A program made the position numbers and the translations under genes. Source: Callorhinchus milii (Eukaryota). Taken from it: a DNA stretch of 64,000 nt. How positions within the stretch are numbered: the first letter of the stretch is position 1; every line of letters begins with the position of its first letter. Where the stretch lies: contig NW_024704743.1 of assembly GCF_018977255.1 (NCBI RefSeq), positions 7,194,001 to 7,258,000 of the forward strand, given 5' to 3'. Of this stretch, positions 1-64,000 are shown one piece after another. The notes under the pieces were generated by a model. It saw only the letters and a list, made by a program, of their open reading frames with translations, did not search any database and was not told the origin of the DNA.

Positions 1-41
1 TGTGAAGGGCGCGATATATGTGCAAGTTGTTGTTGTTGTTG
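1..41 (+). mobile_element. L2 LINE 3' tail (truncated by window start)
   Basis: gtgaagggcgcgatatatgtgcaagttgttgttgttg matches the L2 3' terminus seen on RT-bearing copies in this window. Confidence 0.75.
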
Positions 42-324
42 AAACCTTTGAACAAGGGAGAGAAGAAACAGCCTAGGTAACTGACCAATTCCGCTGGACT
101 CCCTATGTTTGTGGACTTAGGGTGAGGGCTGGGTTAAACTCTGTTGTGATTCCGCCCTCCCCCTATGGCTGTTGACACTCATTCTCTGGAGTCGTGCAAG
201 GAATGCCCACTCGAGCTGGAAGGCAGCCAGGTCCCTGGACTTGAACCTGACAATGATTCAGCATGTTTGGAGAAGGGGGAGGAAGAATGAGCGGAGAAAG
301 GAAAAAAGTCTCCTGACAATGGGG

Positions 325-625
325 TATTATTCAGTGCAGTACTGGGGGAGCAATGGGGACAAATCAGAGGTGTCATCCTTTGCACGAGACGTTAACTGAG
401 GTCCTGTCTTCTTGTTCAGTGGACGTAAAAAGATCCCGTAACACGGTTTTAAAAGAGAAGGTAATTTCTACTGGTCATTCACTCCATGGTTGTTTGTGGG
501 ACATTACTGTAAGCAAACTGGCTTTCGTGTTCACCAACAAAGACACAATCACTTGCCTTTACAGTAAAACTCTGTGAAGCACTTGGAGATGTATTTGATG
601 TGATGAGCTGTTATGTTAAATACAC
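325..625 (+). mobile_element. DeuSINE (SacSINE1/AmnSINE1-like) fragment
   Basis: cagtgcagtactggggg...gacgttaactgaggtcctgtc...ggacgtaaaagatccc...tgtttgtgggacattactgt Deu-domain motifs plus decayed L2-type tail. Confidence 0.8.
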
Positions 626-674
626 TTTCTTAACAAGGAAACCTTAAGGAATCTTGTAAGAATTTGCGTTGCCC

Positions 675-910
675 AAGTCTGGAAGTAGATTCCCCCTTCT
701 CACCTCCACACTCTCTGGAACTATAGATCCCCCACCTCGCCTCTTCCATACACCTTCAAAGCCCACCTTAAAAAATAATTATCTTTTCGACTGCGGTTTC
801 AGTCGCCTTTCCCTCCCTCCCCACCAGCTTGGGTGACCCCACTCTGTGTAAAGTGCTTTGAGATATCCTCCTGATATGAAAGGCCCCAAATAAATCTAAT
901 ATTGATGTTG
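675..910 (+). mobile_element. L2 LINE 3' fragment
   Basis: ctctggaac...ccttcaaagcccacctt...ttttcgactgcgg, C-rich 3'UTR and tail. Confidence 0.75.
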
Positions 911-1290
911 TGTCACACAAGATTTCCCGCTAGCGGTGTGACATGCTTCCGGTTTCTGTGGAAGGAATCCCAGTTTGTGCGATTCAAGTTTTCCTGTTAA
1001 AAAATAAAGTCAATCAGATCCCAATGCATGGTTCTGTAATTGTACTCCAGTGGATCTGTGAACAAATAGTAAAAAGTATTTCCATTGTCTTTTTCCTGAA
1101 GACAATATTTTTAAGTGCAACAATATCGGCCAAGAAGGAAAGATTTAATTTCGGGGCAACATCGAGGTAAATAGTTGTGATGAAATCGATAATTAATGTT
1201 GGCATAAATCAACGCAGGAATCAATTTACACTGACTTTAATTTTGAACACTGCAATTTTTAACTCAGTGATTTCTTTAAAAAATGGCCAG
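910..1290. promoter_or_regulatory. Candidate conserved non-coding element/enhancer
   Basis: Repeat-free island with ETS (946-954), ONECUT/CUX-type AAATCGATA (1183-1191) and PBX-HOX TGATTTATG (1203-1211, minus) motifs; conservation not verified. Confidence 0.45.
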
Positions 1291-2074
1291 TTTTGACAGA
1301 CAGACACAGACAGACGCTGGACCACAGTTGGGGGCTCAAGAGATGAAAGTCAATGGAATTGCTTTTTTCCTTTTGGGAGGCGACGGCCATCAGGAGTGGC
1401 AATGATTTTATTTTACTGCTTTAAGGGGATTCCATGTTCCTGCCTCTGGGACAGAATCCAGCTGTACTCCACTGTTAACTCTGCCCATTTGCCAAACGTT
1501 TTTTTTGTTTCGTGCGTTTAAGATTTGCCAGTACGTTTAAGGTGTTAGGGGATGGAGGTGGGTGGCAGGGAGAATTTTGATGTTCTACCTTCTACTGAAG
1601 AAAAAAAAGATTCTGTATGTATAGTAGTAAGAAAGAAAACACGGCATTCTGCCAGGATTGCTGTGTGCGTCCTTAGCTTCTGCTTGTTCTGTATTAACAT
1701 CTGTCTTCACTAACTTGTGACTGGACCCCCCTAGTATATTACTCAGCACAAGCCAGCTCAAGGGAAATTACTGAGGTTAGTGCTTTAGTTAGAGGGCATA
1801 GAAATAATGGCTCCTTCATAAAGATTAGGGCATAACCTTTTCTCCAGGCTTTTTCCCAGAATGAATGGATTTTCATATACTGAGAAAGGAAGTTCAATGT
1901 GATCTTAATCTAACTCTCCTCAGCATGTTCAGCCCTCAGTGACTGTCCACCACAGGCTTCTCTGATCCATCAACATTTCTTAATAGAAATGCGCAGTGTC
2001 TTTTGGTTAAAGTACAAATAAAATGTAATTGCTAAATAATCACTCCTAAAATTATTTTCCATATCATCTTTAAT

Positions 2075-2305
2075 TCCAGCATTGTCCTGGCCAACAGCCC
2101 CCCACCCTCCCCACTCCCATATAATCAAATTGGTCATTCAATGCATGGGTCTTTGTGGGACATTGCTGTGTGCAAATTGGCTGCCGCATTCACCTATAAA
2201 AATACAGTCACTACACTTCACAGTAATTCCTGTGAAGCGTCTTTAAACATCCTCTCGATGTGACAGGCACTATATCAAAGTGCAAGTATTATTATTATTA
2301 TTATC
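2075..2305 (+). mobile_element. DeuSINE 3' half
   Basis: tttgtgggacattgctgtgtgcaaattggctgccgc...tail ending (att)n. Confidence 0.8.
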
Positions 2306-2567
2306 ACATAATTTAAAAAAATCTAGATTCACTCTACTGAAGTATTCTTAACTCAATGGCTTTAAAAGAGGTGATACTGCATTAATTTTCTTCAGTCCAG
2401 TCAAAACTATAGATAATGGACATTTTCTAAATAAACAAGCTTCTCTATGAAAGAAAATTGTAAACAGCAGACAGGAAGCCTGGATTATAAAGATGACTAA
2501 TAAGCATTCTTTAGTTATATCATCAGTCGCTATTCAGTTTTGTGGGCATTTTGCTTGTTTGTTTCTG

Positions 2568-2660
2568 TGGCCCAAAATTTCCTATGGTTTTGGCCTTAGA
2601 CTATTGCCTTAAATTTAACATCATGCAAAAATTCTAATGAATTTGGAAGCCAATTTTCTG
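2568..2660. mobile_element. Half copy of palindromic MITE-like element
   Basis: aaatttcctatggttttggcc...gccttaaatttaa...aatttggaagccaattt aligns to arm of 42541-42770. Confidence 0.55.
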
Positions 2661-3076
2661 TCGTTCACTCGAGTCCCATTCAGTTTCCTATCAAAACTGC
2701 TTGGATTTCTTTGCACAAGTCGTATTAATGTGAATAACCATTGTTGACAATATATGTCTGTTTGTTTTCTAAATAAACAAGCCTCTATATGAAAGAAAAT
2801 TGTAGACAGCAGGCAGGAAGCCTGGTTATATAGGTGACTAATAAGCATTCTTTAGGTATGTCATCAAGGGTTATTCTTTTAATTTATTTTTCCTGTTGAT
2901 CTCTTCCATGGAGAAATCTTCTGGGTGTATTTTTACAGACTTCATTTATGCTCCTTAAAATGAATAGGAGAGGTGAGTATCTTGTGTGAAGTATAAACAG
3001 CAACACAGACTAGTTGGGCCAAATGGTCTGTTTTTGTACTGTATCTCTATGCCAAACCTTTCCATTAGAAGCTTAC

Positions 3077-3190
3077 CTCAGCCCTGCGCCGGCAGCCGGA
3101 CTTGTTCTTTCAAATAGAAGGGCAGGTTATCAGAGGACAAGCTTCTCTGCTGCGTCTCTTTAAAGTTGCCCTTTATCTCATGACTCATTT
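3077..3190 (-). promoter_or_regulatory. Candidate short exon/alternative promoter with GATA and AP-1 sites
   Basis: Minus-strand donor GAG|GTAAGC at 3077/3076, WGATAA at 3127-3132 and 3173-3178, ATGACTCAT at 3180-3188. Confidence 0.35.
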
Positions 3191-3554
3191 CCACTGAGTA
3201 AGGCAGACAAACATTGCGTAGAGTAGAGTTGGGTCTTCCTCCCAACGTGAAAGGCGCTATACAAATGTAATCTTGTTGTTGTTGTAGAGTGTCTTTGGCT
3301 AACTACACGATTAAGAACATGCTGTTGTCAAAATCAAGTGCCAGACAGTCCAGATACACACAGAATCTAAGAGCGTTTCAAAAATTCACACAACCGTAAG
3401 GTTGAAAAAGCATTCATACGACTAACATACAGCATTACTGATCCATAGAGGTCTTAAGTTTGATCACTGGTCAAACAGTGATCCAATCTGTTGGCCCACA
3501 GCACAGAAACAGCCCTGGTCAAAGTGACAAATGACATTCGGTCCATCTACGACC

Positions 3555-3855
3555 AGGGCTCCCTCTAACTCCTCATCCTCCTTGACCTCTCTGCTGCCTT
3601 TGACACCATTGTCGATTATCCTAATACACCGCCTCTCCTCTCACCTCAACCTTCATGGCTCTGTCCTTGACGAGTTCAGATCGTACCTCTCACACCGCTT
3701 CCACTTCATCTCCCCAGACGGTTTCTCCTCTAGCCCCCGCACCGTCTCGTGCGGTGTTCCTCAGGGCTCTGTCCTCCTCACCTCAGGCACTGACAGTATC
3801 ACCATCCATTGTTGCACACTCCACCTCGCTAAGCCAGTCCAGAACCTTGGCGTCT
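3555..3855 (+). mobile_element. L2 LINE reverse transcriptase fragment (decayed, internally deleted)
   Basis: Translates to LILLDLSAAFDT...FRSYLSHR...CGVPQGSVL...VQNLGV, canonical L2/CR1-group RT motifs. Confidence 0.85.
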
Positions 3856-4807
3856 CAGAGCGCTTCACAGTAACAGATGCCGGGGCCAAGCCAGGGGGAG
3901 GAGGAGGAAGGTGACCAAAGGTGGTTGAAAAGAAAGGTCTTCAGCCGAGACCTGAAAATAGCAAGAGAGGGAGTGAGGCGAAGGGAGTGAGGAAGGGAAT
4001 TCCAGAGCCTCGGGGCATAGTGGCTGAAGGCATTGCCGCTGAGGGTGGAGAGGAGGACTCGGGGGACAAGGAGGAGGCCAGACCCGGAGGAACGAAGGCC
4101 ACGGGCGCTGTTTTGAGGAGAGAGGAGTTCAGAGAGGTAGGGGGATGCAGAGGAGTGCAGGGACTTGAATACAAGGGTGAGGATCTTGAAGTCGATCCTC
4201 TCTGGCACAGGCAGCCTGTCCAGTCTGACAAGGACTGGGGTAATCGGGGAGCGGAGTTTTGTGCAGGTGAGAATGTGGGCGGCAGAGGTTTGAATAATCT
4301 GGATTTTATGGATGGTAGTGGATGGGAGACCAGCGAGGAGGACATTGAATACTCCAGCCGAGAGGTGACAAAGGCATGGACTAGGGTTTCAACAGCTTTC
4401 AGAGAGAGGTATTGGCGGAGATGGGCGATGTGTCGGAGGTGGAAGAAAATGGTGCTGGTGAGGGACCAGATGTGGGGGAGGAAGGATAATTGGGGATCGA
4501 ACCAGATGCCTAGGTTGCGTACAGGTTCGGAGAGTTTTAGGGGGAGGTTGGGTAGGTGCAGGAGGTGAGAGCCACGAGATTTTAGACGTTGACGAGAGCC
4601 AAAAAGTATGGCTTCCGTCTTGTCAACGTTCAGCTGAAGGAAAGTTGCGCTCATCCAGCCCCTGAGGTCTGACAGGCAGGCTGACAGAACATCAGGGGAC
4701 TGGGAGTCGCAAAGAGAGGTGGAAAAATAGAGTTGGGTGTCGTCCGCATACATGTGGAAATGTATCCCATGTCTGCGGATGATATCCCCAAGAGGGAGCA
4801 TGTACAC
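3855..4807 (-). mobile_element. L2 LINE, 5'-truncated: RT C-terminal half and 3'UTR, frameshifted
   Basis: YMLPLGDIIRRHGIHFHMYADDTQLY...LNVDKTE...VRNLGIWFD...HAFVTSRLEYS, then frameshift to RIDFKILTLVFKSLH...APRLWNSLP...FRSRLKTFLF. Confidence 0.95.
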
Positions 4808-4974
4808 TCTGAAATGTTACGTTAACAGAGTAAATCGAAACTCATGTGGAATTTGACCTCACACATTGTCCATTATTTATGAATGAGTCAAGCTACAAAA
4901 CCATAGAAGACATTATAGCAGAGCTTTACCTCATCTTGTCCCAATATCCATATGCATACACTTTACAATAGGGG

Positions 4975-5130
4975 AAGGGTTATCAGTGGACAGCAATCAG
5001 TAGTGGGAACCTTTACTGTTTTTCTTCTAATACTCAGTAACGCAAACCATAACATCCAAACTGTTGCACTGACCGCCAGCTAACTTAGCCACAAATGGAA
5101 ACTGAACCAGAGACCTATTGCTTTACCATC
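4975..5130 (-). mobile_element. tRNA-like SINE family B fragment (decayed)
   Basis: cagctaacttagccaca...gaaccagagacct resembles copies at 33490, 53830, 60135. Confidence 0.5.
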
Positions 5131-5140
5131 TACAGAGAAC

Positions 5141-5317
5141 GTAGTTAAAGGGAGACTTGATCAAATATAGAAATATTTAATATTATAAATAAAGCAAATA
5201 AAGCTAAATTATTTCTTCAAAGGAAGACGAGATATAAGAAATGTGGGGGAGCACAAATGGAAATGAATGAAATTACATTGTGAACAGATATCAGGGGAAC
5301 ATCTTTATTCTTTGGGA
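5141..5317 (+). mobile_element. Decayed CR1 LINE RT C-terminal fragment; arm 1 of inverted duplication
   Basis: ttaaagggagacttgatcaaa (LRGDLI-type motif); reverse complement at 6121-6294. Confidence 0.6.
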
Positions 5318-5819
5318 GTGAAATTAGGTTATTCACATGCCTAGCAAATTATGAGACTTCCCATTTAAAATGGGGAACACAAAATTTACTCTAGTTTAGC
5401 TAGGGAGAAGAGATGTCCAACCCCTAAAGAGTGCTAAAAGAGTGTCTACGTTTACAAATATCCAGTTACTACATTTCACAATAATTACCTGTGAAATTCC
5501 AGTGTTATAAGCGTTATATCAAATGCAAGGGTTATTATTATTAAGGATTATTACAAACGTTGGCATAATCTTCCAATCTACCAAGAAATGTTACATAAGA
5601 AAAATCATTGGGATTGTTTCCAATATGATTATTGTCTGTGATAAGAGAGTTAATCTACTGGAGACTTGATCTTTGACCAAATAGCCTTTGCTCCTCCCTG
5701 CTGTTTCTCATGCTCTTTTGAAGTGGTGGGAAAAAATTAAAAATGATCAGATGGAGTTTGCAATGAGATGGGAGCAGTTGAGTATTCTTTTTCTCCTCTT
5801 AATAAAATTAAAAAATGTT

Positions 5820-6125
5820 TTAATAATAATAACGCTTGCATTTAATATATCACCTTATCACGTTGTTGAGAAGTCTCAAAGTGCTTCACAGAATACACTG
5901 TAAAGTGAATCGATTGTGTATTTTGGGGAGAAATGTGGCAGCCAATTGTGCACAGAATTGTCCCACAAACAGTCGAACAAACAGGTTCCTACTCACTGCT
6001 AGATAAACAGAGTCGTGTGGGGTAAGGAAGTTTGCCTAAGGTTTCACCCCCTCCCTCCAGGAATTCAATCCGGGTCCTCTTGCTTGCGAGGTGAGTGCTC
6101 TAACCAATATGCTAAAGGAATCCCA
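5820..6125 (-). mobile_element. tRNA-headed SINE type 2 (Deu 3' domain, L2 tail)
   Basis: Reverse complement of tRNA head ggttagagcactcacctcgcaagc...ggattgaattcc, body ggcaaacttccttacc, (att)n tail. Confidence 0.85.
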
Positions 6126-6294
6126 AGGAATAAAGATGTGTCCCTCGATATCTGTTCTCAATTTAATTTCATTCATTTACATTTGTGCTCCCCCACATTT
6201 CTCCTATCTTGCCTTTCTTTGAAGTATTAGTTTAGGTTTGACTTATCTCTTAACATTTATATATCTTTATTTGATAAAGTCTCTCTTTAACTAC
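6121..6294 (-). mobile_element. Decayed CR1 fragment; arm 2 of inverted duplication
   Basis: Reverse complement of 5141-5317. Confidence 0.6.
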
Positions 6295-6384
6295 CTTCTT
6301 TCACACACATTTTATATAGCACCTTTCACATCGGGGGGGATGTCTCAAAGAACTTCACGTAATGTAATGTAAAGTGTAGTCATT

Positions 6385-6755
6385 GTGTATTACCGAACAG
6401 ATCAACTTCAAGATCCTCTCACTCGTTTTCAAATCCCTTCATTCCCTTGAACCTTCCTACTTATATGATTTGCTTACGCCACACTCCTGTTTGTCCCTTG
6501 TCCCCTCTGCTCCACCATTGGCAACCGTACTTTCAGCCACTACGCACCAAAACTCTGGAACTCCCTCCCTCAATCCCTCAGCTTTGACCCCCTCCCTTCC
6601 CTCTTTCAAATCCCGTTTTCGATTTTGATTGTGCTTACGGTCACCTCTCCCCTCCCTCTTCCCCTGGCTCGGGGTCAGACTCCACCATTGTCAAGTGCTC
6701 GGATTCTAACCCGCGTGAAAGGCACTATATAAATGGAAGTCGTTGTTGTTGTTGT
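6385..6755 (+). mobile_element. L2 LINE 3' fragment
   Basis: QINFKILSLVFKSLH...PSYL translation, 3'UTR and gttgttgtt tail. Confidence 0.85.
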
Positions 6756-6830
6756 ATGTTTCCTCCCCCAGCTCGGGTAGTAAACCAGCAATGTTAAACG
6801 CTTTGAGAAATCCTCTGATGTGAAAGGTCC

Positions 6831-6893
6831 TATATAAATATAAATATAAATATAAATATAAATATAAATATAAATATAAATATAAATATAAAT
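6831..6893. repeat. (ATAAAT)n microsatellite expanded from an L2 tail
   Basis: About 10 perfect units following tgaaaggtcctat. Confidence 0.95.
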
Positions 6894-6939
6894 GTATTGT
6901 TATTCATTTTGTAGGTGAACAAAGCAGCCAATTCGCACG

Positions 6940-7270
6940 CAGTTGACACTCCAGTGAAATGCTAGGGGGAGTGCTGCATTGTTGGAGGTGCCATCCTTTG
7001 GGTCAGATGTTAAACCAAGGTTCCATCTGCCTGTTCTGGTGGACGTTAAAGATCTCACTGTACTTTTCGAAAGAGAAGGAAATTTCTCCCACTGTCCTTA
7101 CCAACAATCCACCAAAATAACATTGGCCATGTGTTTCATGGCTGTTTGTGGGACATTGTTGTGCGCCTTTGTGCTGCTGTTTACCCTGAAGACAGGCACT
7201 CCATTTCACAGTAATTCCAGTGAAGCATTTTCAGACATCCTTCCGACGTGATAATGCGCTATACCAAATA
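6940..7270 (+). mobile_element. DeuSINE
   Basis: tgacactccagtg...ggaggtgccatcctt...gttaaaccaagg...ggacgttaaagatc...gctgtttgtgggac. Confidence 0.85.
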
Positions 7271-7611
7271 CCCTAATTGGTGGCATTTGGTGTATAAACT
7301 CATACTTGAGGAAAGCAATTACATTTGCACTTTCCATTGAACAGTGATCACGAATGGAACAATAACTAATCTTTCAGAAACACTGAGGCCATCTGTATCA
7401 TCCTCAACATTGTACACTTGATGGGCACAGACCAGGGATTCAATCTTGAGGCTCAGCACCTGTAGCAAGTGGCCATTTACCCAATGATCCTCCAGGATTG
7501 TCCTGACCTCAGCGTGTTGATGGGAGTGTCGGAGATGTGAGATCGTAAGAGTGTGAGCGCGGTTAAGTGAGCAAAAATTCACTTCCGAACCCTGAAGTTA
7601 CACCTAGTCAT

Positions 7612-7837
7612 AATCTTGGCTGAAATACCATTTTGCCTTAAAATTTAAGATGGTGAAGAAATGTGGGAAAGTCATAAAATTCGGGTTGTAATTTGGAAGC
7701 CAGTTCTTTTTCGGAAACGTGGAAAGCCGGCTTTCAAATTAATTCTGAACTTAACAATTTTCCACAATTCTGCATGATCTTACATTTTAAAGAAATTTAT
7801 TTCTTGCAGAGACTAGGGCTGGGTGGAATTTCAGGCC
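7612..7837. mobile_element. Palindromic MITE-like element
   Basis: gccttaaaatttaagat...aatttggaagcc / ggctttcaaattaa...atcttacattttaa inverted arms. Confidence 0.6.
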
Positions 7838-8022
7838 TCAGCGAGGCCGTCTGTGGGGATTGTAATGTGTGCTTTTGATGGCTGAAAAACAGCTGAAGAG
7901 AGTCATCAAAAAAAGCAAGTACAGCAGTTTGAAACCAATCCACTGCTATTGCAACAGATCAGGAGCTGATACTAATCGTTGTTCACCTTTTATTGCCATT
8001 ATGGCATTTTGACAGCACTTAC

Positions 8023-8032
8023 ATTTCGTCTC
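8023..8032 (-). other. Candidate 10-nt microexon GAGACGAAAT
   Basis: Minus strand: ttgcatttcttgtttaattttttaatctttaacag|GAGACGAAAT|gtaagt within a repeat-free island (7870-8200). Confidence 0.5.
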
Positions 8033-10664
8033 CTGTTAAAGATTAAAAAATTAAACAAGAAATGCAACTGTAAAAGAGCAACTTCCTCTTGCTTCTTGCC
8101 CATGGGAATGCACCATTTGTACTTGCTGACAGAAACAGCACATTTAAAACTCCATCAACTAACATGAAGGAACGTGTTGAATTTGGTATTTCTAAACACT
8201 GTTATTTCCTGGCCAGTAGTATTTCACAGCCTTGAAATTCTAAACGATATCATACTTATGTGAAAATACGCGTTGCTCTGTGTTGAGTTAACTGATCTCA
8301 ATCAGGGCAGCAATAAGAGTATATAAAACTGTCAACCATTGGAATCAAATGTCAACCAACGACATTATTATCTAGTTCCGTTTTGGTCAGACACATAACC
8401 AGTTTGTGGACCCTGAATAATATAGCACTGAGAGAAAACAGTTTGCACTTTTATAGCACCTTCCAAGTCAAAATTTCTCAAAGCGGTTTATAGAAATTAT
8501 TGTCAAGTGTAATATCTTTACGGTAAGTGACTTCGAAGGCGAACTAACAAAAAGTTGAACTGTTTTAAAATCTCAACACTGATCCCAGAGGAGCTGAGCT
8601 AATGTACCAGAATCAAAACCACTGATTTATTTGGGTAATATCACTTTATTTCCAAGTGTGCATATGGTACAGTTTATGTGAATGTCACAGGGCAATTGTT
8701 GTACTGCATCTAATGTACATGATCTTTGCATTCATTTCAGAAAGCTGTGCACCATTTGACTGTCTACATCTCCATCTATATATAAATTCAGACGGTGAAT
8801 TCTTCAGATCTAAATTAACTTGTTAAACTAGTTTCCGATTCCCATTACATCGCTGCTGCTTGGGGAATGGAAAGTCCATCAGAACTGCTGTGTTACTTGG
8901 TGACACAACAACCAGTCTGAGCTTGTGCTCCCGTGGTCAAAGTCACTGATTACTCATTAACTATTTCCTTGTCTGCTCAAGGTTAACTCAACACGTGCCA
9001 GGATAAGTAGACTCAGCTCAGGGTGGAGTTAGTTCTGAGATATTTTAACATGAAAAGGTGCATTAAATAAGTAGTGAGTGAGTTTGCGGGATGTTTGCAG
9101 GATACTATTGTGGGCAAATTGGCTGCCATGTTTACCTACAAATACACAGTCACTACATTTGTCGTTTAGAGACATTGTTCCGACCTGAAAAGAGCTATAT
9201 CAAATGCAAGGATTATTATTATTATTATAAAAATACTAAAAAGAAGTTATTTATTTTGCCTGAATGAATACACCTTCACGTTCCACTTCTACCTCCACCC
9301 CGTTCTTTAGAAAGCCAGAGGAGACATGATGGGCTGAACGGTCTCCTTAGTGCTTTAAAGTTGTATGATTCTAACATTGACAATAAAAATATCCTGACCC
9401 AGAATGAAGAGGAGATGAACTATGCTTCTACTGTTGGACAATTAAGAGTTAGACTGCCATCCCATGAGATGAAATGTTGAACTATGCCACAATATTGGGC
9501 CAAGACAATGTACTTAAATTGGTGGCTTTTACAACAAAATCAGATGAATACTAAATCCTGGCACGGAGCAAATATTCAGTGATGTGATAATTGTAACATG
9601 TGATCATTATTACCGATGATAACTATCATGTTACATATCACATTTTCCACCTCAAAATTAACAGTTTCAGGCTGGTGATCACCATTGGTTTATCTAACCT
9701 ACTCATTCAAATTCCCCAAATATTCCTTCGACACATAGGAACATAGATAAACAGAACAGGAGAATGGCGGAACAGGCTCAAAGGGCTGAATGTTGTACTC
9801 CTGTTCCTATGTCTGTACCTGCAGGGAAAGCAATCAACCTACCTGAGGTTGGAAAATATTGTTGGCTGGATCGATAAGATACTCACAGACACCTCTAGCA
9901 CTGATGTCTCTAGAAGCAGGGGAAAAAACCCAGTGTCTAAAATGGACAAGTTACTGGCTGTAGAGATAGCATCGCCAGCTCACGCTAATATGAAAGCACA
10001 AGAAAAGTCCTTCTGATCTGTCCCATACTCAGGAAGAGCATTGTCAATGCAGGAACACAATTTATTTTCCATCTCCCGCAATAGCAATCCTTTGGCCTAG
10101 CTAAGTGAGAACTGAGAGGTTAGTGCCAATTTATGGGCAATTTTAGGTTGTGGCCGAAAGCCCAGTGGGAATTATCCAAATTATTTTCCTTCTTCTTGTG
10201 TTAGTCGGGAGTCTCATGCATGCAGAAGGACTCTTACTATGCTTAAGAGTTTCCAGAAGCTGAGCTTGTTTGTCAGTTACAGACAGAAGCCCCCCATTAA
10301 CCTTGCACTCCACTCCACCAGTTGCCTACAAATTACAGATTAAAAAGATTTACTAGGGTAAATCCCGTGAAGTGCTTTGAGATGTTAAATGCGCTACATC
10401 AAACCAAAGATTATTATTATTATGAGTCAGTCCTTCAGGGAAAGGAGTGAGGAAAATTGGATATTTTTTAAAATATTGTTTTGCATATGTGTGTGTGCAT
10501 GTATTTAGTTACTGTTGTTTGCCATTAATTGTCTGAACTAGATGGACCATTCATATGGCTGGTGTAAAATTAACTGGCAATTGCACTCCAATACAACAGT
10601 CACTTCATTTCTTATTCTGAGAGGCACTTTGAGGCATTTCTTTTACGTAAAAGATACTAAATGT

Positions 10665-10905
10665 GGAATACTGGAATTCCATCCTGGAGTCACTCTGATT
10701 CGCTGCCTCCCTCACCTCGTTCAAAGTCAGGGTTCGTCTGAAGACCTACCTCTTTGACTGCTTTCGGTCATCTTTCCCCTCCGCACTCCCCTCCACACCT
10801 ACCGCCTGCTCAGATGCCAAGCCAGGATTGTCAAGTGCCTTGGGGACATTCTCCTTTCAAGAAAGACGCTATATAAATGTAAATTTATATTGTATTGCAT
10901 TGTAC
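10665..10905 (+). mobile_element. L2 LINE 3' fragment
   Basis: ctggaattcc...ttcaaagtc...ctgaagacctacctctttgac, tail gaaagacgctatataaatgt. Confidence 0.8.
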
Positions 10906-11279
10906 ACAAATGCATGTGTTTGTTGGTATGAAAGCACTGCGGTACAAAGGGTGATGAAGCTCGTTTCATATCTGAGGAAACTCTTACAAAACTTCTTTAA
11001 AGATCCAAAGTTAATTGTGCTCTGAAATGGGTTAAATATCATGTTAGCTTCACATTGACTCAACAAGCTGGAATGCCCTGATATAGAACAAGTTTACAGC
11101 AGACATGCAGCACTGACATGAGGTCCATTCTGCACCAGTTCAAATTTCCTCCTTTAAAATGCTGGAGGTTTGAGGTCTGCGGAGATCAGAGGCTCTTCTG
11201 TAGTTTAGAAATAATCAAAAAGGTCCATCTCCTGTCAGCCAGGTTCTCATGTGACTTATTTCCCCAGCTCCCCCTTTCT

Positions 11280-11830
11280 GCCTTTCTGAATGGAACTTAT
11301 TGATTTAATGTCTCAAGATACTGCAATATTCTGTCGTTAAAATGATTTATCAGGGCCATGGGAAAGATACCTCCTGCCAAGAACAGAGCCCTGGAAGAGA
11401 CAATGACTGCATCTGTTTGGCATATGCCACAGCAAGGTAGCCTTTTAGATAAGGCGAGGCCTTGGGAGTGCTTCCTTCTGTACCTTTTGAATGTTTAACC
11501 AGCTTCCAGTCAGGTGCTGGAGGGCGAGCCTGAGGCCACCCCCAGTTCCCATCACATTAAGCAGATCAGGTCAGCCCCCCCATTTGCCCCCCTCACAATT
11601 TTAGCTCCATTCTCGACTTCAAACCCAACCCCCTCTCTCACCCTCCCTCCCCCCACCGTGCAAAAACAGGCATTCAATCGACATAGCCTGTTGTTCAAGA
11701 CAATTCATTGTATAACAACATCTGACATGCATGACAGTAACTGCTTGCTAATTATGGTGCAAATCGACAGTGAGGTTTGTTGTGTGACCAGGTCCTCGAA
11801 CAATTGGGCAATTGTTGTGTGAGAAGATTA
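11280..11830. promoter_or_regulatory. Candidate enhancer with paired SOX sites
   Basis: ACAATtcATTGT 11700-11711, AACAATtgggcaATTGTT 11799-11816, TGATTTAT 11343-11350, TGACAG; repeat-free. Confidence 0.45.
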
Positions 11831-12327
11831 TAGAGACGGGGCTGGTAGTTTCCCTCAAATTATCCCCATTTACTGAGACTGCTTAGACCTGGTGCACTGC
11901 AAAAAGAGAAAAAAATAATGAGCCCTAAAGTAGGTTCGAGGAGCTGTTACAAAACTCAGGGGCACTCATTTCAATTGGTATCGAAACATCCCACGACTTT
12001 CATATTTTAATGATTGCTACTTCGTGTCACCTTGGGCTTCCTGCCTGAGCTCATTAATCTCATTTCAAACATAACACTCCAAACAGATTAGCGAGGCAGC
12101 ATGTGAAGAGTGCTCATGGCAAGCTAACATTGTTCTTTCAGGCTGCTCCACCTTCCACATTTTTATTTTGAAAGGAATGGATTCTCCTCCGCCTCCCCCT
12201 CCCCAGCCCAGGTTTTGATCTGCAGCCTGTGCACAGTTAGCTAATGTCACCCGGGGCAACAGCAGGGAACAACAATTGGCCCCAGCGCTCTGGATGAGAG
12301 GTGGAATCGGGCAGAGTTCCTACTTCT

Positions 12328-12690
12328 GATAATAATGATCCTTGCATTTGATATTATGCCTTATCCCTTCGTTGAGACGTCTCAAAGCATTTCACAGAAT
12401 ATATTGTAAAGTGGTCTGACTGTATATTTTCTTGGCCAAACACGGCAGACAATTGTGTACAGCAGTGTCCCACAAAGAGTCGTGAATTGAGTGACCAAAT
12501 TACTATTATTTTATTTATTTAGTTATTTATTTTGAAGGGATTATTGTTCATGGAAAGCGATCCGCCAATCGACTAACAACCAGCTTTTTACCTACTGCTA
12601 GGTAAACAGAAGGGTGTGGAGTAAGGAATCGAACCCGAGTCTTCTCGTTTGCGAGACGAGTGCTCTAACCACTACGCTTTGGGACTCCAT
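12328..12690 (-). mobile_element. tRNA-headed SINE type 2, near full length
   Basis: Reverse complement of ggagtcccaaagcgtagtggttagagcactcg...gggttcgattcc head, body and (att)n tail. Confidence 0.85.
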
Positions 12691-12751
12691 TGTTCACTAT
12701 CTCCAGCAAAGCGAGCAGGTATATGGGTACCTGGTGAAGGCAGTATCAGGA

Positions 12752-12966
12752 GCCTTAAATTTCTCATGTTTAAGAATAGTTCTCAGTCTTAAGAATATTC
12801 AATCATTAAGATCATGCAGAATTTTGGAAAATGGTCTTTAGTTCTGATTTGGGAATCAATTTTCCTCAGTACCCCAAAAAAAGAATTACGGAAGCTTCCA
12901 AATTAAGATTGAATTTCAGACTGTGGTCCCACGTGTAGTAGGCACTTAAATTTTAAGACAATATTA
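12752..12966. mobile_element. Palindromic MITE-like element (decayed)
   Basis: taagatcatgcagaattttggaaaatggtc...gcttccaaattaagattgaattt...aattttaagaca. Confidence 0.55.
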
Positions 12967-13287
12967 CATTGTCATGATGATTCAAAACTCTCTACAAGAT
13001 GTTATGTGAAGTATATTGATTATATTTGTAAGAACATGGCAGTAAGATTGAGTACTGCTGCTGTGAGATGAGTGACGAACTCTCTCTGGCCTCCCAACCC
13101 AAATTATTTGTTCACTCAATCCATGTTTGTGCGATACTGCTGTGCGCAATTGACTGCCACGTTTCACCCACAAAATACACAGTCAATCCACTTTACAATA
13201 TATTCTGTGAAATGCTTTGAGAGGACTCATCAGAAGATGTGATAAGGCGCTGTATCAGATGCAAGTATTATTTTTATTATAGTCTAT

Positions 13288-13482
13288 AAGTCTTGGCTTT
13301 TGCTAGTCTGCACCTAATACTGTCCAAAATTAGGTAAGTGGGATGTGTCCCTCCCGGAAGACAGCAAGCATTCCATTCCAAAACAAGGGAATCTCCATGT
13401 GTAGGTGGGAGCATGGAACTCTCAGTCTGGTTTGGATACTCTTAAGCCTGGTGATGGGTTTCTGCATGTGTCAGACACCTAG
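13288..13482 (+). mobile_element. Unassigned repeat family C fragment
   Basis: cctaatac...attaggtaagtggg...cattccattcc...ggatactcttaagc...ggtttctgcatgtgtcagacacc shared with at least 8 other loci. Confidence 0.75.
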
Positions 13483-13964
13483 TTCAACGTCTCATCTGAA
13501 GGATGGCACCTCTGATAATGCAGTGCTCCCCCAGCACTGCAATAAAGTATCAGCGGAGACTGTGAATTCAAAGTTTTGATGTGGGGCTTGAACCCACAAC
13601 CTTCTGACTCAGAGGCGAGAGTGCCAGCAACTGAACCCAGACCCGTTGCTACTCCCCCCTTTTTTTTTACTTATCTCAGGTTATTAGTGAAGCTGGCAGG
13701 GCCAGCAGTTATCACTCCCCCTGGTTACCTCAAGAAGATGGCCTTCTCATTAAACTGTTGTTGTCTTGTGGTGATTGTGCCCCCACACATGTGTTTCAGG
13801 ATCTTGACCCAGAGATAACATGAATAATAAGCCCTTGCATGATGCACCTGCAAGAGTCACCACCTTCAGAAGAGATGGGAAGATAAACCCCACAGGAATC
13901 TTTCATTTCCACCTGAAGCAGGCAGTTGGGACTTTGGTTTAACTTGGCTTAACATCTCATCTGA

Positions 13965-14115
13965 ATCATAGAATCATAGAATTATTCAGCACAGAAGAAG
14001 GCCATTCGGCCCATCGTGTCTGTGCTGGATCTTTGAAAAGGCTACCCAAATCAATTCCATTCGCCTGCTCTCCCCATAGCCCTGCAAACTTGTCCTCCCG
14101 AAATAATAATCTAAG
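13965..14115 (-). mobile_element. CR1 LINE 3' end
   Basis: atcatagaatcatagaa tail, gcacagaagaaggccattcggcccatc. Confidence 0.85.
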
Positions 14116-14279
14116 AATGGCATCTGAAGGATGGCACCTCTGATGCATTGGAGTATTAGGCTAGATTATGAGCTCAAATTATGAGTTGTGGGTCTTGAAT
14201 GCACAACTTTCTGATATGAACGATTCTGTTGGCCACATTTCTCTTTGAATAGTAAGTCAGTGAGCTGGAGATGTAAAAC

Positions 14280-14440
14280 ATTTTTGTTTTTTTGTCAGCC
14301 GGGTGTCTGACACATGCGGAAACCCATCACCATGCTTAAAAGGTTTCCAAACCAAGATGAGATTTCCATGCATCCCACCTACACATGGAAATTCCAGAGA
14401 TAGATTGTTGGAATGGAATGCGCTCTCTCTTCCCGGATGA
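14280..14440 (-). mobile_element. Unassigned repeat family C fragment
   Basis: T-run then gtcagccgggtgtctgacacatgcggaaacccatcaccatgcttaa. Confidence 0.75.
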
Positions 14441-15124
14441 AAAAGAAGGTGTTTCCATTCACACACATTGCACAGCAAAACCATTGTTCCCCCATTGAAA
14501 TTCCGAACATGTCGCACTCTACAACGACCTGATACCCTGGGATTACTAATGAAAATTCTGCGTTATGGATTATCTTATATTTTGTCGAAACAAGGAAGAA
14601 ACAGAGTGAGGTTTTTTTAAATAAAAGACAAGGTGAAGGGATGGGATGTATAAACACTTACAGTCACTAAACTGTGATCTATGTTGGACTTCTTAGGCTG
14701 ATTTCAGGGCAATAAAAATTCTCAACCCCACAGAAAAAGAAGTTGCAAATGGGATCTCCCCACAGCAATTATGTGATATTTTATGCTGTGAGGAATGACA
14801 GCAACACTGGGAAAAGGATAATATTTTACAGTTTAATATTGATAGGCCAAAATAATATTCAGTAACAAGATGGAAAGTTAATTCTGAGTTGGTCTGTTTC
14901 ACCATTAACACACAAGAAACCATTTTATTTCATTTTTTGATTCAGAAGTTAGAAGAAAGAATGAGAATTTTTATAGTGCCTTAACATCTCAAAATGTCTC
15001 AGATAACTACTGTCAGGTGTAGTGACCGTTATTCTTTGCAAACAGAGCCAATTTGTGCATAGCAATGTGCCACAAGTAGCCATGAGGTGAATTACAAATT
15101 TTATAATAATATAAATGCAAGTTG

Positions 15125-15540
15125 TTGTTGTTAAATCCTTACATTTGGTATAGCACCTTTCATTTTGGGAGGACATCTCAAAATGCTTCAAAGGATGTTA
15201 TACTGAAAGTGGAGTAATTGTACGTCTTGTGGACGAATGTGGCCGCTAGTTTGCTCAGAGCAATGTCCCACATTCAACCATGAAGCATATGGCCAATTTT
15301 ATTGGAAGACTGTTGGCCAGGACACATGGAGAAACTCCCTTCTGTTCCAATTAATGCCATGGGATTGTTAATATCCACATGACAGGACCTCGGTTGAACA
15401 TCTCATCAAAAGGACAGCACCTCCAACGATGTAGTGCACCTACAGCCCTGCATTGGAGTGTCATCTAGGTTTGGTGTGTTTGAACCCATAACCTTCTGAC
15501 TCAGAGGCGAGAATGCTACCAGCTGAGCCAATTTGACACG
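15125..15540 (-). mobile_element. DeuSINE, near full length
   Basis: tRNA-like head (rc of gaacccataaccttctgactcagaggcgagaatgctaccagctgagcc), Deu domain and tail. Confidence 0.85.
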
Positions 15541-15569
15541 AGCACTGTGTCCAAGTTACTTGACAGTTA

Positions 15570-16055
15570 GTGTTTCAGATCCAATATAGAGGTTGGGATC
15601 AGGGAGGGTGGAGGGCAGGGGGTGAAAGGGGATGACCGAAGGCATGGACGAAGAGGAGCGTCTTGAGATGGGTCTTGAAGGAGGCAAGGGAGGGGGCGAG
15701 GTGAGGGACTGCGGGAAGGAGTACCAGAGGATGGGGGTAGAATGGCTGAAGACCCACCCGCCAATGGTGGGGCGGGCAAGGCGGGGGACAGAAGCAGGCC
15801 GGAGCGGACAGGTTGGTAGGGGGTTAGGAGGTCGCAGAGGTAGGGGGGAGCAAGGCCATGCAGGGCTTTGAAGGTGAGGACCAGGACCTTGAACTGTATC
15901 CTCTGCATGATGGGAAGCCAGTGGAGTTGGGGTAATAGGGTCACGGAGCCTGGTGCGGGATAGGATATGGGCTGCAGAGTTCTGAATGATCTGCAGTCTG
16001 TGGGGGAGGAGTTGGGGAGGCTGACAAACAGCAAGAGCCAGATACAGAGTAAAAC
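15570..16055 (-). mobile_element. L2 LINE 3' fragment
   Basis: LPQLHWLPIMQRIQFKVLVLTFKALHGLAPPYLCDLL translation plus 3'UTR. Confidence 0.9.
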
Positions 16056-16519
16056 TCCCACCTTACCCTCAGCCTCAAAAATGTGCTTTGACCCAAATCT
16101 CAGAAGAGCCCCTCCTCTACTGCATGAATGTGAGCTTTTAGTGCCTTTCCCACATCAGCCATCTTTGTGGCTCCTCTGAATCAGTCTGCCTATTTAGAGT
16201 CAAATAGTCTCCAATTATACATCGTTTGTGCCATGATATTTTTCCCCACTGGAAACTGGCCTGAGATTGACTAAGCTCTTTTCCATTGGGTTACTTTAAA
16301 ATAGCCAGAGAAAAGAAACTCATTCTGTTATCTCTTTATTATTCGGTCAAATGAGTGCCTGAAACGCACGAAAACTCTTCACCATGTTTGAGTCTCAAAA
16401 ACAAACTATTGTCTGGTTCCCATTTTCTATAGAGGTTTTTCACTTAGATTTTCTTTATGCCCTTTCAATTTCTCCCCCCTTGAAGAGATCAACTCAAGAC
16501 AATGTTTTCAATGGCAAGC

Positions 16520-16740
16520 ATTGCAGCTTTAGCTGGTTAGACTCCAGCAATACCCCAACACATAATCTGGGGTAACCAAGCCTAGGCTCCTGTCACCCTG
16601 CACCTAATACACTCCAGAATTAGGTAAGCAGGGTGCATGTGTAGGTGGTGGACATATGTGGAACTCTCAATCAAGTGTGGAGCCTCTTAAGCATGGCGAT
16701 CTGTTTCCCCACGTGTTAGACACCCGGCTGACCAAAGAAG
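16520..16740 (+). mobile_element. Unassigned repeat family C fragment
   Basis: agctggttagactccagc...cctaatac...attaggtaagc...gacacccggctgaccaaa. Confidence 0.75.
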
Positions 16741-17314
16741 GTCGGGGTCAATGGTTCCAGCCTTGCTGTCACCGCATGAGCAGTGGGCTGAAGCCATTAA
16801 CAAAGGGGGATTGCAATTCTTCAGCTCTTTAATATGCATTGCAACAACAAATGCTGCATTGGAATGCTGAATTTACCCTTCTCTAAATTAACATGTGAAA
16901 AAGTGAAAAATGGCATCTTAATGACCAACCAGTAACTGGTGATAATTATCAGGTACTTACCAGCAAAGTCACCTGATATCACTTTTACATCATTACTTTG
17001 TCTTCAAGGTTCAAGGGAAATGCCAGGAGCAAAACCACCTGATTTTAGGTGCAATTTCCGATCTTTAATGTTATTCTTTTCAATAGTGGAGAGCCCCAGG
17101 ATTATTTTACTATCAGGTCATATTATGCCTGGAACATCATTTTGCCAGAGGTGTTTTTTTGACAACCAGAGTTCACGTAAAAGGCTTCAGCTCCATTTTT
17201 GGTTTTGGTTTTGAGGACACCAGAACCACAGGCTATTTGTTGCTGCAGTTACAATAATCTCACTGGGAATATTTGAATATATATACATTTTCTTTATATC
17301 AGTTTATTTAAGAG

Positions 17315-17790
17315 ATAGCCTAGGATGACACACCAGTGCAGTGCTGGGAGAGCAATGCAGTAGTGGAGGTGCTTTCATTCAGTTGAGATGTTAAACAGAG
17401 GACCCATCTGCCCGTTCAGGTGGATGTTAAAGTTGGATGTCACGGCACTACTTGAAAAGAGAAGGGATTTTCTCCTGGTGCCCTGTTCAGTAATCCCCCA
17501 GATAAAATTGGTCATTCATTTCATAGCTGTTTGTGGGATATTGGTTGCTGCGTTTGCCTATAAAATACATTCACTTTACCATAAATCTTGTGAGGCACTT
17601 TGAAATGTTTTGATGACATGATTTAATGCCTCATCCAAAGGACAACACCACCAACAAAATAGAATACCCCAACACTGTACTGGAGTATCAGTTTTTTAAG
17701 ACTCTTAAGGATTCCAAGTCCAACTTGGGCTTGAACCCACAAACTTCTGAGAGAGGCAAAAGCGCTACCATCTGAGCCAGGCTGACACAA
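17315..17790. mobile_element. Two DeuSINE fragments (plus, then minus)
   Basis: Deu motifs 17315-17620 (+); SINE head reverse complement 17620-17790. Confidence 0.75.
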
Positions 17791-18629
17791 CGGACAGCAG
17801 GTGCTGTAAAGGTGCCTCTGGATCTGCTCTGTAGCAATACCCTCAGGATTGGAAGGAAGTATTTTGCAGTGGAAAAGTGCCCTTTCTCACACTCACTGCT
17901 CCAGAGTGATTTTTGGCAACTTTATTCCATTTTTCGTGTTTTCACAATTGTAATGTCGCAAATGGCTTAGTGACGCAGTCTGCGACAAGTTTCTTCGGTT
18001 TTCCCACTATTAACAAAATTATCCTCAAAGCCACTATTTGCAAAATATTTATTTTTGCTTCCCCTTATGAGCCTGCTGGCAACATTCAATCACTCTCACA
18101 CATGGCATGATGTTACTACAAACTACATCTATGCATGTTCTTGTATCCTGCATTTATTAGTCACAGTGAATTCATTGTGCATAACCATATCTGGCTTCGG
18201 CCTTGAACTGTACTCCACACAATTTATGGTTTGTCTCAAACAAAATAAACATTCTTTATTATTTTATTTCCTTTACCAAAATATCTTGCCTTTTTTTGTT
18301 TGTGTATTTATTCCCTAATATTTTTTCTCCGGCAATTTTATCTCCTCCTAAAGGCGCTGACCCTTGTACCAAATTACTGGACCATTGAGTTTGGATGTCC
18401 TCTGGTACTGGGTGCATCCCTCGGTGGGAGAGAGTGCAAAATCCATTCCAGATACAGGGACATTTCCCTGGTTGGAAAGCGTTGGTTAGCCGGGACTCTG
18501 ACACATGCGGAAACCCATCACTACGCTTAAAAATGGTCATTCAAATGGTTGAATGGTTCATTTAGTCTTATCCTTACTGAATATCCACCCTACTGTCCAA
18601 GTTTTTCTTCAATGAGTCCCCCACTTTGC

Positions 18630-19075
18630 CCCCAACAACAACAACAAGATTCCATTTATAGAGTGCCTTTCACGTCAGGAGGACGTCCCAAGGCGCTGTA
18701 CAGTTGGGTCAAGACCCGAGTAGGGGGGAAATGGTCAGGGGGAGGGAAGGGAGGGAGCGAGGAGGGGGTAGAGAGTCGACAGGGGAGCTGAAGGCATGGT
18801 CAAAGAGAAAGGTCTTGAGACCGGCCTTGAAGGAGGAAAGGGAGGAGGCGGCGAAGGCACTGGGGGATAGAGTTCCAGAGCCTAGGGGCTGAGAGGCTGA
18901 AGGCCCGGCCACCGATGGTAGGGCGGTTGGGGCGGGGGACGTGGAGCAGACCGGAGCCAGAGGAACGGAGGGTACGGGCAGGTAGGTAGGGGGATAGTAG
19001 GTCGGAGAGGTAGGAGGGAGCAAGGCCGTGAATGGCCTTGTAGGTGAGGATGAGGATCTTGAATTCGATCTCCTT
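18630..19075 (-). mobile_element. L2 LINE 3' fragment with intact tail
   Basis: caacaacaacaac tail; SSFKAGLKTFLFDHAF; rc encodes IEFKILILTYKAIHGLAPSYL. Confidence 0.9.
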
Positions 19076-19339
19076 TCCTAGTACCTCTGTTCCAGTTGTT
19101 AATTGGATTCAATTGTTCCAGTTATCTCGGCCAACAATAAAATTGGTCATTCACGCCATTGCTGTTTGTGGGATGTTGCTGTGCACAAATTAGCAGCTGT
19201 GTTTGTCCTTAAAACACACCGTCACTCCACTTTACAGTATATTCTGTGAAGAGTTTTCGAACAATCTCCTGACCTGAAAGGCGCTATACCAAATACATGG
19301 ATTATTATTAATTACCCTCTGTATAAAGTGATACTTCAT

Positions 19340-19670
19340 TGGTAATGATAGGGTGGTCCTAGCTGGATCATCCTATCATTACTGGTATTGGCAGACAGTG
19401 ATATCTATATGGTTTTAGTTGGTTAGGCTCCAGCAGTTACCCCAACACGGACTCTTCGGTCCCCAAGCCTTGGCTCTTGCCAACTTGTGCCTAATACTTT
19501 CCGGAATTAGGTAAGCGGGATACGTCCCTCCAGGGAGAGAGTGCGCATTCCATTCCGACAATCCATCTCTGGAATTTCTATGTGTTGGTGGAATGCATGG
19601 AATTCTCAGTTTGATACTCTTAAGCATGGTGATGGGTTTCTGCATGTGTCAGACTGGCGGATCAAAAAAA
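19340..19670 (+). mobile_element. Unassigned repeat family C, best-preserved copy, A-run end
   Basis: Full family C motifs ending gtgtcagactggcggatcaaaaaaa. Confidence 0.75.
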
Positions 19671-19979
19671 ACTATATAATAGTAATAATAATAAATAATA
19701 TTCACATTTGATATTGCGCCCTTCACTTCAGTGCGTTGTCTTAAAGTGCTTCACAGGATTTACTGTAAATGTAGTGAGGCATCTGTCTCTGCTCTGTGAC
19801 AATTACACTGAAGCAGTAGCCACTGATGACGGGGGTTCCATACACAGGCATGTGTGTGCCTCTCACTGTAGTCAATGAAACTCAGAACCTCAGCAATCGG
19901 TATCAATGTATTCCTCAAAATAGGGATTGATCTGAGCAAAAATATTTTCAAGTGATTCTCACCTTCTCTCCTCACACAT

Positions 19980-20215
19980 ACAAAACCTTAGGCAAGTTTC
20001 CTTACTCCACACTCCTCTATTTACCAAGCAGTAAGTAGGAACCTGGTTATTAGTCGATTGGCAGAACACTTTACGGGGCTAACAATTGGCTGCTGCATTG
20101 CATCCACAAAATACACAATCAATTCACTTTACAACATATTGCGTGAAGAACTTTGCGACGTCTCAACGACAGGATAAATTGTTATGTCAAATGCAAGGAT
20201 TATTATTATTATACT
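19980..20215 (+). mobile_element. SINE type 2 (headless)
   Basis: aaccttaggcaagtttccttactccac...gcaaggattattatt. Confidence 0.8.
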
Positions 20216-20404
20216 GGATTCACACAATGCACTTTGTAGGCAAATGTGGCAGCCAATCTGTGCACAGCAATGTCCCACAAATAGCTATGAATTGGCTGTT
20301 ATAAAATACACAGGATTTTTAAAACACAAACTTGCCACATTACAAGCAGACCTGCACTCGAGAGAGGTACATAGGCCGACACTCCAGAGCATCCAGGTAG
20401 GAGT

Positions 20405-20730
20405 AGGACTGTGTATTTGGAGGCGAAAGCGGCAGCCAATTTGCACACAGCAATGTCCCACAAGCAGCCATGAAGTGAATGACCATTTTTTTCTCTTTGG
20501 GGATTGTTGGCCAGGGCATTGGGAGAAACTCCTTTTTCTTTTCAAGTAATGCCAAGGGATCGCTAATGTCTACTTGAAGTGGCAAACGGAACCTCAGTCT
20601 CATCTGAAGGACGGCACCTCCGACAATGCAGCGGACCTTCAGATCTGCACTAGCACCCCCGACAGTGAATTTAAAGTCTCAACATAGGACTTGAACCTAC
20701 ATTCTTCTGACTCAGAGGCTAGAGTCAGCT
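20405..20730 (-). mobile_element. DeuSINE
   Basis: gcggcagccaatttgcacacagcaatgtcccacaa...ctcatctgaaggacggcacctccgacaatgcagc. Confidence 0.85.
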
Positions 20731-20936
20731 GACACACATATGGGATGATGTTTATAAGCGTACAATGTTATTGAGCAGAGAAGTCATTCATTCTTAGAAT
20801 AAGTCCTTGGAAATGCTGACATTTTTAAATATAGAAGTGTGACTGGAGCTAAGAGTGAAGATATGCTACTGTTTGGGACTCCACTTAAGTGCTTTTTCAA
20901 GTAAAGCTTGTGGAGGTTCAGTATAGAAGAGGCAGT

Positions 20937-20961
20937 GAGAGAGAGAGAGAGAGAGAGAGAG
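20937..20961. repeat. (GA)n microsatellite
   Basis: Direct observation. Confidence 0.95.
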
Positions 20962-21049
20962 CAAGCAGAGATTTAGCAGTGAATTTTTTCATAAATCAGG
21001 AATTGGAATGGCTGGGGTGCGGCTGGTTTAATTCGAATTCTATTCTCAG

Positions 21050-21540
21050 GTTTTAACTATGCGGCATGTGGTTGTCTGGAGTTAACTGTATCGTACAGCA
21101 CATTAAACCATTTGGCTCGATGGGATAAAGATTGTTTGTCAGCTACTGAGTTTAGACAATAGTATGCAAACGAGTTCCACGGGACTGAAGGGAGGTGGCT
21201 TGTTGCTGTGCTTTTGTGGTACTGTGGAACTTTCTTAAATGAGTGTTTCATTAGCAGACAGGCGTGGCAGCCCAACACGTCATTGATAAACTCAGCAAAC
21301 ACTTTGGGGCGAATTCTCGCACATTTATTGAGGATTTTCACACTAACGTGTCAAGTTGTGTCATTAAGATGCCCTTGTCAATCCGCCTGAGGCAGGATTC
21401 TCGGTCAACCCCTGACACCTTTTAATTCTTTGGTTTTCACACAAAGTGTCTGCGTGTGTGGGGGGTGGAATTTGTGCTCTGTATCAGTATAGTTTACTTT
21501 GAAAAGATGACGTCCAATTTATATCATTACCTCTGTGATC
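21050..21540. promoter_or_regulatory. Candidate conserved enhancer (TALE/SOX/POU motifs)
   Basis: Four TGTCA/TGACA sites in 21349-21416; ACAAT 21156 next to ATGCAAAC 21164; repeat-free. Confidence 0.45.
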
Positions 21541-21679
21541 TGTTATGTTCTTACATTCTTATCTCTTCAAGCCCCATTTTAGAATTTTGAACCCACATTT
21601 TGAGCTGACGCCCCAAAACAACAAACAACAACAACTTGCATTTATATAGTGCCCTACATAGAGGGTAGCATCTTGGAGC

Positions 21680-22010
21680 TGGTGAAGTGCTGTATTGTTG
21701 GAGGTGCTGTCCATCAGATGAGATGTTAAACCAAGTCATGTCTGCCTGTTCAGAGTGGTAGGATAAAGATCCTGTGGCACTATTTGAAAAGAACTGGGAG
21801 TTTCTCCTCCTGTTCCACCCAACAATTCCCCAGAGAAAAAAAATAGTCATTCACTTCAAAGCTGTTTGTGGAACTTTGCTGTGTGCAAGTTGGCTGCTGG
21901 GTTTGACTACAAAAAACACACTCACTTGACTCTACAGTAACTCCTGCGAGATGTCCTCTTACATGAAAGGTGCTATATATCAAATGCAAGGATTATTGCT
22001 ATTATTTTCA
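21680..22010 (+). mobile_element. DeuSINE
   Basis: ggaggtgctgtcc...gatgttaaacc...aaagatcctgtggcactattt...caaatgcaaggattatt. Confidence 0.85.
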
Positions 22011-24747
22011 CTAAAACCAACACCCAATATCTATGATCTATGTTTGAATCACCACCAGATGAATTCAAGTTTGCAGAAGAAAAAGTTACAAGAGAATGCT
22101 AATGCACTAAATCTATCATTCTCTCTGGTACTTTAACTACTGTAATGTTATTGTAGCCTAAAGCAGTGCATGGTTTCGAAAGGAGTGTCTAGGGGCCAAA
22201 AAAGGGACATGTATTTTTTCGAAAAATAGAATGTTATCTTTTTAAAATGTATCTTGTTGTCGTCTTGACAAAGTTTCTACTTTTTCTTAACGTTATATAG
22301 TTATTTTTTGTGGAGAGCACTTTTTAATTTATTTTATTTGTTTCAGTTTATATTAAATGTACTCATTAGAGTGTATCTCGGAAAACCCTGATGCTTCTGT
22401 TGTTTCTTCCCCCCCTCAATTTTCTCCTCTCTTCTGGATGATTCTGGATGATGTGCAAGAGGACATCCCGCTGTTGAACTCATAGACTATGCTGACACTC
22501 CAATGTAACGCTCGGGGAAAGACACAGAACAAGTTGTATTGTATTGTATCCTGACAGTGGATCAACCTGCCAGTGATCACTTTGGTACATCTTATACTGA
22601 TAGATCCCTGTCCAGGCTGACATATGAGGTGCTGAAGGTCACGAGGGGAACTGTGCCATCCTTCAGATAAGGCGTTAAACAAAAGTTCTATCTGTCTGGT
22701 CATGTGGACGTTAAAGATCCCACGGCACTATTTAGAAATAACAGCTTGCATTTATACATCCCTTTACACAGGATATTGCTGTGTGCTAATTGGCTGCTGC
22801 ATTCAGGGACCTTTGGAAGTGCTTTAAGATATTATGGGTGTTCTATCAAATGCAAGGATTATTATTGTAGATAGGTTGATGGAACTTGGACTTGGGTTTC
22901 AATACAGGTGGGTTCACTCAGGCCTTCACACTTTTGAGGCTCTTAAAATGAGTACCATCTCTGAAGAATATTCTCCTGGCAGAGGGGGCTGAAGTAAGTG
23001 GGGTGGAACATGCTATGAAGGAACTCATCTGGAAAAAACAGATAGGTCCAGATTAAAGCAAAACCAATTTATCAATCTCATCAATGAGGTTTAGAGGTGT
23101 ACTCATGTCCTGTGACAATGAAGCTTCCAAGTTGGATTTGGTTTATGCTAAACTTGTTGGTCAATACAAGGTGCAGTGAGAGTGCTCAGTATCCCTGGGC
23201 TAAGAAGGATTCATGCTCCTGATCACTAGTGACCCCTCCTGGGTGTGAATGTCAGGTAGTTGAGGCCAGAATACTGGATGTAGCTTGATGCTGTAATGGG
23301 AGCACAATAGGTGGGTGTTTTGGTAAAATAATATCAAATGGACTGAAAGACTTTCTTCATTCAAACTTTGCGAATGTGTGAAAAAACCCATTCATCTCAG
23401 TTATCCTCCCGACGTGAAAGACAGAAAATAAGTGTAAGTCGTATTGCATTGTATCTTGACAGTGGATCAACATGCTAGTGCTCAATGTGGTGTATCTCAC
23501 ACTGATAAATCTCCATCCAGGCTGACATGTGGGGTGCTGAAGGTCACCTTGCAACCATGGAACCATGCTTCAGAATGAGACAGCACCTTTAAGAGACAGC
23601 ACCTTTACGAGAGAAGGTGGGATAACAAAAGTATTGAAAACAATTCCAGGCAATGCCATTTAATCCCATTCACATTAGAGAAAGCTTGCATTTTATACAA
23701 CACCTATAACATCAAAATGTCTCAAAGTGCTCACTGACAAGTAATTACTGTCAAATGTAGTGACACAGAACTTATTTTATGCCCAGTAAGGTCTCATAAA
23801 CAGCCACGTGATAAATGATCAATTAATCTGGAAGATCGTTGGCCAGGACAATCGTATAGTGTCATAGGATCTTTCTCATGAACAGGCAGACCGTTCTGTT
23901 TTACATGCCTCTGGTAAATTATATAGATAAAACTTTTACATAGATAAGGTACAGACAGTTAGTTCACTTGTGTTAGCAATGGTGTCTGCAGCAGTGCTTG
24001 GAGCTATTCTAGGCTACTGTATGCTGTTAGTAACCTGGATTTCACACTTATGAGTTATGCACCCACCCAGAGCCCTGTTTCTCTCCTGTGGCGGTATCTC
24101 TGTTTAGTAGCAATCTACCTGTCAATTTCGCATCAGTTTCAAATGGTCAGTGAGCCTAATATCCTCAGGCTGGTTGAGAAGCATGACAAGAATAAATTGA
24201 TCACCCAATATTTACGATTAACAATTTTAAAAGAGAAACTCGGGGTGAAACCATTGCAGAATTTTAACTGGGAGTTTTATCCCTTACTGGGAATTATGTA
24301 TTATGAAACAACCAGAAAGAAAAGGCACTCCAACTATAAAATGGTGATGTACATTTTTCACCATCTTCAGATCACGCATGAAGACCTTCCATGTCTATGG
24401 TCACCTCCCCACTCTGAGCAGTACAGCATCAGGTTCCAGCACTGGCACTACCCCATTTGAAGAGTGCTATATAATGCAAGTTGCTGTTGTTACTTTCTTT
24501 AATATTCCTTTTTGGCCTTTTAAGGGTGTGAGACTGGTTCAGTTGGTAGCACTCTTGCCTAAGAGTCAAAGGATTGTGAATTCAAGCCCTACACTGGGAC
24601 TTTGAACTCGCAGTCTAGACTCTAGATTATTACTCCAATACAGGAGTGGGCTGTGATGTATTGTGGGAAGTATCATCCTTCAGTTGAGATGTTAAACCAA
24701 GGTTCCATCTGCCTGTTGAGGTGGACATTAAAGATCCCATTTATTTT

Positions 24748-25180
24748 GTGCCAGTCAGGTATCTGACCGATGCGGAAACCCATCACCATGTTTAAGTGTA
24801 TATGACACAATGCATGCCACCTATACATTGAAGTTCCCATCTTTGGAAAGGAATGCATACTTTCTCCATACAAGGGATGCACCCTGGTCACCCAATTCCA
24901 GTATTAAGTGTCGGTTAGCAAGAGCCAAGTCTTGGGGACCCCAGAGCATTGGGTTACCACTGGAGTTTAACCAGCTCAAACTGCATAGCTTATCTTTTGA
25001 AAGTACACTTCTAAATCCTACCGATGAGAGAATCTAGCTGAGCTCCCATCAGCAGTGTCCTGGACATCTGCAGACTACCTGGGTCGGAAACCCGGCTACC
25101 AAGCCCGCACAGAGGATTGACGCGATTCCAACTTTCCACTGCCAAGTCAGTTTAGCTCCAAGGAGACCTCCCTTACCTCC
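24748..25180 (-). mobile_element. Unassigned repeat family C plus upstream module D
   Basis: C motifs 24748-24990 followed by ccgatgag...ctgcagactacc...cacagaggattg...agctccaaggagacct, same order as 52772-53345. Confidence 0.65.
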
Positions 25181-25544
25181 TCTTCCCTCCCCAAGGAGGC
25201 ATATCCCATGGCACTACTCAAAAAGAGAAGAGATTCTCTTGTTATCCTGACTGATAAAATTTGTGAGACCTTGCTATGTGAATTGATGTGCTTTTGAGAC
25301 ATCTCCTGATGTGAAAGGCACTGTATTAATGTGAGTTGTATTGTAATGTATATTACTATACACAAGTTGCTGGGTTTACCTACAAAATTTGCAGTTACTA
25401 CATTTTACAGCAAATCCTGTGAAGCACTTAGAGACATTCTCCCAACACGAAGACCCTATATCAAACGCAAGATTATTATTTATTACTAGCTGTATCCGTT
25501 GCAGCTATGCTTACAACCAAAGGATCCAATATGGAATGTGGATT

Positions 25545-25695
25545 TCAGCTTTATTATACTTTATATTATGTTATTATACTTTGTATTATATTATCATACC
25601 TTGTACTATATTCTTATATTATTTTATATTATGTTATACTTTATATTATATTTTATATTATTATGCTATATATTAGATTATTCTACTTTATATAA
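25545..25695. repeat. Degenerate (TATTA)n low-complexity tract
   Basis: Direct observation; a single N follows at 25716. Confidence 0.9.
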
Positions 25696-26264
25696 CGATA
25701 GACGATCCCAAAAAANTTCCCATGGTTTTCTCTGTTACTACTTTGATGCAGAATATATTATTACAGGTGTATCTCACTGGAATGGTGTGATTTCCTCTGT
25801 CGCTACTTTGTTGCATACGAACCTCATTTCTGGGGGTTTAATTCAAGCATTTTTTAAATATAACTCATCAATATTCCTACTGATCCTGTTCTGACTGCTA
25901 GATCTCAGCAATTGGGTGCTACAGTTGACAGAAACAACAACAGCTTGCATATGTATAGAGCCCCTAAAGCAGGATAGCGTCCTAGAGTGCTTGACCTCAG
26001 TATTCTCTGGGATAGAGAAAGGAACATTTAGGGAACTCCTAATTGCTACTCAGCAATCCAAACTGGAAAGTGTTCAAGTGTGGACATCGAATGAGGTCAG
26101 TATTGGATTTCCTTACGATGACCCCTGCTCCTCCCCAAAGTCGAATGCCTGCTGACGTTTACAATGCAGAATAACGTGAAAAATGACTGTTTATTTGAAG
26201 GGATGAATAATAAACAATGCCTGAACATAAATTACGGCCTTCAACAACAGCAAAATCAATAATC

Positions 26265-26490
26265 TACATGCGTATAGCGCCTTTCATGTCGGGAGGGTGT
26301 CCCAAGGTTCTGGATCTGGACCCGAGCTGGGGATTGGGATCAGGAGGGGTGGAGGGCAAGGAGAGGTGGAGGGCAGGGAGGGTGGGGGTAGGAGCGTGAC
26401 CAAAGGTGCGGTCGAAGAGAAGGGTCTTGAGATGGACCTTGAAGGAGGCAAGGGAGGGAGCGAGGCAAAGGGACAGTTAAATGGAGTTCC
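26265..26490 (-). mobile_element. L2 LINE 3' end
   Basis: tatagcgcctttcatgtcggga...ggtcgaagagaagggtcttgag. Confidence 0.85.
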
Positions 26491-27969
26491 AAAAATTTTC
26501 TGATGGAGTTCCTTCAGGAAGGAATGGAACAAATCAGAGCAACAACGTTTATATATATTTTAAAATACTGTTTTACTGAGAAATAGGGCGGGGCTGTTAA
26601 TACTGGTATGGCCTGAAGTGAAACTTTAAATTAGCATTCCTTGCTACATATGGAAACAGAATTGTCGTCTATCTCGTAATACCAAACATATTGTTTCCTA
26701 AGTTATTTCCAGCAGTTCCCTGTACCATCTTTAACTGTAACATGTCCTGACTTAGAAAACTGTAACGAAAATCTGTTCCTTGTTTGAGAATAAAGAGAGA
26801 AACTACTGCAGAGACCCTAAGTGCTTCCATGTGTTTGTGCGTCTTTGCTAGCTTTTTGCTGTGTCCTGCTGCTTCTCCCTGTGGCTAAATAGACTATAAA
26901 AAGCTGAATGGACAAGACTTAACAAGGTGCATGAGGAGAAACATAATCCAAGGTTTTTTTTTATCATTTGACTCCTTTCTCTACAGTCAGTTTGTAGAGC
27001 TTTCAGATGTTTCTGACAGTAGGGTTCATGGGTTTAAGAGGTTTAGGTGTATGAAGGGGAGGAATGCAGACACAACAGGAGGATGAATTAATAGATTGAA
27101 TTAAGAGGGAGCCATATTTTTCCCTCCCATTATCCTATGGCCACTGACCCTTAGAGTCACACAACCCCCTCCAGCAGTGTGTGATCAGCAGTCTGGCCAC
27201 TGTCGTTGGTAAAAGTGACAAGCTTGCCCTGCAGCTGTGATGTGAACAGCACAAGTTAGTGAAGGTCAGTGTTTGCTCCCCAAGGATGGAGCACCTTGTT
27301 ACCAAATAACGCCCCACCGAACAGCAGTGATTGACAACACCAACTTAACCAGCGCACATGGGTTTAAGTGATGTGTCTCTTGAACCCATCTGGGACTCAT
27401 GCTGGCAATTTTCTGATCAGGTGATTGACCGACCAGCCGAAAAGAACCTATTTCCTTCAAACTTTACCCCCTTTTCTCCCCACAAAAGAATAATTTAGAC
27501 TTCCACCCCCACCTGAAGACTTAGTGAGTTAGGGTACAAAGACAAGCAGATCAAAAGATTGCAGGTTGGAAATCCAATCTGTGCACAGACAGATGCATTT
27601 AGGGCAATGATAGGTGAGTCTCTCCAGGTCTGGAGAGTGTACAATCAGCATAGCCCAGCCTCCTGCTTCTGTGCTACAACCTTGGCCAGAAACACATGTG
27701 GACATTGGATGTGCACAAGATTGGGTTTGGCTGTGATGCCCTTGACAGATGAATAACTTGTCATCATTCAGTGCTTAGCCTTACAATGTGAAGAACGGTA
27801 ATTTGGCTTGAACTGCTGGAAAGCTTATGATGTCTACAGAAGAGGAGGGGAGAAAATTGATCAAGATTCTGAGAGATGATTGATACAACAACATCTTGCA
27901 TTTATATAAATTCATGCAGGCCGGGATCTCGGAGTGCCTCACGGTGGTGGGGTTGGATGCCAAGCAAAT

Positions 27970-28478
27970 GGAACCCCCGTAGTGTGGTGGTTAGTGCGCT
28001 CGCCTCACAAGCGAGAGGACCCGGTTTGATTCCCGAGCGGGGCAAAATCTTAGGCAAGTTTCCTTACTCCACATGCCTCTGCTTACCTAGCAGTGAATAG
28101 GAATCTGGATATTAGTGGATTGGCAGATCACAGTAATAATCCCTTCAATAAATAAATAAATAAAATAATAATTTGGTCACTCATTCCACAACTGTTTGTG
28201 GGACACTGCTGTGTGCAATTGGCTGCAGCGTTTTGCCCACAAAATACACAGTCACTCCATTTTACAATATATTCCGTGAAGCGCTTTGAGACACTTTGAC
28301 GACATGATAAGGCGCTATATCAATTGCAAGGATTATTATATTATATCATGTTTTGCCCACAAATATACAGTCAATTCATTTTGCAGTATATTCTGTGAAG
28401 CGCTTTGAGATGTCTAGAAGACGTGAAAAGCACTACATCAAATGCAAGGATTATTATTATTATTATATTATTATTATA
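27970..28478 (+). mobile_element. tRNA-headed SINE type 2, full length, with tandemly repeated 3' end
   Basis: Head ggaacccccgtagtgtggtggttag...ggtttgattccc; the 3' segment ttttgcccacaaa...gcaaggattatt occurs twice (28231-28340, 28351-28475). Confidence 0.9.
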
Positions 28479-28897
28479 AGCTATGGGAAGGGTTACCATG
28501 GGCGTGGTGGAATGGAATTTAAAGACAATTAAAGAGGGGGCGAGGCAGAGGGATTGAGGCAGGAAATTCCAGAGATTGATGGCTCGATCACTGATGTAGG
28601 TGCAGAGGGGTAGGGGAACACACAGCTTGCGTGTGTTAGCTGAGTGAAGGGGGTGAGCAGAGTGCAGTGTGCACAAACAGTCATATATAATGACCTCAAA
28701 TCTGGGCCAATAGAAAAGTGGAGAAATATTTGCCAAAAGTAGCGGGGCGTTTGGCAAATTTTGTGGAACATTGTGGGCCGCTGTTGAGAGATGCATTTTG
28801 TTAAACAATCCAGATTAAAATTATAGGCATATATTTCCTGAACATGTATTTATGTTTAAAATACTAAAAACGTTAATTTGAATAGTACAGCACTTAC

Positions 28898-29425
28898 CAA
28901 GAATTGGTCACAGGAGCTCAGTTTAGGCAGGTCACCAGGCAAAGCCGATTTCCCGCTCCGTGATCCCAACACTCCCCACACTGCGCATGTGCGACCAGAT
29001 CTGCTCCCCCTCACGGTAGCAGCTTCAAGCAAACAGCACAAAGGCCCGGGGACTATCACACTGTGTGTACAGGTTTGTAGCAGGGCTTGGCACCCTGGGT
29101 ACAGGTTTGTGTACAGAAGAAGAGGGTGTTTGTAGCGGATTCCATGGGAAAAGTGCAGCTGCACATTTCTATTGGCCCAGCTTCAAATGTTTATTCCTTC
29201 GGCTAACGATTGAGGAAATTGACACCAGAAACATATTTGACTTGCTCGTTGGATCAACTGATTGGGCCATCTCACTGGGTACGTCACTGTATCACGCTAA
29301 AATTATAGAACTAGTTTGCTCGCATGAAAGTAGATATGATTGAAAATAATGAAATGTCCTTCGTAAGTCAATCTCACGACCAAGTGAGAAAACAGAGCCG
29401 AAACAAACATAGGGTTACGTAACTT
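28898..29425 (-). promoter_or_regulatory. Candidate promoter with non-coding first exon
   Basis: Donor TTG|GTAAGT at 28898/28897, NRF1-like TGCGCATGTGCG 28982-28993, CCAAT boxes 29171 and 29261, TGACGTA 29280-29286, GTTACGTAAC 29414-29423, locally raised CpG. Confidence 0.45.
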
Positions 29426-29639
29426 CACAAATACTATTACACACGAACAGACGGAATCAATACTAAACAGATCACATGTAAGGTGATATTTTGTAGCTGG
29501 CCCAGTTGCTAGTACTAAGCCAAAAGTTTGTGAGTTCAAGCCATGGATTTTGAGCTCATTGTCTCGGCTGTACTCCAGTGTAATGCTGGGGAAGCATATT
29601 ATTGTTGGAAGGTCCAGTCATCATCACCCTTACATCTTG

Positions 29640-30160
29640 TATCAGGAGATTGCTGTAGAACGCTTCACAGGAATACTGTAACGTTTTCTGGGGGAATGCG
29701 GCACAAACAGCCATGAAGTGAATGACCAATTTTATTTGGGGGATTGTCATCCCTGACACTGGGAGAAACTCTCTTGTCTTTTTGAATAGTGCCATGGGAT
29801 CTTCAACAACAACAACAAGATTACATTTGTATAGCACCCTTCACGTCGGTAGGACATCCCAAGGTGCTGGACAGAGTACAGCATTTCAGACCCGAGTTGG
29901 GGTTGGGGGGGAAGGGAGGGGAAGGGGTGGCTGATGGCATGGTCGAAGAGGAGGGGCTTGAGGCGGGACTTGAAGGAGGCTAACGTCCACTTGGACGGGT
30001 AAATGAGACCACGGTTTAAAGTCTTATCTAAAGGATGACACCTCCAACACCCCAGCACTGGCACTGCATCAGCTTAGACTATATGGGTTCCAAGTTTGGA
30101 TGTGGGGGTTGAACGCATAACTTTTTGCCTCAACACCAGAGTACTACCAACTGAGCCAGA
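29640..30160 (-). mobile_element. DeuSINE interrupted by nested L2 3' fragment (29805-29980)
   Basis: SINE motif gggatctt|taacgtccac split by caacaacaac...gaaggaggc. Confidence 0.8.
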
Positions 30161-31394
30161 CCTTTGGATGAGACATTAATCCAAAGTCCCGTCTGTCTGT
30201 TCAAGCGAACATTAAAGATTCCATATTACTGCTCAAAACAGAAAGGATTTTTCCCAGTGTCCCGGCTAACAGATAGAATTGGTCATCTATCTCTGTTGGT
30301 GATCCTGTAGTGGGACGTGGCATGTTAATATTCATGTATTTGTTTTGTTTCCTTCTGCAGGAACGATTCACCTCTCAGACCTGCTGTACTCCTCCTGGCT
30401 GAAGGAGATCACATTGGGTGACTGATGGGGTGGATAAATAGGAGGAAAAGCGGTCGTATTGGGATAAACCCTTCTAATCAATGTTGGATCTCAGCTCAGC
30501 CTTCATTTAATGTAACAGTGATCCACGCCCTGGCTCCAGCCGTTATTGTATCTCCATATATTAAAAATTTCATCAAAAATCTGAGCGTTTTCTGAAGTCA
30601 TTTCATTACAATCTTGTCTTTTTTTAAGTTGAACTTTATGATTATGCTGCAGGAAAATAAAACATCATACAGTTCTGTTGCAAGGCCTCAATAAAACTGC
30701 TGCCACATCTGTCACAGCCTGGATTCCTCTGCACTTCAAACTCCAAGTCGTGTAATTCATTTTAATGTCCCCCAACTCGTATTTAATATTTGGAAGAGAA
30801 ATAAAAGTTCCTTATGGTGCCAAAAAAAAGAAAGTCATTTTAATTTGAAATAAGAGTGCATACATTGAGGAATATTAGTGGAAGAAAAAAGGAAGAAGAA
30901 AAAAAAAGAATATAACCCTTGGTGTCGGTTGAAGCTAAGTCCATATTAGCAATTAAAAGGAAACTGAGAAAATAAGTGAGTAAAATATTATTAAAGGGTA
31001 CAGAGAAAGACGAAGAGAATGGGATTAGAGTAGAGAGCTTCATTCCAGCACAGACAAGATGGGCCAAATGACCTTCTCCTGTGCTGAAACCACTCTTGGA
31101 CCATGCAAATGGTCTGAAAGAACCTTACAACTACATCCAGCAGAGCCACAGTTCAATAGCGAGCAAAACGTAATATAAGCTACTTGCTTTTGATATCCCT
31201 ATGCTTCATTTAGTATTTAAAAGGAATTAATTTCTGAATCTAGCATCCAAATCCCAATTGGTTCCAAAAGCTGTCTTGCTTCATCTACTGTAATTCCCTG
31301 AGTTTGGCCAGAGAAACCACAATCATCATCTCCCATAGATTCACATCACAGCACCCGCACATAACATTTGTGTGTGGCTCTATACACCAAAACA

Positions 31395-31770
31395 TGTGGA
31401 ATCCTGTAGTGTATTGTTTAGAGCACTCGCCTCGCAAGCGAGTGGACGGACCCGGGTTCGATTCCAGGGCGGGGCAAAACCTTAAGTAAGTAGGAACCAG
31501 ATTGCTAGGAAGTAGAAATCGATTGGCAGATCGTTTTTCGGGGGTAATAATCCCTTCAAAAGATTTTTTTTTAAAAAATAATAATTTAGTCACTCAATCC
31601 ACAACTATTTGTGGGGCACTGTTGTGCGCAATTGACTGCCGTGTTTCTCCCATCCCAGAAAATATAGAGTCAATTCAACTTCACAGTATATTCTGTGAAG
31701 CACTTTGAGATGTCTCAACGACGTGATAAGGCGCTATATCAAATGCAAGCATTATAATAATTATTATTAT
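31395..31770 (+). mobile_element. tRNA-headed SINE type 2
   Basis: tagagcactcgcctcgcaagcgag...gggttcgattcc head, Deu 3' domain, tail. Confidence 0.85.
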
Positions 31771-31899
31771 TTAAAGTGTCTACTGGCCTGGATCTTCTAT
31801 TGAATATGAAATAATTGAATATGGATATTTGGATTCTTATCTAATTCATATATTTTGACGTACGTTTTTTAACACTAGTGCATTGTAGAGAGAGAAAAA

Positions 31900-32950
31900 C
31901 AAATCAAAAACACAAGCAACTAAGCTGTAAATTACTGCATGTGTACAAGGTCAAACGTGCCATTAAATCAAAGGAATCATTGTTACATGTTACGGAGAGG
32001 TGTCCAAAACTCACGGGGTGAACATATTTTAAAAACCTCCTTTCAACAGTACTTAAAAATAAAACAACTTTGTGGATTATTCCAGGGACTTTTATTGTAC
32101 ATGTTCTACCAAACCTAGATGAGAAGTAATGTTTCCAGCATTTCCGTCATCTGCTTTGACTAAAGTTTATTGGCAGTGTGAGATCTTAAAGTGAGACAAG
32201 TGCAAAAGGATGCTGTGTGGTTGCTTGTTACTGATGATAGCTGATGTCAGACTACAAAGGGATAGTGCCTCCTCAGAAAACAGCAGTTCTCTCTGTTGGT
32301 AAATGCAAAATGAAGAGCCCAGTGTGAACTTTAATAAGAGAAAACAACTATCTAAAAAAGGGTTAATAATATTGCAAAGCAAAGCCAGATGTAGTCATAC
32401 ATATCTGCCCAGAGGCAGGAACAGACTCCTGCTTCTCCCTTCCCCAGTACAGCTGCCCCGCTTATTACACTGGACAAAAATGACAGTCAGACAAAGGCAG
32501 AAAGTGCACTTTGGTGAAAAAAAAGTAATTACATGTTTCACATTAACTTCTCACGTTAGCTTCACACAGAGTAGCGAGGTAAAGTCTTTTCAGTGATGTG
32601 TCATTTAGCTTAATCAAACCGCCAGAGAGAGAGGAGCTGCCTGTGATATCGGCTTATAAATGCAACCCCATGCATCGGTCTCAAGCTGTTTCACTAGTTG
32701 CTGCTATTCGGCAGCTTGTTACTGAAGTTTTAATTATAAGCTTTGCTTCTGAAATGTATGTCTGATCACAGAGTCTGACATTTGAGTGCTGTTTAATCTC
32801 CTGATGCAGTCATGTCTGTCCACAAACTGTCTTTTAAGCTACCGCCAGCTGTTTAGTATAGAAGGTGTGTTCTGCAGAACAAAACAGGACAGACTCTTCT
32901 GTATCACTGTACATGTGTACTTCCAGCACACTGACGCTATTGTTAGTCCA
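31900..32950. promoter_or_regulatory. Candidate long conserved non-coding block
   Basis: About 1 kb free of the otherwise dense repeats; multiple TAAT, TGACA/TGTCA and E-box motifs. Confidence 0.45.
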
Positions 32951-33179
32951 CTCACACTCAAGCACTTGCATTTTTAAAAAAAATTAAATTGACACATTGC
33001 TATTTGGTAAGAGTTCGATAGAATTGGGATTTTCAAAATAATTCTGTTCTAAACAATCAAGAACATGCCACAAAATATGAGGCCTCTTTTGCTATCAGAT
33101 CATTTCGGTTTAACATTTCCTCTCCTGTTGAAGGCAATAACTTCTGCTGGGTACAATTCCACAAGCTTTAGGACTTTCC

Positions 33180-33940
33180 AACTAGTCGATTAGCGGATCG
33201 TTTTCTGGGAGTGATAATCCCTTCAAAATACTTTTTTTAAAAAATAATAATTTGGTCACTCGATCCACGAATGACTGTGGGACATTGCTGTGCGCAATTG
33301 GCTGCTGGGTTTAGCCCACAAAATGCAGTCAATTCACTTTACAGTATATCCTGTGAAGCGCTTTGAGACGCCTCGAAGACTTGATAAGGAGCTACATCAA
33401 ATGCAAGGATTTTTTTATTATTTATCCCCGTGTGTACCTAGACAGGAGCATCTGAGCCAAACCCAATCCTCTCTTTATCTGGCATACACACAAACTACTT
33501 TCTACCATGGATCACTAGATAGTGATTAAGCACTGAAGTTCTGACTTTTTTTTGTCCCTAGCCTTGGGACATAGAGACCAATTGCCGTGCCCACCACCCC
33601 CACCCTGACCAATCTGCTTGAGATCAGCAAACTCAGTGCTGATCAGAGATCAAACTTGGACCTTCCTGAGCTGCGTGGCTTGATACCACACCATGTTTCC
33701 TTACTCCACACGTCTCCGTTTATCTAGCAGTAAGTAGGAACCCGGGTGTTAGTCGATTGGTGAATTGCTTTTCCTGGGGTGATAATCTCTCCAAAAAAAA
33801 AAATGTTGTCACTCAATCCACCACTGTTTGTGGGACAATTGACTGCCGCGTTTTGCCCACAACTCAGTCAATTCACTTTGCAATATATTCTGTGAACGTG
33901 ATAAGGAGCTATATCAAGTGCAAGGATTATTCTTATTAGC
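33180..33940. mobile_element. SINE cluster: type 2 (+), family B (-, 33490-33695), type 2 (+)
   Basis: Body and tail motifs as in other copies. Confidence 0.75.
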
Positions 33941-34039
33941 ACATGGTGCATTTACTTATTGAACCCTAACAGTTTTTTTTTACAAATTCAAAATCTATAG
34001 GAAAGATATGAAACTGACATTTTCCAATGAATGATATAT

Positions 34040-34440
34040 CAACAACAATTTGTACTTACATAGCGCCTTTCACATAGGGTAGCGGCTCAGAGCACTTAAC
34101 ATGACACAACCTGATGCTGAGCTTGGGGAAGGTGACTGTAAGTATGATTGAAGAGGAAGGTCTTCAGATGTGATCTGAGAATGGGGAAAGAGGAGGCAAG
34201 GTGAAGGGATCGAGGGAGAGAGCTCCAAAGTTTGGGGGCGTAGTAGCTGAAAGCACAGTGGTGGGTAATACTCAAAAATGAGGTAAGCAGGGTATGTTCC
34301 ACTGGGGAGAGAGTGGGAGAATGGTATTCCATTCCAGTCACAGGAATTTCCGTGTATAGAACTCTCAGTTTGGTATGGATACTCTTAAGCATCATGATGG
34401 GTTTCCACATGTGTCTGATATCCAGCTGACCAAAAAAAAA
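34040..34440. mobile_element. L2 3' end (-, 34040-34265) abutting family C fragment (+, 34265-34440)
   Basis: AFSYYAPKLWSSLP...LKTFLFNH translation; ggatactcttaagc...cagctgaccaaaaaaaaa. Confidence 0.8.
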
Positions 34441-36424
34441 TGAAAGTGATCAAAATATTGAAAAAAAATACAGAAAAACAACTTCAAAACTAAGAATAAA
34501 TTTAAGAATTGCTCAAAATTTGCATGTTCTAAAATGCTAAGACCTACGTCTAGACCCAAGTGAAATTTTTCCCCCAGGGTGGGGATGTTTGTACTGTTCC
34601 AGTGTTGGATCATGTTGAATAGTCAACAGGTGTTGTCCCCTGAGAGACAACCTCTCACAAACCCAATTTGGTCTGGGTGGATAAGCATAGTGGAGACAGG
34701 CCCCCTCCCAGACTGGAGGCCAGGACTTTGACTGACATGTTATACCTTGTTAAGGAAGGATATAGGACCGTAGAATCCACAGGGCAAAGAAAACTTGAAG
34801 AATTTTTCGAAAATCAACAGGTGCCGACAGTTAGACTGCAAATATCAGTGTACATCTTTCCAAATGGCCTGGTGTTCTGGACTGAGGATTGCAGTAAATT
34901 GAAGTGAATATTTCTGAAGGCTCAAGTGCCTTAAAGGCTCTGCCCAGACTTTTGATAGCGTCTGAGTGCTGGCGGGATAGCATGTGTAGCTTCCCTTGTC
35001 ACTCTCATCTGCTGAGCTAGCCGTGTCCATCTGCATAGCACCGTAAGCCACTCAGGCTCTCTGCTGCAGGGAAACCTTTTTGTGTCACAATCGAGCACAA
35101 ATTCCACACGCTAAAGGAAACACAACCTCAATCTCAGGTTTCAATGGAGGCTCTTGAAGATATGAAGGGCAAGGAATCAGATTTAGTGTTGCTCTCTTTA
35201 AGTTGTTTTTGTCGTTGTGATCACAAGTGGTTTATACTCAGTGCTGTTTGTGCGATGCTATATGGGGGGGGGAGGTAGGGGAAGAAGACAAAGGCAAGTT
35301 ATTCAGTTACACACTAGAGTTCCAAAGAGGGAGTTGGCTCTTCAGAGTCTGTTTTCAACAAAGAATTGGAAGTAAAGTGAAAACTTGCAGATAAAAGGAA
35401 CTGGTTAACTGATCTGTTTTGTACACCTGCCAATTGTTGACTTCAATGGGTGAATTGTGTATTTAATTGTATTTAATTTAAATCAAATCGTTGACTTGAA
35501 AATTTGTGAGTCTTTGTGTGGTTCGGGACACCGAGACTATCAAGCTCACGCAGACAGGGGAAAATTAATTTTAAACTTGTATATAGCAATGTGCATGATA
35601 CAGAGAGGTATAGTAACCAATCTGAAGAACAGAATACTGTTTCCTTGTTTTTGCTTCTCACTCACCAACAACCATCTTTCACGTACCTTTTCACCACATA
35701 ACTACATCTGTTTATCTTTTCTCGCATAACTATACCAGACCGATCAAGGACATTAGATAAAGGAAAGACGGCATCTAACAAGGTAACAAAAGTTACATTA
35801 GTACGTTCATCAACGAAATTCCACTTAAGTACAGTACAGGTGTTCAGAAATTTTCTATTATAGGCAAAATACAAAATATTACATCATAATGATTAACTTA
35901 ACAAAATTTCATTAATCATAGACGATGTTGAACTGATTCCAAATAGATGTTTCATTGTGGCAAAACTTAGTAATAGAGTATATGCATCATTTCAATCAGG
36001 GTGCCCTGTTCTACCAGCTTTGACTACAAGGTTGAGAAGGTTTCTCACTTCTCACGCCACATTTGTTGTCCATGTTCACCCAAAACTGCACTCACAACAT
36101 TCCGAATCCCATCCTCATCACAATCAGCAAAACAGCTTAAGCAAACACAATTAAAATTAAGTCTTAAAATACCAATCTAAACTGAAATTCTTTACGAGAA
36201 CACTACACAATGTATTTGTCCTACAATAAAACGTACCTTTTTGACCATGCATACGATCATCTCCTTGCTCTTTCTTGCTCTTTCTTGCTTTCTTGCTCTT
36301 GCTCTTTCCCCGGTGCTTGGCGTCCACACCCACAACTGTTTGGCACTCCAAGATGTCATTTGATGTGAAGGGCGGTATATAAATGTAAGTTGTTTTTATT
36401 GCATCATGTTGTTGTTGGACACTC

Positions 36425-36840
36425 ATAGTCTAGGCCGACACTCTAATGCGTTGCATTGTTCGAGGTGCCGTCCTCTTCAGGCAGATGCTAAAGATCCCAT
36501 GAAACTATTCAAAAAGAGAAGGGAGATTCTTCTGGTGTCCCGTCCAAGAAACCGAATAAAACTGGTCGTTCACTTCTGGCTATTTGTGGGTCGTTGCTGT
36601 GCACAAATTAGCTGCAGCTTTTGCCTACAAATACACAGTCACTTCACAGTAATAATAATAAATAATAATAATCCTTGATTTGGATATAGCTCCTTATCAT
36701 GTCGTTGAGATGTCTTAAAGCACTTCATAGAATATATTGTAAAGTGAATTGACTGTGTATTTTGTGGGTGAAATGCGACAGGCAATTGCACACTGCAGTG
36801 TCCCACAAACAGTCGTGGATTAAGTGATCACATTTTTTTT
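36425..36840. mobile_element. Tail-to-tail SINE pair
   Basis: Deu (+) 36425-36655 and type 2 (-) 36655-36840 meeting at (aat)n. Confidence 0.75.
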
Positions 36841-36904
36841 CACATTAAAGTCCTGTGAAATTTTAAGATGTCTTGACAGCATGATCAATATAAAGTAGTC
36901 ACGA

Positions 36905-37185
36905 ATAGATCAAATAGGGAAGTTAGAAGAAAATTCTTCACACAGAGAGTAGTGGGAATGTGGAACATACTATCCACAAAGAGTTGCTGAGGCAAATGGC
37001 ATAGATGTATTCAAGGGAAAGCTAGATAGGTACATGAGGGAGAAAGGCATAGAAGGTTATGCTTGAAGGCTTAGTTGAGGAAGGGCAGGAGGAGGCTCAT
37101 GTGGAGCATAAACACCGACATAGACCAGTTGAGCCGAATGGCCTGTTTCTGTGCTGTACATTCTAATGCATTCTAATGTAATGTT
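36905..37185 (+). mobile_element. CR1 LINE 3' end
   Basis: ttcttcacacagagagtagtgggaatgtggaac (FFTQRVVGMWN), ttcaagggaaagctagat, tail attctaatg repeats. Confidence 0.9.
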
Positions 37186-37530
37186 TGATAAGGGCCATAT
37201 TAGAAATGCAAGGATTATTTATTATTCTTCATGTGTGAGTCCAGACAGTGAGTCTTATCAGTGTATTAAATAAAAAATAATCTTTGCATCTGGCGTCTGT
37301 AAAGTCAAAACATTTCAAAGGGCTTCATAAGTAACTGGAGTCAAATGTAATGACTGTGTATCCATAGGCAAACATGACAGTCGATCTGTGAACGGTAATG
37401 ATCCACAAACAGCCATGACGTGAATTATCAAGTTATCTGAAGGATTGTCAGGCGCAAATCCTTGACTGTCCAATGTCTTGGGACATCCCCCAACGTGAAA
37501 GGCACTATACAGATGTAAGTTGTTGTTATA

Positions 37531-37678
37531 AACAAAACACAAAATACTGCAGATGCTGGAAATCTGAAAACAGAAACAGAAGGCGCTGGGAACACTCAAC
37601 GGGTCAGGCAGCATCTATGGAGAAAGAAAAGTGAGTCAACGTTTCGGGTCCACAACCCTTCATCAGAACTGTTCTGAT
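37531..37678 (-). mobile_element. Penelope-like element terminal (pseudo-LTR) remnant
   Basis: aaaatactgcagatgctggaaatctgaaa...caggcagcatct...aacgtttcgggtc...cccttcatcagaact, a common chondrichthyan repeat; ends in short inverted repeat atcagaac-t-gttctgat. Confidence 0.7.
37634..37670 (-). ncRNA. Minimal type-I hammerhead ribozyme motif
   Basis: Minus RNA AGUU CUGAUGA A GGGU ugugg ACCC GAAAC GUU GACU: catalytic boxes, 4-bp helix II, 4-bp helix I, palindromic AACGUU in place of helix III. Confidence 0.65.
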
Positions 37679-37819
37679 TTTGTAATTTGTTGTTGTTGTT
37701 TTGTTGTTGACCAGTACACTGGGAGAAGCTCCAATTCTTTCTTCAAATGCTGTTGTAGGAGCTACAACAAAACAGAACTTTGGTTGAATATCTCATCCAA
37801 AGGCTTGACTAACCTCTTT

Positions 37820-37985
37820 TGAAGGAGGGGATTCTAGGTCTCCTTGGAGCTGACCTGCTCTGGGTGACATGCTCGGTAACAGAATGTCAGAAGCACATTC
37901 CGTTAGTTAGTTTTGTTAGTTAAGTTCTTGAGCCAGACAGGTCTGCAGTGCTCCAGAGCAGAACTTGGAGAGGCAGATTTCATAG
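37820..37985 (+). mobile_element. Module D of unassigned family C/D
   Basis: aggtctccttggagctga...caggtctgcag is the reverse complement of 25050-25170. Confidence 0.55.
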
Positions 37986-38844
37986 CCTAGGCTGACATTC
38001 TAGTATAGTACTGGGGAAGTGCTGAGTTGTCAGAGATGCAAATATCTACTTCCCTCTTCCCTAGTGGGCATTCCACATCCTAACAACTCACTATGTGAAA
38101 AGAATTTTTCTTTTCTACCTTGTTAACTCTCTTAAATTAACATCCACTAGTCACTGACTCACTGATCAGTGAAATAATTTTTTCCTATCGACTCTATCAA
38201 AACCCCTCGTGAAAGTAGACTAAGTACCCATAGGTCAAACCACTTACCCCTAGTATTATCCTCTGCACTCTCTATTGTCGTGTATTGTCCTGTTATCCTT
38301 CCTAAAGTGAGTGAAGGGGAGAGAGACATTTAGCATTGTTTCACATGTGTGCCACATCTGGCAATATTTCTACGCATAATAATAATAATAATAATCCTTG
38401 TATTTGATATTGCGCATTATCACGATGTCAGGATTTCTCAAAGCGCTTTGCAGGATTTTACTGTGAAGTGTAGGGACTGTGTCAATTTATGAGAATTCTT
38501 TCATTATAAAATATACATATATTATTATAGTAGCACTTCAGTATAACACTCTAAGATATAAAATCACACATGAGAGGTCAAATCATGCAATGATGGGCCG
38601 TGAACCTTAATGCAGCTGTTAGCACAGGTGAACAGAATATTTAGCTCTGTCCTTGCATGCCAATCAAATGGTGTTTACCTTAAAATATCAGTCAAAAAAT
38701 CCTAAAAATATTAATAAAATTTTGGGAAATGGACAGCAATGAATAGCGATAACAGGTGCTTCAATGAGCTCAGTGAGCTGATTATTGTTTAAATAGTGCA
38801 CTGAGCAGCTGGGAGAGACGCATTGTGTCAAAAATTAACTTATG

Positions 38845-39275
38845 AACAATCCTTGCATTTGATAAGAGTATTTCACATTAGGAAAATATCTCAAAGTACT
38901 TCACAGGATTCTATTGTGAAGTGTAGTGACTTTATGGTATCAGTGAATACAGCAACTAATTTGAGCACAAGCAACTCCCCACAAACAGCAATGTGAATAA
39001 CCTTTTTTTTATCTGGAAAATGGCAAGGACATTGGAAGAAACTCCCTCTCTTTTTGACTAGTGCCATGGGATCTTTAATGTTGACCTGAACAGGCAGTCT
39101 TGTCCTAGCTTAATATCTCATCTGAAGGACAGCACTTCTGACAATGAGGCCTACCCCAGCACTACATTGGAGTGTTAGCCCAGACTATGTGAGTTCAAAG
39201 ACCCAAAATGGCATCTCAACCCACTGTCTTCTGACTCAGAGATGAAAGTGCTACCAACTGAGCCCAGTTGATACC
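38845..39275 (-). mobile_element. DeuSINE, full length
   Basis: Tail, Deu domain and tRNA-like head all present. Confidence 0.85.
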
Positions 39276-39389
39276 TTGGCTAAGCTACAGCAACTCATGT
39301 ACTCTCTGAATCACAAGGGATGTTTTCCAGAAATGCTTAAATGGTCCTCGTGAATCGGGTGAAGTGAACTCTGAAAAGCCCCTCAACAG

Positions 39390-39700
39390 AAAGATTCCTT
39401 CAGCACATCAAGCCCATTCCTCCAATTTATTAAATCATAACTGATCTTTTAATGTAACTTCCTTCAACTTTTCCAATATCCCCTAATATGCCTTTACTTC
39501 TCAAGTTTCAACCCACCTCCCTTTTACAATTGATTCTACCTTAATGGGCATCCGAGGCAATGCATTTGAAACATTCACAATACTCAGTGTGAAGAAATGT
39601 GTTCTGTTCTTACTTCTAACCATCTTTCCTGTGGTTGCTTGTCTTTGTCCTCATTCTCCCTAACGTTCCCCTTATTTGCCAGGTCTTGTCGCCCTTCTAT
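39390..39700 (-). mobile_element. Old CR1 LINE 3' fragment
   Basis: catcaagcccattcctcc...cattcacaatactcagtgtgaagaaat. Confidence 0.6.
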
Positions 39701-39868
39701 TGACATATGAATGCTTTATTCTTGTCTATTTTGTGGGCATGCAGGACACAGACAATGATTAGCACAAAATCAGTCTTGATAAAAGTCTCAGAGGACACTG
39801 ACTGCACAGATTGACTCAAAGTGCAGTTGCACCTTCAAATAGACCCGATTATCCATAAACCTAATTAT

Positions 39869-39965
39869 TCACCAGGTGGCAGGCAAAACACCCCTTAAGT
39901 GATCAAGGCATCAAATCTTTGCTTGAGGATCCCCCAAATTATCCTTTATGACCACTAGGGTGCGA
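39869..39965 (+). promoter_or_regulatory. Two co-oriented CTCF-like motifs
   Basis: TCACCAGGTGGCAG 39869-39882 and CCACTAGGGTGCGA 39952-39965 versus consensus CCASYAGRKGGCRS. Confidence 0.35.
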
Positions 39966-40254
39966 CATGTATGGTATCATGTTCCATCTTTTCAGTGGTC
40001 TGCAAGTTGGCCAGAGATATCATAACCTAGGATCCGATAGCTTGGTCCAAGTTCCCAAGAATCCAACCTTGCCCCCTACAAGGCTCTGAAATACATTTTT
40101 GGACTGAAGATGCCCTCATAATGAAACCCCTTGTTTACATGTGACATTGAGTCTTCTGTTGGAACTGGAATGGCTATGTGTGTAGTCAATGACTCCTTGC
40201 ACTCTGAGGAAAGACATCATTTGCAAAAGTCCTTGCTGCTATCACTTATGAAAT

Positions 40255-40480
40255 TGTTAGGCGATTGGTGGATTGCTTTCCATGGCTAATAATCCATCCC
40301 CCCAAAAAAATATTGGTCACTCAATCCACGTCTGCGTGTGGGACACTGCTGTCCACAACTGCCTGTCGCATTTCGCCCACAAAGTTTACAGTCAATTCAC
40401 TTTACAGTGTGAAGCACTGTGAGATGTCTCAACCACGTGATAAAGCACTATATCAAATGCAAGGATTATTATGATTATTA
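40255..40480 (+). mobile_element. SINE type 2 3' half
   Basis: gattggtggattgcttt...caaatgcaaggattatt. Confidence 0.8.
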
Positions 40481-40665
40481 TGAAATGCAACAGAATGTCT
40501 TAGAATGGAGCAAGCCTTGGTGATTTACGTACTGGGACATTGACCAGTATCTTGGACTCGATCACACTCTGTGGCCAGCCCTACCATTCAGCTTCACTTT
40601 CTCTAAGACCTTTATCAAGACTGAAGAGCCCCAGCTTGTCAATGTGTTCCTCATAGCTTATTTAA

Positions 40666-40823
<158 letters not shown>

Positions 40824-41599
40824 AGTGAGCCAGGTTAGGCCTGCTCATCCCCATTAACACAATCAGACCAAAACTTTGGGAAATAGGGTTGTCCCCACAG
40901 ACAAACCCCAATCGCCCTCAAACTCTTCTCGGCTCCAAATTGGCAAAGGACAATGTGGACCTCAACCATGTCTTCGTGACCATCCAAGCAAGTCAGGTGA
41001 CCGGATGGCCTCTCCGCAGGGCAAGCCCGGTCTGAGTCTAGTGACCAGACTTGGTGCTTGAAACCACAAGCTTCTGACCCAGATGTGAGATTGGGCTAAG
41101 ATGACACCTATGCAGTGGGTTTATAGCTCATTTGTTGTTAGTAGTGAATAAAAGGAATCTTTACACTGAGCAGATACTGAGTCTTAGTTGAATTATGCTG
41201 AGTTACCAGTCTATTCTCAGGTTAAGGAGGAAAATAGTCCAGAGGTGATATTCATTGACCTGAAAGGTGTGGGTGTGTGGATCAGGATAGTATCAGGCTC
41301 AGCTGTACTGAATACCCGACCACCACTCACTTGTTAGCCCTGCAACTGGGTGGAGGGCCAGAGTGTACCGGGTTCTCATGGGGCGGACCGGACCTTAGCA
41401 GATGCCATTACCTTCAGGAAACGAGAGAGAAAGCACACCATGACCTTAAATTGACTGTTCCCTTAATAGTTACAGATGAACTGCACAGAGTTGAAGTGGA
41501 TCTCTTATGTACACACGCTTTTGAAGAAAGGTAAAGGTTGGAACCTATTTTAAAAGCCTTTTGTGTACTGAGTTGAGGAGGTTGACAATGTGTGAGCAA

Positions 41600-42480
41600 A
41601 GGAAGAATGAAAGCCTCTGCATTGTTTCAAAACTCAGAAATTATTTAATCAGGAAGAACATCTTGTAAAGAGGCTGTTGTTACCCATTCAATCCATCCCA
41701 CTGATTATCTTAAATAACTCAAGTGTGTCTCTCGCTCACCCCCCACTTTCAGTCCCCAGGATCGTTTTGACAGTCCTGGAGCCATTTAAAATGATCAGAG
41801 GAAACAGGTTTGACAGTGAGCTGATTAGAAATCTCTGGAAAAGCCCCCTTCGTTGAATGGGATATACTATAACTTTCTTGATCTGTCCTTAGAGGTTTCC
41901 CTGGGGTAAGCTTGACTCTCTGGATATCATTCGCGAGACTGGGTGAAGAGGCCAGGCTCTGAGTGTATTTAAATAACACCCCACCACCCGTTTCCCCCCT
42001 CCATCCCTCCACGCACTCCCTCCCCACCCTCCCCCCTTCCTCCTCTCCCTCCCCCCATCCCCCCTCCCTGCCTCCTCTCTTGTCATTTTTCCCAATTGAA
42101 GCCTTGAATGGCATTCACTAAAACAGACCCCTTCCAGCCTTCCTGTTTCCGACAGCTTTTACTCTGAGGGGTTTGTCTGCAAATAACATAGAAGGAAATA
42201 ATGAAATTTGCAGAGCTTTTTTTAAAAAAAGAGAGAAAGCCCCCAAATTTGCAGACTTTGCAGCCGCTGGCTTCCTGCGTCAGATCAGCCCCTGCATCTG
42301 TGTAGCGCTATATATAAACTGCACACTGCAAACCCATTACGGCGGTGTTTATACATTGACAATGCAAAGGCTTGGGATCTCGTGAGGTCACGGTGAAATG
42401 TCTCAACATTAGACATGCCATTTCATCAGCAATAATTCAAAAGCGTCACCAGTAAATGTCACTTTAATAGTAGCTAACGA
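41600..42480. promoter_or_regulatory. Candidate enhancer/promoter block with C-rich tract
   Basis: TGACAG x2 with TGATTA motifs (41640-41830), C-rich tract 41977-42075, TATATAAA 42311-42318; repeat-free. Confidence 0.45.
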
Positions 42481-42540
42481 GAGTCGATGCACAGAGTTCC
42501 AGAAATTGAAAGAAGACCCACTGAAAGCTGAGCAGGGTCA

Positions 42541-42770
42541 GAGCCCTGGAATTCTCATGGTCTTAGCCTTAAGATCATTGACTTACAATTTAAAATGATT
42601 TTGGAAAAGTCTTAAATTTCGTCCTTAAATTGGAAGCTGATTTGTTTTGAAAATTGTGAGAAAATAGTTTCTAAATTAAAATGGAGTTTAAAAGCATTTT
42701 CTAAATTCCTGCACAATCCTAAATTTTAAGACAAGGCTCTTAGGACTAAGGCTGTGGAAAATTTCAGTCC
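42541..42770. mobile_element. Palindromic MITE-like element, best copy
   Basis: About 105-bp arms are imperfect reverse complements (ctggaattctcatggtcttagccttaaga... / ...tcttaggactaaggctgtggaaaatttcag). Confidence 0.7.
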
Positions 42771-43509
42771 AATGACTTGCTGGAAGAGAAACCTCTAAGA
42801 AAAATAATATGTATCTTATAGTTCCTTCTTCAAACAACCTCTCCAGAGACTTAAGGATGTGTTGAAAGCAAGGATTGTTATTGTTATTATTATTAGAAAA
42901 CCTTCACAATTTCTATGGGGTCAATCATGTGCCGATCATTAATACTTGAGATCTTTACATTATGTGTATGAAATGGGATTTCCCATTAGAAACGCATGAC
43001 CGAAAGATCACCAGTGTTTTTAATCAACGCAAGATAGATGAGAATCCATTTACCTTGTCTGATGGAATACTGTTTCTATTTCCAAAAATTGGCATTTAAT
43101 TGGAGGCCACAAAAGGAAATTAATGAAGAAAGTCCCTGCCCAGCCCATTCCATCACAGTCAAAAAATTGACTCCTTAGACAAGGCTATTGTTTCATTATT
43201 TTATAGGCTTGCATATTGTTGGTTGACATTTTTGACTGTTTGTGGGACACGGGTGGGTGCTAATTGGCTGCCAGGTTCACCCCCAAAATATTTCTGGGTC
43301 TGAAGGTTGTAGATTCAATCTCCATGTTAAATCGGTGCCAATAAGGTCAGCCCTTCTGCCCCATGAAGTTTGCCAGTCTAAAGTTGTATATTGGAGTTTG
43401 ATTGTCAGCTTGCATTATTTCCCCAATCAAATTGTATGTCTTTAAGCTTTTTTTACCTTTTAGTTCAACTAGTTTCTTGTACAGAGAAAAAAAAATCCAT
43501 TAATTTGTT

Positions 43510-43860
43510 AAAGCACCTTTCATGTCAAGAGTTCATCCCAAAGTGATATACTAGGGTATATTGTAAAGTGGAGTGTTTTGTTGGGATGAACACAGCAGCC
43601 AATTTGCACACAGCAGTGTCCCTCAAACAGCCATGAAGTGGGATCTTACTTGGGGCATTGTTGGGCAGAAACTCCTTTCTCTTATCGAATAGCGCCATGG
43701 GATCTTTAATGGCTACCTGAACAGGCAGATGGGTGTTTAATATTTTATTTGAAGGGCAGCACATCCGACAATGTACTAATGTATCCGACATGGGGCTTGA
43801 ACCCACAACCTTATGACTCTGCGGCAAAAGTGCAACCAACTGAGCCAGGCTAACACACAA
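43510..43860 (-). mobile_element. DeuSINE
   Basis: Deu domain and head motifs. Confidence 0.85.
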
Positions 43861-44389
43861 TGATTACCTACTAGGATAAGTTACCAGACAGGGTGATTGA
43901 AGCAAGAAATGCTGAGCTCATTTATGAAATGGCTTGATATTACAATGGGAGGACAGTAGGCTGGAAGAATGAGATCAAATGGGCCAAAGGAATTTCCTCA
44001 TATGAACTTCACTTATGATCTTGTGATGGTCAAAATGAAAAGGATGCCCAATAGAAAGGCTTTTTTTCCAAAAAATAATAATAATCCTTGCTTTTCATAT
44101 AGTACTTATAATCTAAAGAAACACTCAAAGCACTTCACCAATAATTGTCAAGAGTAGCAGTGTTGAAGGCAAAAATATGCAAAATGGCAGCCTTCTGAAT
44201 CATTACAGTATTTCCTTTTTGCACAGTCTTGTGGTCAAACTGGGCCGTCACCCTGGAAAGTAGAGTGCAAAGTGACCATAATAATGCAGGGAGCTCCTCA
44301 GATTACTCGTTACCAATGCCAATGCCTGTGACCTCTACGAACTGGGGCCCCTAAAAACCTACAATCTTTCTTGATCTTACTGCATACCC

Positions 44390-44670
44390 ATAATTATGTA
44401 TAAAAGGCTGCAGCATTAAATCAAGCTAAAAAAAATGTAGGTTTTTAATATAGAGCAGAAGCAGATCCAGAAAAAATAACTCATTATTATTATGGCTTTT
44501 TCTTCGTCTCTGCGTTACTGATGATGAAGTGATAGTTTGTCTTTCTCCATTAAAACAGCAACAGGCTGTAGAAGGCCCAATAGGGTTTGTGGAGCCCTGA
44601 GCTGTGATGGCCTGGCCTGGATTGTGCAAAGGGCTGTAAAAAACTCAGAGAGCTTACAGAGAGGCTGTTT
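44390..44670. promoter_or_regulatory. Candidate conserved non-coding element
   Basis: Repeat-free island with HOX-type TTATGGC and CCATTAAAA motifs. Confidence 0.35.
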
Positions 44671-45707
44671 GCTTACTGATGGTAGAGAAAAGGAGCTTAA
44701 CAACTTGCACTGGCATAGCATCTTTCACAAAGCACAAACACCTTAAAGTACTTAACAAAGCAATACGAACACCAAGCAAGGGAAGGAAGAGAGAAAGATG
44801 GATGATGACCTGAAAAGCACTATTGAAAATACATGTCTACGTTTTTAGGAGGGTTCTGAAAGCAGGAGGATGAAGAGAGGTGAAGAGTTTTGGGAGTGAG
44901 TTGAAGAGGGCAGAGTGTAGTGGTTTAAGGTTCGGCCACTGATGGTGAGACAGAAATTGTGAGAAACAACAATTTGCATTTATATAGCATCCTTCAGGTG
45001 GATAGCATCTCAGAGTGCTTAAGAACTGAGTGGGAGTAGGGAATGGTGGAAGCAGGAAACTAAGGTATTTGGGGGGCTGAGCAGCTTGGATCAGGGAAAG
45101 CAACCAAAATGTAAGAATCAAAGGAGTGGAGAGTGTGAGCAGGAGAATAAAGCTGCAGGAGATTATAGGAAGCAAACATACAAATGCTACAGTCATTCCT
45201 AAATAGAGGTTGGATTAACTGCAACATTTTCATCTATCAATTCTGGGTTTTATATATGATTGGTATTTAAATACCAGAGCAAGGAAGCAATACATGTCTG
45301 TGGAACACATTGGTTAGGGCACAGTTCAAATACATATGTCCCAGATTTGGGTACCTCATTGTAACTTGGAGATTTATTACGGATGATACTAGGGTTGATA
45401 GGTCATAGTTGAGTGGAGAGAGTTAATAATAATAATTACCCTTGCATTTGATGTATCATCTTATCACATTGTCGAAGTGTCTCAAAGCACTTCACAGCAC
45501 TTTACTATGAAGTTTGAAGATTCAAGATTGTGTTAGTAGGCAAACACGCCAGCCACTTTACACACAGCAAATTTGTTTAATGTCTCTTCCGAATGATGAG
45601 CTTAAAAGATGAGTCTGTGTTTTTTGGGGTGTGGAAAAGATTAAGGGGAATCTAATTGAGATATTCAAAGCTATGAATGGATTTAATAAGGTAAATAAAG
45701 AAAAGTG

Positions 45708-46038
45708 TGGAGACCTGTAGCTCAGTGGTTAGAGCACTCGCTTTGCAAGTGAGAGACCTGAGTTCAATTCCAGGCAGAGGGTGAAACCTTGGGCAAGTTT
45801 CCTTACTCCACACAGAGCCTAATAATAATCCCTCCAAAAACTAAAAACAATAATTAAATTGGTCATTTTCAATCTACGACTGTTTGTGGGACATTGCTGT
45901 GCGCAATTGGCTGCCGCGTTCGCCCACAAATATACAGTCAATTCACTTTACAGTGTGTTCTGTGAAGCGCTTTGGGACGTCCTCCCGACGTGAAAAGCGC
46001 TATATCAAATGCAAGGATTATTATTATTATTATTATTA
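45708..46038 (+). mobile_element. tRNA-headed SINE type 2 inserted in old CR1
   Basis: Head gtagctcagtggttagagcactcgctttgcaagtgagag...gagttcaattcc (tRNA-Ala-like, A/B boxes); CR1 motifs flank both sides. Confidence 0.9.
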
Positions 46039-47109
46039 AAACATAATTCCACTGATCAGGTACTGAGTAACAAAATGGCGCGAATCGAAGATTTTAATTA
46101 GAAGACAAAAGCGGGCGAATTGGAATTTATTTTGCACAGAGGATTGTTAAATGCCTTTACCAATGGTACCAAAGTTTATTCAAGATGATTTAATACAGCA
46201 TTTATACAGGTTGAACAGCACAGAAACAGGCCATTTGGCCCAACTAGTCAAAAACAACAAATTGCATCCCAGGGCACTTAGTTCATGCTGGAAAAAAGCT
46301 GTATCAGCCAGGAATTCAACCTGGCTTACAAGATAGTAATCTTATAAGACAAAACAGCATTTAATAGGGAATTGAGTAAATACTTGAGGAAAAATCATAT
46401 TAAAGCAGGGGAGTGGGATTAGAGCAGATAGTTCCAATGGAGGAACTCACACAAGCACAGACACAATAGGCCAAATGGATTATTGGTGTACAATTTCTAC
46501 GACTCTATGATTCTATGAAACAGGTTGCGTATTTTGTGATGGGAGTTTTATGTGATGAAATACTTTTTCCTTTATGTACTATGCATATAATATGACAGGT
46601 GATACAGTTGAGCATTGGTCACTCTGAATGCTATTGCTCGCAAGCTCCAAAAGTAACTATTTGAAATAATAATAATTCGTGCATTTGATATAGCGCTTTT
46701 CACGTCTTCTATATGTCTCAAAATTGCTTTACAGAATAAAGTGAATTGACTGTATTCAAGATGGTTTCATACAGCATTTACATAGGATAAACAGCACAGA
46801 ACCAGACCATTTGGCCTAACTGGTCAACAACAAAAACAACAACTTTTGTCCCAGAGCGCTGGAAAAAGCCGTATCAGCCAGGAATATTAGGTTAAAAAGT
46901 AGGTATTCCTGGATTTCTATTTGTGGAAAAAACGCCCACAAATATAAATCCAGGAATACATAGTTTTTAGCCTAATATTTTGTTCTCATATTTGGGGAAA
47001 GGAAGGAATTGAGAAAGTTCTCTAGGAAGACTTTTAAGACTTTGTAAAATAATAATTGTTGTTGTCCATAAATTAGCTGCAGACACAGTGATGAGACTTC
47101 ACAGTAACA

Positions 47110-47570
47110 ATAATAAATAATAATAATCCTTGCATTTGATATAGTGCTTATCATGTCAGTGAGATGCCTCCAAGTGCTTCACAGAAAATATTGTAAAGTG
47201 AATTGACTGTGTAATTTGTGAGCAAAAACTGCCATTATCTGGGGTCTGCTGGCCAGGAGACGAGGACAAATTCTCTTCTCTTTTCAAATAGTACCATACA
47301 ATCTTGAATGTCCACCTGAGCGGGTACTTACATTAACATACAAATAGTTATTTGGGGAGGATAAGTTTACAGGGCTATGGGGAGAGAGAGCGGGGGAGTG
47401 GGATTGAATTGGGTAGTTCTTTTCAAAGAACCGGCACAGACACGATGGGCTAATTGGCCTCTTTCTCTGCTCTATGATTCTACGTTGAACATCTTATGTT
47501 AAGGTCAGCACTTCTGACAATGCAGCATTCCCCCAGCATGGCACCGGAGTGTCAGCCTACACTATTGTGC
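47110..47570 (-). mobile_element. DeuSINE interrupted by CR1 3' end (+, 47340-47480)
   Basis: SINE motifs either side of gggctatggggagagag...cacagacacgatgggc...ctatgattct. Confidence 0.75.
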
Positions 47571-48539
47571 TGAATGGCTGCCCTCCTCCTGTCCACCACG
47601 TATTATGATTCTATGAACAATCAACATTGAGATTCTTGGCCAATTTTCTTTCCATTCCCATTCTGGGATTTTCCCACCACAATCCCGTTCCAAAGTGGAA
47701 TCAAATCTAGGACCCTCCTGGTCTCAATGGCTCAGTACCACACCATGGCTTACTTCTTTCTATTACTTTTACTTTTTTACTTTTCTTTCTTTCTTTCTTA
47801 CCCTCTCTCTCTCTCTCTCTCTCCCTCTCGAAGGTATAATGACTGAGGTCAATTGTGATAGCTCTGTCCTTCCTGAGATCAGCACAAACCGGAGATCAAA
47901 CATGGGTTGTTCCGGGGTTGAATGGCTCAGTTTCACACTGGCCAGTGACTTTACCATCGGAGTCATTTTGTGCCACATGGTTTCCATTTTCATCGTAATC
48001 TGTACTCAGTGTTCTCCAGACGTATAATCAAACACTGCCCATCTCAAATCCTAGCATAGAGACCTAGGTTTTTTTTCATCAAGCATCCAGCTCAAAGTGT
48101 AATATCCTCTTAGGAGCACAGCTTTCATCTCAGGGACATGGCCAGAATCGACAGTGCCTACCATGCAATTATCATCTATGACAAGACATGAGAAAAAACA
48201 TCTGGTATGAGGCTGCCAGTCCACTTTGCAAGAGAAGAACTCCTTTGATCTTCATCTAAAGTTGTCTGCAGACTTTCACAGATCAATTAGTTAATCGACA
48301 TTTAGCCTTAATAGTCTCATCAGCTGACTGCTGTGTAAAAACAGTTATATTTAGTAAGCTCCTTTCACCAGAACTTCACTAAAATAACATCAGCTTTGAG
48401 ACACTTTAATGTCTTGTTTATACCATTTGTGGATAATGATTTCCTCCATTACTTCCTTTTATTCGAAATTACATTTTGGAACTCAGTCCATTACATCCAA
48501 TGTATACAGGCCATTAAATATTCACTAGTTTTCTCTGTG

Positions 48540-48900
48540 AGCAATCACTGTTCCTCTCGTTAGCTACAGTTTGCACAGAAAGTTTTGATAGATTTTGCAT
48601 TTAAACCAGGACTGCAACAGAAATAATGGTGATGCTTTAATGAAACATTTCAGAAAAGCAGTACTTACAGTATATATTTTAAATCTTTTGACACTCTGGC
48701 TGTTGTTGACTTAAATTGACAGTTTGATGTGGATGATTAATGTAATGTATAAATGAGCCGTGTTGTATAGAAATATGTCTTTTCTCCTGGAAGAATAAAT
48801 GACTTGCCAAGCTTATTTTTTTCCAAGAGAAAATGTTTATGTTGCTGCAATATCTGCCGATGAATTTGCAAGGGCCACGCAGGCCCCATTTGGACCACAA
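48540..48900. promoter_or_regulatory. Candidate PBX-HOX/MEIS enhancer
   Basis: TGACAG 48717-48722 and TGATTAAT 48734-48741 in a repeat-free island. Confidence 0.45.
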
Positions 48901-49914
48901 GTCTCACAGTCAATAATAATAATCCTTGTGTTTGATTCACCGTCTTTGCGATTCATAGAGTTTTCCTGTAAAGTGTAGTGACTGTGTGGCAGCCAATTTG
49001 CACACAGCAGTTTCCCACATGACTGTTTGTGGAACACTACTGTGAACAATTTGCCCAGAAAATATAGAGTCAATTTACTTTACAGTATATTCTGTGAAGC
49101 GCTTTGAGATGTCTCATCGCGTGATAAGGTGCTATCTCAAATGCAAGGATTATTATTACAAAACAGCCAAGAGACTGCACCACCACCAACAACAACTTGC
49201 ACTGCAGCGTCTCGGAGTGCTTTAGGATTGGTAACTAGAGGATTGTTGGCCATGATATTGGGAGAAACTCCCTTCTCTTTTCGAATAGTGTTATTTTTTT
49301 TAATATCCACCTGATGCAGGTAAACAGGGACTCGATTTAACGACTCATCTGAAGGAATGAAGTACAATTTATATTTATATAGCGCCCGAGGGTGGGAGAC
49401 TAGGGGGGTAAGGAGGAGAAAGATGTCCAAAAGCGCAGTAAAAGAGGTACATCTTGAAACCTTGAATGAGGTGAGAGAGGGATCAGGTCAGAGGAACTCT
49501 GGGATGGAGTTCCAAGGAGCAGGGACAGAAAGAGAGCTCGCCTGCTGATCGTGGAGTGGATAGAGCGGGGAAATGAAGTAGGCCGGTGTTCACTGAGCAA
49601 AGTGAACAACCAGGTTGGTAAGGTTGAAAGAGGTCACAAAGGTAGAGTGGGACAACAACAACAACTTTACTTTTATATAGTGCCCTTCACGTCCGGAGGA
49701 TGTCTCAGCTCTGGTGTCTTCGTGGTCAAACAACTTACTGCTACATTTTGCTCGTGCATATTAGTAGATTGTTTTCCCCGCTTAAAAACTGGGAAACCCT
49801 ACTTTTAAGCATATCACTTGAGCGTGAGTTCACTTATAATGTGGGTGTGGTGTATGTGAAATACACTTCCAGCTTCTGGCACCACCTGGTCAGAAGCCGA
49901 ATATGATGTCAGTG

Positions 49915-50230
49915 GTTTTTTTGGTCAACCAGCTGTCTGACGCATGCAGGAACCACTCCACACCCCCTCGGCTCCAACCAGCTCGGATGCCCAGCCAATA
50001 CTGTTAAGTGCTAAGGGACATCCTCCTGACGGGAAAGGAGCTACATGAATGTAACTCTGCATTGTACCATCACCATGTTGAAGAGCATCCAAACCAAACT
50101 GAGAGTTCTGTATGTGTCACCTAAACATGGAAATTCCTGTGTCTAGAATGGAATGTGCACTCTCTCCCCAGAGAGACGCACCCTAGTTACTTAATTCCAG
50201 AAAGTCTTAGGTATGGGTTGGCAGAAGTAA
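49915..50230 (-). mobile_element. Family C copy interrupted by an L2 tail (about 49960-50065)
   Basis: ttttttggtcaaccagctgtctgac...[L2]...ccatcaccatg...ccaaaccaaactgagagtt...ttacttaattccagaaag. Confidence 0.7.
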
Positions 50231-51024
50231 CATCAGTAGTGACCTGATGACCTGGAAGCAGAGCCCCAAGACAATTTTTTTTTCATGTACCCCTTATAAC
50301 ACAGGGTGTAATTGTTTGGGCTCACAGCACTGTTATCACCAGGCAGACGAATGCTTGGATTTGATAACATTCAGTAAACACAAATACTTTCTTTTCAGTC
50401 ATTCCGCAGTCCGATGCAAATAAATTTTCATCAATCAAAATCAATTATTTACGATCCAGGAAGACAAAGAATTGAGAAGAAAAAATGAATTAAAGAATGG
50501 CTTAGGTTTAGCAACTGTGCAGAGGGGATAAGGTGAACAAGGTCAACAAATTTGTATTTATATAGCGTCTTTCTTGTCGGGAGAATGTCCCAAGCCACTG
50601 GACAGTTGAGGGCTTGCACCTAAGCTGGGGTGTGGGCCTAGGGGGGCTCGGGAGTCAAGGGGGGGGGGGGTGAGATCCAAGAGAATGGGGACAAAGAGGA
50701 TGGGGAACAGATGAAACAGGAAATGGATGAATCTAAAACATACCCTTGTAGTGAGTGTTTGGTGAATGCACAAATGGGGTTACTAAGGCAGCACAAGAGG
50801 CCCTAGTTTGTGTTTTGTGTTCACCGAGCACGGAAATTGTTGAAGAAAAACTTCAATAAAAATCATGAAATTTTAAAAACTGATCATCGATATCTGACAA
50901 AAATCAGAAAAAGTAAAAAATGAATTTCCACCAGCCTTATTAATGATGGAGTCCTAAGCGCTCTGAGATAGTACCCGATGTGAAGAGTTCTTTATAAATA
51001 CATGTTGTTGTCCTGCATGAAGTT

Positions 51025-51580
51025 ACTCCACTTTACAGTATATTCTGTGAAGCACTTTGAGACGTCTCAACAACATGATAAGGCGCTATGTCAAATGCAA
51101 GGATTATTATTATTATTAATGTTAAAGTTAAAAATATATAATGATATCGTGCATAAATGATCCAAGGAGATAATAACAATAATAATAAGGATAATAATAA
51201 TAAGGATAATAAGCCTTGCATTTGATATAGTGGCTAAAACATCAAAACATCTCAAATCACTTCACACGTAATTACTGTTGAGTGAAGCCATTTGTGTATT
51301 TTGTGGGAAAATGCAGCAGACAATTTGCACACAGCAACATCCCACAAACAACCATAAAAAGAATGACCAATTTACCTGGAGGATTTTTAGCCAGGACACC
51401 AGGGAAAACTCCACATTCCAAATAGTGGGAGTGAGACTTTAAATAAAAGCTCTGAGATCGTACACATTTACCTGAGGATTGACAGAAGGCACTTTTATTT
51501 AAGATCTCATCCAAAGGAAAGTACCTCAGATAGTGTAGCGCTTCCCCAGTGATGCACAGGAATGTCAGCCTGGACTCAAG
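51025..51580. mobile_element. Tail-to-tail SINE pair
   Basis: Plus-strand tail 51025-51120 and minus DeuSINE 51170-51580. Confidence 0.75.
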
Positions 51581-52249
51581 TCTGATGTGTTTTTAGTGCA
51601 ATTTGTGTCATTACGCCAAGGGTGTGTAATAAAACAAATATTTTTCCCAAAAACCTCATCTTAAAGAACAGGCTCCTGTGGTATTATTATCAGATAAAGA
51701 GCCTGAGTTACAACAGGTCTCAAAGTGAAATATGTGCATGGGAATGAAGCCTGCATCAGGCGCCTTTTGGGAACTTTCTTTGGATGTGAGACCTACCTTT
51801 CCCAGTGCTCTAAAGTACTCACCAGCAGCGCATTAATCTCCTTTATCTCCCCAATGGTTTCCAGTTAACAAAGGCAAAAATTTCAGGGACTACTCAGGAG
51901 GCTTAGCATCCTGACATGACAAAGGAGACAAACAAAGTGTTTTGATGGATAGATGGCAGGACCCAGGCATGTTTTTGACCAATATTAATAGGTTAGTGGG
52001 TAGTGGAGCGTTTTCAGGCTACGAGCGCCTGAATGCTTCTGTAACATATCAACTCACACAATGTTGAGCTGCAGTTACCTTGCTTCTGGCTCCAGCACTG
52101 AGGTATTTTTTGAACCATGAGATTATTTTCATGCCTGGTGCTGCCAACATTTTTCTTCTCCTATTGAAAATGTCTTAATTGAAAATGTCTAATGATAGGA
52201 AAATAGTGTTCAGGAATGAGATTGTGGGAGGAGAAGAATTTGATGGTTA

Positions 52250-52550
52250 AATTGGGAAAAGACAATTACATTTGTTAAATGATTTGTCCTGCGTGACTTT
52301 GACCTAAATATTTTAAATCAAGAAGGTCAAGCCCTGTCTGCCATGGCTTTGATGCATTCATTACCCGCAGGAGAAATGTTTCTTAATATACATTTTAAAA
52401 TAAATTATGGGCTCAAACCTGTAGCATTTCACAATACATTTCCTGTGATAATTAAAACGGAAATGCTGCATGTTTCACCTCTATATCTGAGAGCACTTCA
52501 TCAAATGGCTGGCCCGGTCAATTTCTGCTCTTGTTCTGAGTCAGGGAAAT
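52250..52550. promoter_or_regulatory. Candidate conserved non-coding element
   Basis: Nuclear-receptor half-site repeat TGACTTTGACCT 52294-52305, AAGGTCA, TAATTA; repeat-free. Confidence 0.4.
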
Positions 52551-52771
52551 GAATAGATATGTAGGGGTAAACAACTGTGTCTGTCCTTTCACAAGTCACT
52601 GCAGGGGAAATTGGGCCTGGCATTGAGAGAGAGGAGGGAATGCTTTGGATTCATTCTAGGATGGTGGAAGGATAAGCAATGCCTTCCTTTTACTTTTTAA
52701 ATTATTTTTGAAAAATGCTTTCTTCCCCACCAATTTAATCTCCTTTCTTGAAGTTGTAATTCACGCTGGAG

Positions 52772-53345
52772 TGTTTTTTGTCAGCCAGGTCTCCAAGACT
52801 CTCGGAAATCCAGCACCATGCTTAAAAATATTGAAACCAATCTGAGAATTCCACGTATCTGACTTACATGTAGAAATTCCCGTGTATTCAAATGGAATAC
52901 GCACCCTCTTCTTGGTGGGAAGCACCCTTCTTACCCAGTTCTGGAGAGTATTTAGGCACAAGTTGGCAAGAGCCAAGGCCCGGAGTGTCGTATGTGTATT
53001 GATGGAATTTAACCCAAGCTAAAACTGCGACTGACTGGCAAGCTTTCTTGCTGCTTGTCCAGCCAGGATCACCCAGCCCATTAGGTCTTTGATTTGCAGG
53101 GTTAACAGGAGCTGTGTGGGAAAAGTCCCTAAACTCAGTGACTGGTCTGTCTCTCCAAGTCTCTCCGATGAGCCATGTTGGCTGTGCTCTCATCAGTGGT
53201 GCCCTGGAATACCGCAGATCCGCTTTGCTCAGGAACTGGACTCCCGAGACAGCCACAGAGGACTGGCTCAATTCCAATATTCTAATACCAAGCACTTTGC
53301 CTTGATGTCAGTTTAAGCACCAAGCAATCCCAGTTTACCCACCTC
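52772..53345 (-). mobile_element. Unassigned repeat family C plus D, longest copy
   Basis: T-run, C motifs, linker shared with 19340-19410, then D motifs shared with 25020-25180. Confidence 0.65.
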
Positions 53346-53664
53346 TAAGGAGTATATGCCTCCAGTAGAATAAGATTCTTCTGGGAACTCATTCTTCATT
53401 CTTGGGTTGAGTCAGGCTGTTGGACTGCAGGAAGGATCACAGTCTAGCTTGTACCTGTCTTCTACTGACATCTGCAAGCAACCTAACAGGGCTACTTGAT
53501 AGCAAGAAGGAGCATGAACTGTACTTAACCTCCCCTACACCCATGTTACCTGTACTCATCCAGCTTGTCCCAGTTAAGAATTTGCTTGTTGGGGTTAGCA
53601 ACAAGTCTACATTTCCAATTCTCAGAATGAATGAACAAATGAAGGGCTGAGCGAGGCAAATCTG

Positions 53665-53802
53665 AGGCCTGCATTTTTTCATGGTCATAAAGTTTAAGCT
53701 TTTTCCAGAAATTTGGAAAATAATCTTAAATGCAGCCTTAATTTGGAAGCCAGATTTTCGCAGTTCTTGAAAAGATAGTAATGTTCTTAAGACTAAGACC
53801 AA
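53665..53802. mobile_element. Palindromic MITE-like element (deleted)
   Basis: aggcctgcattttttcatggtc...aatttggaagcc...cttaagactaagacca. Confidence 0.55.
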
Positions 53803-54469
53803 ATGAAACGCAGGGCATCAGGATATATACTCAGTACTTTCTTGTCCCAAGTCTGACACTTAATTGATTGACTGAGCTACCTGGAATGTGCTTAACACAG
53901 CTATGCTGAGGCCAATTGCAATACCTCAACAACAACCCCAGATGAACTTTATTAACTCAGCACAGACCAGGGATCAAACCTGGGAAGTTCCTAATCTGGG
54001 CATTGCCTTTACCAACTAAGCAGCCAGGTTTTTTTTTCTTTTAATGTTTCTATTATACCCTGCATGAGGGGTGCTAAATAAACACAAGTTGTTGTTGTTA
54101 TTATTTAATTATTATTTTAATATGTGTTATTATTAGCCAGTGTTTCAAGTTGGTAAATATGATGAATTTGTTTTTCAAATTGGTATACCACTGGCTCACT
54201 CCAAGATAACCCCATTAAAGAAAATTGCTTGGCTCTAAGAAACACTCGCAATATCTGGTGCATGTCATTAATTTCTTTTATTGCCTTAGCTATACAGTAA
54301 AACAAGTTTCAAAGCAAATGTTTTACACTGAGTAGAAGCAGCCATTAACTGCTGCCCTGGTTGAGGTAAACTAACTCAGCCCAGGGCTCAAACCTAGACC
54401 TTTCTGGATTGATTCAATATCCCCCAGACAGCTCACTGTTCACCCATTCAATCACCAGGGGAGTAAGTA

Positions 54470-54890
54470 GTCACTCTTTCACTTTAAAGAAGTTGTGGGT
54501 TCAATAGTCTTGACTGACACTCAAATTCAGTGCTGTGGGTGTGTTGCACTGTCAGAGATGCTGTCCTTTGAATGAGAAATTAAACTGAGGTACAATCTAC
54601 CTGTGAGGCGGATGTTAAAGATCCTATGGCACTATTAGAAAAGAAAAGGAACTTTCTCCTGGTGTTCTGGCCATACCCCAAATTAAATTAGTCATTGACT
54701 TCATTAATCTCCCAAACTAAATTGATCATTCACTTTTATGCCTGTTTGTGAGATGTTTCAATGCACAAACTGACTGCAGTATTCACCTACAAAATAAAGT
54801 CACTACACTTTATAGTATATCCTGTGAAATGCCTGGAGAAGTCCTTCTGACATGAAAGATGCCATATAAATTGCAAGGCTTATTATTATA
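54470..54890 (+). mobile_element. DeuSINE, full length
   Basis: Head, Deu domain and tail. Confidence 0.85.
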
Positions 54891-56059
54891 TTTGGAGCTA
54901 CATTTCTATTACATGTATAATTGAAACCATGCTGTGAATGATTATGTATAATGGTAAGATATGTTTATGGATTGCATTTGATGCCTTATGGTTTCATAAA
55001 ATACTGTATTTTGCATTTGATGGAAAACTGTGCATAGTTTTATAACTTACCAATTATGAACTACAACAAGAGAGACAGAGAAAACACTCATTAGTTTCAC
55101 TACAGCAGGCTCATTTTTAAGTGGGATTGTCAATTTATTTCAAGAACTTGGCAATTTAACATGATGCTAGTTTTCCAAGTTATAAAGCTTGTCTATTTGA
55201 GAGGTTTTATGCATGCAGCCCATGTTTAAATTACTTTTCTATGTAATCCTAGGTTAAAAAAAAGGCAGCAAAGGTGCTTAAAATATAAGACTGATCATTC
55301 AAGAAACCTTATTTGATGATTTGACCTCATTTGATGTGTGCAATGACGTTAGTTGCAGAAAATACAGAACACTGATCATTTCTGTGTCAGCATTCAGCCT
55401 GAAAATTCACAATAGCTAATCTTTAGTGACATGATGTAAAGGGTTAAAAGTTCAAAAGATATTCCTTAAACTGGGTTATTCATTGTTCTGCACTGTATCG
55501 TAACCGATCTACTTATATTGTTTATAAATAGCACAAAACTAATGCATTTTTTTAAAAAAACTACTGCATAGCTTGCCTTTAATATAACTTCCAGTCAGTT
55601 ACACCACCCACTTAAATATAAGTTCAAAGCATTCAGAAATCTACAGGCTGGCATCTGCAGAATCCAGACACACAAAACCAAGCCAAAGAGCAGTGTGGAA
55701 TCCAGAAAATAAGAGGGTATTTAGCCAATAATTCCTGCTACACCAATCATTTACTTCTGGAACTCATCGCAATCATTCATTTGCGGCAAGTATATTATCA
55801 TATTGAGGGACCATGTCACAGTTTATTTCAAGAACGTATATTCTGAGTGTTGTACTTGGCAAATTCACAGGATGCTAGTTTTCTGAGTTATAAAGCTTGT
55901 CTATTTGAAAAGTTTTAGGGGTGCAGCCTGTGTTTGAGTTATTCTGAGGAAAGACCATGCTAAGAGTGTGGATATATCAATCAGGAAAGCATTTGAAGGG
56001 CTTTTGTTGATTTGGGGAAAAAAAACAGTAATAGAATTGTAGACTCAACAGCTGGTAAA

Positions 56060-56370
56060 GTAACCATTCCATCAGAATGCATCTTTCACGAAGAAAAAAA
56101 GGCTATAATTGCAAAGATAAAAGAGTCGATGGCCTGTAACTTGATGGAGGATATGCACATTTGTTTTTGTAAGACTGTTAGCTGAGAGCAGATTTATTAA
56201 CATTATAAAATATATTACAGGCACAATAAACACAACATCCTTTCTTATTTTCTCAGAACTATCTTCTGTCTTGAGTGTTTGGTTCGGATCAATGTTGCGT
56301 AGGTAGAAAGAGCTGCCATAAAACAAAAGATCACTTTATAAATGTTTTCCCGCTTCTATGACTGTTGGAG
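56060..56370. promoter_or_regulatory. Candidate conserved non-coding element
   Basis: Posterior HOX/CDX-type GCCATAAAA 56315-56323 and TTTAT motifs; repeat-free. Confidence 0.35.
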
Positions 56371-56589
56371 AAGGTACGCATAGTTTTTTTTATTAATATA
56401 ATAATAAAATATTAATTAGAATAATGCAGTAAACTCCTGATAACTCAATATGTCCTTAATCTAAAACTACCCCTTAAATCATCATGCTGACAATATCCTG
56501 GCCACATTTATTTATGTATTTATTCATACGCCTAACTCATCACTTCAGCTAATTCATCACTGAGCCATTTTCCCTTGGAGTTTATTGTA

Positions 56590-56970
56590 ATAATGATAAT
56601 CCTTGTACAATATTTGATAAGGTACTTTGTTATGTTGTCAAACCATGTCAAAGCACTTTCAGGATTTTTACTGTAAAATGTAGTGACTGTATTTTGTAGA
56701 TGAACGTGACACTCAGTTTCCACACAGCAGTGTCCCATAAACAGCCATAGAGTGAGTGACCAATCTTATCTGGGGAATTGTTAGCTAGAATATGGGAAGC
56801 AACTTCCTTATCATGTCGAATAGCATCACTGGATCTTTAACGTCCGCCTGGACAGGCAGACGGGACCTAAGTTAAACATCTCATCTGAAGGATGGCACCT
56901 CCTACAATGTCATGCTCCCCGAGCACTCTATTTTAGTGTCAATCTGGACTATGAGATCAAAGTCTTGACT
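56590..56970 (-). mobile_element. DeuSINE
   Basis: ggatctttaacgtccgcctggacaggcagacggg...ctgaaggatggcacctc. Confidence 0.85.
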
Positions 56971-57439
56971 TGACAAAGGCATAGATGAGATAGGTTTTAT
57001 TCATAAGGGAAATCAACTCTGAATTGCACATTTCCTCATAAAGTATCCTGCTTATACTGTATCACACAAGTTAAGCAAAACCAGTGGGTACTCCCCAATG
57101 TCTCATTGGATTAAATGCATTCCACAGTATGATATTGAGCAAAGCAGAATAAGGTTCTATAGATGGGACATTGCAGGACACAAATTGGCTGCTACACCCA
57201 CCCACAAACAGTCATTCCACTGTACAATATAACCTGTAAAGAGACATCCTCTGGACGTGAAGGGTGCTATATCAAATGTAAGGAGCATTATTATAATTGG
57301 TAGTTCCAACTCGCCTCGCAGCGTGCTTGGGTTAGGAAGAGGAAAACTAAGCCAAGGCACCCAAGTAAATCAACAGACCAAACATGATACAAATTGACTT
57401 TGTACTAATAATTCACTGAACAAATCAGTAGAACATAAC

Positions 57440-57820
57440 AATGATGAATCTTGCATTTGATATACAGTATCACCTACAGCACTGCAAAGTCTCATAGCAC
57501 TCCCAACTGTGCATTTGTAGGTAAATGCAAAAGCTATTTTGCACTTAAAGTCTAACAAATAGCCATGAAGTGGTTGTCCAATTGACCTAGGGGATTTTAG
57601 ACCAAGAGAAATTATTTTACTTTCCAATAGTATTTTACACCTGAATAGGCAGGGGATGCCTCAGTTTGATGTCTCATATGAAAGATGGCACCTCCAACAC
57701 TTCCCCAGCAAGCAGTAAGTATTAGCTTGGACGTGAACCTCAAGTCCCTACACAGGGCTTGAACCTACAGCCTTCTGATGTAGAGACAAAAGTGCTACCA
57801 ACTAAGTTAAGCTGTCAATT
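57440..57820 (-). mobile_element. DeuSINE (older)
   Basis: Tail, Deu and head motifs, diverged. Confidence 0.75.
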
Positions 57821-58789
57821 ACATATATCAGAAGAAGAACCAGCAACTGCACTGATGTAATATCAATCAGTATATCACCATCAGTTTGGAACAGGGGAAA
57901 GCGTAGCATGTGATTACCCATTGCTTCTGCTGTAAGTAAATACCATTGATAATATAAATAATGTACCCTACAGTTTCCTTATTGCCTGTCACAATATTAA
58001 GGTCTGTGATAGAAGGTTCTGAGAAATAATAATTGGCTTCCCATATGATGGCTTTTTAATGGGATGAGCTGTAATGGCGTAATCATGCCTCAAATGTAGG
58101 GTTGCAATAAGAAAATCCAGAATTCAAGTTTGAATCCAGGAATAATGAAGTGTTACTGATATGGGTGGAACAGCCACAGTATAAACACTGCAACTGTATC
58201 ACTATGACATTATGTGTGGCAATGGCACAAGGCACTCTACTGAAACCAAAGATTTAAGTGAGTACAGATCGACATCAAGCTTTTTAAAGTTTCTAAGGTT
58301 GTGTCACATTAATTTCTTTTTAATGGGAGATTTTCTGGCAAGGGTAAACTAAATACAGTATGCAGCAGTGACTTTAAAAGATTCTTAGCCAGTAATTGTT
58401 GCAAGAGGGAGAGTGGTGATGTTCAAGAATCAGCCCCATCTGAATATGGTCTGTTTCATCAGATTGAGTCAGCATGAATCAGTCTTCTTTCAGAGAAGTG
58501 TGGAGTAATAATCCCACAGAATTGTGAGTGATAACAATCTTACAAGGAATCTACAGAGGCTTTCTAGTCCTGGCATCACAATGCCTCTATTAGTTGTCTC
58601 TATCATTCTCAGACCATAGGTTTGAGGTATTTATTGCGGAAGCTTTGAACAACAATATGGTAGTTTGGATCATTGGTCAGTCTTGGAGACTGGAAGAAGC
58701 TGAAACAAGCATACAATAAATTAAGTGAGATCACACTCTGGTTATCAGCCAAATTCATCGAAATTCCCGTGTGCTGGCCAATGTTATAA

Positions 58790-59025
58790 AAGTAATAATA
58801 ACTCTTACATTCAATATAGCACCTTTTCACATCAGAAGGACATCTCAAAGCACTTCACATGATTTACTATAAAGTGTAGTGACTGTATATTTTGTAGGCT
58901 AACACGGCAGCCAATTTGTGCACAGCAATGTCTCACAAACAACCACAAAGTGAATGACCAATTTTATCTGGGGAATTGTTGGCCAGGACACTGGCAAAAA
59001 CTCCTGTCTCTTGTCAAATAGTGTT
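58790..59025 (-). mobile_element. DeuSINE 3' half
   Basis: cacggcagccaatttgtgcacagcaatgtc. Confidence 0.85.
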
Positions 59026-60134
59026 TCACCTTCCTCCAGAATGAAGTGAGATCACACTACACTCTATTTAACAGTCAAACTCAATCCCATTCTCATCTAG
59101 AATCCTGTATCCTGGCCAATTCTCCTTCTTCCTCAAAATACATATATTAAAAAATATGATCATTCATCTTATTGCTTTGTGGGGGATGTTGCTGGCACAG
59201 ATTCACTGCTCTGTTTGATTACATAACAATCACTCCTCTTCAAAGGTAACTCATGGTGTCAAGCTCTTTGAAACATTTTCGGGACATATATTTTAAAGAA
59301 CTGTTGATGGTTTTGAAAGGTAAGCTACAGCCAAAATACACAGTAACTACACTTTGCAGTGTGAAGCCTTTGAGACGTTCCCATAGTATGATAAGGCAAT
59401 AATAAAAAGGCACTATATCAATTACATGGATTATTATTGTTATAAAGTACTGCAGACTGATATAATAATTAAATGATGAAACTTTGCATTTATATAGTGC
59501 CTTTCACACCAAAATAAAAATCTCAAGGCATTTTATAAACATAATTGATTAGAAATTAAAGTGACTGTTGTAATATAGGCACACACCTCAGTTAAGCTGC
59601 ATAACAGCATCCCATGAGATGAGTAGCCAATAGAATGAAATTTGAGGGTAAATTTGGATGAGAAGGAAAATATAAACCAGGGATAACCTGGGGAAAGATT
59701 CCATGTTTCTTTGAAATAGCAATGGCTGGTCAATCTCTTCAAGTTCACATGAATCACATGGCAGACGGAATCTAAAATGAATAACAATAAATTATTAATT
59801 AATAACTAATGTTATTGCTGCTGTGTGACCTTTCATCATAGCTGACTGGCAATTTGTTTGATTATATGACAGTCACTACGCTTGGCTGCATTGGGAATAT
59901 TGAATCCAAGTTTGCTTCCGAGGCCAACATGTGCACATCAGAGGTCATTGGATAGTGAGTGACCAATGGTGATGTCTTTTCTCTTAACTTTTGTTAGAGT
60001 GCCATGTTTTGGGCGACATGATTATGCAGCTTGGTTAGAAATGAAGAAATGTACATTGGACATTTTAAGCCCCCGAGATGCTACCCTGCGTGAAGGGCTC
60101 TATATAAATGCAAATTGTTGTTGTTGTTGTTGTA

Positions 60135-60295
60135 GTGATCAAGTTAGGATCCCACTATTTTTTCCCAGGGGTGCTGCAGTCAATTGGAGCATCCATGTTG
60201 CCTGCAATGCTGAGATCAACTAACTCAGCACAGACTGGCAATCAAAGCTTGAACTTTAGGCAATGGTTTACCAGCTGAGCAGTCGGAGGAGCCAT
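60135..60295 (-). mobile_element. tRNA-like SINE family B fragment
   Basis: gctgagatcaactaactcagcacagac...accagctgagc; related copies near 8270, 12205, 23140, 27540, 33490, 41150, 47820, 53830, 54330, 62020. Confidence 0.65.
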
Positions 60296-62244
60296 GAAGA
60301 GCAGTTTTAATCTGTAGTGACAGCAGTATCACAGTTGGTTCATTTTTAATTCATACGGAATCTCACTGAAACCCACTAGTTACATGAAGAAGTTTAATTG
60401 AAAACAGCCATCTATTCAGATTCTACCCCAATTAACTCTCTGTGTAAGCAAAGCTTGGATCTCACTTGGCATCACTCCAACACACATTACTGAGACCACT
60501 TTGCAAGCCAGAAATTCCTTTCTCTTAACTTTTGTTAGAGTGCCATGTTTTGGGGACATGATTGTGCAGCCAGACTTAGTTAGAAATGAAGAAAAAGTAC
60601 TTTATTATACAATTTGAGTGATATAGTTGCTGAATTTACTAGGCTCCCACATGTTGATGAAATGATGAGGTTCATTTATGATCATGGGGAGGTGATATTA
60701 GTGAGTAAGTTTGATCAAAGTTCAATATACATCACTACAAGATACCGTTGGTCATTTTTGTATAATACTTTCTGTAGTACTTTTTTCACAACTAATAAAT
60801 CAAAGGATTTTTTTATAACCATTTGACATAAATCATTTTCAGACATGATCAGAAGAGCAGCATAGAATTTTAAAGATATTTAACATTTAAAATATTAAAC
60901 TTTTTTGTTCTGATTATTCACTCCCTCTCACATTCCGTCCTATTTGTTCCAGTTACTCTCTATTTTACTCTACAATGACCCACAACCACCATGAGCCATT
61001 GCTCCTCCAAATTTTTCTTTCTTCGAGCTCCCGAGCCTCAAATAATGGGAGTGGGAATGGGAAAAACAAGAATAAGAATGACGTCTCAACCCTTGAAAAA
61101 ATGCCTCAGACATAAACAAGAACAACTTAAATTTATTTAGCACCCTTCACTCAGGATAGCATATCGGATTGCTGCACAATGGCGGAGTTGGACAACATGG
61201 AAGAGGGAAGAGGGAGAGGGAGGTGAAGAGGTAGGTCCTAAAGTAGATAATGTAAAGAGGGGGTGAGATGGAGGGATTGAGGCAGGGAATTCCAAAGGTT
61301 AGGGACATAAACAATGGGCACCAGTGGTGATGTTGCTATTTTTGCAACATTTTATTTATAAATGTTTAAACGCACAAGATAAACAAAACAAATACAGTCC
61401 AGGAATCAACCACGGAAACATTAACAGGAAAAAATTCCAAAGTACTTTTTTTTCATAAGATTACTAATTTTAGCAATCAGTGTAAAGTAACTCCAGTCAT
61501 AAACTGTGACAGTCAAATGACCATACTTAATGGTTTTGATAAGCCAAGTCTTATTTTCTGTAATATTATACGGTATACATGGTATACACATTATATGCTA
61601 TACGTGTCACTTAAATTGGACATGAGACATAAGATTAAGACATAATGTTCACACTGGCCTGTTTATGTTACCCTCGTTTTTTTATGTTATAGTCTGAGAA
61701 AGAGAATTCATTAACTGCTGAGTTTCACTTTATCGATTTCTTGGCTGGAGAACTTGCAGATCCCATCCTATGCCTTTGATTGCCCATTCCCAAGACTGCA
61801 CATGAGTTCGTAACATGGAGCATTTATTTCTAATCTGCTGGTAATGCTGTCTTCGCTGCCATATTTATCCTCTGAGGACTGCTGTCGACAGCAACAGGAA
61901 GTCAACCCCAAACAGAAGGATGTTGAACATGTTGCTAGTTTCCTCAACTGCTGAAGAAGATGGTAATCTCTGGGGAATTACTGTTTAAGGGTGAGGTACT
62001 TCCTGTATAAAGGGGACATTACAACTGAGCCAAGTCCTGTTCTTATCTGGCACAGACACACGCACATAGTTAATTAGGAACCAGAGCAAGGAGCCTGCCT
62101 TTTCCCCTCCTCTCCTTATCTTCAGGATGCTGAATGTTGCATCCCACTGACCGGGGATTAAATCTTCCTGGAGTAATGTGGTTAGTGTCACATGACGCAC
62201 TACCTTCACTCACTGAGCCATTGAGATGTAGATGTAGAAAAAAA

Positions 62245-62550
62245 ATTCTTGCATTTGATATAGTGCCTTATCATGCCATTGAGATGTCTCAAAGTGTCTT
62301 CACAAGATATACTATAAAGTGAATTGATTGTGTATTTTGTGGGCAAAACGCGGCAGCCAATTGCACAGTCGTGGATTGAGTGACCAAATTGTTATTTTTT
62401 TGGGTGCAGAGAGGAATTGTTACCCCCCCGGAAAAGCAATCCGCCAATCGACTAACAATTAGGTTCCTACTTACTGCTAGGTAAGCAGAGGCGTGTGGAA
62501 TAAGGAAACTTGCCTATGGTTTCGCCCAGCCTGGCAATCGAACCTAGGAG
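62245..62550 (-). mobile_element. SINE type 2
   Basis: ggttcctacttactgctaggtaagcagaggcgtgtggaataaggaaacttgcc. Confidence 0.85.
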
Positions 62551-62559
62551 CTCAAATAA

Positions 62560-63230
62560 ATCTTTCACCTTTTTTTTCCCCATACTTGAGACATTATATG
62601 CAACCACCTTTCTAACTTTTCAATCGCTTACATCAATGATGGCGATGGAGGGGAACAGACACGGTTTATTCTCAGCATCTTCACTCAACTGCTTTTTTCC
62701 ACAATGTCTCACCTGCCCAGTCCCTTCTGTCTGCAGTCTATCCATCCACCTTCTTTCTCAGCTGTCCCCAATCCGTTCATGTCTATCAATCTTTTTCTAC
62801 AGTTTCTGACCCGCCCAGCCTCTTCTTTAACGCAATCTCCTACCACATCTCCAATTCTGGCTCACACTCATCCTATCGAGACTTGATTACGCTAACACTC
62901 TGATTGTCAGTCTTTCCAACTCTTCCTTCCACAAACTGCAGATTATTCAGAACTCTGCAGCTTGTGTCCTGTCCCACATCAGGCTCCGTGACCCTATCAA
63001 CCTCATCCTTGCCCAGCTCCACTGGTCCCCATCCCCCAGAGGATAGAGTTCAAAATCCTTATCCTCGTCTTCAAAGCTCCTCCTTACCTCTTGATCTGCT
63101 AACCCCATACCAGCCTGTCTGCTCCCTCTGCTCGGCGGTTTCTGGTCTGCTCCACATCCCCTTCCCTACCTGCCCCACCATTAGCTGTTAAGCCTTCAGC
63201 TTCTCTGCGCCCACCCTTTGAAACTCTATC
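62560..63230 (+). mobile_element. L2 LINE RT C-terminal fragment (decayed)
   Basis: tcgagacttgattacgctaac (SRLDYAN), cagctccactgg...aggatagagttcaaaatcctt (QLHW...RIEFKIL). Confidence 0.85.
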
Positions 63231-63234
63231 CCGC

Positions 63235-64000
63235 AATCAACAGCAACAACAACAAAATTACATTTATAGAGCGCCTTTCATGCCGGGAGGATGTCCCAAA
63301 GCTCTGAACAGTCAGGTGTCGAGGCCTGAGCATGGTGGAGGAGTGGTGCAGGGGTGAGGGAAGGCAAAGAGGTGGGAGGGCGACCAAAGGCACGATCGAA
63401 GAGAAGGATCTTGAGACCGGCCTTGAAAGAGGCAAGGGAGGAAGTGAGGTGAAGGGACTGTGGGATGGAGTTCCAGAGTGTGGGAGCAGAAAGGCTGAAA
63501 GCCCGGCCACCAATGGTAGGGCGGGTCGGGTGGGAGACATGGAGCAGACTGGAGCCCGCTGAATGGAGGGAGCGGGCAGGTTGGTAGGGCGTCAGCAGGT
63601 CAGACAGGTAAGAGGGGGCAAGGCCATGGATGGCCTTGAAAGTGAGGACAAGGATCTTGAACTCGATCCTCTGGGGGATGGGGAGCCAGTGGAGTCAGGC
63701 GAGGGTGGGAGTGATGGGGTCGCGGAGCCTGGTGTGTGAGAGTACACGAGCTGCAGAGTTTTGGATGATCTGCAGCTTGTGAAGGGAAGAGGTGGGAAGG
63801 CCGATGAGAAGGGAGTTTCCGTAATCGAACCTTGATGGGACAAATGTCTGGGTGAGGGTTTCGGCAGCCTGTGGGGTGAGGCAGTGTCGGAGTCTGGCAA
63901 GCCGTTTGCAGTGACGAAGTGGAGGCGGTGTAAAAGGTAGGACCTGAACCAGTCAAGGACAGAGCCTTGAAGGTTGAGGTGGGAGGAGAGGCGGTGGAGG
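63235..64000 (-). mobile_element. L2 LINE 3' portion with tail, runs off window end
   Basis: Tail caacaacaac; rc encodes SRFDYGNS...LHWLPIPQRIEFKILVLTFKAIHGLAP. Confidence 0.9.

What the first reader, a model, noticed from the sequence alone, without database searches (positions are those of the whole stretch)
37634..37678. Minimal hammerhead ribozyme motif in a Penelope-like remnant
Seen: minus strand reads AGUU-CUGAUGA-A-GGGU(ugugg)ACCC-GAAAC-GUU^GACU. Both catalytic boxes are intact, helix II is 4 bp, helix I is AGUU/GACU, and helix III is reduced to the palindrome AACGUU. A short inverted repeat (atcagaac-t-gttctgat) caps the element. Established: Penelope-like pseudo-LTRs carry minimal type-I hammerheads thought to cleave as dimers. 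Inference: a solitary copy on the same strand as the candidate exons could cleave a host pre-mRNA, but may be inactive without a partner.
Basis: partly seen in the sequence, partly recalled or inferred. Interest (0 to 1): 0.7.

Follow-up and report, generated by a model that had tools for sequence, protein, structure and literature searches.

The report
Solitary Penelope-type hammerhead relic, self-blocked
The small self-cutting RNA motif is really there, but it is one stub of a very abundant jumping-gene repeat of a kind described in 2014, and this copy has no partner and folds back on itself, so it is most likely inert.

Summary
The motif is real. Minus strand 37670-37634 matches the published minimal hammerhead (min-HHR) consensus of Penelope-like elements (PLEs); 0 of 1500 shuffled windows matched the descriptor. 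It heads a 153-bp insert (37680-37528) in the (AAC)n end of an older repeat, flanked by a 14-bp duplication (13/14). Contigs of two organisms show a very abundant family with two 3' ends about 40 nt apart and inverted partners joined at the motif's 5' edge, both PLE hallmarks; no RT-endonuclease gene could be linked to it. Activity here is unlikely: no second motif in 64 kb, and the inverted 'cap' pairs with helix I and the CUGAU box, cutting the modelled hammerhead-compatible share from 0.07 to 4e-4 or less. Among family copies the catalytic G12 decays like a non-core CpG (11-15% versus 10-19% in DNA-type runs). No host gene or minus-strand exon was confirmed. Verdict: a correct catch of an ordinary PLE stub; host pre-mRNA cleavage is unsupported.

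The parts
37634..37670 (-). Minimal type-I hammerhead motif (helix I 4 bp, CUGAUGA, extra A, helix II 4-5 bp with G10.1-C11.1, GAAA, C-G-U-U, predicted cut 37638/37637)
   Evidence: Sequence; descriptor null 0 of 1500; fits the consensus in supplementary Fig. S3 of PMC4209133
37662..37678 (-). Fold-back: 37678-37671 is an inverted copy of 37669-37662; forms a 7-bp hairpin that takes up the 5' strand of helix I and CUGAU
   Evidence: Hairpin pair probabilities 0.68-1.0 for the outer six pairs in all four contexts that include it, -4.6 kcal/mol alone
37528..37680 (-). Whole insert, 153 bp: short copy of a very abundant repeat family (family homology about 37533-37671); inferred 3'-terminal piece (pLTR plus tail) of a Penelope-like element
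   Evidence: Only copy in the window; summed contig depth up to 756,824 against 9.2 on the unique flank in run X1 (not a copy number)
37533..37574 (-). Optional 3' extension of about 40 nt: family copies end either near 37574 or near 37530-37534; matches the PLE 'tail'
   Evidence: Loose ends at 37574 (X1, X3, X8) and at 37530-37534 (X1, X8, X12); 30-40 bp tail described
37681..37694 (-). Target-site duplication, upstream copy (14 bp)
   Evidence: 13 of 14 identical to 37527-37514; such matches occur in 3 of 957,000 position pairs at 160-174 bp spacing in the window, this one included
37514..37527 (-). Target-site duplication, downstream copy (14 bp); the (AAC)n end of the host repeat
   Evidence: Ten paralogous host-repeat ends printed carry this end once
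37404..37527 (+). 3' end of an older SINE/LINE-type repeat into whose microsatellite tail the element inserted (the LINE-2/SINE label is recalled, not from a call)
   Evidence: About ten paralogues in the window at 74-88% identity

Best explanation
A 153-bp retro-inserted stub of the 3' terminal repeat (pseudo-LTR plus tail) of a Penelope-like element, one of a very large family. Inferred origin: PLE endonuclease nicked an AT-rich (AAC)n repeat end, reverse transcription began at the distal of two internal start sites (giving the tail), stopped at the 5' edge of the hammerhead, an 8-nt fold-back was added, and repair left a 14-bp duplication. The hammerhead is a passenger. In the parent element such motifs are thought to cleave as dimers or with help from the element's protein. 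In this copy the motif is intact in sequence but most likely silent: no partner in cis, only a 4-bp ACGU interface in trans, no tertiary contacts, and the fold-back hairpin forms first during transcription and holds helix I and the CUGAU box. Shown here: anatomy, duplication, family abundance, two 3' ends, inversion joints, absence of a partner in the window. Modelled: the blocking hairpin. Inferred: PLE origin, insertion steps, inactivity.
For: Consensus match including the extra nucleotide between 9 and 10.1, G10.1-C11.1 and palindromic 15.2/16.2. TSD. Family depth, 3' ends 40 nt apart, and opposite-strand joints 37565>37670 (X1, X3, X8), 37569>37669 and 37626>37668 (X8), that is inverted partners next to the 5' end, as described for PLE insertions and for the two RT start sites of Anolis Poseidon. 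The same core pattern in unrelated metagenome loci forms an unselected helix I of >=3 bp in 88 of 121 matches (12 of 29 distinct helix types against a shuffle mean of 3.2, 1 of 5000 shuffles as high) and lies 86-163 nt behind a GIY-YIG-type ORF in 5 loci. Inactivity: one motif in 64 kb even with two box mismatches allowed; hammerhead-compatible share 0.07 (motif alone), 3.7e-4 (with arm), 1e-6 to 1e-7 (wider contexts); ACGU duplex -1.7 kcal/mol; a single Schistosoma min-HHR did not cleave in vitro; G12 differs in 14.7, 14.1 and 10.6% of depth in X1, X3, X8, against 10.3, 9.8 and 18.6% at a non-core CpG.
Against: No RT or GIY-YIG remnant in the window (tblastn best E 0.5) and none of the 120 metagenome loci is homologous to the element beyond the motif, so the link of this family to an autonomous PLE was not shown. 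This copy has 0 private changes in the 37-nt motif against 5 in the other 101 nt, although this is not significant (Fisher p=0.32) and the 5' half is thinly sampled (depth falls from 337,041 to 35,250 across loop II in X1). The second core CpG (37641/37640) stays under the 10% listing threshold in all 4 runs, which could be some constraint. A single-motif Anolis PLE RNA did cleave when the PLE protein was added. Folding is a nearest-neighbour model without the tertiary core. Without the inverted arm the compatible share is also low (2e-4 to 0.011), so the arm is not the only competitor.
Confidence: 0.86

Rival explanations
1. Origin variant: the family is not a heap of random 5' truncations but a non-autonomous mini-element of about 140 nt with a preferred start at the 5' edge of helix I, mobilised in trans by PLE proteins. 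This changes the origin, not the verdict that this copy is inert.
For: Starts cluster at 37668-37671: this copy, the inversion joints in three runs, and 217 loose ends at 37669 in X8 with no shared sequence (agreement 0.36). The start is not the cleavage site. The shared upstream sequence is pyrimidine-rich and runs into CAG at 37671-37669, like a splice acceptor; the Drosophila virilis Penelope intron ends at the 5' end of helix I.
Against: Other contigs continue past 37671 into a shared upstream sequence (119 in X3, 314 in X8, 47 in X12; agreement about 0.5), so longer copies exist. Anything upstream of 37671 is invisible because this copy stops there, which by itself piles ends at that place. 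Only 15 of 93 joints were shown.
Confidence: 0.3
2. Conditional cleavage: the copy lies in a minus-strand host transcript and is cut after GUU when a PLE protein binds the retained 3' region or a second family copy pairs in trans through ACGU, destabilising or truncating that RNA.
For: Both boxes, both helices and the triplet equal the family majority (no listed difference at 37634-37644 or 37647-37670). Protein-assisted cleavage was reported for Anolis Poseidon. Family sequence is plentiful in a run guessed to be RNA (X12: 3,380 contigs laid), so partners may exist.
Against: Blocking hairpin; weak trans interface; low activity of min-HHR dimers and trimers in vitro; no RNA-seq ends at the Anolis cut site; no host gene confirmed.
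Confidence: 0.07
3. Domesticated intronic ribozyme, like the conserved amniote intronic type-I hammerheads, kept by selection at this locus.
For: Intact motif; the 5' junction with arm and CUGAUGA box is bridged in 2 of 2 other DNA-type runs of the same organism (X1 record 37645-38050, X3 record 37648-38050). Precedent in RECK, CTCL and DTNB introns.
Against: Those ribozymes are canonical motifs with tertiary contacts; this one is minimal, still carries a near-perfect TSD and differs from the family majority at only about 5% of well-covered sites, so it is a fairly young insertion; it is self-blocked; no host gene confirmed.
Confidence: 0.02
4. Chance resemblance to a hammerhead.
For: No Rfam hammerhead hit; folding z-score of the 37-mer only -0.46.
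Against: 0 of 1500 shuffles; all four features that PMC4209133 found outside its descriptor are present or consistent; the motif is the head of a large family.
Confidence: 0.01

Closest known systems
Minimal hammerheads (min-HHR) in the pseudo-LTRs of metazoan Penelope-like elements (Cervera and De la Pena 2014, PMC4209133)
   Same: Type-I topology, CUGANGA-H box, G10.1-C11.1, GAAA-C-G-U-H without helix III, short helix I; mostly found as dispersed single copies tied to truncated PLEs (about 4,000 in coelacanth and 9,000 in Xenopus). The C-G-U-U form occurs in Tetraodon, Ciona, Nasonia and others in Fig. S3.
   Different: No cartilaginous fish in the part of the alignment read, and 0 occurrences of shark, skate, Callorhinchus or Leucoraja in the supplement files searched (file 1 not searchable). 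Helix II is at the short end. This copy has an 8-nt fold-back that overlaps the core.
Insertion units of endonuclease-positive PLEs (Penelope/Poseidon, Neptune, Nematis): 5' truncation, adjacent inverted 5'-truncated copy, 30-40 bp tail on one end, variable TSD (bioRxiv 10.1101/2021.04.23.441226; PMC11167929)
   Same: TSD, AT-rich target, two 3' ends about 40 nt apart, inverted partners at the 5' end in other family copies.
   Different: Here the inverted piece is only 8 nt and copies the motif's own 5' end rather than the element's 3' end. No ORF is present, so the clade cannot be assigned.
Non-LTR retrozymes of animals (bioRxiv 10.64898/2026.07.22.740005)
   Same: Non-coding, hammerhead-bearing, PLE-related; reported in one chondrichthyan genome; solo monomers are common.
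   Different: Defined as tandem arrays with a hammerhead in at least two consecutive units; this is a single TSD-flanked copy with PLE tail.
Conserved intronic type-I hammerheads of amniotes (RECK, CTCL, DTNB; passages of PMC6155905)
   Same: Type-I hammerhead in non-coding genomic DNA, probably retroelement-derived.
   Different: Those are canonical, have tertiary contacts and are conserved at one locus; this one is minimal, high-copy, and has no shown host gene or orthologue.

Membership tests
Metazoan PLE min-HHR | CUGANGA and GAAA-N-N-U-H boxes around helix II, closed by a short helix I | tested here: met
Metazoan PLE min-HHR | Extra nucleotide between 9 and 10.1; G10.1-C11.1 pair; palindromic 15.2/16.2 | tested here: met
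   A37659; G37658-C37646; C37641/G37640, against the features listed
Metazoan PLE min-HHR | Second copy close enough in cis to form the active dimer | tested here: not met
   One motif in 64 kb, with up to two box mismatches allowed; solitary copies are the norm in the source paper, so this bears on activity, not on descent
Metazoan PLE min-HHR | Self-cleavage after NUH | not testable with these tools
   Only folding models; laid runs are contigs and cannot show RNA ends
Penelope-like element insertion | Target-site duplication of variable length at an AT-rich site | tested here: met
   14 bp, 13/14, in an (AAC)n end
Penelope-like element insertion | Optional 30-40 bp tail at the 3' end | tested here: met
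   Family ends near 37574 and near 37530-37534; read from a cut table of loose ends (24 of 1,764 rows shown)
Penelope-like element insertion | Inverted 5'-truncated partner next to the 5' end | tested here: met
   Opposite-strand joints at 37668-37670 in X1, X3, X8; 8-nt inversion in this copy
Penelope-like element insertion | Terminal repeat traceable to an RT plus GIY-YIG ORF | tested here: inconclusive
   None in the window; no genome held; shown only for unrelated families with the same core pattern
Canonical type-I hammerhead (Rfam families) | Covariance-model hit; intramolecular helix III; loop-loop contacts | tested here: not met
   No hammerhead hit; no helix III; helix I ends after 4 bp
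Non-LTR retrozyme | Tandem units, each with a hammerhead | tested here: not met
   Single copy
Domesticated intronic hammerhead | Sense position in a host intron and orthologous conservation | tested here: inconclusive
   No host exon confirmed; no orthologous contig of organism B could be identified

The most novel reading that the evidence does not exclude
The family is a hammerhead-headed, non-autonomous mini-retroelement of about 140 nt whose 5' start is set at the edge of helix I (possibly by a splice acceptor) and not by ribozyme cleavage. With tens of thousands of copies, intact sense copies in host transcripts could be cut in trans or with help from PLE protein, and 5' fold-backs such as the one here would be over-represented among surviving genic copies because they switch the ribozyme off. 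This copy would be an example of a self-silenced ribozyme.
Probability: 0.06. Interest if true: 0.6.

Novelty: new member of a known kind. Interest (0 to 1): 0.14.

Why it matters
As it stands, little: it extends a motif class described in 2014 to one more high-copy family, probably in a cartilaginous fish (taxon inferred from recalled repeat types, not shown by a call). Two details are useful. The inverted cap typical of PLE insertions here overlaps and blocks the catalytic box, a simple way for a ribozyme-bearing insertion to be harmless. And the family's size makes open questions testable by counting alone: whether PLE min-HHRs cut in vivo (depletion of intact, unblocked sense copies in introns) and why copies start at helix I and not at the cut site.

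Tried and rejected
Rfam at gathering score (whole window) and E<=10 (37300-38000): no hammerhead; three chance hits. No whole genome is held, so no genome-wide copy alignment, RepeatMasker-like class call or ORF linkage. An element-specific 22-nt pattern found 0 stretches in viral and in metagenome contigs; the general core pattern found 0 in viral contigs and 120 loci in metagenomes, none homologous outside the motif, so they served only as a control for the architecture. Host gene: Pfam on 116 of 121 minus-strand and 121 of 125 plus-strand unmasked ORFs of >=48 aa plus two exon candidates gave two DUF hits below cut-off (nine ORFs left out as LINE pieces or simple repeats; shorter ORFs not scanned); three exon candidates against PDB sequences gave one hit at E 0.097; splice-site scans with rough, recalled weights gave no convincing exon. 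The nearest minus-strand candidate (38248-38301) lies in what I recall as a CR1-like 3' fragment; Pfam gave no hit to confirm that. No RNA holder listed for 33500-41500. Runs X8 (organism B) and X12 (RNA by guess) do not cover the unique flank 37682-37762: no conclusion on orthology or expression. A 24-nt match at 46819-46843 to the upstream flank is an (AAC)n coincidence. Literature: 'hammerhead ribozyme'+'shark', 'Penelope'+'shark'+'genome'+'transposable elements' and two more searches listed no paper on this family; the library lacks most subscription papers and repeat databases, where the family may well be named. The relative activity of a GUU triplet was not sourced.

Full report
Observation. 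The minus strand from 37670 to 37634 reads helix I 5' strand (4 nt), CUGAUGA, one extra A, helix II (4 Watson-Crick pairs plus a possible U.G, opened by G10.1-C11.1), GAAA, C-G-U-U and helix I 3' strand, with the predicted cut between 37638 and 37637. A descriptor built on the published min-HHR consensus hits once in the window and in 0 of 1500 dinucleotide shuffles; without the palindrome and with shorter helices it hits 29 of 1500, and without helix I 167 of 1500. Rfam lists no hammerhead family, on the whole window or at E<=10 on 701 bases, which fits a motif with no helix III. The 37-mer folds no better than its shuffles (z -0.46).

Anatomy of the insert. The motif heads a 153-bp segment, 37680-37528, with no other copy in the window. 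It sits in the (AAC)n end of an older repeat that has about ten paralogues in the window. The 14 bases on either side match at 13 positions (37694-37681 and 37527-37514); matches that good occur in 3 of 957,000 position pairs at similar spacing, this one included, and ten paralogous repeat ends carry that end only once. This is a target-site duplication, though partly low in complexity. Bases 37678-37671 are an inverted copy of 37669-37662.

The family. Contigs of four public runs were laid on 37250-38050 at 80% likeness: two of organism A, one of organism B, one of A guessed to be RNA. Summed depth rises from 9.2 on the unique flank to 756,824 inside the element in X1, and to 2.3 million in X8. 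The tool warns that this is no copy number, but it shows a very large family in both organisms spanning about 37533-37671. Loose ends cluster at two 3' positions, near 37574 and at 37530-37534, about 40 nt apart. Opposite-strand joints (37565>37670 in X1, X3 and X8; 37569>37669 and 37626>37668 in X8) show copies in which an inverted piece of the element abuts a sense copy starting at helix I. Other contigs continue upstream into a shared pyrimidine-rich sequence. These tables are cut (15 of 93 joints and 24 of 1,764 loose ends shown). The 5' junction, with arm and first box, is bridged in both DNA-type runs of organism A (36 and 33 nt inside the element); the 3' junction is crossed by only 25 and 27 nt, under the tool's 31-nt rule. 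This copy differs from the family majority at five places (37573, 37583, 37599, 37601, 37627; 83-98% other letter), none in the motif (0 of 37 against 5 of 101, p=0.32).

Is it a Penelope-like element? Passages of bioRxiv 10.1101/2021.04.23.441226 describe PLE insertions as 5'-truncated, often with an adjacent inverted 5'-truncated copy, a 30-40 bp tail on one end, a variable TSD and a hammerhead in the pLTR. PMC11167929 (parts 1-2 of 4 read) ties the tail to two internal RT start sites and reports AT-rich targets. All of these are seen here. Helix I and the cleavage nucleotide were not in the pattern, yet 88 of 121 matches with flanks form a helix I of 3 bp or more and 115 of 121 have a non-G at position 17; 12 of 29 distinct helix types pair fully against a shuffle mean of 3.2. 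In five loci an ORF ends 86-163 nt before the motif on the same strand; of eight ORFs scanned, three pass the Pfam GIY-YIG cut-off and one more hits below it. None of those loci resembles our element beyond the motif and no PLE protein remnant lies in the window. So PLE origin is well supported by structure but the family was not linked to its own RT-endonuclease gene.

Does this copy cut? Probably not. PMC4209133 (parts 1-2 of 4, and supplement file 2 by search and part 2 of 3; file 1 not available) reports no cleavage by a single Schistosoma min-HHR and low cleavage by dimers and trimers. There is no second motif in the window, even with two mismatches in the boxes, so any cis partner is over 26 kb away; the ACGU self-duplex is worth -1.7 kcal/mol. 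The inverted arm forms a 7-bp hairpin with helix I and CUGAU. It is the predicted structure as soon as the first box is transcribed and persists in all four contexts that include it; the modelled share of molecules compatible with a hammerhead fold drops from 0.07 for the bare motif to 3.7e-4 with the arm and 1e-6 to 1e-7 in longer contexts. Without the arm, downstream sequence also competes (2e-4 and 0.011). On the other side, a single-motif Anolis PLE RNA cleaved when the element's protein was added, although no RNA-seq reads ended at the cut site and cleavage was not needed for insertion in vitro.

Is the core conserved among copies? Only two motif positions show another letter in 10% or more of the depth, both in one CpG: G12 (14.7, 14.1, 10.6, 6.8% in X1, X3, X8, X12) and C11.1 (13.7, 12.1, 12.4, 10.8%). 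A non-core CpG gives 10.3, 9.8, 18.6 and 6.7%. G12 is the general base, so its loss at a neutral-looking rate argues that most copies are not under selection for cleavage. The test is incomplete: the other core CpG stays below the listing threshold, only contigs at 80% likeness are laid, and depth falls tenfold across loop II.

Host transcript. The pre-mRNA idea needs a minus-strand gene. None was confirmed: 239 translated segments gave no Pfam hit above cut-off, splice-site scans gave two minus-strand candidates with good sites but near-zero coding scores (9843-9909, 38248-38301), and three candidates found nothing clear in PDB sequences. The window could still lie within a long intron or hold short exons, so this is absence of support, not disproof.

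Comparison and novelty. It works like, and by sequence belongs to, the min-HHRs of metazoan PLEs, known since 2014 as thousands of dispersed single copies in vertebrate genomes. It is not a canonical hammerhead and not a tandem retrozyme; a 2026 preprint (part 1 of 5 and passages read; supplements closed, and they may name the species and families) already reports hammerhead retrozymes in one chondrichthyan. PMC4350176 passages state that PLEs occur in all vertebrate lineages studied. My searches found no paper on this particular family. Earlier notes of this scan on the same genome reach the same reading for other copies, with 14- and 15-bp duplications; they are unchecked and not independent support. 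That the host is a cartilaginous fish, and the LINE-2, SINE and CR1 labels, rest on my recall of repeat types.

Verdict. Observation confirmed; interpretation partly supported. An ordinary stub of a high-copy PLE-type family carrying an intact but partnerless and self-blocked minimal hammerhead. New member of a known kind; interest 0.14.

Noticed in passing
window 37614 and 37563, minus strand: The element carries two strong splice-acceptor-like sites (polypyrimidine tract plus YAG; first exonic bases 37614 and 37563), ranking about 9th and 5th of 4,048 minus-strand AG sites under a rough recalled weight matrix. In a sense intron these could matter more than the ribozyme (cryptic exons).
   Followed up: partly
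window 37671-37668, family copies: Family copies often start at the 5' edge of helix I, not at the cut site; the shared upstream sequence is pyrimidine-rich and runs into CAG there, like a 3' splice site. The Drosophila virilis Penelope intron ends at the same place in its hammerhead.
   Followed up: partly
window 45715-45777 +: tRNA-like hit (Rfam RF00005, 40.2 bits) just upstream of a repeat body at about 45852-46038; probably a tRNA-derived SINE head.
   Followed up: no
window 3858-4816 -: Frameshifted non-LTR retrotransposon 3' fragment; RVT_1 hit E 2.4e-6, below cut-off. Related 3' fragments near 15556-16154, 18709-19108 and 63226-63694.
   Followed up: partly
window 40666-40822: Pure (TATC)n microsatellite of about 157 bp.
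   Followed up: no
whole window: About 34% of the window has a match elsewhere in the window, mostly two or three old SINE/LINE-tail families, several inserted into each other's simple-repeat tails.
   Followed up: no
window 9843-9909 -: Best-scoring exon-like segment in the window (67 nt, strong acceptor and donor); no Pfam or PDB match.
   Followed up: partly
L007, L038, L044, L048, L100: Metagenome loci with two hammerhead cores on opposite strands a short distance apart, the inverted-pair arrangement described for PLE insertions.
   Followed up: no
L065:873-1976 -, L035:873-1928 -, L047:309-1148 -, L009:3115-3720 -: GIY-YIG ORF ends followed 86-163 nt later by a min-HHR: PLE 3' ends in host DNA within metagenome assemblies.
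   Followed up: yes
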